Assembly (NCBI GenBank): GCA_963848135.1
Contig: CAWKCK010000018.1
Span: 820,938-884,937, forward strand
Direction: 5' to 3'
Origin: an uncultured delta proteobacterium
GTDB taxonomy: Bacteria > Desulfobacterota > Desulfobacteria > Desulfobacterales > SG8-13
Length of the DNA stretch: 64,000 nt
Part shown: positions 1 through 64,000 of the stretch, piece after piece
Layout of the letters: the number at the start of each line of letters is the position of its first letter
Position numbering within the stretch: the stretch's first letter is position 1
Program-made: the position numbers and the translations under genes
Notes under the pieces: model-generated
Told to the model about the DNA's origin: nothing
Seen by the model: only the letters and a program-made list of their open reading frames with translations
The model's database searches: none

Positions 1-3000
1 CGACAAGTGGATCAGTGATGGTTGTCGGTGCCGGTATTGCCGGCATGCAGGCGTCTCTGGATCTGGCCAATTCGAACTACAAGGTTTACCTGGTGGACAA
101 ATCACCCACCATCGGCGGAATGATGTCCCGCTTGGACAAGACCTTTCCGACCAACGACTGCGCCATGTGAGTGATCTCGCCCAAACTGGTCGAGGTCGGC
201 CGGCACATGAACATTGATTTGATCACTTGCAGCGAAGTTAAAGATGTCTCGGGCGAACCAGGGAACTTTTCGGTCTCGCTCGTCAATCGCCCCCGTTATA
301 TCGATCCGGTAAAGTGCACCGGATGCGGGGAATGCGCCCGACATTGTCCGGTCACCGCCGTCAACCAGTACAATCTGGGCCTGGACGATCGCCGGGCCAC
401 CTACATCGAATATGCCCAGGCGGTTCCTCTGGCTTTTGCGATCGACACCGACACCTGCATCGGTTGCGGCCTGTGTGAAAACATGTGCATCGCCAAGGCT
501 GTCGAATACGACGATCAGGAACGCGAATCCACTGTTAAGGTCGGTTCTGTGATCGTTTCCGCCGGAAGCAAGGGGTATGACCCGTCTCACCTCGATTTTC
601 TGGGGTACGGTAAATCACCCAACGTGGTGACCAGTGAGGAATTCGAAAGAATATTGAGCGCCTCGGGTCCCTACTTCGGCCACCTCATGCGACCGCTTGA
701 TCGCGAACAACCCAAAAAGATCGCCTGGCTCCAGTGCGTCGGATCCCGTGACACTAACAAGTGCGGTAACGGATACTGCTCCTCGGTCTGCTGTATGTAC
801 GCTGTCAAAGAGGCCATGATTGCCAAGGAACATGTCAAGGGCGATTTGGACTGCGCCATTTTCAACATGGACATGCGCACGTTTGGAAAGGATTACGAGC
901 TTTACTACAACAGGGCCAAGGACAAGGACGGCGTCCGTTTCGTCAAATCCCGGATCCACACCATCGACGAGGAACGGGAGTCTGGCGATCTGGTCGTCAA
1001 ATACGTCGATGAAGCCGGCACTATGCAGGAGGAGACCTTCAGTATGGTGGTCCTCTCGGTGGGTCTTCAGATTCAACCGGACACCGTACAGCTGTCCGCT
1101 AAGCTCGGCATTGATCTGAACAGGTACAACTTTGTCAATACGCACCCTTTCAAACCCGTAGAGACCAATCGTCCGGGGGTTTTTGTGTGCGGCGTCATCC
1201 AGGGCCCCAAGGACATTCCCAGCTCGGTCACCGAAGCCAGCGCCGCCGCCTGCATCGCCGGGGCTAAACTGGCCGAGGCCCGCGGTCAGGACATTCCCAG
1301 GGTGGAAGTCCCGACAGAACGGGACATCACCGGCGAAGATCCGCGCATCGGGGTGTTCGTCTGCAACTGCGGCATCAACATCGGCGGCATTGTAGACGTT
1401 CCGGCCGTAAGGCAATACGCTGCCGGCCTGCCGAACGTGGTCTACTCCGACGAAAACCTCTTTACCTGCAGCCAGGACACCCAGGAGAAGATCAAGGAAA
1501 AGATCAAGGAGCATAATCTCAACCGGGTGGTGGTTGCCTCGTGTAGCCCCAAGACCCACGAACCGATGTTCATGGAAACCCTGGAAGCCTGCGGTCTTAA
1601 CCGCTATCTCTTTGAAATGGCCAACATCAGAAACCAGGATTCATGGATTCATTCCAAGGATCCGGATGCCGCCACCGCTAAGGCCAAGGATCTGGTGCGC
1701 ATGTCAATCGCCCGGGCCGCCAACCTGCGGACCCTGCACCAGAAAGTGGTACCGATCAACAAGCGGGCCTTGGTCATCGGTGGGGGTGTGGCCGGAATGA
1801 ACGCCGCCCTGGGTCTCGGCAACCAAGGATTTGAGGTTTCCCTGGTGGAAAAGAACGCCGAGCTGGGCGGATTCTCCCGCAAGCTGCACCACACCATCGA
1901 AGGCGAGGATATCCAGGGTTATCTCAAGGACCTTGTCGCCGATGTACAGGCCAACGAAAAAATCGATGTTCTGACAGATGCCCAAATCGTGGGTGCCGAA
2001 GGGTTCAAGGGGAGTTTCAAGACCGAAGTCCAGACCGGCGCCAACGGTGACACACGACAGATTGATCATGGCATCATCATCGTCGCCACGGGGGCCAACG
2101 AATACCAGCCCAAGGAGTACCTCTACGGCGAGGATAAGCAGGTTCTTACCCAGGTAGAACTGGGCGATCGCCTGGCCGTCCAGGGCGCCGCGGATCTGAG
2201 CAGCGTGGTCATGATCCAGTGCGTCGGGTCCCGCAACGACGAAAATCCCAACTGCTCCCGCATCTGCTGTCAGAATGCCGTCAAGAACGCCCTGGAGATA
2301 AAAAAACTGAATCCGGAAACGCAAGTCTATGTCATGTATCGTGACATGCGAACCTACGGCCTGCTGGAAGATTACTATAAGGAGGCCCGGGGCCAGGGCG
2401 TGATTTTCATCCGGTTCGACAAAGACCAACCACCGGAAGTCAAAAAGAACGGCGCCGGACCGGCGGTGGTGGTCAAAGACCACGTCCTGCAACAAAATAT
2501 TGAAATCAGCGCGGACCTGGTGGTCCTCAGCGCGGGCGTTCAGGCCGCCGACACCGACGGGCTCAGCAATATCATGAAGTTCAACCGCAATCCCCAGGGA
2601 TTTTTCATCGAAGCGCATGTCAAATTGCGGCCGGTCGACATGCCCAGCGAAGGCGTCTTCCTGTGCGGCACGGCCCATGGCCCCAAACTGGTTTCGGAAA
2701 CCATCGCTCAAGCCCAGGCGGCGGCTTCACGGGCCATGACATTTCTGGCCCAGGACGCCATCAAGCTGTCGGCCATCACGGCCAAGGTCGACGTCGAGCA
2801 CTGCGTCAAGTGCCTGACTTGCGTACGCTCCTGCCCGTTCGGCGTCCCGGAATTCAATTCGGAAGCCAAGGAGATCGAAATCAACGAAGCGCTCTGCCAC
2901 GGCTGCGGCGTGTGCACTGCGGTGTGCCCGCGGCAGGTGATTGCACTGAGCTTTTACGAAGACGAAACCATCGTCTGCAAAATTGATGCTTTATTGGATG

Positions 3001-3014
3001 CGGAGGCACTGTAA
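1..3014 (+). CDS. hdrA: Heterodisulfide reductase subunit A-like flavoprotein, large tandem-module form; selenoprotein; 5' end lies upstream of the window
   Basis: Frame is open from base 3 ([25 protein letters not shown]-binding GxGxxG) through [14 protein letters not shown](168-170)-VISPK into the 947-aa ORF. Two FAD modules, QCVGSRD/CSSVCC and QCVGSRN/CSRICC motifs, several CxxCxxCxxxC ferredoxin motifs. Confidence 0.93.
186..203 (+). promoter_or_regulatory. Putative bacterial SECIS element of hdrA
   Basis: Hairpin CTGGTCG-AGGT-CGGCCGG (7 bp including G-U pairs, G-containing loop) starting 15 nt after TGA 168-170. Confidence 0.7.
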
Positions 3015-3442
3015 TGGCAGAATTTGAACCAACGATTATCGCATTTTGTTGTGAATACTGAGGGTATTCGGCTGCGGACCTGGCAGGTTCCATGCGACTC
3101 GATTATCCCATCAACGTCAAAATTATCCGGGTTCCCTGCACGGGCAAAGTGGACGTCTTGCATCTGCTGCGGGCCATTCAAAAAGGCGCCGACGGGGCCT
3201 ATTGCGTTGGCTGTCTCGAAGGGTCCTGCCATTACAACGAAGGCAATCTCAGATGCCGCGAGCGCGTCGACCACGTGCGTATGCTTCTCGATGAAATCGG
3301 CATTGAAGGGGACCGCGTAAGGATGTATAACCTATCTTCGGGTGAAGGCCCAACCTTTGCCGCCTATGCCAAGGAGATGACCGAACATATCCAGGCGCTG
3401 GGACCCAACCCGCTAAAGAATAAGGCAAACGCCAAAAACTAA
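3014..3442 (+). CDS. mvhD: MvhD/FlpD-type [2Fe-2S] subunit, selenoprotein (142 aa with readthrough)
   Basis: ATG 3014 overlaps the hdrA stop (TAATG). [18 protein letters not shown](3059-3061)-GYSAADLAGS continues in frame into ORF 3092-3442 (RVPCTGKV, GCLEGSCHYNEGN). Confidence 0.93.
3076..3090 (+). promoter_or_regulatory. Putative SECIS element of mvhD
   Basis: Hairpin GGACCT-GGC-AGGTTC starting 14 nt after TGA 3059-3061. Confidence 0.6.
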
Positions 3443-3452
3443 GGAGTATATT

Positions 3453-4775
3453 ATGGCCGAGGAAGCGATCAAGATTGGAGGTAAAAAGAAGAGTACGTTC
3501 ATTGACAAGGTGAAGGATTTGCTCCCTGAAGGCGGCAACCTGAACCTGTGTCTGACGTGCGGTGCGTGCTCATCCGGATGCCCGGCAACGGGCCTGGAAA
3601 ACATGGATCCCCGTAAATTTCTGCGCATGGCCGCCCTGGGCATGGATGAAGAGATCACGACCACACCGTGGGTGTGGATGTGCAGCATGTGCACCCGGTG
3701 TGTCTATGTCTGTCCGATGCAGATCAACATCCCCCAACTGGTCTTTTACGCACGGCAGTCCTGGCCACGCGAAAAGCGGCCCAAAGGAATCGTGGGTTCA
3801 TGCGACATGGCCCTCAGAAGCGACACCTGCAGCGCCATGGGCGCCACTGAAGAAGACTTCCAGTTCGTGGTCGAAGACGTGTTGGAGGAATACCAGGAAT
3901 CACAGCCGGAGTTTGCCGAAATGAAAGCCCCGGTCAACAAGAAGGGGGCGGAGTTCTTCCTTAACCAGAATTCCAGAGAACCGGTGACCGAACCGGACGA
4001 GATGGTGCCGTTGTGGAAGATCCTGCACGCCGTCGGTGCCGACTGGACTTACGGCACCAAGGGCTGGGCCGCCGAAAACTACTGCATGTTTATGGCCGAT
4101 GAGGAAAACTGGAAGCACATCATAGAGGTCAAGCAGAAAGCGGTGGAGGATCTGGGCTGTAAGGTCTGGCTCAACACCGAATGAGGGCACGAACTCTTCG
4201 CGGTCCGGTTCGGAGCGCAAAAGTTCAAACTCGACTACAACTTCGAGATTAAAAGCATCATCCAATATTATGCCCAGTGGATCAAAGAAGGCAAGCTGAA
4301 GGTCAGTTCCGACTGGAACAAAGACCGTCAAATCAAATTCACGGTACAGGATCCCTGCCAGCTGGTGCGCAAATCATTCGGTGACCCGGTGGCCGAGGAC
4401 CTGCGGTACGTGGTCAAGGCGGTGGTCGGTGAAGAAAACTTTATCGACATGAGCCCCAACCGGTCGAACAACTACTGCTGTGGCGGTGGCGGCGGTTTCC
4501 TGCAGTCCGGTTACCCCGAAGCACGAAGAGATTACGGCAAACTCAAAGCCGAACAAATTCTCAAGACCGGCGCGGCCTACTGCATCACCCCGTGTCACAA
4601 CTGCCATGCCCAGGTTCATGATCTGTCCGACATCCGTGATCATGCCTGGCAAACGGTTCACCTGTGGACACTGATCTGCCTGTCGATGGGCATCCTCGGT
4701 CCGAACGAACGCGAATATCTCGGTGAGGATCTGAAGGACGTGGATGTTTTTCACCCGGAAAGCTCCAATTTCTAA
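3453..4775 (+). CDS. HdrD/GlpC-like Fe-S oxidoreductase (2x[4Fe-4S] plus CCG domains), selenoprotein (440 aa with readthrough)
   Basis: RBS AAGGAG; CLTCGACSSGCP and CSMCTRCVYVCP. WLNTE-TGA(4182-4184)-GHELF reads in frame without another stop into ORF 4365-4775 (QDPCQ, YCCGGGGG, TPCHNC). Confidence 0.88.
4200..4218 (+). promoter_or_regulatory. Putative SECIS element of the HdrD-like gene
   Basis: Hairpin GCG-G-TCCG-GTT-CGGA-G-CGC starting 15 nt after TGA 4182-4184. Confidence 0.65.
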
Positions 4776-4822
4776 CGGAGTTGACCAACCATTCAGGAGC
4801 GATCGGTGGTTCAGGAGGAAAT

Positions 4823-5503
4823 ATGATAGTCGCGAAAAGAAAGCCCTTTGACGAAATCAAGGAAATGATCAAGCCTTTCAAAAAGGTGCTCAACGTGGGA
4901 TGCGGAACCTGTGTTTCCGTCTGCCTGGCCGGCGGTGAAAAAGAGGTTGCGGTTCTCAATGCGGAGCTCGAAATGGCCCGTAAGCTGGACGACAACCCCG
5001 TCGAGCTGACGGCTTACACTGTGGAACGCCAATGCGACCGTGAATATCTGGCTGAACTCGACGACATGGTCAAGGACTATGACGCCGTCATCTCCATGGC
5101 CTGCGGGGTCGGCATTCAGTTCCTGGCGGAGCGCTTTCCGGACATACCGGTTCTTCCCGGTGTCGACACCACCGGCCTCGCGGTCAACCAGGCCGTGGGT
5201 TGGTACGAAGAACGCTGCCGTTCTTGCGGCAAGTGCGTTCTGGCCATGACCGGCGGTATCTGCCCGGTGACCATGTGCGCCAAGGGCCTTTACAACGGCC
5301 CCTGCGGTGGAACCAACAAAGGCAAGTGCGAGATCAGCCAGGATCAACCCTGTGCCTGGTACATGATTCACGAAAGACTGTCCAGCCAGGAACGACTGGA
5401 TTTGATCAGGGATTTCAAAGAGCCGGCGGACTGGACCGATCAGACACCGCGGACGCTGATTCAGCCGGGGTACAAGAAACCGGAAAAAGAAGAAGCGAAA
5501 TAG
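4823..5503 (+). CDS. metV: Methylenetetrahydrofolate reductase small Fe-S/Zn subunit MetV
   Basis: RBS AGGAGG before ATG 4823; GCGTCVSVC, ERQC, CRSCGKC, CPVTMCAKGLYNGPCGG, CAW motifs; directly upstream of metF. Confidence 0.88.
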   Translation: MIVAKRKPFDEIKEMIKPFKKVLNVGCGTCVSVCLAGGEKEVAVLNAELEMARKLDDNPVELTAYTVERQCDREYLAELDDMVKDYDAVISMACGVGIQFLAERFPDIPVLPGVDTTGLAVNQAVGWYEERCRSCGKCVLAMTGGICPVTMCAKGLYNGPCGGTNKGKCEISQDQPCAWYMIHERLSSQERLDLIRDFKEPADWTDQTPRTLIQPGYKKPEKEEAK

Positions 5504-5557
5504 AATACAGCCGTCTCAACCGACATGAACAATCCCACTTGAAATATAGGTGATACA

Positions 5558-6505
5558 ATGAGCACAGAAGGCAACGGTTACAAATCAGGAAGCAACCTGG
5601 AAAAGGTCCTCAAAGCCGGTCATTTTGCATTCACCGGCGAGTTGGGGCCGCCCCGGGGAGCCAACACAGAGGAAGTGCGTCACAAAGCCTCGTTTTTGAA
5701 GGGCATGGTGGATTCGGTCAACATTACCGATAATCAGACGGCCATGGTCCGCATGTCGAGCTGGGCCGCAAGCCTACTGCTCCTTCAGGAGGGCTTGGAA
5801 CCGAATTTTCAGATGGTCTGCCGCGATCGCAATCGGCTGGCCATGCAGGCCGACATCCTGGGGGCCTCTGCCCACGGTATCCGCAATATGCTCTGCCTGT
5901 CCGGTGACCATCAGCAATTCGGTGATCACCCCCAGGCCAAAGGCGTGTTCGATGTCGATTCCATGCAGCTGATAAAAATGGTCAAACAAATGCGCGATGA
6001 CGGTAAATTCTTGAGTGGCGCCGAACTGGACGGGAGCCCCAAGATCTTTATCGGCGCGGCAGCCAACCCTTTTGCCGATCCGTTCGAGTGGCGCGTTCAT
6101 CGCCTGGCAAAAAAAGTCGAGGCAGGCTGTGATTTCATTCAAACACAGTGCATATACAACATGGAGAAGTTCCGCAAGTGGATCCAACAGGCCAATGACA
6201 TGGGTCTGACGGAAAGAGTCTACATTCTGGCCGGTGTCACGCCGATGAAAAGCGTCGGTATGGCCAAGTATATGAAGAGCAAGGTGCCCGGAATGGATGT
6301 GCCTGATGAAATCATCGAGCGTCTTCAGGGCGCCGGCAAGGGCAAAGTGGCCGCGGAAGGAATCAAGATCGCCTGTGAACAAATCGAAGAATTCAAGGAA
6401 ATGAAAGGCGTCCACGGTGTCCATTTAATGGCCATCGAGTGGGAGCACAAAGTTCCTGAAATTGCCGAACAGGCTAAAGTGTTACCACGACCTGTAATGG
6501 AGTAA
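5558..6505 (+). CDS. metF: Methylenetetrahydrofolate reductase large subunit
   Basis: TGELGPPRG, NITDNQTA, CRDRNRLAMQ, LSGDH, FIQTQ, GVHLM motifs of the MTHFR family. Confidence 0.93.
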   Translation: MSTEGNGYKSGSNLEKVLKAGHFAFTGELGPPRGANTEEVRHKASFLKGMVDSVNITDNQTAMVRMSSWAASLLLLQEGLEPNFQMVCRDRNRLAMQADILGASAHGIRNMLCLSGDHQQFGDHPQAKGVFDVDSMQLIKMVKQMRDDGKFLSGAELDGSPKIFIGAAANPFADPFEWRVHRLAKKVEAGCDFIQTQCIYNMEKFRKWIQQANDMGLTERVYILAGVTPMKSVGMAKYMKSKVPGMDVPDEIIERLQGAGKGKVAAEGIKIACEQIEEFKEMKGVHGVHLMAIEWEHKVPEIAEQAKVLPRPVME

Positions 6506-6528
6506 GAAAGCGTTTCAAATACGAATCA

Positions 6529-6565
6529 AAAAACCCGGTACAGAAAAACACTGTACCGGGTTTTT
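6529..6565. terminator. Bidirectional intrinsic terminator
   Basis: AAAAACCCGGTACAG-AAAAACA-CTGTACCGGGTTTTT perfect stem after the metF stop, between convergent genes. Confidence 0.85.
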
Positions 6566-6749
6566 ATGTGATACCAAAACAGCGTGGATGGTCCAGGGTC
6601 TTACCAGCACGTCGAGAATCTACGCGTGTCATCGTTTGACATCAGCTTTTGTTCTCAAACGATATATCGTATCGATTCAAAGATTACGATGGTTTCCCAA
6701 ATGACCACATTGGTCGTCTGTGCGTTGCAACCCAAACCATTCAGTCGGT

Positions 6750-7085
6750 CTACACGTATCTCAAGCTCATCGCATACGACAGCCCATCCGCATCCATAAC
6801 TTCCTCGACCCAGCAGACCTCCGCCAACCCTGTGGAACGAATGCTTGTGTCACCTGAGAGTACTTGCGCAGAGGGAAAATTCAGCACGCGAACAACGAGA
6901 AATGTCCCCGGTTTTACGGCCCTTTTCGACACCAATACAATCCCATCCTGACTATAATTGATCGATCGGGCGCTGAAAACATCGCTCCGGCCAGAAAGCT
7001 TGAGACATTCGGTGTTGAGCTCGCAGGGGGTGCGCCGTCTTTGACGAGATTCTATTGGATTGCCAAGGGTTGACATTATTTCCAC
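6750..7085 (-). CDS. PilZ-domain protein
   Basis: RQRRR (RxxxR) and NYSQDG (D/NxSxxG) motifs; AEVCWV strand. Confidence 0.75.
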   Translation of the reverse strand: MEIMSTLGNPIESRQRRRTPCELNTECLKLSGRSDVFSARSINYSQDGIVLVSKRAVKPGTFLVVRVLNFPSAQVLSGDTSIRSTGLAEVCWVEEVMDADGLSYAMSLRYV

Positions 7086-7115
7086 CGTGATCCCAATTTG
7101 ATCATTATAACTTTT

Positions 7116-7478
7116 TTATCTGTTGATGATTCTTTCCAGCGTTTCCTGCACTCTTTTACAGTCAATACAGTAGGTGGTTACGGGTCGTACCTTGAGCCGT
7201 TTTAGGTCAATTCCTTCTCCGCACAATTCACAAATTCCGAATGTTCCTTCGTCCATTCGTTTGAGAGCGCTTTTTATCTTTCGGATGAGTTTGCTTTCAC
7301 GATCCCTAATGCGAAGAGCCAGATCTCGATCAGTTTCCAAGGTCGCTCGGTCAAGCAGGTCGGATGCATAGACCGATGAATCCAGCATTCCGGCGATGGC
7401 GTAATCGGCGCGTCGCAATAACTGTTCCTGCCATTCAATCAGCAATTGCCGAAAATATGCCAGGTCTGACTTTTTCAT
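7116..7478 (-). CDS. dksA: RNA polymerase-binding factor DksA
   Basis: Coiled coil with DLLDRA, GTFGICELCG...YCIDC zinc finger; RBS GGAGG. Confidence 0.88.
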   Translation of the reverse strand: MKKSDLAYFRQLLIEWQEQLLRRADYAIAGMLDSSVYASDLLDRATLETDRDLALRIRDRESKLIRKIKSALKRMDEGTFGICELCGEGIDLKRLKVRPVTTYCIDCKRVQETLERIINR

Positions 7479-7567
7479 GTTCCACCTCCCCGAGATATGC
7501 TTTTAATATGGTTATTGTGCAGAAGCTCGGTACAAATGAACATCTCAATTTCTCCATCTAAGACACG

Positions 7568-7963
7568 CTATGTCGCACTGCGGCTTGGAATCGAAACCTC
7601 CCAAGATCGATATCGCCGCATATTTATAGCCGATTTGACCAGCCGCTTATTACCCAATACCGCGGTAATCGACTCTTTAAGTCTGTCAATCGCATCCGCA
7701 CTTCGGATGGCGTAAACAAGCACAGGGAAGTCCGAACGTTTTTGTTTGATAGCGAGCAAAAAGGCAAAGCTGTCGAACCCCTTTGACAGAGAATTCAGCA
7801 GCATCATGTCCGGCGGAAACTCACGCCAGAGCTCCCAGGCCGAATCCGGATTATCAACAAATTCCGTTTGATATCCTTCTTCGCGCAATGATTTTGAAAT
7901 CAAGTGCCGGTTAAGGGGTTGATCATCCAAAATTAGAATACGCACCATTGGGCTCATCGACAC
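7568..7963 (-). CDS. Atypical single-domain response regulator (receiver-like)
   Basis: RILILDDQ start and receiver fold pattern, but PDMMLLN has Asn where the phospho-acceptor Asp is expected. Confidence 0.65.
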   Translation of the reverse strand: MSMSPMVRILILDDQPLNRHLISKSLREEGYQTEFVDNPDSAWELWREFPPDMMLLNSLSKGFDSFAFLLAIKQKRSDFPVLVYAIRSADAIDRLKESITAVLGNKRLVKSAINMRRYRSWEVSIPSRSAT

Positions 7964-7991
7964 ATCCTCGTATTTTTATTACTAGTGATCG

Positions 7992-8261
7992 TCAGCCAAA
8001 ATCCTTGCCCGAATCTTTTCGCGTCTCTATCAGGCAATAAACACGCCAGACACAGTTCCATTGGCGGCAGCTCCTGACGATTTTACCGAAGCAGTCCGCG
8101 TGTCCCTCGATTCGCTGAATACTGCGAATGAAGCGTGCGAGATGGGTAAATCTCTGGTTGCTAGCTAAGCTGTGTCCGCGTCGCATTTCTTGTTTTTTCG
8201 CAATTGGATCGCTATCTGTCCGCTCTCGATTTGAACCACCTGGATGCAGATGACACTCCAA
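7992..8261 (-). CDS. Small Cys-rich protein (IRxIQxxEGxxDCFG...C..WNCxWRxxC type); start may be ATG 8186
   Basis: Motif resembles small conserved deltaproteobacterial proteins; co-oriented with neighbouring genes. Confidence 0.55.
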   Translation of the reverse strand: MECHLHPGGSNRERTDSDPIAKKQEMRRGHSLASNQRFTHLARFIRSIQRIEGHADCFGKIVRSCRQWNCVWRVYCLIETRKDSGKDFG

Positions 8262-8431
8262 CAGATTGATCCAGGTCTTGTAACAAATTGATGTGTATTA
8301 CATATTACTGGCTTACATTTAAGTCCATAGGGGTTAGGCTTCATACTGTCTGGGAAAATCACCCACCGGGGAATTTTTCCCAGACTTCAAATGGACGGTA
8401 TCTGATAGGGGAGAGCTAAAAATGGAAGGGG

Positions 8432-9118
8432 TTACTCTTTCCAAAGGTCGATATCGATGAGACCGAGTTTGGCGGCATGGCGCACCAGTTCAATGGTGCT
8501 GTGTATCCCGAGTTTGCGCATGATGCTGGAGCGATGGTTTTCCACTGTTTTGGGGCTAATAAAAAGCTTTTCGGCGACTTGATTCGAAGACAGCCCTTCG
8601 GCCAAAAGAACCATGACCTCCTGCTCCCGGGCTGTCAGAGTGTCGTAGCCGGCGGCGCCCTCAACCTTCTCCTTGGGCGACAAACCCGCAAGTTTTTTGA
8701 CCACCTGTTGGGAAACCGAAGTGTCCATAAAATAATTACCTTTAATGACATGATCCATTCCATTCAAGAGCATGTCGGCCGCCGATTCCTTCACGATATA
8801 GCCCATTGCACCAGCTTTGAAGGCTCTGACGATAAAATCGATTTTGGAATGCATGCTGACGATCAAAATACGGGTGTGGGAGGAGGCTTTGAGAATGTCA
8901 GCAATCAGTTCGATACCGTTTCGATCGGGAAGGGACATATCCACCAGAGCCAGATCCGGTTGAAGGTCTCTGGCCATTTTGTGACCCTGACTGGCTGTGC
9001 CGGCCTCCCCAACAACGCGATATTTTGCGCCTTCTTTTCCAATGATCACCTTGAGACCCTCCCGGAAGAGTGGGTGGTCATCTACAATGAGAATGCGTTT
9101 GGCCTGGCTCAAATTCAC
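8432..9118 (-). CDS. NarL/LuxR-family response regulator
   Basis: ILIVDDHPLFREG, LALVDMSLPD, and LTAREQEV...ISPKTVENHRSSIMRKL HTH. Confidence 0.93.
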   Translation of the reverse strand: MNLSQAKRILIVDDHPLFREGLKVIIGKEGAKYRVVGEAGTASQGHKMARDLQPDLALVDMSLPDRNGIELIADILKASSHTRILIVSMHSKIDFIVRAFKAGAMGYIVKESAADMLLNGMDHVIKGNYFMDTSVSQQVVKKLAGLSPKEKVEGAAGYDTLTAREQEVMVLLAEGLSSNQVAEKLFISPKTVENHRSSIMRKLGIHSTIELVRHAAKLGLIDIDLWKE

Positions 9119-10608
9119 CCTCTTTTGTAAGGAAATTTTATCGAAATATTGGCGCCCTTGCCGGGATGTGAATCAATCGTCATTTGGCCCTGCAGCAGGT
9201 TGACCCGTTCTTTCATACTGCGCAGACCAAGCCGTTTCTCTCCGTTTATCGAACGTTCCCTTGCCCGCACATCAAAACCTTTACCATCGTCTTTGATACG
9301 AAGAATGATATTGGGGCTGACGCCAACCAGCGTGACCTTGACCCGACTCGCCTGAGCGTGTTTGCGTATGTTGTTGAGGCCCTCTTGAACCAGACGATAG
9401 ACATTGATTTCAACCAGTGATCCCAATGTCATTTTCTTTAAGCCCGCCGAATGGAAGTGCACTTTTAGGGCATTTTCCTGGGCGAACTCTTCACAGTAAG
9501 TGGAAAGCGTCCGCAAGAGACCGAGATCGGCTAAACCGGGCGGACGCAAATCGTAAGACAGGTTGCGAACGGAAAAGATGGTCCGATCGAGTATGGCAAA
9601 CAATTTTGAGGCGTTCTCTTTCGTTTGAGCAAGTTCACCCCTCCGCTCGTCGAAGAGGGTCTTGAAAACAATTTTCAGAGTGGACAGGTCCTGGGCCACG
9701 CTGTCGTGCAGTTCTCTGGCAATCATCTGGCGCTCGTCTTCGTGAGCTTTCAACAGCTGTTGGGAGAGGTCTCTGATCTGTGTGTCAGCCAGCATCTGCT
9801 CGGAAATATCTTCTACCATTTCTATGGCAGCCGTCACCTGTCCCTCAGAATCGATAATCGGCGACGAAATGATCCGATAGTGCCGGGTCTCATTGCCGGC
9901 AGGTGTCACGGTAATCGACTCGTGCACCTCGCCATCCCGAAGAGTCTTGACAGTCGGGCAATAAGAACAGACCGCTTCACCGGGCGGGTCGTTAAAGAAT
10001 CGGTAGCAGATTGGTTTTTTGTTGGGATCGATGTGTGGGTACCATTTTTTCATCTGTTTGTTTAAGGTCAGAATCTCCATATCCGAACTGATAAGCGATA
10101 CACCAATAGCGATGTTATCGACCAGTCTTCTATAGCGTTCTTCAGAATCTCTCAACTTTTTATCCGCTTGCTTGCGAGCGCTGACATCGATCCATGTCGA
10201 TAAATAATACGTGATCTCCCCGTTTTTCTCTAATGGACTGGAGGTGATTTCAACCCAAAATGTATCACCGTTTTTTTTCCGAAAGCACTTTTCGAACCGG
10301 TCGAGTCCCTGTCGAAGTGCCTGCCTGAATTCTCGTTGGGTCGTGTCCAAATTTTCCTGAATCCACCATGGGTATGGCACCTTCCTACCAATGATCTCTT
10401 CAGCCGAAAATCCCGTCAACTTTTCGAAAGCGGGATTTACATATTTTATGGAGGTGTCAGCGTTGAGAACATGGATAGGGTTCGGCGTATTATTCAGTAG
10501 ACGGGAATTGAATTCATCGCTTTCGCGGAGCGAATTTTCTATTTGTCCTTTTCCCGCCTGCCTTCGCAATCTGGCAGCTTGCCCTTCTCTCTTCTTGATT
10601 TTTTCCAT
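9115..10608 (-). CDS. Cytoplasmic PAS-PAS sensor histidine kinase (HisKA_3/NarX type)
   Basis: Two PAS domains, ERQMIARELHDSVAQ, QEGLNNIRKHA, DDGKGF, LGLRSMKER; overlaps the regulator start. Confidence 0.92.
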   Translation of the reverse strand: MEKIKKREGQAARLRRQAGKGQIENSLRESDEFNSRLLNNTPNPIHVLNADTSIKYVNPAFEKLTGFSAEEIIGRKVPYPWWIQENLDTTQREFRQALRQGLDRFEKCFRKKNGDTFWVEITSSPLEKNGEITYYLSTWIDVSARKQADKKLRDSEERYRRLVDNIAIGVSLISSDMEILTLNKQMKKWYPHIDPNKKPICYRFFNDPPGEAVCSYCPTVKTLRDGEVHESITVTPAGNETRHYRIISSPIIDSEGQVTAAIEMVEDISEQMLADTQIRDLSQQLLKAHEDERQMIARELHDSVAQDLSTLKIVFKTLFDERRGELAQTKENASKLFAILDRTIFSVRNLSYDLRPPGLADLGLLRTLSTYCEEFAQENALKVHFHSAGLKKMTLGSLVEINVYRLVQEGLNNIRKHAQASRVKVTLVGVSPNIILRIKDDGKGFDVRARERSINGEKRLGLRSMKERVNLLQGQMTIDSHPGKGANISIKFPYKRG

Positions 10609-11290
10609 GGTGTCATTCTCATTACCAACAGCTGAACATAATTGTTCACCTTATAGCACAAATGGCCCACACGCCCCTGATCTGCACCGTATGAGCCATA
10701 TCCCCTCTCATTGAGATTCGCCTCTTGTTTGTGAATAACAAAGAAAGCGCCGAAGACCTATGCTATCGATACCAAATACGATCACGAATAAGCAATACAA
10801 AATCCTGACCGGAGATTGGATATGCTGTTAAAGTGGTTGTCCAATGAACGTTCCGTTATTCGAACGTACTTTTGACAATCACTGATTCCATATAAATTTC
10901 TTTCAGACAGGCCGTTTCCGTCACCGTTCCCGGCCGCAGCGCCAAAAAAATAAATAAGTCTTGCTATTCCGATCTTAGAATATATAATCAAAATTATACG
11001 AGGGTGGACCAGCAACGCGTGCCCAGACCCTTTCAATTCGACAAAAACAGCTCTCGCCTGACTCTTTGATTCGAGCATATATCAGAACGATTCCGCGTCT
11101 CGATTACAATCAGCGTCGTCTCCATTCATATTAAATCACCTTTCATCCAGCAATTAGTTCATTGCTCAACCGGTTACAGCTGCTTATCCGATAAATTTCT
11201 TATACGTCTCCGTGGATGTTACCGCACACCTGTCTCCCCGCGAACTGGTCCGGCCCGTTAACCCGCAACCCCATAAGAAAGGAGACCGCC

Positions 11291-11920
11291 ATGGAAAAAC
11301 CGGTAATCAACTATGAGACCCTGGTTCGAATAACCAAAGCGATATCAACGATCCGTGATCCTGAAGAAATCGTTCTCATCACGGTGGAGGGCGTTACCAG
11401 CGCATTGAAAGTAAAGGGCTGTACGCTTTTCCTGTTCAGCACCAAGAGCGAAGAACTCAAACTCGCCGGCAGTTATGGGCTCAGCGCCGAATATCTGAAC
11501 AAGGGCCCGGTCAGTTCCCTGCAATCGATCGCATCATCGTTGGAAGATGGTCAACCGGTAGCCATATACGATGTTGGTGACGATCCACGGATTCAGTATC
11601 CAGAAGCGGCCATCAAGGAGGGTATCGCCTCCATCCTTTCAGCACCGATTATCATTGGAGAGAAACTGGTTGGGTGCCTGCGGGTTTACACCACCACGTC
11701 ATGGGAGTTTACCTTGAACGATGTCAATTTTGTTCAGGCCGTGGCCCAGGTCGTGGGTATGGCCCTGGAGATGTGCCGAATCAATCGCGGTTTGAAGGAC
11801 AGTATCGATATCCTGAAAACAATGCGTGACCCCAAAACCCTTCCCTACAATCGACGAACGCCATATGAGGGTGTTCCGAAAAGCTTCAGCAAAGAGGATG
11901 CCGTCGAGACTGCCGTCTGA
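11291..11920 (+). CDS. Stand-alone GAF-domain protein
   Basis: RBS AAGGAG before ATG 11291; GAF pattern (DDPRIQYPEAAIKEGIASILSAPI). Confidence 0.85.
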   Translation: MEKPVINYETLVRITKAISTIRDPEEIVLITVEGVTSALKVKGCTLFLFSTKSEELKLAGSYGLSAEYLNKGPVSSLQSIASSLEDGQPVAIYDVGDDPRIQYPEAAIKEGIASILSAPIIIGEKLVGCLRVYTTTSWEFTLNDVNFVQAVAQVVGMALEMCRINRGLKDSIDILKTMRDPKTLPYNRRTPYEGVPKSFSKEDAVETAV

Positions 11921-11941
11921 TCAAAAAGGCCACTGTTAAAC

Positions 11942-11974
11942 CAACAAACCCGGACCATACGGCCGGGTTTGTTG
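11942..11974. terminator. Bidirectional intrinsic terminator
   Basis: CAACAAACCCGG...CCGGGTTTGTTG 12-bp stem between convergent genes. Confidence 0.8.
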
Positions 11975-12004
11975 ATTTGATTTCGAAGCAACTGTTCTTT
12001 TAGA

Positions 12005-12514
12005 TCATTTGCTATAGGATATCTTCCCCAAGTCTACTACGGAGGTCGCATTGTCGAAAGTGTCGCTCACAACTTGATAAGGGGTATTGGGGACCTGCTT
12101 CATGAAACTGACCTTTCTCTGCGGTTCGACGAACCCGGTTCTGGGCCACCAGAATTCGGTCCAGGCACCCGCTGGGTTGCTGAGGACTTCACTGCAAAGA
12201 TTGAGGATGTAGAGCTTATCGGTTTTGAAGCATTTAATTTTAGATACATCCAATCCGATTTCTTTTCTTTTCGGGTTCGGCAGGCAATAGAAACCCTCGC
12301 ATTGGGTAATAAACACGTAGGTGTCCTTCCAGACAAACCGGCCGTTGGGTTTCTCGAATTCCTGCAACCCCTCCGCGCCGGTTTTCTCGAGATAGCGAGC
12401 CGCTTCGGTCACTTTGTCGTAAACCTCCTGCGGTGTCGCCTGACCGGTGACGAATGCCGAATCCGCATAAGAAAGAGCGGGAAGGCATAATAGAAATATG
12501 AGCCAGTGACGCAT
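12005..12514 (-). CDS. Secreted single Cache-domain protein
   Basis: Signal peptide; FVWKDTYVF and GAWTEFWWPRTG...RKVSF pattern. Confidence 0.7.
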   Translation of the reverse strand: MRHWLIFLLCLPALSYADSAFVTGQATPQEVYDKVTEAARYLEKTGAEGLQEFEKPNGRFVWKDTYVFITQCEGFYCLPNPKRKEIGLDVSKIKCFKTDKLYILNLCSEVLSNPAGAWTEFWWPRTGFVEPQRKVSFMKQVPNTPYQVVSDTFDNATSVVDLGKISYSK

Positions 12515-12586
12515 GGAATTCTCCCCAGACGGATTCGGTCAAAGCCGTTTCCGTCATTTTTTTCACTTTTTCCTGCCGCCCCCGCT

Positions 12587-15355
12587 TTAAGCGGCCCGGG
12601 AAAGTTTGACGGCGCAGACCTTGAACTCCGGAATTTTGGATACCGGATCGAGTACGGCATTGGTCAGGCGGTTTGCGGCCGCCTGGGCGAAATGGAAGGG
12701 AATGAATATCGTGCCGGCAACCGCTTTTGGCGATACCTGAATCTTGGCCTTGATTTGACCGCGCCGGGAGGCAATCTCCACCTCCATGCCATCGTTCAAT
12801 TCGTAGAGGGCGGCATCTTTGGGCGAGATCTCCACAAAGCATTCGGGGGCCCTATCATTGAGCCCGTCGGTCTTCATGGTCATGGTCCCGGTGTGATAGT
12901 GATACAACACCCGGCCAGTGGTCAGGTAGAGCGGATACTCGTCATCGGTCAGTTCAGCCGGTGGCGTATATTCGATGGCGTGAAACATCCCCTTACCGCG
13001 GGTAAACTGTTCCCTGTGCAGGATCGGGGTACCGGGATGCCCCGGTGTGGGGCACGGCCAATGCAAGCCTTCGACCGCAATGCGGTCGTAGGAGATCCCT
13101 GCATAAGAAGGCGTCACCCGGGCAAGCTCTTCGAAAACAGCCTGGCTGTTTTCGTATGCCATGGGTGTCCCCATCCGTGTGGCGATGTCGCATAGAATCT
13201 GCCAATCATCCTTAACGTCCCCAGGGGCATCGACGGCCTTGCGTACCATCTGAACACGTCTCTCAGTATTTGAAAATGTGCCATCCTTTTCAGCAAAACA
13301 TTTGGCGGGCAGAACCACGTCAGCCAATTGGGCCGTTTCGGTCATGAAGATATCCTGAACCACCAGGAAATCGAGATGTTTCAGTGACGCTTCAGCGTGG
13401 TTCAGATCGGGATCGGACACAAGGGGATTTTCGCCGATAATGTAAAGTGCCTTGAATTCCCCATCGTGGGCTTTGGGTATCATTTGGGTAACGGTCAAAC
13501 CCGGCTGAGTCGGAAGATCCGATACCCCCCAAGCGTCCTCCATTTTCTTGGCCACGGCAAGATCGCTCACCGGCTGGTAGCCGGAATACACGTTGGGGAG
13601 ACCTCCCATGTCGCAAGCCCCCTGAACATTGTTCTGGCCACGCAGCGGATTAACTCCTCCCCCGCGCTTGCCCATATGACCGCACAACATCGCCAGGTTG
13701 GCGAGGCTCTTGACGTTGTCCGTGCCATGACTGTGCTGGGTAATGCCCATACAATAGAGGATGCTGGCGGCTTTGGCACCGGCATAGAGCCGGGCCGCTT
13801 CGACCAGGTCTACCGCTGCGATGCCGGTGATGCCCTCGACGTATTCCGGTGTATATTTTTCGACGGTCTTCTTCAGTTCTTCAAATCCTTCGGTACGATT
13901 GGCGACAAACGCTTTGTCGTAAAGGTCTTCGGCTATGATTACGTGCATCATGCCGTTCAGCCAGGCCACGTCAGTCCCCAGATTCTGTCGTAACCATTTG
14001 TGGGCAAAAGATGCCAGTTTGATTCGCCGGGGATCGACCAGAATCAGCTTGGCCCCTTTGAAGGCGACCGCACGTTTCACATGCCGGGAGAGAACAGGGT
14101 GATTCTCGGTGGTGTTCGAGCCGGTTACCAGAATGACCTCGGCGTCTTCAATGTCCTCAATGGTGTTCGTCATGGCTCCGCTTCCAAATGCTGCGGCCAG
14201 ACCGGCCACGGTGGAAGAATGTCAGAGACGGGCGCAGTGATCGATATTGTTGGTTTTGAGAACCGCCCGGGCAAACTTGTTGGCGATGTAATTCTCCTCG
14301 TTGGTGACGCGGGCCGAGGTCAGCACACCGATGCTGTCGGCACCATGCTCGTCCTTGATCTTGCCCAGTTTCTCAGCCACAAAGTCAAAGGCTTCATCCC
14401 AACTCGCCTCGCGAAAACGACCGTTTTCTTTAATAAGCGGCGCGGTGAGCCGCTCAGGGGAATGGATAAAATCAAACCCGAAACGCCCCTTGACGCACAA
14501 CGAACCGTGGTTTGGAACCACTTCTTCAGCACCCGTCACCTTCACGACCCGGTTATCCCTGACGTGCAGGTCCATCTGGCAACCAACACCGCAATAGCTG
14601 CAGGTGGTACGAACTTTTTGGGTTTCCCATGGCCGTACCTTGTAGCGAACGTCTTTCTCCACCAGGGCGCCTACAGGGCACGCCTGCACACACTCGCCGC
14701 AGAAGACGCAGTCCGAATCTTTCAACGGCCGGTCACCGGCGGCAATTATCTTTGTGCGGGCCCCCCGGAATCCGAAATGGATGGCATTGTTGACCTGGAT
14801 CTCATTGCAGGCCTGCACACACCTGCCACATTGAATACAACGCGAGAAATCCCTTACGATAAAGGGGTTGACGGTCTCCATGGGATAGGGCGTCTCGGTA
14901 CCGGCAAAACGTTCCCCGGATACCTGATACCGGTAAGACAGATCTTGGAGATGGCAGTCGCCCCATACGGGACACATCTCATCGCTACCATCGTCTTTTT
15001 GGACATTGAGCTGGAATTGGGTCCAGTCCTGCCCGTCCGAGCCGCGGACAGCGCAGTTGTGATTCCCCGAAGAGAGCAACAGCTGCAAGATCAGCTTGCG
15101 GGCTTTGACAACCGTGGTGGTCTCGGTTTGAACAACCATATTGTCCGCCGCCGGTGTCGCACAGGAAGGTAACAGGCTGCGGGCACCCTTGACCTCCACG
15201 ACGCAGATGCGGCAGGCGCCGGTCGGAAAGGCACCTTTCAACCAGCAAAGGGTCGGAATGTCGATATGGTTTTGACGGGCCACCTCCAGTATGGTTTGCC
15301 CCGGTTCGAATGATAGGTCATTGCCATTGATCGTCATGCGATGTTCTGCAGCCAT
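12587..15355 (-). CDS. fdhF: Formate dehydrogenase alpha subunit (Mo/W-bisPGD) with NuoG-like N-terminal Fe-S domains; selenoprotein (922 aa with readthrough)
   Basis: RBS GGAG before ATG 15355; IPTLC...GACRICVVE, CIQCGRCVQAC, TTCSYCGVGC. NIDHCARL-TGA(14224-14222)-HSSTVAGL joins the two track ORFs in frame; PLRGQNNVQG motif. Confidence 0.95.
14193..14209 (-). promoter_or_regulatory. Putative SECIS element of fdh
   Basis: Minus-strand hairpin GTGGCC-GGTCT-GGCCGC starting 12 nt after the TGA; loop resembles the GGUCU loop of the E. coli fdhF SECIS. Confidence 0.75.
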
Positions 15356-15409
15356 GGTGTTGGAGTCTCCAGTAACAGTTGGTAAGATCATCTCAAAGTA
15401 CAAGTTTGA

Positions 15410-15438
15410 TGTTTAGCGGATGGCATGTGTTTTGTCAA
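15410..15438 (-). promoter_or_regulatory. Putative sigma70 promoter of fdh
   Basis: TTGACA-17 nt-TAAACA on the minus strand, about 55 nt upstream of the start. Confidence 0.45.
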
Positions 15439-15920
15439 TCCGCTAATCGTGAACCGGCAGCAGCGGAGCGTCTTGCGGTAAAATATCGATAACAGATGAT
15501 ACCGCAGACAGCGCCAACAAAATCGACGATGGCATCCATCATATCTGCATGGCGGCCGGGCACAAAATACTGATGGATTTCGTCGCTGATACCGTAAAGA
15601 CCGGCGGACAAAAGGCTGAAGACGATAATTTTGGATCTGTGTCCCCCCTTCTGCAGGGTAGCATAGGCCCGGTAAAACAAAGCCCCCAGAATGGCGTAGG
15701 CGAAAAAGTGCAGATACTTATCAAAGAATGGCACATCCGGCTCGTTGATCGGTGACGGAAAGGAGGACTGAACGAATATCAAAAGGCAGTAAACGATGAG
15801 AGGGAGCCAGTACTTGGTGAAATTGGGCAAAAGATATTTCCTAAGTCGGATAGGAGTGTTTTGTGGTTTGTGGTTTTCACCATATGGACCCGCAGACATT
15901 GTCGTCAGATAAAACACCAA
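15435..15920 (-). CDS. VanZ-family membrane protein (true start may be downstream)
   Basis: DKYLHFFAYAILG and YGISDEIHQYFVPGR motifs. Confidence 0.85.
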   Translation of the reverse strand: MVFYLTTMSAGPYGENHKPQNTPIRLRKYLLPNFTKYWLPLIVYCLLIFVQSSFPSPINEPDVPFFDKYLHFFAYAILGALFYRAYATLQKGGHRSKIIVFSLLSAGLYGISDEIHQYFVPGRHADMMDAIVDFVGAVCGIICYRYFTARRSAAAGSRLAD

Positions 15921-15930
15921 ATACCAAACA

Positions 15931-17847
15931 CTACTCTTTAAACAATTCCAGATCCAGTCGCCGTTCCCGGATAGCCGTCGTCACCGTCTTCAGGAACACG
16001 TCATGAGATACACCCTGCTTTACGTTTCCATCGAGAGTCCGAACCGAAAGCGTCGACGCTGCCTGTTCTTTCTTTCCGATGGTAAGTATGAGCGGGATGT
16101 AGTTGAGCTGAGCTTCGCGGATTTTTTTGTTCAGGCTCTCGGCCCGGGAGTCGACCTCGGTCCGCAAGCCGGACTCGACAAGCATGCGGTTCACCTCGTT
16201 GGCGTAAGCGGCCAACTCGTCGTTTATGGGGAGCAGGGTTGCCTGCACCGGTGCCAGCCAGAGCGGGAACTTACCGGCAAAATGCTCAACCAGGATGCCG
16301 AAAAACCGCTCAATGGACCCGTAAATTACCCGGTGGATCATGATGGGTCGCCGTTTGTCGTTGTTCGCGTCGATGTAGGACAAATTGAAGCGTTGCGGCA
16401 GGGACATGTCGAGTTGGACCGTCCCGCATTGCCAGGTACGGCCGAGGGCATCTTTGATATGCACGTCGATCTTGGGACCGTAGAAAGCGCCGTCGCCCTC
16501 ATTGACCTTGTAGTCACGGCCGTAGACATCCAGAGCGGCCTGCAATCCATCGGTGGCCTCCGCCCACTGCTCGTCCGTGCCGATCGATTTTTCGGGCCGG
16601 GTGGATAACTCCAGGTGAAAACCGAGTCCAAAAGTCCCGTAAATGCGTTCGACAAGTTTCAGGACCCCCAGAATTTCCTCCTGAATCTGGTCCGGCCGCA
16701 TGAATATGTGGGCATCGTCCTGGTGAAAAGCCCGCACTCTGAAAAGGCCGGACAATACGCCACTGAGCTCATGCCGGTGAACCAGTCCGATCTCGGCCTG
16801 CCGGATCGGCAAGTCCCGATAGGAATAGCGCCTGGAACCGAAAAGAAGCATACCTCCCGGGCAATTCATCGGTTTTATGGCAAACTCCGTTTCGTCGATG
16901 GTGGTCGTGTACATGTTCTCACGGTAATTTTCCCAGTGGCCGCTACGCTCCCATAGGGCGCGGTTTAGCGTGATGGGTGTTTTGGTTTCCACGTATCCGG
17001 CAGCCCGGTGTTCTACCCGCCAGTACTCAAGCAAAGCGTTCCAGACAACCATGCCCTTGGCGTGAAAAAACGGCATCCCGGGCGCTTCATCGTGAAAACT
17101 GAAGAGATCCAGTGCAATACCGATCTTGCGGTGGTTTCTTTTGCGCGCCTCTTCTAAAAAACTGAGATAGGCCTTTAAATCTTTTTTGTCGAAAAAGGCT
17201 GTCCCGTATATTCGCTGAAGCTGGGCGTTGGACTGATCCGCCCGCCAGTAAGCCCCGGAAACTTTCATCAATTTGAAGGCCTTGATGAAGCCGGTGTCGG
17301 GCACATGTGGGCCACGGCACAGATCGGTGAAGTCACCATGCTGGTAATATGAAATCGTCCCGTCTTCAAGATCCTGGATCATCTCCAGTTTGTAAGGCTC
17401 GCCCTTGTAAAACTCCAGGGCCTCCTTTTTGGAGACCGCCACCCGCTTAAACGGTTCCCTGGCCTTGATGGCTTTTTGCATCTCCGCTTCGATTTTGGGG
17501 AAATCCTCTTCGGAGATCGGCTCCATGTCGATATCGTAGTAAAATCCGTCTTCCACCGCCGGTCCGATTGTCAAATGCGCGCCCTCGTATATGCGAAGGA
17601 TGGCCTGCGCCATCACGTGGGCGGCACTGTGGCGCAGAATGTCAAGGGCTTCCGGGTCTTTGTTGGTAAGCAACTTGACTTTGGTGTCATGTTCGATCCG
17701 CTCACTCAAATCATGGATATGGCCGTTTGTCTGCAGCGCCACGCAATTTCGGGCAAACCCTTCGGAAATGCTACGGGCAATCTCAAGGCCTGTTGGCGGA
17801 TTTTCAAAAGTCTTTATGTTCCCATCCGGAAATGTTATGTGTACCAT
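15931..17847 (-). CDS. thrS: Threonine--tRNA ligase
   Basis: TGS domain, RHSAAH, DLCRGPHV, KPMNCPG, GAFYGPKID, IHRVIYGSIERF. Confidence 0.98.
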   Translation of the reverse strand: MVHITFPDGNIKTFENPPTGLEIARSISEGFARNCVALQTNGHIHDLSERIEHDTKVKLLTNKDPEALDILRHSAAHVMAQAILRIYEGAHLTIGPAVEDGFYYDIDMEPISEEDFPKIEAEMQKAIKAREPFKRVAVSKKEALEFYKGEPYKLEMIQDLEDGTISYYQHGDFTDLCRGPHVPDTGFIKAFKLMKVSGAYWRADQSNAQLQRIYGTAFFDKKDLKAYLSFLEEARKRNHRKIGIALDLFSFHDEAPGMPFFHAKGMVVWNALLEYWRVEHRAAGYVETKTPITLNRALWERSGHWENYRENMYTTTIDETEFAIKPMNCPGGMLLFGSRRYSYRDLPIRQAEIGLVHRHELSGVLSGLFRVRAFHQDDAHIFMRPDQIQEEILGVLKLVERIYGTFGLGFHLELSTRPEKSIGTDEQWAEATDGLQAALDVYGRDYKVNEGDGAFYGPKIDVHIKDALGRTWQCGTVQLDMSLPQRFNLSYIDANNDKRRPIMIHRVIYGSIERFFGILVEHFAGKFPLWLAPVQATLLPINDELAAYANEVNRMLVESGLRTEVDSRAESLNKKIREAQLNYIPLILTIGKKEQAASTLSVRTLDGNVKQGVSHDVFLKTVTTAIRERRLDLELFKE

Positions 17848-18188
17848 GTTTTTTGCCTGCCAATGTCATAACAGTAAGATAAAAGTGAATAATAGCGTCC
17901 GCTCGTGTCGAGCCATCGATGGCCTTTTTGCCTTTAAACGGTGTTCTCCCCATGTTTATCGCTTCGGTGCACATCCAGAGAGAGCCCCGCTGCACACTTT
18001 GGTGCGACCCTGCCCAAAGAATTGAATCCGCATAAATGAATGGGGCACCATTTATGCCATTTACCATTCGTGGGTGAGCACAAGCTTTTAAATTTAAAAA
18101 AAATAAGTTATGGGGTCAAGGGAAAATTCTGTTGATTCTTTCCCGAGCGCCATGGTGAAATTTCCAGCGGAATTCTGCGGACTCAGAA

Positions 18189-19325
18189 ATGGCCACTGAA
18201 TTTGATATTATTGCAACTCGCGCCAGATTGGACAAACTGGTCACCCACCTTCGGCGCCAACGAGCGATCGCCGTCGATCTGGAAGCCGACTCCATGTATC
18301 ATTTCCAGGAGAAGGTCTGCCTGATCCAAATGGCAACGGCACATAAGAAAGCCGTCATCGATCCCCTCCACATCCCCGACCTGTCACCCCTGGGATCCGT
18401 ATTGGCCGACCCGACCATTAAAAAGATCTTCCATGGTGCCGACTACGATGTGCGATCTCTCTACCGGGATTTTAAGTTTGAAGTCAAAGACCTGTTCGAC
18501 ACCCAGGTGGCTTGCAAGTTTCTGGGGGTAAAAGCCACCGGATTAGAATCGGTGATAATGGATCACTTCGGAATTCAACTCAATAAAAAGTACCAGCGCA
18601 AAGACTGGTCCATTCGGCCGTTGCCGGCCGAAATGCTCGCCTATGCCGCCGATGATGTCAGCTACCTGCTTCCTCTGGCCCAAAGGTTGGAGCAATCGTT
18701 GCAGGACAAGGGTCGCGGTCGGTGGGTTCGGGAAGAGTGCAAATTGTTGAGCTTGGTCAGGCCGGTCCGAAACGATCACGAACCGCTCTTTATGAACTTT
18801 AAAGGCGCCGGGCGCCTCAGGCCGCGGAATCTGGCCGTTCTGGAAGGGTTGCTCCGGTATCGGCGCAAGGTAGCGGAAGTAAAAGACCGCCCCCTGTTTA
18901 AAATTTTCAGCAATAAATCTCTCCTTCAGTTGTCGATTGACAAACCCGCCAACCTGAATCAGCTGACCAATAGCGAGGTGCTCAGCCACAAACAGCTCAA
19001 CATGTATGGCAATGAACTGATGGAGGTCATTCAACAGGCCTTGCAGATTCCCGCCGATAAGCTGCCATCCTACCCACGCCAGAAAACCCCGACAATGAAT
19101 CCTGATGTACCGCTTCGTCTGAAGGCATTGAAAAAGTGGCGGGACAAAAAGGCCAAAACCCTTGAGTTGGATCCGGGAGTGCTGCTCAACAAAAGCGTAA
19201 TGACGGTATTGGCCGTAGAAAAACCAACTGAACCGAAATCGCTGGGTGTCATTGGCGATCTTAAAGAATGGCAGAAAAGAGAGCTCGGGCAAGAAATTCT
19301 AAAAGTGCTGAACCATGTCAAGTGA
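18189..19325 (+). CDS. rnd: Ribonuclease D (3'-5' exonuclease plus HRDC)
   Basis: AVDLEAD, FHGADYD, DTQVA, DWSIRPL, YAADDV, HRDC domain. Confidence 0.88.
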   Translation: MATEFDIIATRARLDKLVTHLRRQRAIAVDLEADSMYHFQEKVCLIQMATAHKKAVIDPLHIPDLSPLGSVLADPTIKKIFHGADYDVRSLYRDFKFEVKDLFDTQVACKFLGVKATGLESVIMDHFGIQLNKKYQRKDWSIRPLPAEMLAYAADDVSYLLPLAQRLEQSLQDKGRGRWVREECKLLSLVRPVRNDHEPLFMNFKGAGRLRPRNLAVLEGLLRYRRKVAEVKDRPLFKIFSNKSLLQLSIDKPANLNQLTNSEVLSHKQLNMYGNELMEVIQQALQIPADKLPSYPRQKTPTMNPDVPLRLKALKKWRDKKAKTLELDPGVLLNKSVMTVLAVEKPTEPKSLGVIGDLKEWQKRELGQEILKVLNHVK

Positions 19326-19929
19326 TTTGGAAGAAAAAGTATGTTTCCGATCGGGAGACATCGCGCTCGAAGGTCTCGTAGAGAACACCTCGAAAGAAAC
19401 TGGGGTTGTCATCACCCATCCCCATCCTCTCTACGGCGGTAATATGAACAATCCCGTGGTCGGAATCATCCGGCAGGCCTACCGCAAAAAAGGATTCACC
19501 ACCCTGCGGTTCAATTTTCGCGGTACGGGATCGAGTCAAGGCCGATACGACAATGGGGTGGGCGAGCAAACCGACCTCACAGCGGCGGTCTCTTTCCTGC
19601 GTGAGCGCGGGTGCAAAACCGTCTACCTGGCCGGCTATTCATTCGGGTCTTGGATCAATGCACTGACCAGTCAGGCCAAAGGATGGTCGTGGCCGATGGT
19701 CTTTGTGTCTCCACCGGTGGGATTCATCGATTTTTCCGCCACCGGTGTATTGCCTGGTTTGATGCTGGTTGTGACAGGTAGCTGTGACGATATCGCACCG
19801 CCCAAAGCCATCCGGCAAATGCTGTCGACCTGGAACCCAATGGCACACTTTGAGATTATTGACGGTTCGGACCACTTCTACAGTCGCCACACCCGACAAT
19901 TGGAAAATGCCCTCAATAACCACCTTTAA
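19315..19929 (+). CDS. Alpha/beta hydrolase
   Basis: HPHPLYGGNM, RFNFRGTG, GYSFG nucleophile elbow, SDHFY. Confidence 0.88.
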   Translation: MSSDLEEKVCFRSGDIALEGLVENTSKETGVVITHPHPLYGGNMNNPVVGIIRQAYRKKGFTTLRFNFRGTGSSQGRYDNGVGEQTDLTAAVSFLRERGCKTVYLAGYSFGSWINALTSQAKGWSWPMVFVSPPVGFIDFSATGVLPGLMLVVTGSCDDIAPPKAIRQMLSTWNPMAHFEIIDGSDHFYSRHTRQLENALNNHL

Positions 19930-19946
19930 CCTTCCGTATTTCAAAT

Positions 19947-21635
19947 TCAATGATCTCCTGCGCTCTCAACGTAAAAATCATGTTTCCCCCCAGTTCTTAT
20001 CTTGATCACGACCAGTGTGATGTCATCCTCCGGCTCGACGCCCTGCTGAAAATTCTTTATGGATTCGATGACGACCCGCAAGATCTCTTCCGCGCTTAAA
20101 GCGTTGTTTTTTCGGATCAGATCCAGGAGCGTCTCTTTTCCAAACATTCGGCCATCACGATTGCGCGACTCCCAGATACCGTCCGTACCGATGAGAATGA
20201 CCTGACCATTCGACAGGCCGCTCATGGATTCTTCTTCATATTTCCAGGTTTCATCCACCCCGAGGGCCATTCCGGATCCGCGTAGTTCCTCGAAGATGTC
20301 CCGGTGGGGGTCGTAAAGGACAGCCGGCTCGTGGCCGGCCCGCACCCATTTGAGTGATCGTTGATCCGGATCGATCACCAGATAGAATAAGGTCATGAAC
20401 TGTCCGGAGTCTTCCACATCTTTTGACAGATGCATATTCACGTCGCCGACGACTTGGGCCGGACCTCCCGGTAAAGTGGACCGCTGCCTCATCAGCGCCC
20501 TGGCCGTTGCCATCAATAGCGCCGACGGGACACCGTGTCCGGAAACATCCCCGACAACTAATCCGATCTGGTTATCCCCGGGTTTACCGACATCCAGGAA
20601 GTCGAAATAGTCTCCGCCGGTTTGATCACAATAGATACTCTTGCCGGCAATGTCCAATCCCATTGGCTGCGGGGCACCTCGCGGCAGAAGATTCTGCTGA
20701 ACCTCGCGGGCCAGCTCCAAAGATTGGTGCATCTTTTCTCTTTCTCTCAGCCCGGCCGTCATTTCGTTAATGACGTCCCCCACATATCCGATCTCATCGT
20801 TCGATCTCACCGATACCTTGTGGTTGAGCCGTCCATTTCGCACATTCTGAAGGACTTGTATGATGTCGCCAAATGGTCGTGTCAGGTTGCTACTCACCAG
20901 AATCGTTAAGAAAATTCCCAGGGTGATAAACAAGAGCGAATTGGTATTAATGGTTATCCGCAAATGGTCGAGCATCTGAACCGGCGTATCGTGGGAATAG
21001 AAGGTTTTTTGAACGATCATTAAGAAAGCCAGGAAAGGAATCAAATTCACGGCGGCGATAAGGGCGGCCAAGCGGGTACCGATTCGGATCCTCAGCGTGC
21101 CGCGGGTGGCATAGAGACCGCCCTCTGGAAACAGCATCGGGGCAAGGCTCTTTTGAAGCCGCCATTCCAGAAAGAAGAAGGCGATGGTCGTGGTAATGAT
21201 GCCGACAAATAGGGCCCGGAAAAACACCCCCACAGCAAGTGACGGCCCGTACGGTGTCCAGTAGATAGTTGCCGTGTATACCACTGCAGCGATGACCCAG
21301 ACCACGAAATCGACAGCGATAAGGAAAAACGGTTCGTTCAGAAGCCGTTGCCTTGCGGGCTGATCGACACCCGGGTAAGCATCCCCCGCCTGATAGCACC
21401 GAGTCAGAAAGCGTCGTATCGGCAGCTCGTAAATTATCGTGACGATGAAAACAAGGGCGAAGGAAAGCGGCAGGAAAATCGAATCGACACGCCCGAACAG
21501 CGCCATGGCCTCGGGCGGCGGCGGTGATATGGACCGGTGGCTAATCGTTTCGGTAATATTGACGCCGATGATATTGGCCAAACCGTTTCCGATGAGCATC
21601 TGGTTTTTAAGGCGAAACAACCGCATCCTGGTCAT
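19947..21635 (-). CDS. Membrane HAMP plus PP2C/SpoIIE (RsbU-like) phosphatase
   Basis: TM helices, HAMP, GGDYFD, GDVSGHG, TDGIWE, DDITLVV. Confidence 0.9.
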   Translation of the reverse strand: MTRMRLFRLKNQMLIGNGLANIIGVNITETISHRSISPPPPEAMALFGRVDSIFLPLSFALVFIVTIIYELPIRRFLTRCYQAGDAYPGVDQPARQRLLNEPFFLIAVDFVVWVIAAVVYTATIYWTPYGPSLAVGVFFRALFVGIITTTIAFFFLEWRLQKSLAPMLFPEGGLYATRGTLRIRIGTRLAALIAAVNLIPFLAFLMIVQKTFYSHDTPVQMLDHLRITINTNSLLFITLGIFLTILVSSNLTRPFGDIIQVLQNVRNGRLNHKVSVRSNDEIGYVGDVINEMTAGLREREKMHQSLELAREVQQNLLPRGAPQPMGLDIAGKSIYCDQTGGDYFDFLDVGKPGDNQIGLVVGDVSGHGVPSALLMATARALMRQRSTLPGGPAQVVGDVNMHLSKDVEDSGQFMTLFYLVIDPDQRSLKWVRAGHEPAVLYDPHRDIFEELRGSGMALGVDETWKYEEESMSGLSNGQVILIGTDGIWESRNRDGRMFGKETLLDLIRKNNALSAEEILRVVIESIKNFQQGVEPEDDITLVVIKIRTGGKHDFYVESAGDH

Positions 21636-21691
21636 GCCCGCACTCTCCTATCAATTGATTGGCGTCTGGTGGAAATCAATCGCATCAGGCA

Positions 21692-22652
21692 TCAGCTGAT
21701 CCACCGCACCAGCGGCTTTTTGCGCCCGGCCGGGCGCAAGTATGTTTCATCGGGGTAACCCAAGGCAATCACCGCATAGATCGGCTCGTCCGGTGGAATC
21801 CCTAAAGTGGCCTTTATGCTGGGATCTTTCTGCATCGCAACCACAGCAAAGCCCACCAGGCAGGTCCCAAACCCCATGCTGTGGGCTCCCAAAAGCATAT
21901 TCTGGGTCGCCAGCAGCGCATCCTCCATCGGGCAGCTGGCACCCGGTAGTGAGCCGACGAGAATCGCGGTCGGAGCGCCGTGAAACAACCGATCGATACC
22001 ACCGTCCTGCCACTCGATCAAAGCATCCCGGACAGAATCGTAGTGCTCCCGGTAGTAGTCATAGAGCTCGGGTCGCCCCAGAAGCTTCAATCCACTACGC
22101 AATCAGACGATATTTGGCCATCCGGTTGAGTCTTTCGAAGAAACGACCAATGGCCGTGCCGAAACGCAAAACGGTCTGCCGGTCCGGTAGGATGGTGAAG
22201 GTCCATTTCTGGCTGTTTGTTCCCGAGGGTGCGGTAATGCCAACTTTGACAAGATCTTCAAGACTGCCTCTGTCGACGGGAGCATCGATAAAATTGCGGC
22301 ACGACCGTCGCGAACGCATCAGGCCTACAAGCTGAGCCGTGTCGAAGCGGCCAGGCGGCACCCAGCGATCACTATCGACGCGGATCGTCTCAAACATCTG
22401 AGCCCAATCATCGAGCGCCGAAACACGGATGGCAGCGGTTGGGCAGGTGGCGGCACAGTGACCGCAATGCATGCAACGCTCACCGGTAACCGCGGCACGA
22501 TCGCCGATCATTGACAAGGTTCTGTCAGGGCAGACGCGAATGCACAGTCCGCATCCGGTGCACTTCAGAGAATCAATAACTGTCGTTACCTCACGGTCAT
22601 GCATTTGTACAAGGGATTCCTTTCGCAATTCAATGATCTGCTGCAAAGCCAT
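21692..22652 (-). pseudogene. Ferredoxin-nitroreductase fusion split by a 1-bp frameshift near 22103
   Basis: 5' part: CTGCGLCIRVCP, CMHCGHCAATCP, RRSCRNF, APSGTNSQ. 3' part in another frame: FHGAP, AHSMGFGTCLVG, IALGYP. Removing one A in CTG-A-TTG-CGT restores a single ORF. Confidence 0.8.
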
Positions 22653-22774
22653 AGGAGATTAGAACCTAATTTTAGATGCTTTCTACTATTCTTATTCGCT
22701 CGCTGGCTGACAGCACGCCGCCCGTCTGGTTGACACCTGAAGCCAACCGTTTTACTATCGAGGAATCTATGGCC

Positions 22775-23233
22775 CTATCTCCGGTATTTTCCCATTAACT
22801 GCCCCTGCGTCAGAACGTGACCCTCCATGGCTTCGAGCAGCTGGGACGTTGTGGCGCCGCTCTTCAAATCAAGCAGAGTATCCAATGCAAATAGTTTGAA
22901 GAAATACCGATGGGTGCCACCGGGGGGACAGGGACCACCGTATCCAATCCTCCCCCAACTGTTGCTGCCATGGACGGCTCCGGTATCGAGAATCGTTTTT
23001 TCGGGGATACTCTCCTGTAAACCGGTCGCATCGGCCGGTATGTTATACAGCACCCAGTGGTCCCATGTCCCAACAGGCGCATCCGGATCATCGCAGATCA
23101 ATGCCAGGCTTCTGGTTCCAGATGGCACACCGGCCCAGACCAAGGGCGGAGATATGTTTTCACCATCACAGGTATAACGCTGGGGAATCATGGCACCTTC
23201 TATAAACGCTGTGCTTGTCAATTGAATGGCCAT
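22775..23233 (-). CDS. YbhB/YbcL (PEBP/Raf kinase inhibitor-like) protein
   Basis: DDPDAP, HWVLYNIP, GYGGPCPP, HRYFF; RBS AGGAGG. Confidence 0.92.
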   Translation of the reverse strand: MAIQLTSTAFIEGAMIPQRYTCDGENISPPLVWAGVPSGTRSLALICDDPDAPVGTWDHWVLYNIPADATGLQESIPEKTILDTGAVHGSNSWGRIGYGGPCPPGGTHRYFFKLFALDTLLDLKSGATTSQLLEAMEGHVLTQGQLMGKYRR

Positions 23234-23506
23234 GGCTGACCTCCTTTCAGTTAAATGGGCGCGGCAGATTGAATGCTGCTGCCACCAATGAAAACAATAT
23301 GCCGGAAAACAGGATCACGCAAACACCAGTTGCCGGTAGCTAGATATGTAATGGCTGTTGGCCGAATTTGCAAGATCCTTCGCCGACGAGGTATTAACAC
23401 GTTTTGATAGACGATAGTCACGTCCGACGGCCCGGTTATTGCCGCAAACCTTATCTAAGGTGGGATCCGTTGCCGGAGTCGAAGAACGAGAGGCGGTAGG
23501 TAAGTT

Positions 23507-24910
23507 GTGAAAAAACAGCCCCTTGGATATGTGTCACCATTTTCGATTAAGAATGTGCGGTTGTTCATTTATTTTCGGGTATTCTTCAACGCCCGATTTT
23601 ACTACCCGGTCTTCACTGTTCTGTTCCTCGATTTCGGCCTGTCCATCGAACAGTTCGCGCTTCTTAATGTCGCCTGGGCCGCGACGATCGTTCTTCTGGA
23701 GATCCCATCGGGAGCGCTGGCAGACACACTGGGCCGCAAGAATCTTCTGGTCGCTGCAGGCGCACTGATGGTGGCAGAGATGGCCCTGCTCTGCTTTGTA
23801 CCGCGGGGCAACCCGAACATTCTCTTCATTATTTTTCTGGTTAACCGCATCCTGAGCGGGGCGGCTGAAGCCGCTGCCAGTGGTGCCGACGAGGCTCTGG
23901 CCTATGATTCACTGCAGATGGAAGGCGATGTGGCCGAATGGGGTATCGTTTTAGAACGCCAGATGCGCATACAGGCGGCCGGTTTTATCGTTGCAATGAG
24001 CCTGGGTGCGGCGGTTTACGATCCGGACCTCGTCCAGAAATTTATCGACTTGGCGGGAATTGGGGGACACGTTTCTCAGGATATGACACTCAGGTTTCCG
24101 GTTCTACTGACGCTTGGAATGGCAGTATTAACGTTTTTGACTACTTTGCAAATGAAAGATGTCACCACGCGCGCTGGCGGCCAAAAAACGGGTTCTAAAA
24201 GTAGCAGTATCCACACGGCTATCAGGGCCTTCAAGCTTACCCTTCAGGCCGGTACCTGGATTTTGAAAACGCCGGTCGCGCTGTTTATCATTCTTGTCGG
24301 TCTGGTTTTCGACAGCTGTCTGCGCATGGCGGTTACCCTGGCAAGTCAGTATTATCGGCTCATCCAACTTCCGGAAGCGACATTCGGTCTGATCGGTTCA
24401 GCCATCGCTGTCGTCGGGCTTTTTGTCCCGCGATTAGCGCGTGCCATGGTAAACAATCGCTCGCCGGAATTCAATCTGGTGGTCATGACGGTTCTGGCCG
24501 TCTGTGGCTTGGCCGGTATGACCCTGTTCTTACCACGGATAGGAATCATTCCGGTGGTACTGATAGCCGCCGCCATGTACATGCTGCGATTCTTTCAAAG
24601 CCATTACCTGAACCAGATCACCTCTTCGGCACAACGGGCGACAGTGCTCAGTTTCAAAGGCCTGTCCATGAACCTGGCCTATGGTATCGTGGGAATATTG
24701 TACTCCCTGCTGGTTGCCTATCTGCGCGCCAATGTGAGCGGCTCCGACGCACTGGCGCAAGAATTAACCGCTGAAGCCATTGAGAACATGGTGTTTGTCA
24801 AGGCAATGGGTTGGTTCCCCTGGTACTTCAGCCTTACTGTTGCAGTCGTGATGGTATATGGCGTTTGGCAACGTAATGCCCGCAAAAAAAGTCAGAGAAG
24901 ATCCAGATAA
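23507..24910 (+). CDS. MFS transporter
   Basis: EIPSGALADTLGRK motif and about 12 hydrophobic segments. Confidence 0.88.
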   Translation: MKKQPLGYVSPFSIKNVRLFIYFRVFFNARFYYPVFTVLFLDFGLSIEQFALLNVAWAATIVLLEIPSGALADTLGRKNLLVAAGALMVAEMALLCFVPRGNPNILFIIFLVNRILSGAAEAAASGADEALAYDSLQMEGDVAEWGIVLERQMRIQAAGFIVAMSLGAAVYDPDLVQKFIDLAGIGGHVSQDMTLRFPVLLTLGMAVLTFLTTLQMKDVTTRAGGQKTGSKSSSIHTAIRAFKLTLQAGTWILKTPVALFIILVGLVFDSCLRMAVTLASQYYRLIQLPEATFGLIGSAIAVVGLFVPRLARAMVNNRSPEFNLVVMTVLAVCGLAGMTLFLPRIGIIPVVLIAAAMYMLRFFQSHYLNQITSSAQRATVLSFKGLSMNLAYGIVGILYSLLVAYLRANVSGSDALAQELTAEAIENMVFVKAMGWFPWYFSLTVAVVMVYGVWQRNARKKSQRRSR

Positions 24911-25105
24911 ACTACTACATGTTGTACCGATTACCTCTTGACACACAATATGCCTTGGAATAGAATGCTCCAGATATCCTAGCTGGACAATATGACTCCT
25001 CATTTTTTTACCGTCATTAATCGACCACGACAGATACCTGGTCTTCTATCCAGATTAGCGGGTATCGTCGGTCGGACGCTTATCAACCACAGGGGAACGT
25101 TTAAA

Positions 25106-25726
25106 ATGGGTAATCGTTATTTCGACAGTGACTCGGAGAAAATACCAGACGAAGAGTATCTGGAGGAAGAGGGATATCAAGCCCTGAAAGAAAAAAAACC
25201 ACTGCCCCGGGGATGGTTCATTCTCCCCGTTCTGTTGGTGGGAATTGTGATCGTGGTAATGATGGCGATATGGTTCAGGGGCACCCCCCAAAACCCTCAG
25301 GCGGATGGGCGGATCCAGCAACTCGAAGACCGAATCGTGACGTTGGAAAAGCGACTGGCGGAACTCAATAGCGTTGAAGAAAGGCTGAACGCTCTAGAAA
25401 AAGACGGACAGACATACCTGCAGGCCATCGAGAGGCTCAATCGGCTGGGAACGACGGTATCAATGCAAGTGGACAATATCGCCAAGACCCTTACCGCGCA
25501 ACAAACCAAACCGCCCGCAACACAAACGCAAGCAAAAACACCCGCAAAATCCGCTGCCCCAAAGAATAAGGCCGTCTCATATACCGTTAAATCCGGTGAC
25601 ACCCTATACGGCATCAGCCGTCAATACAATTTGTCCATCGATCAGTTACGTCGGGATAATAATCTCGGTAAAACCAGTGCCATAAAACCCGGCCAGAAGC
25701 TGATCATCAAAACAGCCAGCCCATAA
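25106..25726 (+). CDS. Membrane-anchored coiled-coil protein with C-terminal LysM domain
   Basis: Single TM helix, coiled coil, YTVKSGDTLYGISRQY...IKPGQKL. Confidence 0.85.
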   Translation: MGNRYFDSDSEKIPDEEYLEEEGYQALKEKKPLPRGWFILPVLLVGIVIVVMMAIWFRGTPQNPQADGRIQQLEDRIVTLEKRLAELNSVEERLNALEKDGQTYLQAIERLNRLGTTVSMQVDNIAKTLTAQQTKPPATQTQAKTPAKSAAPKNKAVSYTVKSGDTLYGISRQYNLSIDQLRRDNNLGKTSAIKPGQKLIIKTASP

Positions 25727-25742
25727 GCGAATCAGAACGGTT

Positions 25743-25952
25743 TCAGGAAGAGCGTTTGCGGCGGTCCCTTCCACTGCGGCGCTCTCTTCGCGTCGACAGG
25801 GTAACAATGACCCCGTCCCTTATGCTTCTGCGTCGATCCACGGTATTTTTCCGACGATCCCTGATCGGCCCCTTTTTGCCGGAAACCGGCAGCGGTGAGG
25901 ATTCGGACGGATCTTTTCGAGGCGAAATCACCCTACCAAGAACGATGTGCAT
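25743..25952 (-). CDS. Small basic protein with repeated (D/E)RR motifs
   Basis: RBS GGAGGT 7 nt before ATG 25952; DRRKNTVDRR and ERRSGRDRR. Confidence 0.55.
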   Translation of the reverse strand: MHIVLGRVISPRKDPSESSPLPVSGKKGPIRDRRKNTVDRRRSIRDGVIVTLSTRRERRSGRDRRKRSS

Positions 25953-26287
25953 ATTCATCACCTCCCGCATATTCTATCGGCCGATCTACCATTTTCTTTA
26001 ATCCCTCAATGGTCATAACCGGATCATTTTCCACGACGGAAAAATTCAACCCACAACTAAACTTTTGATCGCATGGGATTTAAAGACGATCAGCCGTGGT
26101 ACCGCATGCCGAAAAGTTGACTTAAGTACCTCATTTTTGGTATCATATAGGCCAGTTAAAAAAGGTATCCAAATGGGCATAGCAGGGTGCCATCTATCGT
26201 CGGCACCGCATTGATCCGGCGCCACCAAACGATATATGGCTGGAATCAGATTCAGAACGAATTTATAATGTATTCAAGGAGGACTGC

Positions 26288-26827
26288 ATGCAAAAGAATC
26301 GATTGTCGCTGCTTTTGCTTTTCATCATAATCACTCTGCCATACTTCCTTCTGGCATGTGCCGGAAAAGACGTGACACCCGCACCGCAGGAGCACCAGCC
26401 GGCGACGGTTTCAGCGCCGCCGCCACCGCCCCCCGCGGAAAACCCTCCGGCACCGGTCGAAACCCGATACCCGGAAGGATGGGAAGCTTTCGTTAACGAA
26501 GACATTTACTTCAATAAAAACAGTGCCATCCTTCTTCCCGAAGCGCGAGATATCCTTGTCAGGAAAGCGGCCTGGATTCAAGCTCATCCGGATATTCGCA
26601 TCGTCATACAGGGGCACAGCGACGAGAAAGGATCCGCTGAATTCAACCTGACCCTGGCCGACCACAGAGCCGGAAACGTAAAGTCCTATCTGTTGGGCTA
26701 TGGTATAGCGACCGAACGCCTGGTGGTTGTCAGTTACGGCAGTGAGAGCCCGGCTACCATCAGCATGGGAGAAATTGACAGCGCCAAAAATCGACGCGTC
26801 CATTTTTCCATTGATGTTATCGATTGA
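26288..26827 (+). CDS. OmpA/Pal-family peptidoglycan-associated lipoprotein
   Basis: Lipobox LLAC, Pro-rich linker, GHSDEKG, SYGSESP, NRRV. Confidence 0.88.
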   Translation: MQKNRLSLLLLFIIITLPYFLLACAGKDVTPAPQEHQPATVSAPPPPPPAENPPAPVETRYPEGWEAFVNEDIYFNKNSAILLPEARDILVRKAAWIQAHPDIRIVIQGHSDEKGSAEFNLTLADHRAGNVKSYLLGYGIATERLVVVSYGSESPATISMGEIDSAKNRRVHFSIDVID

Positions 26828-26854
26828 TTCGGCCTGAAAGACATTTTATTGAAT

Positions 26855-27049
26855 TAGAAGCTATCTCAAAAATCGGGGTTATCGGTCGAGATCAAGGCGA
26901 GGCCGAGGATCCCCGCTGCGCGGGATTTTCCATCCGATCCAACACAGCATGTGGGTCATAATCCGCAGGCATACTCAAGTATGTCGGGGACTTGAGACGA
27001 GGTTTCAACGCCGATATCCTGCGAAAAGACTTTTTTGAGACAGCTTCTA
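26855..27049. mobile_element. MITE-like non-coding element (195 bp)
   Basis: Terminal inverted repeats TAGAAGCTATCTCAAAAA (26855-26872) and TTTTTGAGACAGCTTCTA (27032-27049), 17/18 match, TA at both ends; internal hairpin GGCATAC-TCAA-GTATGTC; no transposase. Confidence 0.75.
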
Positions 27050-27459
27050 GTAAAATACCTTCACCGGTATCGTTCCCTTGCTCGCCCGTATACGGCAACG
27101 AGGCAATTGACTATCCATGGCCAGTTTAATTCGGCGGTAATGTACGCCCCCGAAAAACCGGCTAACCCTTCTTTCGATCTTTCTGCGGCTGATTTCTGTT
27201 TTACGGGTCTACCTTCTCCCCCCACCTGTTTTTTGATTTGACTCCAAGCTGTAATTTTAATAAGTAGCGAAAACACGAAAACATAATCGTCCCCCAACCC
27301 TCGCATGCCTTTTGATCATCGTCGTTTCAGTGGCAGTTACCCATCTATCGGCAATCGATCCCAAAGAGTTGCGCCAACAGAAAAAAACGGGGATGAAGAC
27401 TTTCATCAATTTCCCGGCATCGCCGGTCGAATTCAAAGAAAAATCGCTTGGCATTCGCT

Positions 27460-29376
27460 ATGAAACATTTGTTTACTCCTTTTACGATTAAAAACATCAC
27501 TCTTCAAAACAGGATCGTTCTGCCCCCCTTGGCCTCTTTTCTCCTCGGAAATGGCGGGACGATCACCGCACGAACCATTGAGCACTACCGTCGCCGTGCC
27601 GCAGGTGGGCCGGCCATGGTTATCATGGAAGCCTGCGCCGTTTCTCCAGAAGGTATTGTCTCTAAAAACCAGGCCCGTATTGACGATGATCGAATTGTTG
27701 AGGGGCTTTCAAAGATCACTGCCGCGCTGAAGTCTGAGGGTGTAATACCAGCGCTTCAGATCCACCATGCCGGCCGCCAGACCTCACCCAAAGTTATCAA
27801 TTGCCGGCCCCTGGCGCCATCTCCCCTATCTAGCCCGTATATAACGGGAGAGGTTGAACCGCTGAGTGTCGATCAAATTCAGGAACTCGTCCACCGTTTC
27901 GCCGAGGCCGCTGTCAGAGGCCAACAGGCCGGTTTTGAACTTCTCGAAATTCACGGGGCCCACGGGTATCTGATCAATCAGTTTCTTTCCAGGTATTCGA
28001 ATATCAGAGAGGACGCCTATGGTGGTGACACAGCTGGTCGAACCCGGTTTGCCAGCGAAATCATTGTGGAAATAAGAAAGCGCTTGGGTCCGGACTACCC
28101 GATATCTTTCAAGATCAGTGCCCAGGAATTCGTACCGGATGGGTTGACCGTTGAAGAAAGCATAGCCATATTATCGATTCTGGTCGGTGCCGGTATTGAT
28201 GTCGTTCAGGTATCCGCTGGTAACGACTTGACCCCCGAATGGATCTGCCAGCCGATGTTTATGAAAAAAGCGTGTCTGGCCGAATCTGCAGCCACAATTA
28301 AAAGCGCACTCGATATCCCGGTAATGACGGTCGGCAGGATCAATGACCCCTGGACAGCCGATGCGATCCTCGCCAAGGGTATGGCGGATCTGGTTTGCAT
28401 CGGCCGCGGCCTGATGGCCGATCCAGAAATGCCGATCAAAGCCAAACAAGGCCGATTCGACGAAATCCGGACATGCATCGCCTGCAATACCTGTATGCAG
28501 TCGATATTTCGCTACGGTCGATTGGAATGCCTTGTCAATCCGTCACTGGGACGCGAACAGGAAATGCAGATCCTCCCGGCCGAGGTGCCCAAGAAGGTCA
28601 TGGTTATCGGTGGCGGACCGGGGGGATTGAACGCCGCCTGGGTGGCAGCCAAACGCGGCCACGACGTTCATCTATATGAAAGGCAACCGTTTCTTGGCGG
28701 CCAGCTGGTGCCGGGCAGCCGGACCGATTATAAAAGGGAGATGCAGAGTCTGATCAACTTCCAAAAAAAACAGGTTGAACTCAATGGCGTCAGCTGTCAC
28801 CTGGGACAAACCGCCACCGCAGAAACCGTGCTGAAGGTCAATCCGGATATAGTCATTTTGGCCACCGGTTCCAAACCGATGCTTCCCTCGGTAACCGGCA
28901 TCGATAGTGAATCCGTTACGACGTTTGACGTCGTCCTAAACGGAATGCACCAGGATATTCGGCCAACAGTCGTTATCGGTGGCGGCGCAACCGGATGTGA
29001 AGTAGCCTACCATCTTTCCGCCACCGGATCCCCCGTCCTCATCGTTGAAGTGATGCCCAAAATCGGCGGTGATCTCGAGGCCATAACCAAGAAAATCCTG
29101 ATCCGCAAACTCAAGGAAAACAACGTCAGGATTTTAACGGAACACCGCCTGGCGCGGGTGGAAAACGACACCGTGGTGGTTATCGGGCCGGATAAGATCG
29201 AGAAGAAACTCGCGGCGGGTCGTGTGGTCGTGGCAATCGGAATACAACCTGATGATACGATCCATAAAAAAATCCGCGACCTCGGATATGAAACCCATGT
29301 TATCGGCGACTGCCTCAAACCCCGTTCTGCCAAAACGGCCATATACGAGGGTGCCAAACTCGGCCTGACGATTTAG
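27460..29376 (+). CDS. NADH:flavin oxidoreductase (old yellow enzyme / 2,4-dienoyl-CoA reductase family) with Fe-S cluster
   Basis: EIHGAHGYLINQF, CIACNTC...CLVNP, VIGGGPGG and VIGGGATG. Confidence 0.9.
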   Translation: MKHLFTPFTIKNITLQNRIVLPPLASFLLGNGGTITARTIEHYRRRAAGGPAMVIMEACAVSPEGIVSKNQARIDDDRIVEGLSKITAALKSEGVIPALQIHHAGRQTSPKVINCRPLAPSPLSSPYITGEVEPLSVDQIQELVHRFAEAAVRGQQAGFELLEIHGAHGYLINQFLSRYSNIREDAYGGDTAGRTRFASEIIVEIRKRLGPDYPISFKISAQEFVPDGLTVEESIAILSILVGAGIDVVQVSAGNDLTPEWICQPMFMKKACLAESAATIKSALDIPVMTVGRINDPWTADAILAKGMADLVCIGRGLMADPEMPIKAKQGRFDEIRTCIACNTCMQSIFRYGRLECLVNPSLGREQEMQILPAEVPKKVMVIGGGPGGLNAAWVAAKRGHDVHLYERQPFLGGQLVPGSRTDYKREMQSLINFQKKQVELNGVSCHLGQTATAETVLKVNPDIVILATGSKPMLPSVTGIDSESVTTFDVVLNGMHQDIRPTVVIGGGATGCEVAYHLSATGSPVLIVEVMPKIGGDLEAITKKILIRKLKENNVRILTEHRLARVENDTVVVIGPDKIEKKLAAGRVVVAIGIQPDDTIHKKIRDLGYETHVIGDCLKPRSAKTAIYEGAKLGLTI

Positions 29377-29580
29377 TCACTGTCAATCAAAAAATCTTTT
29401 CTATCCGTCGTGAAATTCCTTTCACGAATGCGTCGCTTCGAGCTTCCCGAACAAAAAATATCGATGGAGGGCATTGAGCAGGAAAGCCGGGGACAGAGCC
29501 ACCAAATAAAAAGACCATGGACAATCGCGCAATCTCCATGGTCTTTTTCTATTCGATCACCGCTGGGGGATATTGCCCTA

Positions 29581-30759
29581 CTATCGCTTCTCCAGCGGTA
29601 CAAATGTACATTCATCCGGACCGCAGTAGGTCCCGACGTAATCCGACGCCGGCCGGTACAAGGCCGGTTTCTCCGCGGCTCCCGCATGTTGTTCTTCGAT
29701 CACGTGCGCCGTCCAGCCGGCCACACGCGATACCGCGAAAACAGGTGTGAAAAAATCGATGGGGATTCCCAAGGCGTAGTAAAGGGAGGCGCTGTAAAAA
29801 TCAACGTTCGTGAAAATATCAATCCCCTTGTGATCTTTGAAAAGCGCTTTACCCTTAGATTCGACTTCGCGTGATATTTCGTACCATTTTAGCTCACCAA
29901 TCCGGCGGCACATCGTTTCCGACATCGGCGCTAAAATTATTGCCCGCGGATCGTCAACCTTGTAAACCGCATGCCCGAGACCGAAGAGAACCTTTCCGGC
30001 AGCCAGTTGGGCTTTCACAAACTCTTCCACTCTATCTACGGACCCGATTTCCTGTAACATTTTCATCACCCGCACATTGGCACCGCCATGCAGATCGCCG
30101 GAAAGAGAGCCGACGGCAGCCCCAACTGCAGCATACATGTGCGCCCGGGTGGAGGCCACTTGCCGCGCCGAAAACGTCGACGCGTTGAAGGAATGCTCAG
30201 CATGCAGAACAAGTGCCACATCCATGAACCGGGCGGTATCATCCGCCGGTCGTTCGCCAGTCAGCATGTAAAGAAAATTGGCCGCGTGGCCCAGATCTTC
30301 GACTGGCGCAACCGGATCCAATCCCTGCCGGATCCGGCCCCAAGCCGCCAGCAGAACCGGGAACTTGGCGATAAGTCGCACGGCCATACGTTCCGATGCG
30401 GCCTTCGATTGTTCGTTGACATCCGGGTCATCGTTGGCCAGAAGCGACACTCCCGCCTGCAAGATATCCATCGCTAGCGCCTCTGCTGGTTGCGTTTTAA
30501 GGGCAGCCAGCAGCGAATCCGATATCCAGCGTTCAGAGGCCAACCGCTCTTTGAATTGCGCCAGTTCTTTTCTACCGGGCAGATGTTCATAAAGCAGCAA
30601 ATATACCACTTCTTCAAAACTGGCCCGCTCCGCCAGATCTCCCACCAAAAAACCCCGGTAAATCAAGCGGCCTTTTTTGCCGTCCACATCGCTGATACGT
30701 GTGCTGGCAACCGTTACTCCCCGCAACCCCGTATTGATAATTGTTGTGCTCTCTTCCAT
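29581..30759 (-). CDS. Citrate synthase / 2-methylcitrate synthase family
   Basis: LHAEHSFNASTF, LHGGAN, GLGHAVY..DPR, NVDFYS, SRVAGW. Confidence 0.92.
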   Translation of the reverse strand: MEESTTIINTGLRGVTVASTRISDVDGKKGRLIYRGFLVGDLAERASFEEVVYLLLYEHLPGRKELAQFKERLASERWISDSLLAALKTQPAEALAMDILQAGVSLLANDDPDVNEQSKAASERMAVRLIAKFPVLLAAWGRIRQGLDPVAPVEDLGHAANFLYMLTGERPADDTARFMDVALVLHAEHSFNASTFSARQVASTRAHMYAAVGAAVGSLSGDLHGGANVRVMKMLQEIGSVDRVEEFVKAQLAAGKVLFGLGHAVYKVDDPRAIILAPMSETMCRRIGELKWYEISREVESKGKALFKDHKGIDIFTNVDFYSASLYYALGIPIDFFTPVFAVSRVAGWTAHVIEEQHAGAAEKPALYRPASDYVGTYCGPDECTFVPLEKR

Positions 30760-30922
30760 TGGCTCACCTCACCTGAAGATTCTTCCCAGCAACGCGTTTG
30801 GTGTTGTCTCTGCCCGCAGAAACCTTTGCCTTCCACCCGTGCTGCTCTGTTGATATTGACCGGTTGCCTGTCACTCTGCGTTCAAAGGACAATAAAGCGG
30901 ATACAATCAGTGCAACCCGGAA

Positions 30923-31147
30923 TCAGTATTCGATCCACATATCGGCCTCATTGCCGCAATGGGCGCACGTGGCCGTACCCTTGGTCTGCTTTTTCTTTTG
31001 TGCATCCGGAGCGGCCGGTTCCGGTGCTCGGGTCGTGGTCTCAGAATCCGTCTCTGTATCCGGCAGAGTGCAGGTGAATATCATTTCAGCTTCGTTGCCA
31101 CAATTCTTGCACTGGCAAACCTCTTTTTTTTCTATTGTCTGTCCCAC
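30923..31147 (-). CDS. Small protein with two CxxCGNEA motifs (putative metal-binding ribbon)
   Basis: RBS AAGGAG; CKNCGNEAEM and CAHCGNEADM flank a low-complexity linker. Confidence 0.75.
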   Translation of the reverse strand: MGQTIEKKEVCQCKNCGNEAEMIFTCTLPDTETDSETTTRAPEPAAPDAQKKKQTKGTATCAHCGNEADMWIEY

Positions 31148-31195
31148 CGTTGTCTCCTTTCGTAATCCGTTGTCTCAAACCGCAAGAACCATGAG

Positions 31196-31528
31196 TTAAA
31201 ATCCCATTTTTTCCGGCGGCCGGCGTTCCGGCACATAATCATGCGGGATCTTGTCCTCGTTCCATTCCTTGGAGACATACAGATTGCAGTAACAACTGCC
31301 GTATTCGGCAATGTCCGGCACACTGTAGACACACGGGCAGATGATGTCCCGATCGTTTTGGCGGTCTCCGGAAAGCAATCGGCAAGGACAGCCCATGTAC
31401 CCATAGCGGTCTTTGTTCAAGATCAGGGCTTCGAGAAGCTCGAAGGTTCTCTCCTTGTCCACGTTGAAATAATACCCCTTGGGCTCCTGAACTTTTCGCA
31501 TCATTTCATAAAGCGTCTGAGCATCCAT
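31196..31528 (-). CDS. Ferredoxin:thioredoxin reductase catalytic subunit-like protein
   Basis: CPC, CPC and CYC motifs; ATG 31528 overlaps the upstream stop (TAATG). Confidence 0.9.
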   Translation of the reverse strand: MDAQTLYEMMRKVQEPKGYYFNVDKERTFELLEALILNKDRYGYMGCPCRLLSGDRQNDRDIICPCVYSVPDIAEYGSCYCNLYVSKEWNEDKIPHDYVPERRPPEKMGF

Positions 31529-31785
31529 TATAACCCCAGGGCCTCCTTTATTTCCTTTTCCTTGAACCCTACCACGACTTTTTCCCCAATGATAATTGTT
31601 GGAAAAGAGCACTTTGGATTAAATTTTTTCACATCAGCCAGGATGGCTTTCCGCTCGTCTCCATCCAGGAGGTCCACGTCCACAAATTCATATTTGATAG
31701 TGCAATCGGAAAGCATCTTTTTGGCCAACTTGCAGTGGCTGCATGTGCTGAGTGAAAAAATTTTTACATCTTTGTCTTCGGTCAT
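31528..31785 (-). CDS. Glutaredoxin/NrdH-like protein
   Basis: STCSHCK active site, SFPTIII, VVGF. Confidence 0.88.
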   Translation of the reverse strand: MTEDKDVKIFSLSTCSHCKLAKKMLSDCTIKYEFVDVDLLDGDERKAILADVKKFNPKCSFPTIIIGEKVVVGFKEKEIKEALGL

Positions 31786-31999
31786 GGCCCCTGTCCTTTC
31801 ATTCATCAATGGCTCCCCTCTCATTCACTGGCGGATGGATCGGAGAAACGCGTTCGGCAACCGGATCAGATCGCTCGAATGCAAAGTTCAAGCGGATGTA
31901 AGGCTACAATGCTATCAAGTTGATTGCATAGTATAAATCACCATTTGTTTCAATTGATATTATTTTTTCTTGACAAGATCCAAGCCGCCTTGTAGTTAT

Positions 32000-32018
32000 A
32001 ATAGTAATCATTACTAAT
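32000..32018. promoter_or_regulatory. Fur-family-like 7-1-7 operator
   Basis: TAGTAAT-C-ATTACTA perfect inverted repeat (32002-32016) in the divergent grx/cooS intergenic region. Confidence 0.55.
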
Positions 32019-32111
32019 AAGCACCACATCTTAGCCATTCGGGACATAACTGACTGAAATTGATTCAGTAAAATCAAAACACCATTCAATCTTTCCACAA
32101 AAGGAGACGCC

Positions 32112-34094
32112 ATGGCCGAGGAGAAAAAAATCATTCCCAAGAAAAAAGCAAAAGAGATCAATTTCCGGGATCTGACCACTTGCGATGCCACGATCCAGAT
32201 GCTTGAAAAAGCCAAGAAAGACGGCGTGGAGACCGCCTGGGACCGGGCCATCAATATGAAAGCCTGTCCCATCGGCGCCGACTCCGCCTGCTGCAAGCAC
32301 TGCGCCATGGGTCCCTGCCGGCTCAATGCCAAAGACCCCTACGCCAAGGTCGGGGTCTGCGGGGCCACCATCGATACCATCATGTCCCGTAACTTCGCCC
32401 GCATGGTCGCCGCCGGCGGTTCTGCCCATACCGATCACGGCATGAGCATGCTCGATCTTTTCCGGGATGTGGTCAACGGCAAAATCAAGGATTACCAGAT
32501 CAAGGATCCGGTCAAGCTGGAAGAAGTCGCCCGCTCCATCGGTATCGAAACCGAGGACCGCGAGCTAATGGATATCGCCAATGACCTCTATAAAGAGCTG
32601 GAACGAACTTACACCCAGGTGGAGGGCGAAATTCCTTTTGCCAAGCGTGTACCGGCCAAAACTCTCGAAACCTGGCGTAAAGAAGGCATCGTCCCCCGCG
32701 GCGCCATGCGCGAAATCATGGAGTGCATGCACCGCAGCCATATGGGTGTGGATCAGGATTACACCAACATTATCAAGCAAATCAGCCGCACGGCCCTGGC
32801 CGACGGGTGGGGCGGTTCCATGGTGGCCACCGAAATTTCCGACATTCTTTTTGGCACACCCTCGCCCATCAGCATCGAGGTCAATATGGGCGTGCTCAAG
32901 GAAGACTACGTCAACATCATCGTCCACGGCCATGAACCAAACCTGTTCGAGTCGATGATCGAGTCCTGCAACGAGAATACCCTGATCGAAGAGGCCAAGA
33001 AAGCCGGCGCCAAGGGCATCAACCTGGCCGGTATGTGCTGCTCCGGTGCCGAGGTGCTGGTGAGACACGGTATTCCACACGCCGGTAACTTCATGTCGAC
33101 CGAAACGATACTTGTCACCGGTGCCGTGGATGCCATGTGCGTCGACGTCCAGTGCATCAAGCAGGGTTTGGCCAAGGTCGCCGACTGCTACGGCACACCC
33201 CTGATTACCACCAACCCGCGCTGCAAGATCGAAGGGGCCACCCACATCGAGTTCCATGAGCACACCCCCAAGGAGTGCACCGACGAGGTGGTCATCAAGG
33301 CGATATCCCGTTTCAAAAACCGCACTGCCGCGATAGAAATACCGCAGATCCGCAACATCGGCGTGCACGGGTTCTCACACGAGTACATCAAATACATGCT
33401 CGGCGGGACCTTCCGGGCCAGCTATCGCCCGCTCAACGACAACATCATCAATGGTCGCATCCGTGGGGTGGCCGGTGTCGTGGGTTGCACCAATCCCAGG
33501 GTCAAACAGGACTGGGTTCATGTCGAACTGGTCAAAGAACTGATCAAGAACGACGTATTGGTCGTTCAGACTGGTTGTTCTCAGGTCGCGCTGGCCAAAG
33601 CCGGGCTAACCACGCCGGAAGCCGCGGTTATGGCCGGACCGGGACTGCGCGAGGTCTGTGAGACCGTCGGCATGCCGCCGGTGCTCGGTATCGGATCCTG
33701 CGTCGACAACAGCCGGATCCTGATCGCCTGCGCCGAAATGGTCAACGAGGGTGGCTTGGGCGACAGCATGGCCGATCTACCGGTGGCCGGGGCGGCACCG
33801 GAGTGGATGAGCGAAAAGGCCATTTGTATCGGCCAATATTTCGTCGCCTCGGGTGTGTTCACGGTCTTCGGTGTGCACTTTCCGATTGTCGAAGGCACCA
33901 AGTTCCACGAACTGCTGTTCAACGGTCTGGAAAAGCAGGGCTTCGGCAAGTGGGGTTTCACACCGGATCCCTATGAAATGGCCAGCATGATGATCGCTCA
34001 CATCGACAAGAAGCGCAAGGCTCTGGGCATCGACAAAGCCCGCGATCGCGTGTTGATGGATATGGCCGATCGCCAGAAACTGGATGTCGCCTAA
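32112..34094 (+). CDS. cooS: Anaerobic Ni-Fe carbon monoxide dehydrogenase catalytic subunit
   Basis: CPIG...CCKHCAMGPC (D/B clusters); C-cluster ligands in GHEP, MCCSG, DVQC, VGCTN, TGCS, GSCVDN; EWMSEKA. Confidence 0.96.
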   Translation: MAEEKKIIPKKKAKEINFRDLTTCDATIQMLEKAKKDGVETAWDRAINMKACPIGADSACCKHCAMGPCRLNAKDPYAKVGVCGATIDTIMSRNFARMVAAGGSAHTDHGMSMLDLFRDVVNGKIKDYQIKDPVKLEEVARSIGIETEDRELMDIANDLYKELERTYTQVEGEIPFAKRVPAKTLETWRKEGIVPRGAMREIMECMHRSHMGVDQDYTNIIKQISRTALADGWGGSMVATEISDILFGTPSPISIEVNMGVLKEDYVNIIVHGHEPNLFESMIESCNENTLIEEAKKAGAKGINLAGMCCSGAEVLVRHGIPHAGNFMSTETILVTGAVDAMCVDVQCIKQGLAKVADCYGTPLITTNPRCKIEGATHIEFHEHTPKECTDEVVIKAISRFKNRTAAIEIPQIRNIGVHGFSHEYIKYMLGGTFRASYRPLNDNIINGRIRGVAGVVGCTNPRVKQDWVHVELVKELIKNDVLVVQTGCSQVALAKAGLTTPEAAVMAGPGLREVCETVGMPPVLGIGSCVDNSRILIACAEMVNEGGLGDSMADLPVAGAAPEWMSEKAICIGQYFVASGVFTVFGVHFPIVEGTKFHELLFNGLEKQGFGKWGFTPDPYEMASMMIAHIDKKRKALGIDKARDRVLMDMADRQKLDVA

Positions 34095-34118
34095 CTGTCA
34101 AGAGCGTAAATGATCAAA

Positions 34119-34150
34119 AAAGGGGCTCGTTACCGAGCCCCTTTCCTTTT
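34119..34150 (+). terminator. Intrinsic terminator after cooS (likely bidirectional)
   Basis: AAAGGGGCTCG-TTAC-CGAGCCCCTTT followed by a T-rich tail. Confidence 0.85.
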
Positions 34151-34262
34151 GATATTCCCCACACCATAAGATGACAACGCCACTGCCGACCCCCTTTACC
34201 CCCTTCTGTAATTCGGAATTTATTTTTGAATAGCGGAATAATCCAAGGTCATATTCGTGAAA

Positions 34263-35636
34263 TCAGCGACGCAATTTCGCGGGCAGGTCCAAATCGTCAA
34301 GCGTTTGAGGATGATCGTTCAGGAAACGGTAAAGTGTTGCGCGTCCCACCTCCAGGAGACGGGCTGCTGCGGCCTTGTTTCCACCGGTCCGCAAAAGGAC
34401 CGACCTGACGGAATCACCGGTCAGTTTTCGGAGTGGACCGCGCCGGCCATAACGCCGGGATCGCTTCCTGAACTCCAATGGCAAATCGGAGGGAGATATG
34501 ACCCGATCGTTGCATCGGACGATGGCGAACTGAAGGGCATTTTGCAGCTCCCGCACGTTTCCGGGCCAGGCATAATCAAGCATCATGGCAAGGGCGTCTT
34601 TTGATATCACCAGGGGCTGTCGATCGTACTGATTACCGGCTTCTCTGAGGAAGTGTTCCGCCAATAGCGGAATGTCGTTCTTACGCTCCCGCAACGGCGG
34701 TATATGAATGGGAATGACATTGAAACGGTAGTAAAGATCATCCCTGAATCGGCCATACCGCACCTCTTCCCACAGATCTTTATTTGTTGCGCTGATCAAA
34801 CGCACGTTGACGGTCAACGTCTCCTCGCCACCGACCTTTTCGAAGGTCCCTTCCTGCAAAAAACGCAGCAGTTTTACCTGCATCGGTTTGGGCAGATCAG
34901 CGACTTCATCCAGAAAGATGGTACCGTTGTCAGCCAACTGAAAACGCCCCTTCTTGTCCCGTATGGCCCCTGAGAATGCACCTTTCACATGACCAAACAG
35001 CTCGCTTTCGAGAAGTCCCTCCGGCAGGGCACCGCAATTAATGGGAACGAAGGGCGCTCCACCCCGACGGCTCTCTCTGTGGATGGCTGCCGCCACCAGT
35101 TCCTTGCCTGTTCCGGTTTCTCCGGTGATGTGCACCGGGTAGTCGTAATCGGCGACATCTCTGATTTGCTGAAACACCTGGAGCATTTTTACGTCCTGAC
35201 CAATGATATTGTCGAAACACGTCAACTGCTCCGTTTTCAGGCGCAGGCAATACAGGTCGGTGACATCGTGAAGGGAAGATAGGACACCGATAGGCTCACC
35301 GCGCTCATTGCGCATGGGGATGACCGATATTTCCACACGCCGGGACTCCCCGCTCTTGGACGGTGGTGTCAGGGTATATTCTTTAGACTCCCCGACAGAA
35401 GGGTCACTGCCGCAGAAAGAACAGTGCTCACCGCAGAACGGCTCGCCAAAAACATCATGACAGTCTCGCCCCAGAACGTCTTCCCGCCGATAGCCGGTGA
35501 TATTCTCGGCCTCTTTATTGAAAAAGAAGATTCGGCGGCGTAAATCATGGGCAATGATGCCCTCTTTGAGGTTGTCGAGGATACGTTCCAGGTTTCGTGT
35601 GTTTGACAGGAGTTCTTCGAAGGACAGTTCCTGCAT
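34263..35636 (-). CDS. PAS-domain sigma54-dependent transcriptional activator
   Basis: PAS, GETGTGKE, ESELFGHVKGAFSGA, FLDEV, WPGNVRELQN, Fis-type HTH. Confidence 0.93.
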   Translation of the reverse strand: MQELSFEELLSNTRNLERILDNLKEGIIAHDLRRRIFFFNKEAENITGYRREDVLGRDCHDVFGEPFCGEHCSFCGSDPSVGESKEYTLTPPSKSGESRRVEISVIPMRNERGEPIGVLSSLHDVTDLYCLRLKTEQLTCFDNIIGQDVKMLQVFQQIRDVADYDYPVHITGETGTGKELVAAAIHRESRRGGAPFVPINCGALPEGLLESELFGHVKGAFSGAIRDKKGRFQLADNGTIFLDEVADLPKPMQVKLLRFLQEGTFEKVGGEETLTVNVRLISATNKDLWEEVRYGRFRDDLYYRFNVIPIHIPPLRERKNDIPLLAEHFLREAGNQYDRQPLVISKDALAMMLDYAWPGNVRELQNALQFAIVRCNDRVISPSDLPLEFRKRSRRYGRRGPLRKLTGDSVRSVLLRTGGNKAAAARLLEVGRATLYRFLNDHPQTLDDLDLPAKLRR

Positions 35637-36009
35637 GGCATGCTCTCAACATTGATCCGGTCAGATGAAAAGGTGATCAGAATAATCGGCGAGAAACAGG
35701 CGCTTAAATATCTAATTTACCACCGCTTGTCAAACCCGGCAGCCGAGGCGCAGCCTGCTATGAGGCCCCGTGGATCAAGCATTACTGCGGCGGCGGGCCG
35801 TTCCCTGAAAAGATTCAATCGATGGGCCCCCAGCGGAAGAAGAATCGCACGGTTATCGATATAGTGGTTGTCAAAAAAACGTCCGATATGCAAACGTTTT
35901 TTCCTGTTACCACTGATTCCAACCTTCCGTATTTCGGAATTCATTTTTGAAAAACGGTATAACAGAAAACAAGGGCGAACGGACACGTCCAATCGATCGC
36001 CGCATACGC

Positions 36010-36738
36010 CTATAATTCGCAGGGAACCGGTCGCCGTAAACGGATTCCATCCAGTCCCACATCGACGTCATAGGCCAGGATATCCACTCCGTTACCCGAA
36101 ACCCGCCGCAGTATCTTAGCGTATTTAGGGTCGATGTGGTCCGCCGGTTTGAAGATGCGCGCATCCATACGTTGAATGAAGTAAAACATAAAGCAACGGT
36201 GCCCGGTTGCACGCAATCGTTCCAATTCGATCAGGTGCTTCACGCCACGCGAGGTTACGGCATCCGGAAACCGGGCAGTGCCGTTCTCGACCAAGGTGCA
36301 ATTCTTAATTTCGATATAACATGCCCGGCCGGCAGCATCCAACAGCATCAAATCGATGCGGGACCTGTTCCCAACGGCAACTTCGCGCTGGATCTCTTTG
36401 GCAAAACCAAATTCAGGAATTGTCCCGCTCCGGATCGACAGTTCCACCAGGCGGTTGGGAACCAGTGTATTGACGCCGACGAGTGAATCAGACATTCGGA
36501 TGAGCTGCCACGTGTAATTGAGTTTCCGCTTGGGGTCATCATGAAATGACACATACACCGGCCGGCCAGGCTCGGAACAGCCTTTCATACTGCCAGTATT
36601 GGGGCAATGAGCGGTAACAGACCGTCCGTTTTCGAGTTTCACATCGGCGAGAAAACGTTTGTAGCGCCGAATCAGTATTCCAGGAATCAGTGGCGGCCAC
36701 TTCAGAAAACCGTCATTGGTTTCTTTTTCAGCATTCAT
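36010..36738 (-). CDS. sfsA: DNA/RNA nuclease SfsA
   Basis: RRYKRFLADV, HCPNTGSM, SRIDL, IEIKNCT, FPDAVTSRGVKH. Confidence 0.92.
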   Translation of the reverse strand: MNAEKETNDGFLKWPPLIPGILIRRYKRFLADVKLENGRSVTAHCPNTGSMKGCSEPGRPVYVSFHDDPKRKLNYTWQLIRMSDSLVGVNTLVPNRLVELSIRSGTIPEFGFAKEIQREVAVGNRSRIDLMLLDAAGRACYIEIKNCTLVENGTARFPDAVTSRGVKHLIELERLRATGHRCFMFYFIQRMDARIFKPADHIDPKYAKILRRVSGNGVDILAYDVDVGLDGIRLRRPVPCEL

Positions 36739-36837
36739 TTGGGATTGATTCGCTCTCAGTCGTAAGGAGGAAACCGGTGTGCAGAAGAAGATTAGTGAAA
36801 AAGGAGGGCCGCCCGAAAATTGCATGACATTTTCGGG

Positions 36838-37410
36838 TCAAAAACCATCCTTTTCGACGTCGCCCAAAGACGATGTTCGGTCCCCGGCCGGTAAAACCAT
36901 CGGATCGGTTCCGGAAGGCAATCGACCGAGAATATAGCGTGCTTCTATAAAGTCAGCCAGTCCACCGACATCGTCCAGACCGTACACGGGGACACCCGGG
37001 TCGATGGCCGTATCTGTGACGACGGCAACCAGCTGTTTGTCGTCCTGACACAGAAGTTCCCGGTGGGCTGCTGGACGAAAAATCTCGATTTTTGGCTTGT
37101 CTCCCGATTTGAAACCTTCGGTCAGAACGAGATCGACATCGTCGAAGTATTTGTCGGCGTCTTCCGGGTTCTGGTCTGTCGCGTTTTTTACCAGAGCGAT
37201 GGTTTTTGGTGAAACCACGAGGACCGTATCGGCACCGGCTTTCCTGTGCCGCCAGCTGTCCTTTCCCTCTCTGTCCATATCCACTTCATGAGCGGCATGT
37301 TTGATGGTCCCGATGCGATAACCGCGCTTCTTCAACTCCGGCAGCAGTTTCTCAATCAGCGTTGTTTTGCCGCTTCCGGATTTTCCCACAATTGATAGAA
37401 TGACCGGCAT
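36838..37410 (-). CDS. mobB: Molybdopterin-guanine dinucleotide biosynthesis protein B
   Basis: GKSGSGKTT, IKHAAH, GKDSWRH, TEGFK; RBS GAGGAG. Confidence 0.92.
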   Translation of the reverse strand: MPVILSIVGKSGSGKTTLIEKLLPELKKRGYRIGTIKHAAHEVDMDREGKDSWRHRKAGADTVLVVSPKTIALVKNATDQNPEDADKYFDDVDLVLTEGFKSGDKPKIEIFRPAAHRELLCQDDKQLVAVVTDTAIDPGVPVYGLDDVGGLADFIEARYILGRLPSGTDPMVLPAGDRTSSLGDVEKDGF

Positions 37411-37659
37411 AATCTCCTCAAAATATTGCATGTACACTTTTTTTCTACTTCTGGTCCGCTTTTTTGCAAAAGTCGTGACCTTGTGCTATCACACCCAGTC
37501 GTTGGCCGCTGCAAATTCAGGCTGAAACCTAAATCCCACTTGTCGCCTTGTCAAGCGAAAACCGGTTTGATAACCCAACGGAAATGCTTATGTTAGACGA
37601 AATTTTGGTAATTCGCAGAGCCGAGAAATAGGATCACGGAAAAGCAGCGTTAGAAAAAT

Positions 37660-38544
37660 ATGGCACCCCTTCTCGAAGTCAAAAACTTGACAAAAAAATA
37701 CGGCCGCTTCACAGCTGTCGACCGCGTTTCTTTCGGCATAAGGCAAGGAACCTGTCTCGGCCTATTGGGACCCAACGGTGCCGGCAAGACAACCACTATC
37801 GAGGTGATCGAGGGCATTATCCCCGCGACATCGGGTGAAATATACTATCGGGGGCAACCGCATGCGGATTCATATCGGGACAAGATCGGCATCCTTTTTC
37901 AACAGACCGCTCTGCTTTCATTTCTGACGGTCTACGAAACCATGCAGACCTTCAAAAGCCTGTACCACGATTCCGCTGATATGCAGAATTTGATCGACAT
38001 GTGCCAATTAACCGATTTCTTACACCAATACAACGATCGCATATCCGGCGGCCAGCGACAACGGTTCATGCTGGCCCTGGCGCTGATCAACCAACCCGAT
38101 CTGGTATTTCTGGACGAGCCATCCACGGGCCTTGACCCTCAAGCCCGGCGCAACCTGTGGGACATTGTCGAAGCGATAAAGGCCGAGGGCCGAACTTTGG
38201 TATTGACAACCCACAACATGGAAGAAGCGCAACAGCTGTGCGATGAAATCGCCATCATGGATTACGGCCGTGTGATTGCCTCAGGCACTCCGGAAGAACT
38301 GATTAGACGCCACTGCGGCGGTGTCACCGTGGTGCTACCTTCGAAAAATGTCGGCGGGTTGAACTTCCGGCCATCCGACCGGCACCAGTTTCTTCAGAAC
38401 CGGGTCGAGATTATGACAGACGATCTCAACGGGTGCGTAACCGACCTCATCGCCCAAAACATCAATTTGGAAGATATGACCGTGCGCTCACCGAACCTCG
38501 AAGACGTTTTCCTGAAACTGACCGGTCGCCACTTGAGGGAGTAA
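37660..38544 (+). CDS. ABC-2 exporter ATP-binding subunit
   Basis: GPNGAGKTT, ISGGQRQR, FLDEP, TTH. Confidence 0.93.
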   Translation: MAPLLEVKNLTKKYGRFTAVDRVSFGIRQGTCLGLLGPNGAGKTTTIEVIEGIIPATSGEIYYRGQPHADSYRDKIGILFQQTALLSFLTVYETMQTFKSLYHDSADMQNLIDMCQLTDFLHQYNDRISGGQRQRFMLALALINQPDLVFLDEPSTGLDPQARRNLWDIVEAIKAEGRTLVLTTHNMEEAQQLCDEIAIMDYGRVIASGTPEELIRRHCGGVTVVLPSKNVGGLNFRPSDRHQFLQNRVEIMTDDLNGCVTDLIAQNINLEDMTVRSPNLEDVFLKLTGRHLRE

Positions 38545-38546
38545 GC

Positions 38547-39596
38547 ATGAAGTTCAAAAGGCTTTGGATCATATTTGTCGCCCGAAATCGCGAGTTTTTC
38601 CGTGACCGGGCCGCCTTCGGTTGGAATTTCATGTTTCCTTTCCTTATCGTGGCCGGTTTCGGTATCATATTCGGTAGCGACCGTTACACAGAATTCAAAG
38701 TCGGGGTCTTCCCTGCTGAAACCGACTCCGTAGCGGTAAACACGCTGGAGATTCCTGAACGGTTCGGCCGCACCGACTATATCCACTTCGTCGGTTTCGC
38801 TACTGCCGCAGAGGCATTTAACAAGCTCCGAAACCACAAAGTCGACTTTCTCGTCCAAATCGGCCCGCCACCGCACAATTATTGGCTCAACACAACGGCC
38901 CCTAAGGGGTATATCTTGGAAAGAATATTCCGCAGCAGCTTAATCCCGAAAGAGCTATCACTTCCGGTTATCAGGCATGAGGTATCTGGCCGCCAGGTCC
39001 GTTACATCGACTGGTTGTTTCCGGGAATACTGGCCATGAACATGATGTTCAGCGCCCTGTGGGGCGTGGGCTACGTTGTCGTCCGCTATCGCAAGAATGG
39101 CGTCTTGAAGCGACTTAAAGCCACACCGTTGACGGCATTGGAATATCTGAGTGCGCAAATGCTCTCGCGCATCTTTTTGCTGATGTTCACTCTTACGGTC
39201 GTGTGGATCGGATGTGACCTGATATTCTCATTTCACGTGGAAGGTTCGTATGTAAATTTGGCGCTGGTTTTTCTTTTTGGCAGTCTCAGCCTGACATCAT
39301 TGGGCCTGGTGCTGGCCTCACGCGGAACTAGCGAGGAGTTTGCAACCGGGGTGTTAAATTTTATTTCCTGGCCAATGATGTTCTTGTCCGAAGTCTGGTT
39401 CTCGCTTGAGGGGGCCCCTGGCTGGGTTAGGGGGTTCTCAGAAATTTTTCCACTGACCCACCTGTTGCGGGCGGTACGCAAGATTATGAATGATGGTGCG
39501 GGGTTGCTCGACGTTGGGCCGGAATTGACCATATTGGCCCTGATGACTGTCGGTTGTCTCGCTATCGGTGCCTCCCTTTTTTCATGGAACCGTTAA
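38547..39596 (+). CDS. ABC-2 exporter permease
   Basis: ATG 38547 just after the ATPase stop; LFPGILAM, LKRLKATP, FPLTH. Confidence 0.9.
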   Translation: MKFKRLWIIFVARNREFFRDRAAFGWNFMFPFLIVAGFGIIFGSDRYTEFKVGVFPAETDSVAVNTLEIPERFGRTDYIHFVGFATAAEAFNKLRNHKVDFLVQIGPPPHNYWLNTTAPKGYILERIFRSSLIPKELSLPVIRHEVSGRQVRYIDWLFPGILAMNMMFSALWGVGYVVVRYRKNGVLKRLKATPLTALEYLSAQMLSRIFLLMFTLTVVWIGCDLIFSFHVEGSYVNLALVFLFGSLSLTSLGLVLASRGTSEEFATGVLNFISWPMMFLSEVWFSLEGAPGWVRGFSEIFPLTHLLRAVRKIMNDGAGLLDVGPELTILALMTVGCLAIGASLFSWNR

Positions 39597-39688
39597 CCGG
39601 TCAGGTTCATGCACCGCTCGCCGAGACACATGCGGTCTTCAGACGATTCTCCCCAGAAATAGATAGGTCTTTCATAACGGTTGTTTTC

Positions 39689-40606
39689 TCAGGCAGCCTG
39701 CGCATTGAGCCCCTGAAAGGTGACAACCTTCGGGCGGGGAACGAACTCGCGAATAAAAACACGCGTGTGGACGACCGCAGCGAGCTTTACGATGATATAC
39801 AAAATCGATGTGCCTGCAAACAAGGTCGTGCTCGAGGCGACACCGTTTGCCATGTCGTTCAGCGAACTGCCGATCCCAATCAGCAACAGCCCCTCCAGAA
39901 TTGCAGCCACGATTCCCAAAAAAGGCTGCCGGATGTATAGATACCCACCCCCTGGCAGAAGAATGGCCAATAGGGTGGCCATGGTTCCGGATTTGAATGT
40001 CAGCTGACAGCGTTGGCAGATAGGGCGTGAAACGAACAGCGGTGCGGCGCACTGGGGGCAGAGGTGAATCCGGCCTACAGCGGGTTTACCGCCACCCCCA
40101 ATCGGCAGCTTTGTCAGTATCTCTCTGATCTTCTTTTTTTCTTTTCCGGAAATGCTAAAGAACTTGTCGGTAACCGACTGGGACGGATAGGTGATCACCA
40201 GAGATCGGCCCTTCAGAATGATGGACTGACAACTGTCGTATAGGATCTGAGCAATCGAGTTGCGGTATCGGTAAATCGGTGTGGTCGGAATATGAAAAAT
40301 CCGCCGGTCTGTAAAAACCAGCAGCGATCTTTTAAGATAGACGAAAAGCCATCCGAGCCCCATCTTTTCAAAAATCGTCGGTGGCGAATGACCGGTTGTG
40401 ACCAATAGAATTTTTTCGTCTCCCGCAAGGAACGGTTTTAAAAACGGAAGCCTGATGATAAGCCCACGCTGGCGTTTTTCGACCCTCTTCTTGTATATCT
40501 CCTTGTGATTGCTAAAAATAATGTCGCGATCGACGGGGAGACCGAATATCTTCTGTTGCATGACCCCGACAATCGGTGCTGGTCCGCGTTTAGGATGTTT
40601 CGCCAT
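39689..40606 (-). CDS. Hypothetical membrane protein with zinc-ribbon-like CxxC pairs
   Basis: RBS AAGGAG; CPQC...CQRC, LPGGGYLY and TM helices. Confidence 0.7.
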   Translation of the reverse strand: MAKHPKRGPAPIVGVMQQKIFGLPVDRDIIFSNHKEIYKKRVEKRQRGLIIRLPFLKPFLAGDEKILLVTTGHSPPTIFEKMGLGWLFVYLKRSLLVFTDRRIFHIPTTPIYRYRNSIAQILYDSCQSIILKGRSLVITYPSQSVTDKFFSISGKEKKKIREILTKLPIGGGGKPAVGRIHLCPQCAAPLFVSRPICQRCQLTFKSGTMATLLAILLPGGGYLYIRQPFLGIVAAILEGLLLIGIGSSLNDMANGVASSTTLFAGTSILYIIVKLAAVVHTRVFIREFVPRPKVVTFQGLNAQAA

Positions 40607-41028
40607 GCAATCGACTCCTTTCCAGCCTTGGATTTCCCACTTTGCTGCATTGTGTATCCCACAAATCCCTGCCCTATCCACTTAAACCACTACATATTGT
40701 ATAAATTTACTGACCGGGATACCATTTGGGCCAATAAATTACGTGGGTACTGCCATATTATCGGCTCAAAATGCATACACTTTAGCCGGTTTCCGCAGAT
40801 AAACGGATTATCGATGCCAGCGTATTTCATGAATAGGTATTGTTTATCGACAAGCGGGTTGCGGGCTTTGATACTTTTGATTCGAAACACGAGACTGCGG
40901 CCTTTCAGCGGCGTCGGTCATGGGAAAACGAGGAGGCGCATTGATTCCAGGCCGCGGCATGAACCCGTCATGAAGCCGCCGGGGGCGCAGCCCAACAATG
41001 TGTACATTATCTTCTTTTGGCGGGGCGT

Positions 41029-41589
41029 CTAATTCAGGCGATCACGCAAGTCTGACAGGGCCTCCTGAATCAATCCTTGCAGCAGTTCGGTTAATACCTC
41101 ACCGGGGACTTTTGAGGATGGAATGGTCTTTTTCGTGAGAGTGCTGACATATTCTTTAATAAAGACTTGCTGCCCAGCGGCTTGGACTACGATATTGAGC
41201 CGCAATCTGGCGTCATATTCGGTATGGGACATCTGCATGACATTCAAGTCTTTGATAACGCCGGTCAACATATAGTCGGTATCAAACATTGCACCCGTGT
41301 CGTGGTATTCCACCTTGCAGCCACTGCGTTCGAGTTCATCATAGAAAGCTCTGGAAATCCAACTGGACACGGAGTCATTGGCATGGATCGGTATACCTTT
41401 CTGGGTTTCACCAATAACTTTTTTCCCCCTTTCATCCGTGAAAGTTACAATAGCGAGACTTTTTTGACAGGGCGATACTCTGAAACCGGAAGGTTGGTAG
41501 ACCAGGTCGACCCGAGTTGACGGGGCGCAACCGAAAAATACAATAAAACCGAGAAGTAGCACGGGAAACGATTTCGTCAACATTTTCAT
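41029..41589 (-). CDS. Lipoprotein (YajG-like)
   Basis: RBS AGGAGG; lipobox FFGC; FTDERG motif. Confidence 0.65.
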   Translation of the reverse strand: MKMLTKSFPVLLLGFIVFFGCAPSTRVDLVYQPSGFRVSPCQKSLAIVTFTDERGKKVIGETQKGIPIHANDSVSSWISRAFYDELERSGCKVEYHDTGAMFDTDYMLTGVIKDLNVMQMSHTEYDARLRLNIVVQAAGQQVFIKEYVSTLTKKTIPSSKVPGEVLTELLQGLIQEALSDLRDRLN

Positions 41590-41814
41590 AGGGCCTCCTT
41601 GGGGACTGGCTGCTTATTGTTTGCCGTTAACAACTTCTCTCGATAAGCGCCAGACTGTCATGGCGTTCATAATTACCAGGCCAATTGTACTGTATCGGTG
41701 TGAAATGTCAAATTTTCCACATCGTTTCATTATGATTCAATCCAGCATTCGGCCCCTGCGCAATTGGAGCATCGTGAATAAATCACGCCCTATTTGACCA
41801 ATAGTCATCGCTTT

Positions 41815-42348
41815 TCATTTATCGCCCATTTTTTGGGGCACCTTCTGCACCTTGGTGATATCGTAACCCTGTTTTTCGATAAATTTCAGAATCCGTTCGT
41901 AATCCGTTTCTGGAAGGGACGGCTGCCGGGCCATTATCCAGACATAATCTCTTTTCGTGCGGCCGATGACAGTTTGGGAATAATCCGTTGCCAGATAAAT
42001 AACTCTGTATTCCGTTTTTACGGGCCAGATGAATTGCATGGCCCACACAGCGTTTGACCGCTTGTCACGTATGAAGCCCTTAGGCGTATATTTTTTAACA
42101 GGTCCGTCGAAACCGCCTTTGTTGAATGTGAAGGTTGTCAGCACATCGCCATTGTCGTCGAGGCGGTAAGATTCGATCGCATTGTAGGCATCTTTTTCAA
42201 TAAACGTGGGAATATTTGCGATAACGTACCAGTCGCCCATGAAACGCTCGAGATCTAATGCATCGACAGTTTGAATCGGCGGCGCTGTCTGGCAGCCCTG
42301 AAGAATAAGAATTAAGGAAATAGCAGCGAGGGTTAATATCTTTTTCAT
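41815..42348 (-). CDS. blc: Bacterial lipocalin lipoprotein
   Basis: Lipobox LQGC, RFMGDWYVIA, DYVWIMAR. Confidence 0.88.
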   Translation of the reverse strand: MKKILTLAAISLILILQGCQTAPPIQTVDALDLERFMGDWYVIANIPTFIEKDAYNAIESYRLDDNGDVLTTFTFNKGGFDGPVKKYTPKGFIRDKRSNAVWAMQFIWPVKTEYRVIYLATDYSQTVIGRTKRDYVWIMARQPSLPETDYERILKFIEKQGYDITKVQKVPQKMGDK

Positions 42349-42429
42349 TGATTTGACTCCGAATAGAATGGTGTTAATGGATCGAGATAAAATAGCACTC
42401 CTTCAATAGCGTAATTTACGAATACCTTC

Positions 42430-42451
42430 GAAGGTCAAAATTATGACCTTC
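42430..42451. promoter_or_regulatory. Palindromic operator candidate
   Basis: GAAGGTCA-AAATTA-TGACCTTC perfect 8-bp inverted repeat between divergent genes. Confidence 0.4.
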
Positions 42452-42663
42452 ATCGACATTGTCAAAAAAAAATGGCTCGAGCTGAAGCTCACTTCGACCT
42501 TCTTGACACTGAGGCCCCTTTTTGACATTTTGGGAAATCTTTGAACAGGGAACAATCCGCTGACTTCACAAGCCATATGGACTCAACCGGTCGTTTACCG
42601 GAAAATCCCGGATACGGCCGGCACCGGCACCGATCGAGCGGGAAACAAACGGGAACATGATAC

Positions 42664-43617
42664 ATGGATAAAATTCACCTTCACAACGCCTCCGCTTATG
42701 GCGGCCATGGCTGGTCGCCGCGCACCACGCCCATGCGGGATGAAATCGGCACCGTTTGGGGCCACTTCGGCCAGTTGAATGAATGGGCACCGTTGAGATC
42801 GGTAATGGTGCATCGTCCCGGGTCGGAACTGGCGACCGCACAAGATCCCGACACTGTTCAAATGCTGGATAAATTGGATCTGGAAAAGGCTCGAATTCAG
42901 CATGAACGGTTGGTCGAAACCTTCACCCGGGCCGGTGTAACGGTATATGAAGTGGATCCCAGTGGTCCGGCATCTCCGAATCAGATGTTCGTTGCGGATC
43001 TGTTTTTTATGACACCCGAAGGTGCCATCCTGGCCCGGCCCGCATCTACCGTACGTGCCGGTGAGGAGCGCTGGGTCGCCCGACGTTTGACCGATCTCGG
43101 AATCCCGATTCTAAAATCCGTCAGAGGAGAAGGCACCTTCGAAGGTGCGGATGCGGCCTGGATTTCTCCGTCAACGGTGTTGCTCGGCCGCGGTCTTCGC
43201 ACCAATACCGAAGGGGCATCTCAGGTGTCCGGTCTGCTGAACGAAATGGGTGTCCGGGTGATCCAGGTCGACCTGCCGTGCGGCACCATGCATCTGATGG
43301 GAATGCTCAGATTTGCCGAAAAAAACTTGGCGCTGGCCTGGCCCGAACGCTTGGCTTTCGCTGCCGTGGAAACCTTACGGAATAGCGGATTCAGCGTTCA
43401 GTTTGTCCCGGACGTTATTGAAGCCAAACGCGGATTTGCATTGAACTTCGTCACCATTGCACCGGGTAAAATTATCATGCCGGCCGGAAATCCGATTACC
43501 CAATCGTTCTACGAAAGACTCGGTATCACCTGCCTCACGGTCGACATCAGTGAGCTGCTTAAGGCCGCCGGCGCCGTGGGATGTCTGACCGGTATCATCG
43601 AAAGGGAACCGATATGA
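42664..43617 (+). CDS. Amidinotransferase/pentein-superfamily enzyme (arginine deiminase/DDAH/citrullinase-like)
   Basis: NQMFVAD, RAGEE, FEGAD, GLRTN, MHL, GAVGCLT with catalytic Cys. Confidence 0.85.
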   Translation: MDKIHLHNASAYGGHGWSPRTTPMRDEIGTVWGHFGQLNEWAPLRSVMVHRPGSELATAQDPDTVQMLDKLDLEKARIQHERLVETFTRAGVTVYEVDPSGPASPNQMFVADLFFMTPEGAILARPASTVRAGEERWVARRLTDLGIPILKSVRGEGTFEGADAAWISPSTVLLGRGLRTNTEGASQVSGLLNEMGVRVIQVDLPCGTMHLMGMLRFAEKNLALAWPERLAFAAVETLRNSGFSVQFVPDVIEAKRGFALNFVTIAPGKIIMPAGNPITQSFYERLGITCLTVDISELLKAAGAVGCLTGIIEREPI

Positions 43618-43630
43618 ATAGGAGGAGCAA

Positions 43631-44044
43631 ATGCCGACCGTTAAAATGATCGAGTACGAAGAAGCCAGCCCGGCAGTCCGCCAGGTTTACGACGACATAA
43701 TGGCCACACGGCAGGTGGACTGGATCAACAACTTTTGGAAGACATTGGCGGTACAGCCGGAACTCTTGAAACGCACCTGGGAGGGAGTTAAGTGGGTCAC
43801 GGCCGCCGGGGCCCTTGACCCACTGACCAAAGAGATGGTCTATATCGCCGTGAGCGCAACGAACGGCTGCCAGTACTGCGTCAATAGCCATACGGCCGCA
43901 GCCAGGAAAAAGGGCCTGACAGAGGAGATGCTGTCGGAATTATTGGCCGTGGTCGGTATGGCAAACCAGACGAATTCGCTTGTTTTCGGCTACCAGACCG
44001 ACCTCGATGAAGCATTTAAAAACGGCGGCCGTCATCATAAATAA
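43631..44044 (+). CDS. AhpD/carboxymuconolactone decarboxylase-family protein
   Basis: KEMVYIAVSATNGCQYCVNSH; RBS AGGAGG. Confidence 0.88.
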   Translation: MPTVKMIEYEEASPAVRQVYDDIMATRQVDWINNFWKTLAVQPELLKRTWEGVKWVTAAGALDPLTKEMVYIAVSATNGCQYCVNSHTAAARKKGLTEEMLSELLAVVGMANQTNSLVFGYQTDLDEAFKNGGRHHK

Positions 44045-44327
44045 AGCAGTTCCCCCTCCATTTAAAATTTGAAACGCTCACTTTAGGTATGAATCAGGCC
44101 GTCCAGCCGGCTTCGGTCAGTGGAAGTGCATCAAATTCCGGTTATCGTTCCCGCCAGTAGAGTCTCACGGTAATTTCTTTCAGGGCCACCGACAGTGGCC
44201 GGGTCAGAGCGCAGTGGATACTATCGGCGACATCCTCGGGTCTTAAAAGATCGCCCATTTCGGTCGGCGGGCTGACACCATCGCGGGAAAACATATCGAA
44301 AATTGGAAAGCGTCCGGCGGCCCCCCA

Positions 44328-44591
44328 TCACTGTGGCTTCTTCCCTGCAGCGCTGCGTAGCAATTGAAGCGTGTTGCGTTGCTCAGACAACTTTTTGCTG
44401 AACTGCGCCTCGATCTTCTCGAATTCTTCTTCACTGACGATTCCCGACACATAGTCCTGACGAATCTGGCGCAGCGACCGTGCCATCTGCTTTAGCTCGT
44501 CTTCCATATTTTTTATTGCCACCACGGGGTCTACGGCGGTGACGTCGCCCCCGGGTTTTCCCAGTACAATGGGCTTGAATTCCGTTGTCAT
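44328..44591 (-). CDS. Hypothetical coiled-coil protein
   Basis: RBS GAGGTG; plausible amino-acid composition. Confidence 0.6.
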   Translation of the reverse strand: MTTEFKPIVLGKPGGDVTAVDPVVAIKNMEDELKQMARSLRQIRQDYVSGIVSEEEFEKIEAQFSKKLSEQRNTLQLLRSAAGKKPQ

Positions 44592-44664
44592 AAATCACCT
44601 CTCATTGTTACAGGAACGATAAAATCTACGTTTTCAATGTCGAAATGCGTTTACCGAAATCGAT

Positions 44665-45417
44665 TTACTTCCTCAGTGTTTCAACGATCCGCTGTGCGGC
44701 CCCGGAAAGAAGCATCATATCGACACCCACGGCAATGAGCGTGTAACCGGCTTTGATATGGTTGGGGGCTTCATCGACGGTGGCAACAAAAATACCCAAT
44801 GGTACCTCGGCTGCGGACGCGCAACGGTGCACCGTTGTCATCGCCGCAACGACCTTTGGGTCCTGGACCCGACCGGTCATCCCCATACTGGCCGATAGAT
44901 CGTATGGGCCGACAAAAAGGCAGTCGACACCCCCCACCCGAACGATTTCATCAATTCGCGATACGGCATCGATATGTTCTATCTGCAAAACGACCGCGAC
45001 TTCGGAATTGGCGCGATCAAGATAAGAAGCAAACGACGTCCCGTAACCTTGCGCCCTGGCCAACCCAACACTGCGGATGCCGGCCGGTGGGTATTTGCAA
45101 TACGCTACCGCCTTCTCGGCCTCGGCCGCTGAACAGATATGCGGCACAATGATACCGTCAGCGCCGCAGTCCAAACTCTTCTTGATCCAGGCTTCATCCA
45201 GTGACGGCACCCGCACCAGACACGGCGATCTGCCCGCCACCGCCTGCAACATTCGCTGCAGCGCCACGACGTCGAAGGCACCGTGCTCCATGTCGATGAA
45301 CAGCCAGTCAAAGCCGCACAGCGCCAGAACTTCTGCTGTCTCTGGCGATGGGATGCTGACAATTGTTCCCAGGCAAATCTCTTTTTCCCTCAGCCTTTGG
45401 AGCAGTAGTTGTCCCAT
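44665..45417 (-). CDS. HpcH/HpaI class II aldolase
   Basis: FDWLFIDMEHG, LDCGADGIIVP, QIEH, FVGPYDLS; RBS GAGGAG. Confidence 0.9.
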   Translation of the reverse strand: MGQLLLQRLREKEICLGTIVSIPSPETAEVLALCGFDWLFIDMEHGAFDVVALQRMLQAVAGRSPCLVRVPSLDEAWIKKSLDCGADGIIVPHICSAAEAEKAVAYCKYPPAGIRSVGLARAQGYGTSFASYLDRANSEVAVVLQIEHIDAVSRIDEIVRVGGVDCLFVGPYDLSASMGMTGRVQDPKVVAAMTTVHRCASAAEVPLGIFVATVDEAPNHIKAGYTLIAVGVDMMLLSGAAQRIVETLRK

Positions 45418-45562
45418 ACGGTCTCCTCTTTCACAGTCCTTTACACAATCAAAACCGTGCGTTATGGTATGAGTCAATTGTATCATTAGCATTTCGCCGG
45501 CACGGCAAGCAATAACGAATGTCACATTTTTTAAATCCACGAACCTGAAACGGAATATTCAG

Positions 45563-46891
45563 ATGATAGAAAAAGTCGTCATCATGGGCGCCGCCGGTCG
45601 GGATTTTCACAATTTCAATGTCTATTTCAAGGACAACTCCCGGTACGAAGTCACTGCCTTCACTGCAGCCCAGATACCCAACATCGAAGGGCGACGTTAT
45701 CCGCCTGAATTGGCGGGACGTATGTATCCGAAAGGCATACCCATCTATCCCGAGGAACAGCTACCCGTCCTCATTAGGGAGCACAAAATCGATCTTGTGG
45801 CCTTCTCCTACAGTGACGTACCGCACACGGAGGTCATGCACAAAGCCTCAACAGCCATGGCCGGTGGGGCTGATTTCACTCTGATCGGGGCCACTTACAC
45901 GATGCTGCGCGCCCGTAAACCGGTTATTGCTGTCTGCGCCGTCCGGACGGGTTGCGGTAAATCACAGACAACCCGCAAGGTCTGCGAGATTGCCAGAAAA
46001 ATGGGTAAACGGGTTGTTGCCGTGCGGCACCCGATGCCATATGGTGACTTACGCCAACAGGAAGTTCAGCGCTTTTCCGCCTACGATGATTTCGCCCAGC
46101 ACCACTGCACCATCGAAGAACGCGAAGAATATGAACCGCTCGTCGATATGGGAATTGTCGTTTACGCCGGGATCGATTACGGGAAAATCCTGAAATCTGC
46201 AGAAGCAGAAGCGGACGTCATTGTCTGGGACGGGGGCAACAACGACACGCCCTTTTACTACCCGGATGTACACATCGTACTCTTCGATCCGCATCGGGCT
46301 GGTCACGAGCGCCTGTATTACCCCGGTGAAACAAACATGTTGATGGCAGATATTGCCGTGATCAATAAAGTCGACACCGCACCGGCCGAAAAAATCGCGC
46401 AAGTCCAACAAAACATCCGCCGATTTGCTCCAGAAGCGCAGATCGTGCTGGCGGAATCATCGGTACTGGTGAGCCAACCGGAATGGATTACCGGAAAACG
46501 CGTCCTCGTGGTCGAAGACGGCCCGACGTTGACTCACGGTGAGATGTCTTTCGGTGCCGGCCTCATTGCCGCTGAAAAGCATAAGGCCGGAGAAATTATC
46601 GATCCGCGCCCGTTTGCTGCCGGATCCCTTAAAGTTCTATATGAAAAATACCCCCACATCGGTGCCGTATTGCCGGCGATGGGCTATGGGCCGGACCAGA
46701 TCCTGGATCTCGAACAGACCATTGCCGCAAGCGACTGTGACCTGGTGCTTTTTGCTACGCCGATCCACCTCCCTTTGATCCTGAATATCAGCAGACCGAC
46801 ACTCCGTGTACGGTACGAATACCGGGACCATGGGAACCCCACCCTCGAAGCGGTGTTAATGGAGAAGATGAAATGGATCCGAAAAATTTAG
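45563..46891 (+). CDS. arcE: Probable arginine synthetase (family often annotated GTPase or cyclic 2,3-diphosphoglycerate synthetase-like)
   Basis: MGAAGRDFHNFN, AVRTGCGKSQT P-loop, RHPMPYGDL, CTIEEREEYEP, WDGGNND, VEDGPTLTHG; directly upstream of carbamate kinase. Confidence 0.75.
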   Translation: MIEKVVIMGAAGRDFHNFNVYFKDNSRYEVTAFTAAQIPNIEGRRYPPELAGRMYPKGIPIYPEEQLPVLIREHKIDLVAFSYSDVPHTEVMHKASTAMAGGADFTLIGATYTMLRARKPVIAVCAVRTGCGKSQTTRKVCEIARKMGKRVVAVRHPMPYGDLRQQEVQRFSAYDDFAQHHCTIEEREEYEPLVDMGIVVYAGIDYGKILKSAEAEADVIVWDGGNNDTPFYYPDVHIVLFDPHRAGHERLYYPGETNMLMADIAVINKVDTAPAEKIAQVQQNIRRFAPEAQIVLAESSVLVSQPEWITGKRVLVVEDGPTLTHGEMSFGAGLIAAEKHKAGEIIDPRPFAAGSLKVLYEKYPHIGAVLPAMGYGPDQILDLEQTIAASDCDLVLFATPIHLPLILNISRPTLRVRYEYRDHGNPTLEAVLMEKMKWIRKI

Positions 46892-46910
46892 ATTCCTCCG
46901 GCGGAACTGA

Positions 46911-47867
46911 ATGAAACCGACGAAGAGAAAGGATACACTTCTGGTTGCGCTGGGCGGTAACGCCCTGATCCGTAAAGGGCAGCAGGGGTCCATCGAAGAA
47001 CAATTTGAAAACCTGAAGGTCCCGATCCGCCAGCTGGCCAAAATCAGCCGGACCCACAAGATCATCATCACCCATGGCAACGGGCCGCAGGTCGGCAGCC
47101 TGTTGCTTCAGCAGGAATGCTGCGACACCGGACCCCGCCTGCCGCTCGAAATCCTGGTGGCCCAGACTCAGGGGCAGATCGGTTATATGATCGAATCGAC
47201 CCTCGACAATGAACTCATGGCATTAGGGATCTATCAAAAGCCTCTGGTGAGTCTCATCAGCTATGTTGTCGTGGACGAGAACGATCCGGCCTTCCAATCA
47301 CCGACAAAACCCATCGGTCCTGTCTTTTCGCAGCAGAAGGCGGCCGGGTTGCCCTACCCTACCCGCAAAACAACCAAAGGCTGGCGCCGTGTGGTGGTCT
47401 CACCCCATCCGGTGACCATTGTCGAAAAACGGGAGATTAAAAAGCTTATCGAGATGGGTTTTATCGTCATCTGCTGCGGCGGTGGCGGTATTCCCGTCAT
47501 CCGCGAGGGGCGGACTTTTTGCGGCGTGGATGCTGTCATCGACAAGGATCTGGCCAGCGCCCGATTGGCCGAGGAAGTCGGGGTGGATATTTTTGTGATT
47601 GCTACCGATGTCAAAGGCGCCCTGCTCAACTTCGGTCACCCGGAAGAGCATCTTCTCTCGGAACTGACTCCCCAAACGGCGCGGCGGTACTTGGCGGAAG
47701 GGCAATTTCCCGTGGGATCGATGGGCCCCAAAATAGAGGCCGCGCTGAAGTTTGTCGAAATGAAAAAAAAGCGTGCTGTCATCTGTTCGATAGCGGAAAT
47801 CGATGCGGCCATCAAGGGCCGTGCCGGTACACAATTTCATCCGGAAACGAACAAACCGGTCCGATAA
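46911..47867 (+). CDS. arcC: Carbamate kinase
   Basis: VALGGNAL, THGNGPQVG, PTKPIGP, GGGGIPV, AVIDKD, GSMGPKI. Confidence 0.95.
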   Translation: MKPTKRKDTLLVALGGNALIRKGQQGSIEEQFENLKVPIRQLAKISRTHKIIITHGNGPQVGSLLLQQECCDTGPRLPLEILVAQTQGQIGYMIESTLDNELMALGIYQKPLVSLISYVVVDENDPAFQSPTKPIGPVFSQQKAAGLPYPTRKTTKGWRRVVVSPHPVTIVEKREIKKLIEMGFIVICCGGGGIPVIREGRTFCGVDAVIDKDLASARLAEEVGVDIFVIATDVKGALLNFGHPEEHLLSELTPQTARRYLAEGQFPVGSMGPKIEAALKFVEMKKKRAVICSIAEIDAAIKGRAGTQFHPETNKPVR

Positions 47868-47958
47868 CTGCAATGACGGTGTATTGACACGTGGGAACCG
47901 CTTGAACTTTCAAGCATGTGACATCAATTTTTCGGTACCGATCCCCGCGCTGAACCCT

Positions 47959-49062
47959 CTAAGAACTGCTATCGATGAGACCGCGGGCGACAGTCACAAC
48001 GAAATCCTGGACATTGGTCAATATGGACCGCGCTGTCAGGGATCCCCTGTCCGCCAGCTTGCTGACCGCAAACTCTGACATATCGACCGAGTAAAAGTAA
48101 ACCGGTCGGATCTGGCCGTTATGAGTCACTGTATACGATGGCGTCATGTTGCCGGTGGCAATGGCATGCAATTGTGTGGCCAGGCAGATAATCGTGGTAG
48201 CGCGGCGGGTCAGCCGCCGCATGGCATCCTGGGCCTGGTAAACATCGGCGATCACCCCGGGCATGGGACCGTCATCGCGGATGGATCCGGCCAGAACACA
48301 CGGAATATCCTTGCGGGTGACGATATGCATGATGCCGTTCGTGATGAGGTGCAGATCGATAGCCTCCCGTATCGACCCGATCCGCCGGATGGCGTTCAAC
48401 GCGTCCAGATGCTTGTAGTGCCCCATGGCCACTGAACGCTTGGCGTAGAGTTCCTGTCCGAGAGCCGTACCGAACAGTGCCCCTTCCAGATCGTGGGTCG
48501 CCAGGGCATTGCCGGCCATCAATCCATGAACAAAGCCAGCCTCGACGAGCGCGGTGAAGGCCCGGCGTGAATCGTGGTCGAACACCACCGCTGGCCCGAG
48601 AACCCACAGAATAAACCCGCTAGCTTTCTCGAACTGCAGCAGGTCATAGAGTTCATCGTAGTCGATAGAAAAGGAGGTTTCACGGGTCAGATGCGATCGG
48701 AAGGCGAACTTCTCTTTCACGTAATCCGGGAAGTTAAAAGCGTTGGTTTGGACGTAAATGCCGTCCTCTCCATTTTCGCGCCGTCCCACGGCCACGAGAT
48801 CACCGGATTTGAGGTTCCGGAACTCGGTCACCAGCAGCCGGTCATTCGGGCCGCGCACGACCACACAGTCCATGCGGGATTCTTCGACCAGACGCCACGC
48901 CCCCTTAATGAGTTGAAAATATTCCGGGTAAACGGAGGTCGCGTGGTAATCATTGGGAGCGACACCGGCGGTTTCGACCGGTTCGAATTTTACTACTGGT
49001 GCATTGATTAGAAGGGGGCTGTTGAAATCCGGTTGTTGATATTGGGGAAGAATAAACGCCAT
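47959..49062 (-). CDS. TIGR00300/LOR-SDH-like protein, putative ornithine cyclodeaminase (AgrE/ArgZ C-terminal type)
   Basis: RMDCVVV, GNALATHDLE, LAGSIRDDGP, ATQLHAIATGN, KLADRGS; RBS GAGGTGAGG. Confidence 0.75.
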   Translation of the reverse strand: MAFILPQYQQPDFNSPLLINAPVVKFEPVETAGVAPNDYHATSVYPEYFQLIKGAWRLVEESRMDCVVVRGPNDRLLVTEFRNLKSGDLVAVGRRENGEDGIYVQTNAFNFPDYVKEKFAFRSHLTRETSFSIDYDELYDLLQFEKASGFILWVLGPAVVFDHDSRRAFTALVEAGFVHGLMAGNALATHDLEGALFGTALGQELYAKRSVAMGHYKHLDALNAIRRIGSIREAIDLHLITNGIMHIVTRKDIPCVLAGSIRDDGPMPGVIADVYQAQDAMRRLTRRATTIICLATQLHAIATGNMTPSYTVTHNGQIRPVYFYSVDMSEFAVSKLADRGSLTARSILTNVQDFVVTVARGLIDSSS

Positions 49063-49266
49063 GACCTCACCTCCCTGTTGGATGTCGCGGCACGGGTTTC
49101 GTGACGGCTTTGAGAGGATTATAGTCCGTTCCGGTTTCATTTATCAATAAATTTCAACCGGAACCGGATTCTATCGCTGTCGAAAAGCGAACTTGACAAT
49201 CGTATCCAACTATCCCCAGTATTAAAAGGACCACCGCATATAACCCTTCAATCAACGGAGTTCTGC

Positions 49267-50472
49267 ATGATATCCCTTAATCGCCTCAGGCAGGCGGCGG
49301 CACAGATACAGAACTGGATCGTCAAAACCCCACTGGTCCATTCTCCGGCCATCAGCCGCATGTTTGGTGGTGAGGTTTACCTCAAGTTGGAGAACCTGCA
49401 GAAAACAGGTTCATTCAAAATCCGCGGTGCGTCGCACAAGCTGTTGACGTGTTCGGCTGACATCGGCCCCGGCGGCGTCGTGGCCGCATCGGCCGGAAAT
49501 CACGCCCAGGGATTGGCGTTGGCGGCGAAACAGCTCGATATGCCGGCAACCATCGTCATGCCGGAATGGGTGTCCATTACCAAGAAAGAGGCCACCCGCA
49601 TGTATGGTGCCAAGGTGGTCACCTTCGGGCAGAGTATCGGCGAATGCCTCGAGGAGGCCCAACGCATGACCCGCGAAGGGAAAATGTTCATCCATCCCTT
49701 TGATGATGAGGATATCATCACCGGTCAAGGAACCACCGGACTCGAGATCTTCGATGAACTGGCGCGCCCGGATCTGGTTGTCGTTCCCGTCGGGGGCGGG
49801 GGCCTGATTTCGGGGATTGTTTCGGCAGCCATGAACCTGTCCCCGGAAACCCGACTCGTCGGGGTACAGGCAGCGTCCTGCCCGTCGGCCTACGAAGCCT
49901 TCATGACAGGTCGAATCACGCAGGTCGAAGGCCGATCGTCGATTGCCGACGGTATCAGTGTGAAAAAGGTCGGTCAGTTGACTTTCGATATCATTCAAGA
50001 GGGCGTCGATGAAATTGTATTGGCAGATGAAGAACAGATTGCGGCGGCAATTTTACTGCTCCTGGAACGCGAAAAAATCCTGGCCGAAGGCGCCGGTGCT
50101 GCCCCCCTGGCGGCACTGATGAACGGATCATTGAAACTCCCGCGAGAGGGAAGAACGGTACTTGTCATCAGCGGCGGCAATGTCGACAGTCCGCTTCTGG
50201 GCAGAATCATCAGCCAGGGACTGACCCTGCACGGACGCGTCATGCGGGTCGGGATACGAATGGCCGACATCCCAGGCTCCCTGTCTAAGCTTCTGGCTCT
50301 GATCGCCGCCACCAAAGCCAATGTTCTGCACATCTACCATGATCGCAACGTTCGGGGCACTCCCATTTACATCACCCATGTGGATCTGGAACTCGAAACC
50401 CGCGGGCCCGCGCATGTCAAAGAAATTACGGAAACACTGCAAAGGGCTGGATACGAAATCAAGCTACCTTGA
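49267..50472 (+). CDS. ilvA: Threonine ammonia-lyase with C-terminal ACT domain
   Basis: ENLQKTGSFKIRG (PLP Lys), SAGNHAQG, PVGGGGLISG, SGGNVD, LETRG. Confidence 0.9.
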   Translation: MISLNRLRQAAAQIQNWIVKTPLVHSPAISRMFGGEVYLKLENLQKTGSFKIRGASHKLLTCSADIGPGGVVAASAGNHAQGLALAAKQLDMPATIVMPEWVSITKKEATRMYGAKVVTFGQSIGECLEEAQRMTREGKMFIHPFDDEDIITGQGTTGLEIFDELARPDLVVVPVGGGGLISGIVSAAMNLSPETRLVGVQAASCPSAYEAFMTGRITQVEGRSSIADGISVKKVGQLTFDIIQEGVDEIVLADEEQIAAAILLLLEREKILAEGAGAAPLAALMNGSLKLPREGRTVLVISGGNVDSPLLGRIISQGLTLHGRVMRVGIRMADIPGSLSKLLALIAATKANVLHIYHDRNVRGTPIYITHVDLELETRGPAHVKEITETLQRAGYEIKLP

Positions 50473-50560
50473 GGGGTGCGGAGGGTAATCCTAATGATTA
50501 TTATCGAAATATTCGATTCTTTTCAAAAGCCATCTACATGTTTACCGAAGGGAGGGCATC

Positions 50561-51292
50561 ATGACCTATAGATTAAGGGTATCAATACTAAGTATATTTT
50601 TAATTTTCAATATCGGCGAGCAGACTCATGCCGGATTTCAGGACTTCGTCAAGAAAACGATGAAGGCAGTGGGAGGCGAAAAGGGCCTCACAAACGATGA
50701 AATCGTCAAGGGCCTCAAGGAAGCCCTTGAAATTGGAACGAGTACTGCCGTGAAAGAGGTTTCAAAATCTGATGGGTACTTTAAAAATCCTCTGATTAAA
50801 ATTCCCCTTCCTGAAAGCGTACAAAAGGTTGAAAAACTTCTCCGCGCAACCGGTTTTGGCAACAAGGTCGATGAATTCGAATTGAGCATGAACCGGGCTG
50901 CCGAGCGGGCGGCCCCGGAGGCGAAATCCATCTTCTTGGAGGCCGTCAAGCAGATGACGTTCACCGATGCCGGCAAGATTCTTGATGGCCCGGACAACGC
51001 CGCCACCTTGTATTTTAAGGATAAAACCTCGGGTAGACTGCAAGAAATTTTCGAGCCGATTACGCACCAGGCGATGTCCGAAGTCGGCACCACCAGGGAT
51101 TATCAGGCTCTCGATGCCAAGATAAAAACCATCCCCTTTGGCGACCAAATGAATTTCGATTTGGATCAGTATGTAACCACCAAAGCGCTGGACGGACTAT
51201 ATCTGATGTTGGCTGTTGAAGAAAAAAAGATCCGGCAAGATCCCGCAGCCCGGGCGACCGATTTGCTTAAAAAGGTCTTCGGGGGTCAATGA
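50561..51292 (+). CDS. DUF4197-family exported protein
   Basis: Signal peptide, GLKEAL, MNRAAE, EEKKIRQDP..R.TDLLKKVFG. Confidence 0.85.
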   Translation: MTYRLRVSILSIFLIFNIGEQTHAGFQDFVKKTMKAVGGEKGLTNDEIVKGLKEALEIGTSTAVKEVSKSDGYFKNPLIKIPLPESVQKVEKLLRATGFGNKVDEFELSMNRAAERAAPEAKSIFLEAVKQMTFTDAGKILDGPDNAATLYFKDKTSGRLQEIFEPITHQAMSEVGTTRDYQALDAKIKTIPFGDQMNFDLDQYVTTKALDGLYLMLAVEEKKIRQDPAARATDLLKKVFGGQ

Positions 51293-51314
51293 TTTCCAAC
51301 AGAGGAGATTGACA

Positions 51315-52157
51315 ATGGATCGGTGGGTGCACGTCAACAATATTCAAGTACACTGTTTGGATCACATAGGCGAAAACGGTCCACTCGTGCTCATGCCGGG
51401 CTTGACAGCCAATGCTCATTCATTTGATGGTCTCATCGCGGCGGGATTGAGCCCAGCGCTGCGGGTATTGTCCCTTGATCTGCGCGGACGTGGTTTGAGT
51501 GACAAACCCAAAAGTGGTTACAGCATGGCCGACCATGCCGCCGACGTACTTGGCTTGCTGGATGCAATGAATTTTAGGCGCGTCGTTTTGGGAGGACATT
51601 CATTTGGGGGGTTACTGTCCCTCTATATGGCGGCGCACTATCCTGACCGGGTCAGAAAATTAGTGGTCATGGATGCTGCCGGGTCAATGCACCCTCAAGT
51701 GCGTGAGTTAATCAAACCCTCCGTTGACCGCTTGGGCAAGGTACTGCCATCGTGGGGGGCATACATCGCTGCCATGAAACAGATGCCCTTCTACCAGGGC
51801 TGGTGGGATCCAACCATCGAAAGTTATTATCACGCAGACGTAGAAATCCGCGCCGATGGCACAGTTAAACCACGCTCTCGCCCCGAGGCGATAATTGAAG
51901 CGGTGGATAAAGTTTTGGCTGAGGATTGGACCAAACATCTTGCTGCGGTCAAAGCGCCCATGATGTTGCTCAATGCATTGGGACCGTTTGGTCCAACGGG
52001 AGTTCCGCCGGTCTTGCCTCGTGAACAAGCGCTTGAGACGGTCAAGGCGGTGGCAGAAGGGTACTACGTTGAAGTCCCCGGCAATCATATGACCATGCTG
52101 TTCGGTGAAGGGGCGCAGCGGATAGTTGCGAAAATTATAGATTTCGTAAATTCATAG
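51315..52157 (+). CDS. Alpha/beta hydrolase
   Basis: RBS GAGGAG; DLRGRGLS, GHSFGG, GNHMTM. Confidence 0.88.
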   Translation: MDRWVHVNNIQVHCLDHIGENGPLVLMPGLTANAHSFDGLIAAGLSPALRVLSLDLRGRGLSDKPKSGYSMADHAADVLGLLDAMNFRRVVLGGHSFGGLLSLYMAAHYPDRVRKLVVMDAAGSMHPQVRELIKPSVDRLGKVLPSWGAYIAAMKQMPFYQGWWDPTIESYYHADVEIRADGTVKPRSRPEAIIEAVDKVLAEDWTKHLAAVKAPMMLLNALGPFGPTGVPPVLPREQALETVKAVAEGYYVEVPGNHMTMLFGEGAQRIVAKIIDFVNS

Positions 52158-52190
52158 TCGATCTCTTTCAGCAAACACAAAAGGAAAAAT

Positions 52191-52931
52191 ATGTCCGATG
52201 AAAAAATAGAAAAATTGGCCGTACTAATCGATGCTGACAATGCGCAGCCTTCCATTGTTGATGGACTATTATCGGAAATTGCAAAATATGGAACGGCCAA
52301 TGTGAAAAGGATTTACGGTGACTGGACATTGCCGGGCCTTAAAGGGTGGAAGGAATCTCTATTACAGTTTTCAATTCAACCTATACAGCAATTTGGGTAT
52401 ACTTCTGGTAAAAATGCAACCGACAGCGCATTGATAATTGATGCAATGGATTTACTTTACACCGGTAAATTTGACGGTTTTTGCATCGTATCAAGCGATA
52501 GTGATTTCACTAAGTTGGCATCGAGGATAAGAGAAGCCGGTCTTTTTGTTTATGGATTTGGGGAAAGAAAAACCCCGAAGGCATTCGTTTCCGCGTGCGA
52601 TAAATTCATATTCACTGAAGTGCTGCGATCAAAAGATGAACATAATGAAAAAATGAGTCGCAAGTCAATCAGCGAACTAAAAAAAGACACGAAACTCGTT
52701 AATTTACTAAGAAACGCTGTCGAAGCATCTTCAGACGATTCCGGTTGGGCCCATCTTGCATCCGTGGGTAGTAATATCGCCAAGCAAGCGCCGGAGTTTG
52801 ACCCTCGAAACTATGGTTATAAAAAGCTCGGAGAACTGGCGTCAGCAACAAAGCTATTTAAAATCGACGAAAGAGTTGTTGGCGATGGACCCTCAAAAGC
52901 AATTTATTTAATGGATAATAGAAAGAAATAG
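52191..52931 (+). CDS. NYN (LabA/DUF88) domain protein with OST-HTH/LOTUS domain
   Basis: LIDADN, GKNATD, SSDSDF, FDPRNYGYKKL. Confidence 0.9.
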   Translation: MSDEKIEKLAVLIDADNAQPSIVDGLLSEIAKYGTANVKRIYGDWTLPGLKGWKESLLQFSIQPIQQFGYTSGKNATDSALIIDAMDLLYTGKFDGFCIVSSDSDFTKLASRIREAGLFVYGFGERKTPKAFVSACDKFIFTEVLRSKDEHNEKMSRKSISELKKDTKLVNLLRNAVEASSDDSGWAHLASVGSNIAKQAPEFDPRNYGYKKLGELASATKLFKIDERVVGDGPSKAIYLMDNRKK

Positions 52932-52946
52932 AAAGAAATAGAAAGA
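52917..52946. repeat. 3 x 10-bp tandem repeat (AATAGAAAGA) across the NYN stop codon
   Basis: Three exact copies read directly from the sequence. Confidence 0.9.
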
Positions 52947-52994
52947 ATAACTTCTATCAATTCTATTAAATTAGTTAAAGAAAATTAGGTCACG

Positions 52995-53384
52995 ATGAAT
53001 AACGCATTAAAAGGCGCACTTTTATCAGGTTTAGGATTTCCAGGTTTGGGACAGATTGTATTAAAGCATTATAGACGCGGTTTTGCACTGATGATTGTGG
53101 TTTTAGGAAGTGTATTGGCAATCGCCGTGGAAGCCATACAAAAAGCCTTTACCATCGTGGAAAAGATTACTTCGGGTGGTGCGGTTGATATGAGTAAAAT
53201 CACGGAAGCGGCCACCCAGCCATCCACCTCTGCTGAAAGCGTTACTGCCAAACTGGCCTTTTTCGTCATAATTGTCTGCTGGAACATAGGCATTATCGAC
53301 GCCTATAGAATCGGTAAGAAAATAGACAACCAACAACGTTTGGCGGGTCAAGCACCAGAGGTAAATGGAAAGAAATTGAGATGA
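52995..53384 (+). CDS. Hypothetical membrane protein
   Basis: LLSGLGFPGLGQ and IIDAYRIG motifs; TM helices. Confidence 0.75.
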   Translation: MNNALKGALLSGLGFPGLGQIVLKHYRRGFALMIVVLGSVLAIAVEAIQKAFTIVEKITSGGAVDMSKITEAATQPSTSAESVTAKLAFFVIIVCWNIGIIDAYRIGKKIDNQQRLAGQAPEVNGKKLR

Positions 53385-53812
53385 CCCGGATAAAAATACC
53401 CAGGAACATTAGTGAATGGAACGACTTTGGAAGAGATTATTTGCCCGGTCACATGGGTCTCGAGATTCTATCCGTTAAAGCGGATGAACTTCTGGCACGT
53501 ATGAATGTTCGGCAGAAAGTATGTGCACCGAACGGCTTCTTGCATGCAGCTTCCGTCGTTGCACTCGCTGATACCGCCTGTGGATATGCAACCATCAACA
53601 ACCTTCCGATAGGTGCATACGGATTCACGACAATCGAACTAAAGACCAACTTTATTGGAACAACGCTTGAAGGTGATGTGATTTGCGTTGCCAAACTGGT
53701 ACACAAAGGCCGGACAACACAAGTATGGGATGCCGAAGTAACTGTGGATGAAACCGACAGGAAGATCGCTTTTTTCCGTTGTACGCAGATGATACTTTGG
53801 CCCAAAGATTAG
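53381..53812 (+). CDS. PaaI-family thioesterase
   Basis: NGFLHAASVVALADTACG, TIELKTNF, GRTTQVW. Confidence 0.9.
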   Translation: MTRIKIPRNISEWNDFGRDYLPGHMGLEILSVKADELLARMNVRQKVCAPNGFLHAASVVALADTACGYATINNLPIGAYGFTTIELKTNFIGTTLEGDVICVAKLVHKGRTTQVWDAEVTVDETDRKIAFFRCTQMILWPKD

Positions 53813-54298
53813 GTAGGGATCTTCCGCGAAAAATAAATAGTGCCATTGAGCGTCCATCCATAAATGGTCTTTTCCCCGTTAGTCGGCGTGCTCCTCAGGT
53901 TTCCGGCTGAAGCTTCGTTTCACCATGTCACGGTTAAAATTATGATTGTCAGGTAATATCGCTGACGCCTATCTGAAAATAAGAGATAATTTCTGATAAT
54001 TGAAATCCTGTCAAAATCTGTTTAGCGAGGCACCACTCTGTGGCATTGACATACGTGTTCTTTATAGATTACGTGTGTTTCGAGGGAATTAATTTGCTTA
54101 CTGATTTCGACGCTACCCATTGACCGACACACTCGTATACACGCTGATAAGCTTCCCAAGCCTCTTTCTCCTTTTCCCCGCACCGTACCTATTTCCTCAT
54201 TTCAATATCTCGATGAATTACCGCCTCATGAAGTGACTTCATCTTAACCTCGGTAATTGTTGAATATCGAACCTTATATGTAAGTTTGAGGAGGCATT

Positions 54299-55438
54299 AT
54301 GACGAAGGAAGATGGGTTGAATTTTTTTGACCAATATCCAATCTCTCAAGAATTGCCGGGCCTGATTACTGAAACAGATCCAAATGTCCAAGCTGCCAAT
54401 ATTGAAAACCTGCTGGAAAAATATTTTGCTATAAATGGATTTGCAATTTCAGTAATCACTGATGATTCGGTGGTAAGACATACAAAAAAGAATGTAATTC
54501 AAGAGAATTTGCTAAACAGATTAGACGAAATGCTTTTCAACGCACAGGATGAGGCAAAATTTAAAAGTAATAATGTGATTCCCTTCAAATTCAACGCTGG
54601 AGAAATTTTGACTATTGCGGCTGAAGAATATTCTTCAGCAGATATCCAGAATGCGAACGGTTTAGCCTTTTATCTGAATGGAAATAACCTTAAAGGGGGA
54701 CTGTACCTGATTACTGATAACCAAACTATAAAAATGTTTACCTCGGATATAGGGAAAACACAAAAGCTTATGGCACTTATATCTAGCCTGCTTACAAACG
54801 CATATTTGCATCTGCGCAGTTCCGAAAAAATGCGGTTTTTTAGTTTGTATGAAACGGTTAGTTCGGCTTTGGGATATGTTGGAGATTTGCAGGAACTACT
54901 AACGACAATTATTAGCATTGTGATGTCAGAATTGCCATCCGAAGAGGGCTCCGTTTTGCTACTTGATGACAAAACCAATGAGTTGGAATTCTTTAGTGCT
55001 ATTGGAGAAACCGGATTTGGTTTAACACAACTGCGCTTTCCCGCTGATAAAGGCATTGCAGGGCAGGCATTAAAAAACCGTGAAGCTATCGTCGTTAATG
55101 ATGTCGAGACTTGCCCCTATTTTTTTAAAAACATTGACGAAGATAGTGGTTTCACGACCAAGTCTATCCTCGCCGTACCTCTTATTTCCGGTGAGGAATG
55201 TATTGGTGTTATTGAAGCTATAAATAAAATTGGCAGTGATAGTTTCGATGATCAGGATAAGCGAATGCTGATGGCGATTGCCGATGAAGTGGCTTTGGCG
55301 ATAAAAAACGCCAGACTTTTCGACTATGTAGTGGATAGCTATTGTAATATTAGGCAGGGAAAAATGAGTTGCAAAGGATGCGTCCGCCCCTTGAAGTCTT
55401 GGACACCTTGTGCAAGGCAACTTGATAAAGTCCTATAA
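54299..55438 (+). CDS. GAF-domain protein with Cys-rich C-terminus
   Basis: RBS GAGGAGG; GIAG...DEDSGFTTKSILAVPL...IGVIEAINK GAF pattern; no output domain. Confidence 0.8.
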   Translation: MTKEDGLNFFDQYPISQELPGLITETDPNVQAANIENLLEKYFAINGFAISVITDDSVVRHTKKNVIQENLLNRLDEMLFNAQDEAKFKSNNVIPFKFNAGEILTIAAEEYSSADIQNANGLAFYLNGNNLKGGLYLITDNQTIKMFTSDIGKTQKLMALISSLLTNAYLHLRSSEKMRFFSLYETVSSALGYVGDLQELLTTIISIVMSELPSEEGSVLLLDDKTNELEFFSAIGETGFGLTQLRFPADKGIAGQALKNREAIVVNDVETCPYFFKNIDEDSGFTTKSILAVPLISGEECIGVIEAINKIGSDSFDDQDKRMLMAIADEVALAIKNARLFDYVVDSYCNIRQGKMSCKGCVRPLKSWTPCARQLDKVL

Positions 55439-55690
55439 ATCAGAATCAATTCTCCCCATTCATTTTTATAAAGGAAGCGTTTAGTATGTGGGCCTATAGA
55501 GGACCCATCCATCGAAGCTATAGGTCAGGCTTTAAGGGCTAACAATAATTTTTCCCAACATATTCTTATTATAATTTAGGAGATGATTTTGACACAAAAT
55601 TAATTGATACTGATATGCTCCCATCAAATACTGCGAACGATCCGTGAATGCAACAGGGGTTCGATTCAGCTACCAATGGCTGTCGGGTGC

Positions 55691-57037
55691 TTACCGGTGT
55701 GTCCATGTGGCCTGGATCTCTTCCAAGCTTTTCCCTTTCGTCTCGGGCACAAAGAGGTATGCAAAGAGCCAGGCGCCGAAGCTGAGCAGGCCGTACAACC
55801 AGAACGTCCCAGCTCGCCCCAGGGTTTGAATTAGGGTCAGAAACGTGAGTGTGGAGAGCAGATATCCGGCCCACAGGGCCACGGTTGCTATGCTCATCGC
55901 CGTACCGCGGATTCTCAACGGGTAGATTTCTGAGATCAGCAAAAAAGTGGCCGCTCCTGGACCGATCATCCAGGAGCCGACAAGAAGCATCAGGCTTCCC
56001 ACAGCGACCCCGCCCAGGAAACGACTATGCGGGACATGAAAGGCTAAGCCCAACACACCCAGGCTGAGCACCATACCGGCAAATCCGATAAGCAGCAATG
56101 GTCGTCGTCCAAACCGGTCTAACGACTGCATGGCCACGATGGTCGTCAGCACCATTGTGACACCCACCCCGATCGAGGCCATAATGTCGACTGCCGCCGA
56201 TTCGAATCCCGCCAATTCAAAAATAGTGGGAGCATAGAAGAATCCAAGATTGATACCAGTCACGCGCTGACAGATTCCCAGACCAACGCCCACGATCAAT
56301 GCCGGCCTGACGACTGGGCTCATCAACTCTGCCCAGCCCCCTTTGTGTTGAGTGAGGCCTGTTTGAATGCCTTGGATCTCACCTTCCACGGTGGCTGTCC
56401 CGCGGATGCGTTGTAATACGGCGCGCGCTCTATCCACCAAACCATGACTTGCCAGCCAGCGTGGGGTCTCCGGCAAAAACGTCATCCCGATGCCGAGTAA
56501 CACGGCGGGAATCACACCTAAGCCAAACATCCAACGCCATGCATGGGCAGCGGAGAAGACATAGTTCACAATGAAAGCGATGAGAGCTCCACAACTGCTC
56601 CCAACTATGAAGAAAGAAACCAGTCGACCGCGGGCGTTATCAGGAGATATCTCAGAGATATAGAGGGGTGCAGCCATCGAAACCATACCAACGGAAACTC
56701 CGACGATAACCCGCCCGACGATTATCCAGGTGACCGTTGATGCCAAGGCTGTGCTGAGTGCGCCTATTACAAAGATAACGGCTACCAGTATGAGGATTAT
56801 CCGCCGACCAAAGCGGTCGGCCAAAAGTCCGCCACCGGCCGCGCCCACCAGGGCACCAAACACGACGGCACTGACGACCACTTCTTCCACGTTTGGCGAG
56901 AGGGCAAACTGTTGTTTGATGAAGAGGATCGCACCCGAGATGACGACGACATCGTACCCGAAGATCAAACCGCCGATGGCAGCGATTCCAGCGGCCACAT
57001 ATACAAAGCGAGGGATCTCATGGTGCGGATTGGTCAT
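55691..57037 (-). CDS. Sugar porter family MFS transporter
   Basis: GGLIFGYD, DRFGRR (twice), YISEISP..RG, PETPRWL, SEIYP, PETKGKSLEEI. Confidence 0.92.
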   Translation of the reverse strand: MTNPHHEIPRFVYVAAGIAAIGGLIFGYDVVVISGAILFIKQQFALSPNVEEVVVSAVVFGALVGAAGGGLLADRFGRRIILILVAVIFVIGALSTALASTVTWIIVGRVIVGVSVGMVSMAAPLYISEISPDNARGRLVSFFIVGSSCGALIAFIVNYVFSAAHAWRWMFGLGVIPAVLLGIGMTFLPETPRWLASHGLVDRARAVLQRIRGTATVEGEIQGIQTGLTQHKGGWAELMSPVVRPALIVGVGLGICQRVTGINLGFFYAPTIFELAGFESAAVDIMASIGVGVTMVLTTIVAMQSLDRFGRRPLLLIGFAGMVLSLGVLGLAFHVPHSRFLGGVAVGSLMLLVGSWMIGPGAATFLLISEIYPLRIRGTAMSIATVALWAGYLLSTLTFLTLIQTLGRAGTFWLYGLLSFGAWLFAYLFVPETKGKSLEEIQATWTHR

Positions 57038-57880
57038 CGGTTTCAGCTCAATGCCCTGAAATACGCATCCGACCTGGACTGGCCGCCGGCCAGCACCAAG
57101 TTTTGGTGTTTGCGCAACAGCGCCGCCCGCTGCGTGAGCCAGAAGCATAACTCGCGCTCATAGAGCGTTCTCTAATCTTCGGCGAAGGCTCCGGCGCACG
57201 CCACGCAAAAGATAAGAAGTTACTTTTTCAATGGGGATGAATCGGCAATGGTAAATTGTGTATCTGTTTCAGCTGTAGCTCAATAGTTTGCTGCATCAGT
57301 TTAAAGGGGTATTTAACCACCCCGATAGCGAAAGTTGGCTTTATTGTCAATATTCATTTTTAGGGTCGGGGTCGAAGTTTTAGGTCATTTCGAGCATAAC
57401 TCACTTTTTTACCCGAAATTCATGTTTCGCAATGTTGAATTATCCAATTATCGTAAACAAAATTTGTGTTTCAAAACTGCAGATTCCTCAAACTGACACA
57501 TATTTTATTTAAATCGTAAGAAATGCATACATATAGTACGTTTGACACAAATTTTTGTGAAGTGAATATTTTTCTTATTCGTCATTACAAAACGCTTCTT
57601 TCCACATAACCTATCGGTTAGCAGAATTTTGGTGATCGCCAATGCATACGTGTTTCTATGATGTAAATTCTGATAATTGGTCTATCGGCAAGCAAGTTTG
57701 TGTATTGACCGGCCCCACAGATTAAATATATCTCAATGTATCGTTATCGCGACACCGTTCTCATAGTTGTGGATAAAATTACAACCCAAGTTGAGCGTTT
57801 TATATTTTCGAAGTATGAAAATAAACTATAAAAATAAGGCATTCTGCCCATGGGAATTTCGAAAATATAAAACCATACGG

Positions 57881-57980
57881 GATTTCCAATTTCACCGCAT
57901 CTACGGCGTCAAATGACGTCCCGCATATTACACTATAGCGGAACGACATTTTCCTTGTACCTGCGGCAAACTTGAAAATC
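57881..57980. repeat. 100-bp imperfect palindrome (intergenic repeat / MITE-like remnant)
   Basis: Nested arms GATTTCCAA/TTGAAAATC, CCGCA/TGCGG and AAATGACGTCCCGC/GCGGAACGACATTT. Confidence 0.6.
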
Positions 57981-58134
57981 GCTCAATTTGGGTACAAATA
58001 TGATGATATCCAGAAATTCATAATTCCATGTGGACTGCGCTATGCATATTTTCTGGTAGCTCCAGTTGCAATATCATTGAGGTTTTTGGACTCATATTAT
58101 AGGAATATCAAAATCATAATAAGGTGGAAGTTAA

Positions 58135-58305
58135 ATGCCGACTAAAATTTGCCCTCATTGTGGCAAACAAACAGGCTTTGAGGTGAAGTTTAATATCGTT
58201 TGCCGAATTGGTGATGAAGAAGAAAAAGGTTATCTGCGTATTTGCCAGGAATGTGGAGGACGATTTATAACTATACAAAAAGATGAACGAATAAAGAAGG
58301 ATTGA
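58135..58305 (+). CDS. Small zinc-ribbon protein (56 aa, below the ORF-track cutoff)
   Basis: MPTKICPHCGKQTGFEVKFNIVCRIGDEEEKGYLRICQECGGRFITIQKDERIKKD; purine-rich RBS AAGGTGG. Confidence 0.6.
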   Translation: MPTKICPHCGKQTGFEVKFNIVCRIGDEEEKGYLRICQECGGRFITIQKDERIKKD

Positions 58306-58955
58306 ATATATGGGCACCAGCCCGCATTTAGGATAGAGCGTTGGGGCCAAGGAATTGAAACCAATTTTCTCAACTGCAGGCAAAGATTTTCAAACCGAAG
58401 TCTTCGGTCATCATGGTTCAATCATATTTTTAAGTCAGAAAGCGTGGGCTTAAAATGAATATCATAATTATTTTGCTTTCTCCCTATACAATATATTGGA
58501 GTGTTGGGTTCTGTTGTAAAGCCTGCACTATCTCCAACATATCCCATTCAATACCGCATCGAAGCAATTGACATTCAATGCTCGCCCTGTATTGGTGAAT
58601 TTGATCAATATAACCAAACCGTATCATCCTCTTGCCAGAAATTTGCGGTCGTTACTGTATTGGCAGGCTCTAAAAACTCTCCAGCGCTAATGATACAAAT
58701 TCCCAGCTTTCCGTTTATATACCTTTGCTAAAATCTACACGTTAACCAAATCATTGTTCTTCACTTATATTTTCATTTAGCTCCTTCAAGCCCCTACTCA
58801 TGTAATACATAATTCATAAATGTAGAAATTATGAAGAATTATTATGTAATTTATTACTTAACCACCTTTGTTATTAATCGTTATTTTTACATTAAATCTT
58901 TGCCGATCAAGCATAAATTATTATTAACATTCTAAATTTTTGTTAAATAATATTT

Positions 58956-58971
58956 TGGCGCGTTTTTTGCT
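58956..58971 (+). promoter_or_regulatory. Sigma54 (-24/-12) promoter
   Basis: TGGCGCG-TTTT-TTGCT matches TGGCACG-N4-TTGCW with correct GG-N10-GC spacing, about 200 nt upstream of the PEP-CTERM-type gene. Confidence 0.65.
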
Positions 58972-59166
58972 TTTGCGTAGAGCAGTTTTACGAAGCTCTC
59001 CTACAAAATTCAAAAATTGTCTAATGGAAAATTTTTTAATTCAATCAAAAATGGCAAGGTCATTGTTTCAAATACTCTTACGTATTCAAAATCATAACTA
59101 TTTTAATGGCTGTTTTCATGATCAGAAACTGAACAATAACTAAGGCGGAGATAAGGAGAAAATAGT

Positions 59167-60036
59167 ATGAAAAATTTATTTATTCTAATTATATCCATCG
59201 CCATTGCCATTGGTTCACTTTCTAACGTCTCTGCTGCAACGTACGAGTTCTATCATGTTGCGGTTCGGGACTACGATGGTGATGCTGTATTTAACAATGG
59301 TGATGTTGTTCGGTATGGCTTCACATACAACAAGGCCGACCCCACAGACACATACCCAGACACTTCAGGATGGTATGCGAGAGCATATGATTCAGGAGGA
59401 ACTCAAATACAACAAGTAAATGTTGGTGGTGGAAGTCACTATCAAGAAGCTTACGGTACGGGCGAAACAGCAGGCACGTGGTCAGAAGTAAACTATTGGA
59501 AAGCAAACTTCGGTGTCAACGGTATTACAAGTGTAAAACTCTTCGATAGTTCTCATGGGCTGCTTGAGAGTCATAAAGTCAATCTTCCTGACAATACACA
59601 ACCTCTGTCCTCCTATAACGGGTTCAATCCATTAAGTTTGAGCTGGGAAAAACAGGCTTATGGTGTAATGTTATCTTGGGATGGTATCACTCCAACAGAC
59701 GGTTCTTCTTATCGTCTTGAACTCTCTACTCCGAGTTGGTCACATAGCATCTTCCAATATCTTAACGGAACAGAGGATTCTCTGTATATTCCAAATTCAC
59801 TATTTGAGCCTGTAGGTAATATTTGGAATTTTGGTTTTCAAGAACGTTTCAAGAATCCCCTCTATGCAACCGATGGGACTTCTGATAACTTTAACTGGCT
59901 TCGAACCTACTCAGGCAACTTTCAAATTGATTTATCAACTTCCGGGTCTATGATTCCAACGCCGATCCCTGGTTCGATTCTACTTCTCGGCAGTGGCATT
60001 ATCGGATTGCTCAGTTTCAATCGTCGAAAGAAATGA
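59167..60036 (+). CDS. Secreted protein with PEP-CTERM/VPLPA-type exosortase sorting signal
   Basis: RBS AAGGAG, signal peptide, C-terminal PTPIPGSILLLGSGIIGLLSFNRRKK. Confidence 0.85.
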   Translation: MKNLFILIISIAIAIGSLSNVSAATYEFYHVAVRDYDGDAVFNNGDVVRYGFTYNKADPTDTYPDTSGWYARAYDSGGTQIQQVNVGGGSHYQEAYGTGETAGTWSEVNYWKANFGVNGITSVKLFDSSHGLLESHKVNLPDNTQPLSSYNGFNPLSLSWEKQAYGVMLSWDGITPTDGSSYRLELSTPSWSHSIFQYLNGTEDSLYIPNSLFEPVGNIWNFGFQERFKNPLYATDGTSDNFNWLRTYSGNFQIDLSTSGSMIPTPIPGSILLLGSGIIGLLSFNRRKK

Positions 60037-60326
60037 TAATATGATTTAGGTCGTCAGTATTCAGGAAATACAAATAAAATTTTTGGTCCGAATATAGGTG
60101 CGGTCTGGCCTCTTGGTTCTGGAGTTATTGTGTCGTGGGATTCAGAAGGAAATTTTAGAATTAGACTCGATCAACCTCAAGTTTGAAAAAACAGAGTCAA
60201 CAATGGCTATACCTTTCTATTTAATATCCTCACGATTATTACTGCCGATGCACAATGTCAGCGTATCTGCTATGGGCTTTGAGCTATCACCAAGCCGATT
60301 TGCTTGAGATAGTCAATCGGTATCTA

Positions 60327-60371
60327 ACGAAAAGAGGGGTGAAGTTGATAAATGGATTCACCCCTTTCGTT
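60327..60371. terminator. Hairpin directly downstream of the recombinase pseudogene
   Basis: AGGGGTGAA...TTCACCCCT stem with outer AACGAA/TTCGTT arms. Confidence 0.45.
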
Positions 60372-61089
60372 TTAGCAATATAGGTTTTCAATCCACCGCA
60401 TCGCTTCTGTGTCGCTGATTGTTCCGAGATACCGCTGGATGGTGGACAGATTCGCGTGTCTGAGGATGATTTTGCTCACTATTTCCATAGGAACACCAGA
60501 TCGTGAGGAATAGGCTTCCGAGTGACACCGCAGGCCATGCTCCCTTAGGTGAATTCCAACCATCTTTCCGTTTTTCTTGACGACCAACCTGGCGGCTGCA
60601 TTGTTAATCGGAAAAACAAGATCATTTGGGCTGTGACATACTTAAATTGCGTATTCACAGACTCTATCAGAGACTTTCTGCGGAATAAACACGATTTCAT
60701 GTTCCTTTACGCTCCTCGGCCCCGTGAGGATCAGCTTCCGATCCTGAATATCCTTGAACCTTAGTTTCAGCACCTCGCCAATCCGCATCCCACGTAAAGC
60801 CATCAGTTCGAGCATTAACCGATTTAGAGCCTGGGTGGTTCGGAAACGGGAAAAACTGAAAAAGGCTGACAGGTGGGAATAACGGACTCTTTTGGTGTAG
60901 AGCTTTTTGCCGTTGGTAAAGCTGTTCAGAAAGGAAAGGACATCATCCGGTGTAACCTGTTCAATCTCAGCATCACCGAACTCTCGGCAGAATCGGTCAA
61001 TAACTGACCAATAGGACCGAACGGTATTTTTTTTTCGAGTGGGCCTTGTGGTAATCGATCCATATTTTTGCGGCTTCGGCCACTTTCAT
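60372..61089 (-). pseudogene. Decayed tyrosine recombinase/integrase
   Basis: RBS GGAGGT; MKVAEAAKIWIDYHKAHSK, frameshift in an A9 tract (61027-61035), then ...LELMALRGMRIGEVLKL..., internal TAA (60644-60642), ...HGLRCH...LRHANLSTIQRYLG. Confidence 0.85.
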
Positions 61090-61219
61090 GGTTTACCTCC
61101 TCTGGTTATTGATGTTTGACAATCGGGGAAATCCCGCGGTAAACCAATGATACTTAGATCGTGTATTCAGTTTCAACGCTATTTTCAATAGTTACGAGAC
61201 TGGCGAGCAAGTTTGAGTA

Positions 61220-61247
61220 TTGACCCACCCCAGAAGTCCAGTATAGT
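61220..61247 (+). promoter_or_regulatory. Putative sigma70 promoter facing the cassettes
   Basis: TTGACC-16 nt-TATAGT. Confidence 0.4.
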
Positions 61248-61537
61248 CTCCATATATACCAGATTAACCCTTACTCTTTAAGCAACGAAATTCTATAACC
61301 ACATACCCGTGTCATCATTGCCGAATTGCTTGGATTTTCACTGAAAAATTGTGTTGGCTGGTCAGGTGTATTGATTTGAGTGGTCAGCGGATTAATTTAC
61401 CAGATTTTCCATTAATAATTCTATTATCAGGGCGAATTGACCTGATAATCAATGGTTAACTAATCAAACAGCAGGAAAAGGGAAAGAAACCAATAAAGAG
61501 AAAAACAATCACAGCGCTTATCTCGGTGGGGCTGGCG

Positions 61538-62128
61538 TTGAGCCCCCATGAATTACAATCAAAGAGGTTTAAAATGACCACGTATTCACGTTATCTTTCG
61601 ATATTTTGCAGTTCTCTTGCGTTTTTGCAATTTTTCGGTTGTACGGCCCCCACGCATCAGACCAAACAAGAGACTGTTCACCACATGGGGCATGAAGTTA
61701 TGACCTTTGATCCTTCTAAAACCATACATATTTTCCGAATGACCGATTTTGGCGGTGTGCAACGCGTTATTGTTAAAGACGCGGCGGCAATGGACCAACT
61801 GGCGCTGATTCAGCAACATCTTCAAAAAGAAGCGAAAGCATTTCAACACGGTGACTATTCAGATCCTGCCTCACTGCATGGAGTTGATATGCCGGGGTTA
61901 AAAGAGTTACAGGCTGGCGCTTTACATATAAAGGTTACCTACTCAGCTCTACCTAACGGCGCAAAAATCACCTTTGAAACATCTGACCTACAATTACTGA
62001 CTGCAATTCACAGATGGTTTGGAGCGCAGTTATCAGAGCATGGCGCAGACGCGATGTCCGAATAAAAACCGGCTCAACAAACTGCTTGAGAAACGACGCG
62101 AAAAAGCTGTGCGCGTCTCAACTCAACG
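61538..62128 (+). mobile_element. Integron-type gene cassette 1
   Basis: Starts at core site G/TTGAGCC (61537-61544), the exact reverse complement of GGCTCAAC (62071-62078) in its own downstream attC. Confidence 0.75.
61574..62065 (+). CDS. Putative lipoprotein of unknown function (cassette 1 cargo)
   Basis: RBS GAGG, lipobox-like FFGC, His/Met-containing motifs (HHMGHEVM, LHGVDMPG, AIHRWFGAQLSEHG). Confidence 0.75.
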   Translation: MTTYSRYLSIFCSSLAFLQFFGCTAPTHQTKQETVHHMGHEVMTFDPSKTIHIFRMTDFGGVQRVIVKDAAAMDQLALIQQHLQKEAKAFQHGDYSDPASLHGVDMPGLKELQAGALHIKVTYSALPNGAKITFETSDLQLLTAIHRWFGAQLSEHGADAMSE

Positions 62129-62134
62129 TTAACC
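62072..62134 (+). other. attC recombination site 1 (63 bp)
   Basis: R'' GCTCAAC (RYYYAAC), imperfect inner palindrome TTGAG..ACGCG/CGCGT-CTCAA, R' GTTAACC; begins 6 nt after the stop codon. Confidence 0.75.
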
Positions 62135-62773
62135 GGAAAAATATAATTTATCAACGTAGGGGCAGGTATAGCAAAGTTGGAAACCTTCACTGAACTAAAA
62201 GAATTAGTGGAAAATCCGCATTATCAGGAGCAAAGGCAGAAGAGTCTGGGTGATCTTGCCAATGATATGATTGATGTGCCAATAATTGACCTCATCAACG
62301 GGTTTAATAAATTGCCTTACTGTTTCACCCTGCAAAGTTGTTATGGACATTTTGTCTACAACGATCAGCAAGATTCTCATAACTTTGCCCCTTTGCCGAT
62401 CAAAGCTACCATTGCCAAAGTGGAGTATAGGATCGCCTACATTGCATTCTGTATGGAGAACAGTCTATCAGGAATAGAGCTCTTTGAAATTTTAAAACAA
62501 ATCCCTGCTATCGATCCGGAAAACATTCAATTCTGTTGTGCAGAGTGGTTCTGGAAAAGACAAGTCAATTCTTATGCGTTGCAAGTGGAACCAGACAGAT
62601 TTAAGCATCAAGACAAGGCAATACTTGATTATAAGGAAGCGTTGCATATTGAAAAAGTACGAAATGAATTCTTTCTCCGGCTATATGAATTGTTTGGCAA
62701 TGCAGGCGAAAAGTGAACTCGGCTAAAAATTTGCTGAACCTGAGCGCAGAAAGCCGCGCCAGGTGAGCATACG
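62129..62773 (+). mobile_element. Integron-type gene cassette 2
   Basis: Starts at G/TTAACCG; its reverse complement CGGTTAAC matches CGGCTAAA (62720-62727) at 6/8 positions; one promoterless ORF fills the unit. Confidence 0.7.
62177..62716 (+). CDS. Hypothetical protein (cassette 2 cargo)
   Basis: 179-aa ORF with TTG start filling the space between attC sites; FTLQSCYGH motif. Confidence 0.75.
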   Translation: METFTELKELVENPHYQEQRQKSLGDLANDMIDVPIIDLINGFNKLPYCFTLQSCYGHFVYNDQQDSHNFAPLPIKATIAKVEYRIAYIAFCMENSLSGIELFEILKQIPAIDPENIQFCCAEWFWKRQVNSYALQVEPDRFKHQDKAILDYKEALHIEKVRNEFFLRLYELFGNAGEK

Positions 62774-62779
62774 TTAGCG
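62721..62779 (+). other. attC recombination site 2 (degenerate R'')
   Basis: GGCTAAA (AAC to AAA), TGCT-GA-ACCTG-A-GCGC loop GCGC-CAGGT-G-AGCA with unpaired bases, R' GTTAGCG; begins 4 nt after the stop codon. Confidence 0.72.
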
Positions 62780-62996
62780 CGCTTTCAGCAACGTCTCACA
62801 CACCGCAGCCACTAAGGAAAGATGACCTCCCCAATAATATCTTTTTAGTCTCGATAGATCAGGATTTTATAGGCTGTAGGGGGGAACACAACATATAGCA
62901 TATGTGGCGTTGACATAGCGTGTAATACATGGCATCAGAAGAAAATTATTTAATTTAAAATAACATATTAATGATGATTCATCTTAATAAAATCTA

Positions 62997-63239
62997 TTGA
63001 GGACAGTGATTATGACGGAAATAAAAAATTTAACAAATTTCGACGGTATATTTGCGGTTTCTGACAAAGGCGCAGTGTACATGCGAATTGATTTCGGTGG
63101 GTTTTACGAATGGTATGAAAAATTAGATAATACATTTAAATTGTTGGAAGTCTCGGCTTCCAAAAAGTTAGAAGAGTCTATTGATAGTTTTAAATCATCA
63201 AAAAAGCATAAAGTTATATTCATTGATGATAAACGCTAA
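62997..63239 (+). CDS. Hypothetical protein (start probably ATG 63012)
   Basis: RBS GAGGA upstream of ATG; AT-rich ORF. Confidence 0.5.
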   Translation: MRTVIMTEIKNLTNFDGIFAVSDKGAVYMRIDFGGFYEWYEKLDNTFKLLEVSASKKLEESIDSFKSSKKHKVIFIDDKR

Positions 63240-63930
63240 TAATGTAAGTCTCATTCATTACCAAAAGCCAGAATTTGAATCATAAATACTAAAGATAGCC
63301 AATTTTTATCCATCGGAATTCACAGAAACTGAAAATCCATTTATTGGCAAGCTCGCACAAATTACAGCTTCCAACGAATCCGATTAATAAGAGGTGGTTA
63401 CCAACATTTAATTATCACAATGAAATCTGCCCATCATCCTTATAGGTATATCCCCTAAGTATGATGAAGAATACCTATGAAAATGTATGTTTCCCCTATT
63501 GAAAAAGCGCCAGAATACAAATATGCAAATGCTAATCAAAAAACAGGCTGACACAGAATATTGAACACTCCCAAAATTTGGGGATTTTTTACAGCACTTG
63601 TGCTTGGTCTCAGAACCGATATCTATGCTGTGTCGATTCATCTGTCGACCCTCTACTAAACCTTCTTACTTTTTATCCTGCTGCTAAGGCTTCTCTCCTT
63701 TTTCAACGTATTTACGAAAAATAAAACAATTCATTCTTAACCCGTCACTTTCATGGAAAAAGTCATGGCAAGGGGTTTTCAGAAGATGCCGATGTATAGG
63801 CCTCTGAGGGGCTTTTGTACCCTTCAGAGGCATCTCCAATCATGATCGACCATAATCATTTCAGAGCGCTATTTTCCCCCAAAGAAAGAATTGGAGAGAA
63901 CTGTGTAGATTTTTTTAAAGGAGGTCAACA

Positions 63931-64000
63931 ATGATAAAATCGGTAAAGATTGTGACAGTAATCGCGTTGATCATAGGGTTAGTTTGGACCTGGCCAACTA
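63931..64000 (+). CDS. Start of an exported or membrane protein, truncated by the window end
   Basis: Strong RBS AAGGAGGT; MIKSVKIVTVIALIIGLVWTWPT is signal-peptide-like. Confidence 0.7.
   Translation, partial: MIKSVKIVTVIALIIGLVWTWPT

Follow-up and report, generated by a model that had tools for sequence, protein, structure and literature searches.

A seven-gene operon partly contained in the analysed window (a stretch of 64,000 nucleotides from an uncultured delta proteobacterium of the Desulfobacterales) joins metV and metF, the latter encoding methylene-tetrahydrofolate (methylene-THF) reductase, to five selenoprotein genes in the order hdrA', long mvhD', hdrA, mvhD, hdrD-like, metV, metF. 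With moderate confidence, we interpret its products as a type-IV-like flavin-based bifurcating methyl-/methylene-THF oxidoreductase, in which the HdrBC part would be replaced by a soluble DsrK-type selenoprotein and the predicted partner is possibly DsrC. Electron bifurcation and complex formation are what we infer from the genes. The host is read as a sulfate reducer having the Wood-Ljungdahl pathway; its genome encodes DsrA, DsrC and an acetyl-CoA synthase subunit.

To our knowledge, the redox partner of MetVF is unsettled in sulfate reducers running this pathway in reverse. The natural partner of the MetVF-type methylene-THF reductases of acetogens is likewise described as unsettled (Oppinger 2021, PMC8760232). 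The operon supplies concrete candidates for this role, namely the DsrK-like selenoprotein and two HdrA modules. Since it is present in hundreds of Desulfobacterales genomes, that of the cultured Desulfonema magnum among them, a bench study is feasible.

The features are listed in Table 1. The 5' edge of the window falls within the operon, and hdrA' and the long mvhD' lie directly upstream of position 1. The hdrA gene starts with an ATG that has an AAGGAG ribosome site, hdrA and mvhD overlap in TAATG, and the intergenic distances from hdrA to metF are −1, 10, 47 and 54 nt. The terminator at the operon end folds with −25.8 kcal/mol (z −5.70, a value equalled by 0 of 200 shuffles); no terminator-like site of note was found inside the operon on the plus strand. 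Gene calls, Pfam matches and alignments agree with the first-pass annotation of the window, which had described hdrA, mvhD and an HdrD-like gene, all three with a TGA in frame where cysteine is expected, closely linked to metV-metF and ended by a single terminator. Its count of three selenoproteins was right for the window, where all three TGAs are real, but too low for the module, which holds five in seven genes with the second hdrA-mvhD pair outside the window. The annotation had also proposed to look upstream for hdrB and hdrC; neither is adjacent, and hdrA' and the long mvhD' were found instead.

Table 1. Features of the operon. Positions are those of the window unless prefixed with G000:C18.
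Feature	Position	Strand	Description
hdrA'	G000:C18:817027-820047		fused double HdrA, one TGA
long mvhD'	G000:C18:820158-820907		one TGA
hdrA	1..3014, start 18 nt before the window at G000:C18:820919	+	1010-aa fused double HdrA
HdrA selenocysteine codon (U63)	168..170	+	TGA; aligned to Cys197 of 5odc_A, 'X' in 9sfi_A
Candidate bacterial SECIS	186..203	+	hairpin 18 nt past the HdrA UGA; conserved, invariant
mvhD	3014..3442	+	142 aa, [2Fe-2S] adaptor subunit
MvhD selenocysteine codon (U16)	3059..3061	+	TGA; first 'X' of 9sfi_K, Cys in other solved MvhD chains
Candidate SECIS	3076..3090	+	hairpin 17 nt past the MvhD UGA; conserved, invariant
HdrD-like iron-sulfur protein gene	3453..4775	+	440 aa, soluble DsrK/HmcF/TmcB-type by sequence
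HdrD-like selenocysteine codon (U244)	4182..4184	+	TGA; E-C-G-H cysteine column
SECIS-like hairpin	4201..4217	+	after the HdrD UGA; covariation
metV	4823..5503	+	226 aa, Pfam PF12225 7.6e-34
metF	5558..6505	+	methylene-THF reductase, 315 aa, Pfam PF02219 5.1e-40
Intrinsic terminator	6534..6565	+	operon end; 10-bp G+C-rich stem, then UUUUU

The synteny survey around metVF proposed in the annotation was carried out on the 80 closest MetF loci. The order hdrD-metV-metF was found in 54 of them, 11 being too short for judgement, and the form with the long mvhD in 28. The architecture is not rare: it is widespread among Desulfobacterales and their relatives. The annotation had called it distinct. 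HdrBC genes are missing and a DsrK-type subunit is encoded instead; the enzyme type itself is known from acetogens, and the operon represents one of its common variants. The long mvhD is immediately followed by an HdrA gene in all 73 assessable loci and immediately preceded by one in 70 of 72, and metVF is carried by 36 of the 45 such loci having at least 7 kb downstream. Against our interpretation we count nine of the 80 MetF loci, in which hdrA-mvhD-metV-metF occurs without an intervening hdrD. Nor is the HdrD-like selenoprotein bound to MetVF, since 55 of 80 hdrD loci contain no other operon gene in the stored flanks; in Desulfospira joergensenii the gene is located between a helicase gene and parAB.

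The hdrD-like genes encoded elsewhere, together with the observation that type II MetVF enzymes work alone (according to Oppinger 2021, PMC8760232), would suit the view that the genes are only neighbours, with a MetVF that works independently as a type II, ferredoxin-dependent enzyme and Hdr-like proteins that serve another reaction. We regard this as very improbable, given the close spacing under a single terminator, the gene order retained in many genomes at 70–95% protein identity, and the purified Moorella complex, which is reported to contain MetFV together with Hdr subunits (PMC5861303, PMC8760232).

Judged from the sequences, the three TGAs of the window are selenocysteine codons. Their conservation was counted in the 80 best MetF loci, using matches that span the site and reach 55% identity or more. 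TGA is present in 40 of 41 matches for hdrA and 53 of 55 for mvhD, the one and two exceptions having a cysteine codon, and in all 54 matches for hdrD; in a set of 80 hdrD loci it occupies 82 of 82 sites. Both MvhD selenocysteines and that of HdrA coincide with 'X' positions of solved archaeal VhuD and HdrA chains. The genome encodes tRNA-Sec, SelA, SelB and SelD, the three proteins exceeding their cut-offs. The hairpin following the HdrD UGA is paired in 98.8% of cells in 73 sequences, compared with 91.8% in shuffles. Its pair 26/30 is GC in 49 sequences, UA in 22, AU in one and GU in one; 0 of 500 shuffles matched the covariation score, and pairing in slid controls did not exceed 41.5%. The HdrA hairpin has seven nearly invariant pairs and no covariation (RNAalifold, 42 distinct sequences; single-sequence z −1.45), and the MvhD hairpin keeps six pairs, also with no covariation (51 distinct sequences). 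Because both are invariant, they contribute little to the case for selenocysteine; single-sequence z-scores of the hairpin folds span −1.45 to +0.58. The annotation's reading of the three redox subunits in the window as selenoproteins is supported by the interchange of TGA and cysteine at the same columns, the Sec machinery and the covarying HdrD hairpin.

Default gene calling breaks all five genes at their UGA codons, as would be expected if the TGAs were real stops or sequencing errors and the genes split or dead. This is hardly conceivable here: the frame is open and conserved on either side of each TGA, the exceptions to TGA are cysteine codons, the Sec machinery is complete and the HdrD hairpin covaries. 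The mis-splitting of five selenoprotein genes by gene callers is relevant for annotation in general.

The HdrA protein contains Pyr_redox_2 and four Fer4 stretches (Pfam) and scores 970.8 bits against the NCBIfam HdrA2 model, whose cut-off of 1100 is not reached. Its residues 13–367 align to residues 155–506 of a solved HdrA chain, residues 446–618 to residues 4–176, and residues 837–1007 to residues 486–655. Its halves share 31% identity across 249 aa (E 1e-18). The N-terminal-type domain (446–618) is present only in the second half, and the cysteine motif matching Cys197/U63 is missing from that half. In solved HdrA, Cys197 is described as a ligand of the N-terminal cluster of the partner HdrA (Chadwick 2022, PMC9012536). 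U63, located in the first half, probably completes the iron-sulfur cluster belonging to the second half's N-terminal-type domain, so a single chain would be its own heterodimer. The lysine of the CC-x4-K motif is retained in both halves (K276 and K768); the offset of the alignment, rather than a structure, puts K276 (within CCMYAVK) at about residue 409 of 5odc_A. MvhD matches Pfam FlpD at 1.8e-46; its E values against solved chains of VhuD and MvhD range from 5e-39 to 2e-33. The long MvhD' has a winged helix domain; in the predicted model (pLDDT 85.6) its C-terminus forms a helix-helix-helix-hairpin.

The closest known enzyme type is the type IV (Hdr-type) methylene-THF reductase MetFV-HdrABC-MvhD of Moorella thermoacetica, which has been proposed to bifurcate electrons, with an unidentified second acceptor (PMC8760232, PMC5861303). 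Both have MetF and MetV beside MvhD and a fused double HdrA. The tandem HdrA, which the annotation had regarded as distinctive, has the predicted anatomy but does not set the operon apart from Moorella, where HdrA of the MetFV complex is likewise described as two fused domains (Chadwick et al. 2022, PMC9012536) carrying 2 FAD (Buckel & Thauer 2018, PMC5861303). Unlike the Moorella set, the operon has no separate HdrB and HdrC; it has one DsrK-type HdrD-like selenoprotein instead, an extra HdrA with a long MvhD upstream, and five selenocysteines. The operon and the 5 kb preceding it contain neither hdrB nor hdrC, while HdrC-like genes are encoded elsewhere in the same genome. The purified Moorella enzyme is reported to oxidise NADH at HdrA (Oppinger 2021, PMC8760232). 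In contrast, both HdrAs of the operon align end to end with no GltD/NfnB-type NAD(P)H insert, which counts against our interpretation.

The resemblance to MetFV-HdrABC-MvhD would also be consistent with a reductive, Moorella-like mode, in which NAD(P)H, entering via a partner encoded elsewhere, reduces methylene-THF and a second acceptor during CO2 fixation. An insert of about 1.3–1.4 kb is found in the upstream HdrA of many relatives (for example, at loci L065 and L183), and a GltD/NfnB-type insert is present in the HdrA of a second cluster of this genome, 30 kb away; in the paralogous HdrA at L085, Fer4_20 and Pyr_redox_2 cover residues 146–548. This second cluster could be the main enzyme, a further point against our preferred reading. 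The reductive mode is nonetheless improbable, as the HdrAs of the operon lack the insert and the organism has dsrA and dsrC. Given these two genes, fixation is no more likely than acetyl-CoA oxidation; unlike in Moorella, the host is a sulfate reducer and methyl-THF oxidation is therefore the likely direction.

The HdrD-like protein is, as far as its sequence tells, a soluble protein of the DsrK/HmcF/TmcB type with an HdrC-like dicluster domain and one intact CCG domain. Pfam identifies CCG at 1e-11 and a Fer4 dicluster; residues 10–103 resemble solved HdrC (E 5e-13) and residues 326–414 solved HdrB (E 0.0023). The replacement of HdrB and HdrC by a fusion, proposed in the annotation, is correct in that an HdrC-like dicluster is joined to an HdrB-like CCG domain, but the single intact CCG domain makes it something other than a plain HdrB+HdrC fusion. 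The column of U244 contains the cysteine of E-C-G-H in HmcF (919 bits) and TmcB (849 bits) of the same genome and that of E-C-G-T in a DsrK-like paralogue. DsrK, HmcF and TmcB of the sulfate-respiration membrane complexes share with it the N-terminal dicluster domain, the one intact C-terminal CCG domain and the E-C-G-H residue, here selenocysteine. It differs from them in being soluble, in containing selenocysteine, in its place in an HdrA/MvhD/MetVF operon and in its NCBIfam scores, all far under the cut-offs (HmcF 161.6 bits with cut-off 750, TmcB 157.3 with 735, DsrK 111 with 400). No gene for a membrane cytochrome b-type partner is adjacent to hdrD-like, whose neighbours are mvhD and metV. 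By analogy, selenocysteine at a cysteine conserved in DsrK, HmcF and TmcB suggests thiol/disulfide chemistry rather than plain electron transfer, and DsrC would be the most likely substrate, as for these proteins. TmcB-type CCG proteins are predicted DsrC interactors (Murali 2023).

A structural precedent for our interpretation is BamDEF of the class II benzoyl-CoA reductase of Geobacter metallireducens, compared here by its published description only (bioRxiv 10.64898/2026.04.10.717634). According to it, BamE is an HdrA dimer fused in one chain with a selenocysteine, BamF is an MvhD-type adaptor that exceeds the usual length by over 100 residues and has a winged helix, and BamD is an HdrB/C fusion or HdrD-like; the fused HdrA, long winged-helix MvhD' and HdrD-like subunit of the operon would correspond to these. 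The motif residues of BamE are Lys280 in the first half and Gln768 in the second, whereas lysine is kept in both halves here. The BamBC tungsten module and BamGHI input module are not encoded in the operon or its flanks, and MetVF is attached instead. BamD is the closest structurally studied relative, and its hand-off of electrons to an electron-transferring flavoprotein (ETF), together with its lack of a heterodisulfide site, counts against our interpretation.

The complex might be built in the same way with a high-potential partner other than DsrC, either ETF feeding menaquinone or a cysteine-rich GcvH-domain protein. BamD, described as binding ETF and having no heterodisulfide site, would be a precedent (bioRxiv 10.64898/2026.04.10.717634), although the operon contains no etf gene. 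Two cysteine-rich GcvH-domain proteins are encoded 5–7 kb upstream, and GcvH-domain genes occur in 11 of 80 long-mvhD loci, lying between hdrA' and mvhD' in three (L237, L245, L247); in acetogens gcvH and lpdA are reported to adjoin metVF (Oppinger 2021, PMC8760232). However, the remaining 69 loci have no such gene in their flanks, the lipoyl-lysine position is not conserved by eye in the two upstream proteins, and the position of U244 points to thiol/disulfide chemistry. We consider a partner other than DsrC possible but rather doubtful.

Under the preferred reading, with DsrC as the candidate partner, MetF and MetV would interconvert methyl-THF and methylene-THF (E0' −200 mV), and the short MvhD would serve as an electron adaptor between MetV and the FAD of the fused double HdrA, whose flavin would split or join electron pairs. 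In the other branch, electrons would travel along the HdrC-like clusters of the HdrD-like subunit and reach its one CCG-type cluster with the adjacent selenocysteine, where a disulfide or trisulfide would be reduced. HdrA' and the long MvhD' may constitute another HdrA-type module, connected in series with the first. For a complete oxidiser we would expect net oxidation of methyl-THF, with sulfur-carrier reduction helping to drive ferredoxin reduction. The fullest version of this scheme, in which the serial HdrA'/MvhD' and HdrA/MvhD link the oxidation of methyl-THF by MetVF directly to DsrC, whose tri- or disulfide is reduced at the DsrK-type selenocysteine, and also yield reduced ferredoxin, is unlikely at present. 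If true, it would identify the long-sought acceptor to which methylene-THF reductase physiologically passes electrons in complete-oxidising sulfate reducers, and would connect the Wood-Ljungdahl pathway directly to sulfite reduction.

Selenoproteins of these kinds have been described before. HdrA, FrhD/MvhD and an Fe-S oxidoreductase (GlpC) were catalogued as selenoproteins of Deltaproteobacteria, with glpC-hdrA-frhD operons (Zhang et al. 2006, PMC1794560), and in Desulfobacterium autotrophicum selenocysteine is encoded by hdrA1/A2, hdrD4 and four mvhD genes (PMC2702500). The available portions of these accounts do not tie the selenoproteins to metVF, to which they are linked here.

When TGA is read as selenocysteine (Sec), the split open reading frames at the start of the window merge into five closely spaced plus-strand genes. 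The first-pass annotation had proposed that hdrA, mvhD and an HdrD-like gene, each with an in-frame TGA, are linked to metV-metF and closed by one terminator, and this was borne out by Pfam and NCBIfam searches and by folding. The start codon of hdrA and its AAGGAG ribosome site lie 18 nt ahead of the window. The terminator was missed by a consensus terminator scan and then confirmed by folding. Directly upstream are two further genes with one in-frame TGA each, hdrA' (52% identical to hdrA) and mvhD', and therefore the unit comprises seven genes encoding five selenoproteins; the earlier count of three holds for the genes in the window. Neither hdrB nor hdrC, which a canonical complex would have placed immediately upstream, is adjacent to the operon.

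Features of the operon, its surroundings and related clusters (C17 and C18, contigs of the source genome G000; L004, L085 and L086, stretches of the same genome; the window is G000:C18:820938-884937; the solved HdrA chain has 659 residues)
Feature	Location	Strand	Remarks
sigma-54 activator and PAS histidine kinase	L004:6703-9706	minus	divergent from the operon
hdrA'	C18:817027-820047		second HdrA, 1006 aa
mvhD'	C18:820158-820907		249-aa MvhD; ends 11 nt ahead of hdrA
hdrA	window, to 3014 (start before window)	plus	HdrA2 model, 970.8 bits, cut-off 1100 (NCBIfam)
HdrA, first piece	residues 13-367		solved HdrA chain 155-506; flavin domain with inserted ferredoxin
HdrA, second piece	residues 446-618		solved HdrA chain 4-176; N-terminal cluster domain, then the beginning of a second flavin domain
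HdrA, third piece	residues 837-1007		solved HdrA chain 486-655; flavin domain end and C-terminal ferredoxin
mvhD	window, 3014-3442	plus	TAATG overlap with hdrA; FlpD, 1.8e-46 (Pfam)
HdrD-like gene	window, 3453-4775	plus	CCG domain, 1e-11, and dicluster domain (Pfam)
metV	window, 4823-5503	plus	PF12225, 7.6e-34 (Pfam)
metF	window, 5558-6505	plus	PF02219, 5.1e-40 (Pfam)
terminator	window, 6534-6565		after metF; fold -25.8 kcal/mol, z -5.70, equalled by 0/200 shuffles
second metVF-Hdr cluster	L085 (G000:C18:783000-800000), 13266-3634	minus
third mvhD-like, metV, metF set	L086 (G000:C17:1268000-1280000), 7804-5326	minus

The source genome encodes the full Sec machinery, that is, tRNA-Sec as well as SelB, SelA and SelD scoring 374, 622 and 372 bits, respectively, all above the cut-offs. 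The SelD gene (G000:C3:479380-480300) has one in-frame TGA of its own. The Sec codon of HdrA (Sec63) aligns to Cys197 of 5odc_A and to an 'X' of 9sfi_A. Sec16 of MvhD and Sec67 of MvhD' align to two 'X' positions of 9sfi_K, where other solved MvhD chains have Cys. Sec244 of the HdrD-like protein aligns to the E-C-G-H cysteine of HmcF (919 bits) and TmcB (849 bits) from the same genome and, in a DsrK-like paralogue, to the cysteine of E-C-G-T. Among the best 80 MetF loci the codon at the Sec site is TGA in 40/41 hdrA, 53/55 mvhD, 54/54 hdrD, 17/18 hdrA' and 27/27 mvhD' hits, the exceptions being Cys. Remoter copies (less than 55% identity) have Cys at this site in six of seven mvhD genes (one has Val) and in all five hdrA' genes. 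In the hairpin 3' of the HdrD UGA, pairing extends to 98.8% of cells (n=73 sequences) and compensatory changes are seen, with pair 26/30 being GC in 49 sequences, UA in 22, AU in one and GU in one; its covariation score was reached by 0/500 shuffles. For HdrA and MvhD, the hairpins 3' of the UGA are conserved and invariant. Single-sequence folds of the SECIS candidates gave no significance on their own. The HdrA, FrhD/MvhD and GlpC-like families are listed among bacterial selenoproteins (Zhang 2006, PMC1794560; D. autotrophicum genome, PMC2702500).

The three-piece alignment of HdrA to the solved chain agrees with its initial description as a tandem double. The halves are 31% identical to each other; the first has the equivalent of Cys197 (Sec here) and no N-terminal domain, and the second has the N-terminal domain and no Cys197-type motif. 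The same complementary pattern is described for fused HdrAs, including that of the Moorella MetFV complex (Chadwick 2022, PMC9012536), and hence, contrary to the initial suggestion, the tandem HdrA is not a difference from Moorella. In the HdrD-like protein, residues 10-103 match HdrC and residues 326-414 match the C-terminal CCG domain of HdrB, which is consistent with one ferredoxin-CCG fusion in place of HdrB and HdrC. However, only the E-U-G-H residue is left of its first CCG region. Among protein families it comes closest to HmcF, TmcB and DsrK, at scores far below the NCBIfam cut-offs. The predicted structure of MvhD' (pLDDT 85.6, pTM 0.83) has an MvhD fold (5odc_D, target-normalised TM 0.81) extended by a linker of helices and a terminal part resembling a winged helix. 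This model resembles the description of BamF, a subunit of the class II benzoyl-CoA reductase module of Geobacter metallireducens, in a preprint (bioRxiv 10.64898/2026.04.10.717634).

The distribution of the operon was studied in three surveys of one-genome-per-species contigs, centred on HdrD, MetF and the long MvhD. The MetF-centred loci (80 in total) comprised mvhD'-hdrA-mvhD-hdrD-metV-metF (28 loci), one HdrA, often with an insert of about 1.3 kb, followed by mvhD-hdrD-metV-metF (13), hdrA-mvhD-hdrD-metV-metF with a short upstream region that fits either of these forms (10), hdrD-metV-metF with too short an upstream region (3), hdrA-mvhD-metV-metF with no hdrD in between (9), other arrangements (6), and loci with upstream regions too short to judge (11). 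Thus 54 of the 80 closest MetF loci have hdrD-metV-metF, 28 of them in the long-mvhD' form, and the architecture, initially regarded as distinct, is a widespread variant. In loci of the type without hdrD (e.g. L131:8806-9198) MvhD has Cys at the Sec position of the window protein; of these, only the L131 MvhD was translated with table 11, which gave one stop codon, and it may therefore have a UGA at another site. Around the long mvhD (80 loci), HdrA is directly downstream in 73/73 assessable cases and directly upstream in 70/72. In the 45 such loci whose downstream flank reaches 7 kb or more, hdrD-metV-metF follows in 19, metV-metF in 17, and neither in 9. In the HdrD-centred survey, limited to the best 80 of at least 594 relatives, other operon genes were present in the stored flanks of 25 loci (mvhD-hdrD-metV in 13 of these) and absent from those of 55; the HdrD-like gene of Desulfospira joergensenii has a helicase gene on one side and parAB on the other. 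Among the carriers are Desulfonema magnum, Desulfobacterium sp. N47, Olavius symbionts, and genomes of Syntrophobacterales and Desulfohalobiaceae. The single-HdrA form is that of D. magnum 4be13 (L104), and the seven-gene form is present in Desulfobacterium sp. N47 (L180) and in the HSG8 strain (L125/L184).

The source genome itself contains a second cluster, 30 kb away. In order, it consists of a metF-like gene, the gene of an HdrA of 1477 aa into which a GltD/NfnB-type NAD(P)H module is inserted, mvhD, metV, metF, a gene with a receiver domain, and the gene of an HdrD selenoprotein 71% identical to the HdrD-like protein of the window. The third set is located on another contig; in a whole-genome search its metF match had one internal TAG.

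Of the known systems, the type IV enzyme MetFV-HdrABC-MvhD comes closest (PMC8760232, PMC5861303). Unlike the seven-gene operon, it has separate HdrB and HdrC and an NADH-oxidising HdrA. The operon lacks these two features and is better described as a variant that would work in the type IV manner than as a type IV member; the initial interpretation as a candidate bifurcating methylene-THF reductase is partly right. That sulfate reducers can have Hdr genes next to those of the Wood-Ljungdahl pathway has already been published (Murali 2023). No description of the seven-gene architecture or of a link between MetVF and DsrC was found in the literature searched.

DsrA, DsrC and an acetyl-CoA synthase subunit are encoded in the source genome, and the organism is hence a sulfate reducer possessing the Wood-Ljungdahl pathway. 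All steps of the following mechanism are inferred. MetFV would exchange electrons with the HdrA flavin through the short MvhD. One electron branch would exit via the inserted ferredoxin domain of HdrA, and the other would enter the HdrD-like subunit and reach the CCG cluster and selenocysteine of that subunit, where a disulfide or trisulfide would be reduced. The carrier would most likely be DsrC, by family analogy with TmcB-type CCG proteins, for which an interaction with DsrC is predicted (Murali 2023). With methyl-THF at -200 mV (PMC5861303), an acceptor more positive than this could pay for ferredoxin reduction. HdrA' and the long MvhD' may form a second module in series, an arrangement that would be reminiscent of how modules are coupled in benzoyl-CoA reductase (Bam). 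The weak points of the mechanism are that the seven-gene operon has no NAD(P)H site and that the HdrD gene is often encoded apart from metVF. A further weak point is that BamD is described as using ETF rather than a disulfide.

Farther upstream of the operon lie a universal stress protein gene and the genes of a sigma-54 activator and a PAS histidine kinase, this pair being on the minus strand. The same activator and kinase pair adjoins the operon in several related loci (e.g. L173, L189 and L196). The sigma-54 consensus TGGCAC-N5-TTGCA (GG and GC fixed) had no match with up to three mismatches within 412 nt ahead of hdrA', nor, with up to two mismatches, ahead of hdrA' in 15 related loci. A sigma-70 consensus scan of the plus strand of the 412-nt region yielded no promoter-like site. 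Beyond these genes lie two antiporter-like genes and two genes with GcvH domains. The latter (L004:4035-5042 and 5121-6083; G000:C18:810034-812082), at a distance of 5-7 kb from the operon, encode paralogues 335 and 320 aa long. Their N-terminus is Cys-rich, with C-x-C..FD motifs in repeats, and in their C-terminal GcvH domain the lipoyl-lysine position looks unconserved by eye. In the survey centred on the long mvhD, GcvH-like genes are present at 11 of the 80 loci, and in L237, L245 and L247 they lie between hdrA' and mvhD'.

Elsewhere in the window, the minus strand at 12587-15403 encodes, as two open reading frames, a molybdopterin enzyme of the formate dehydrogenase type that has a 2Fe-2S/4Fe-4S domain at its N-terminus; the split between 14209 and 14222 is probably another selenocysteine UGA. 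Positions 27448-29376 encode a fusion of old-yellow-enzyme and pyridine-nucleotide-disulfide oxidoreductase domains, and positions 32112-34094, a prismane/CO-dehydrogenase-family protein.
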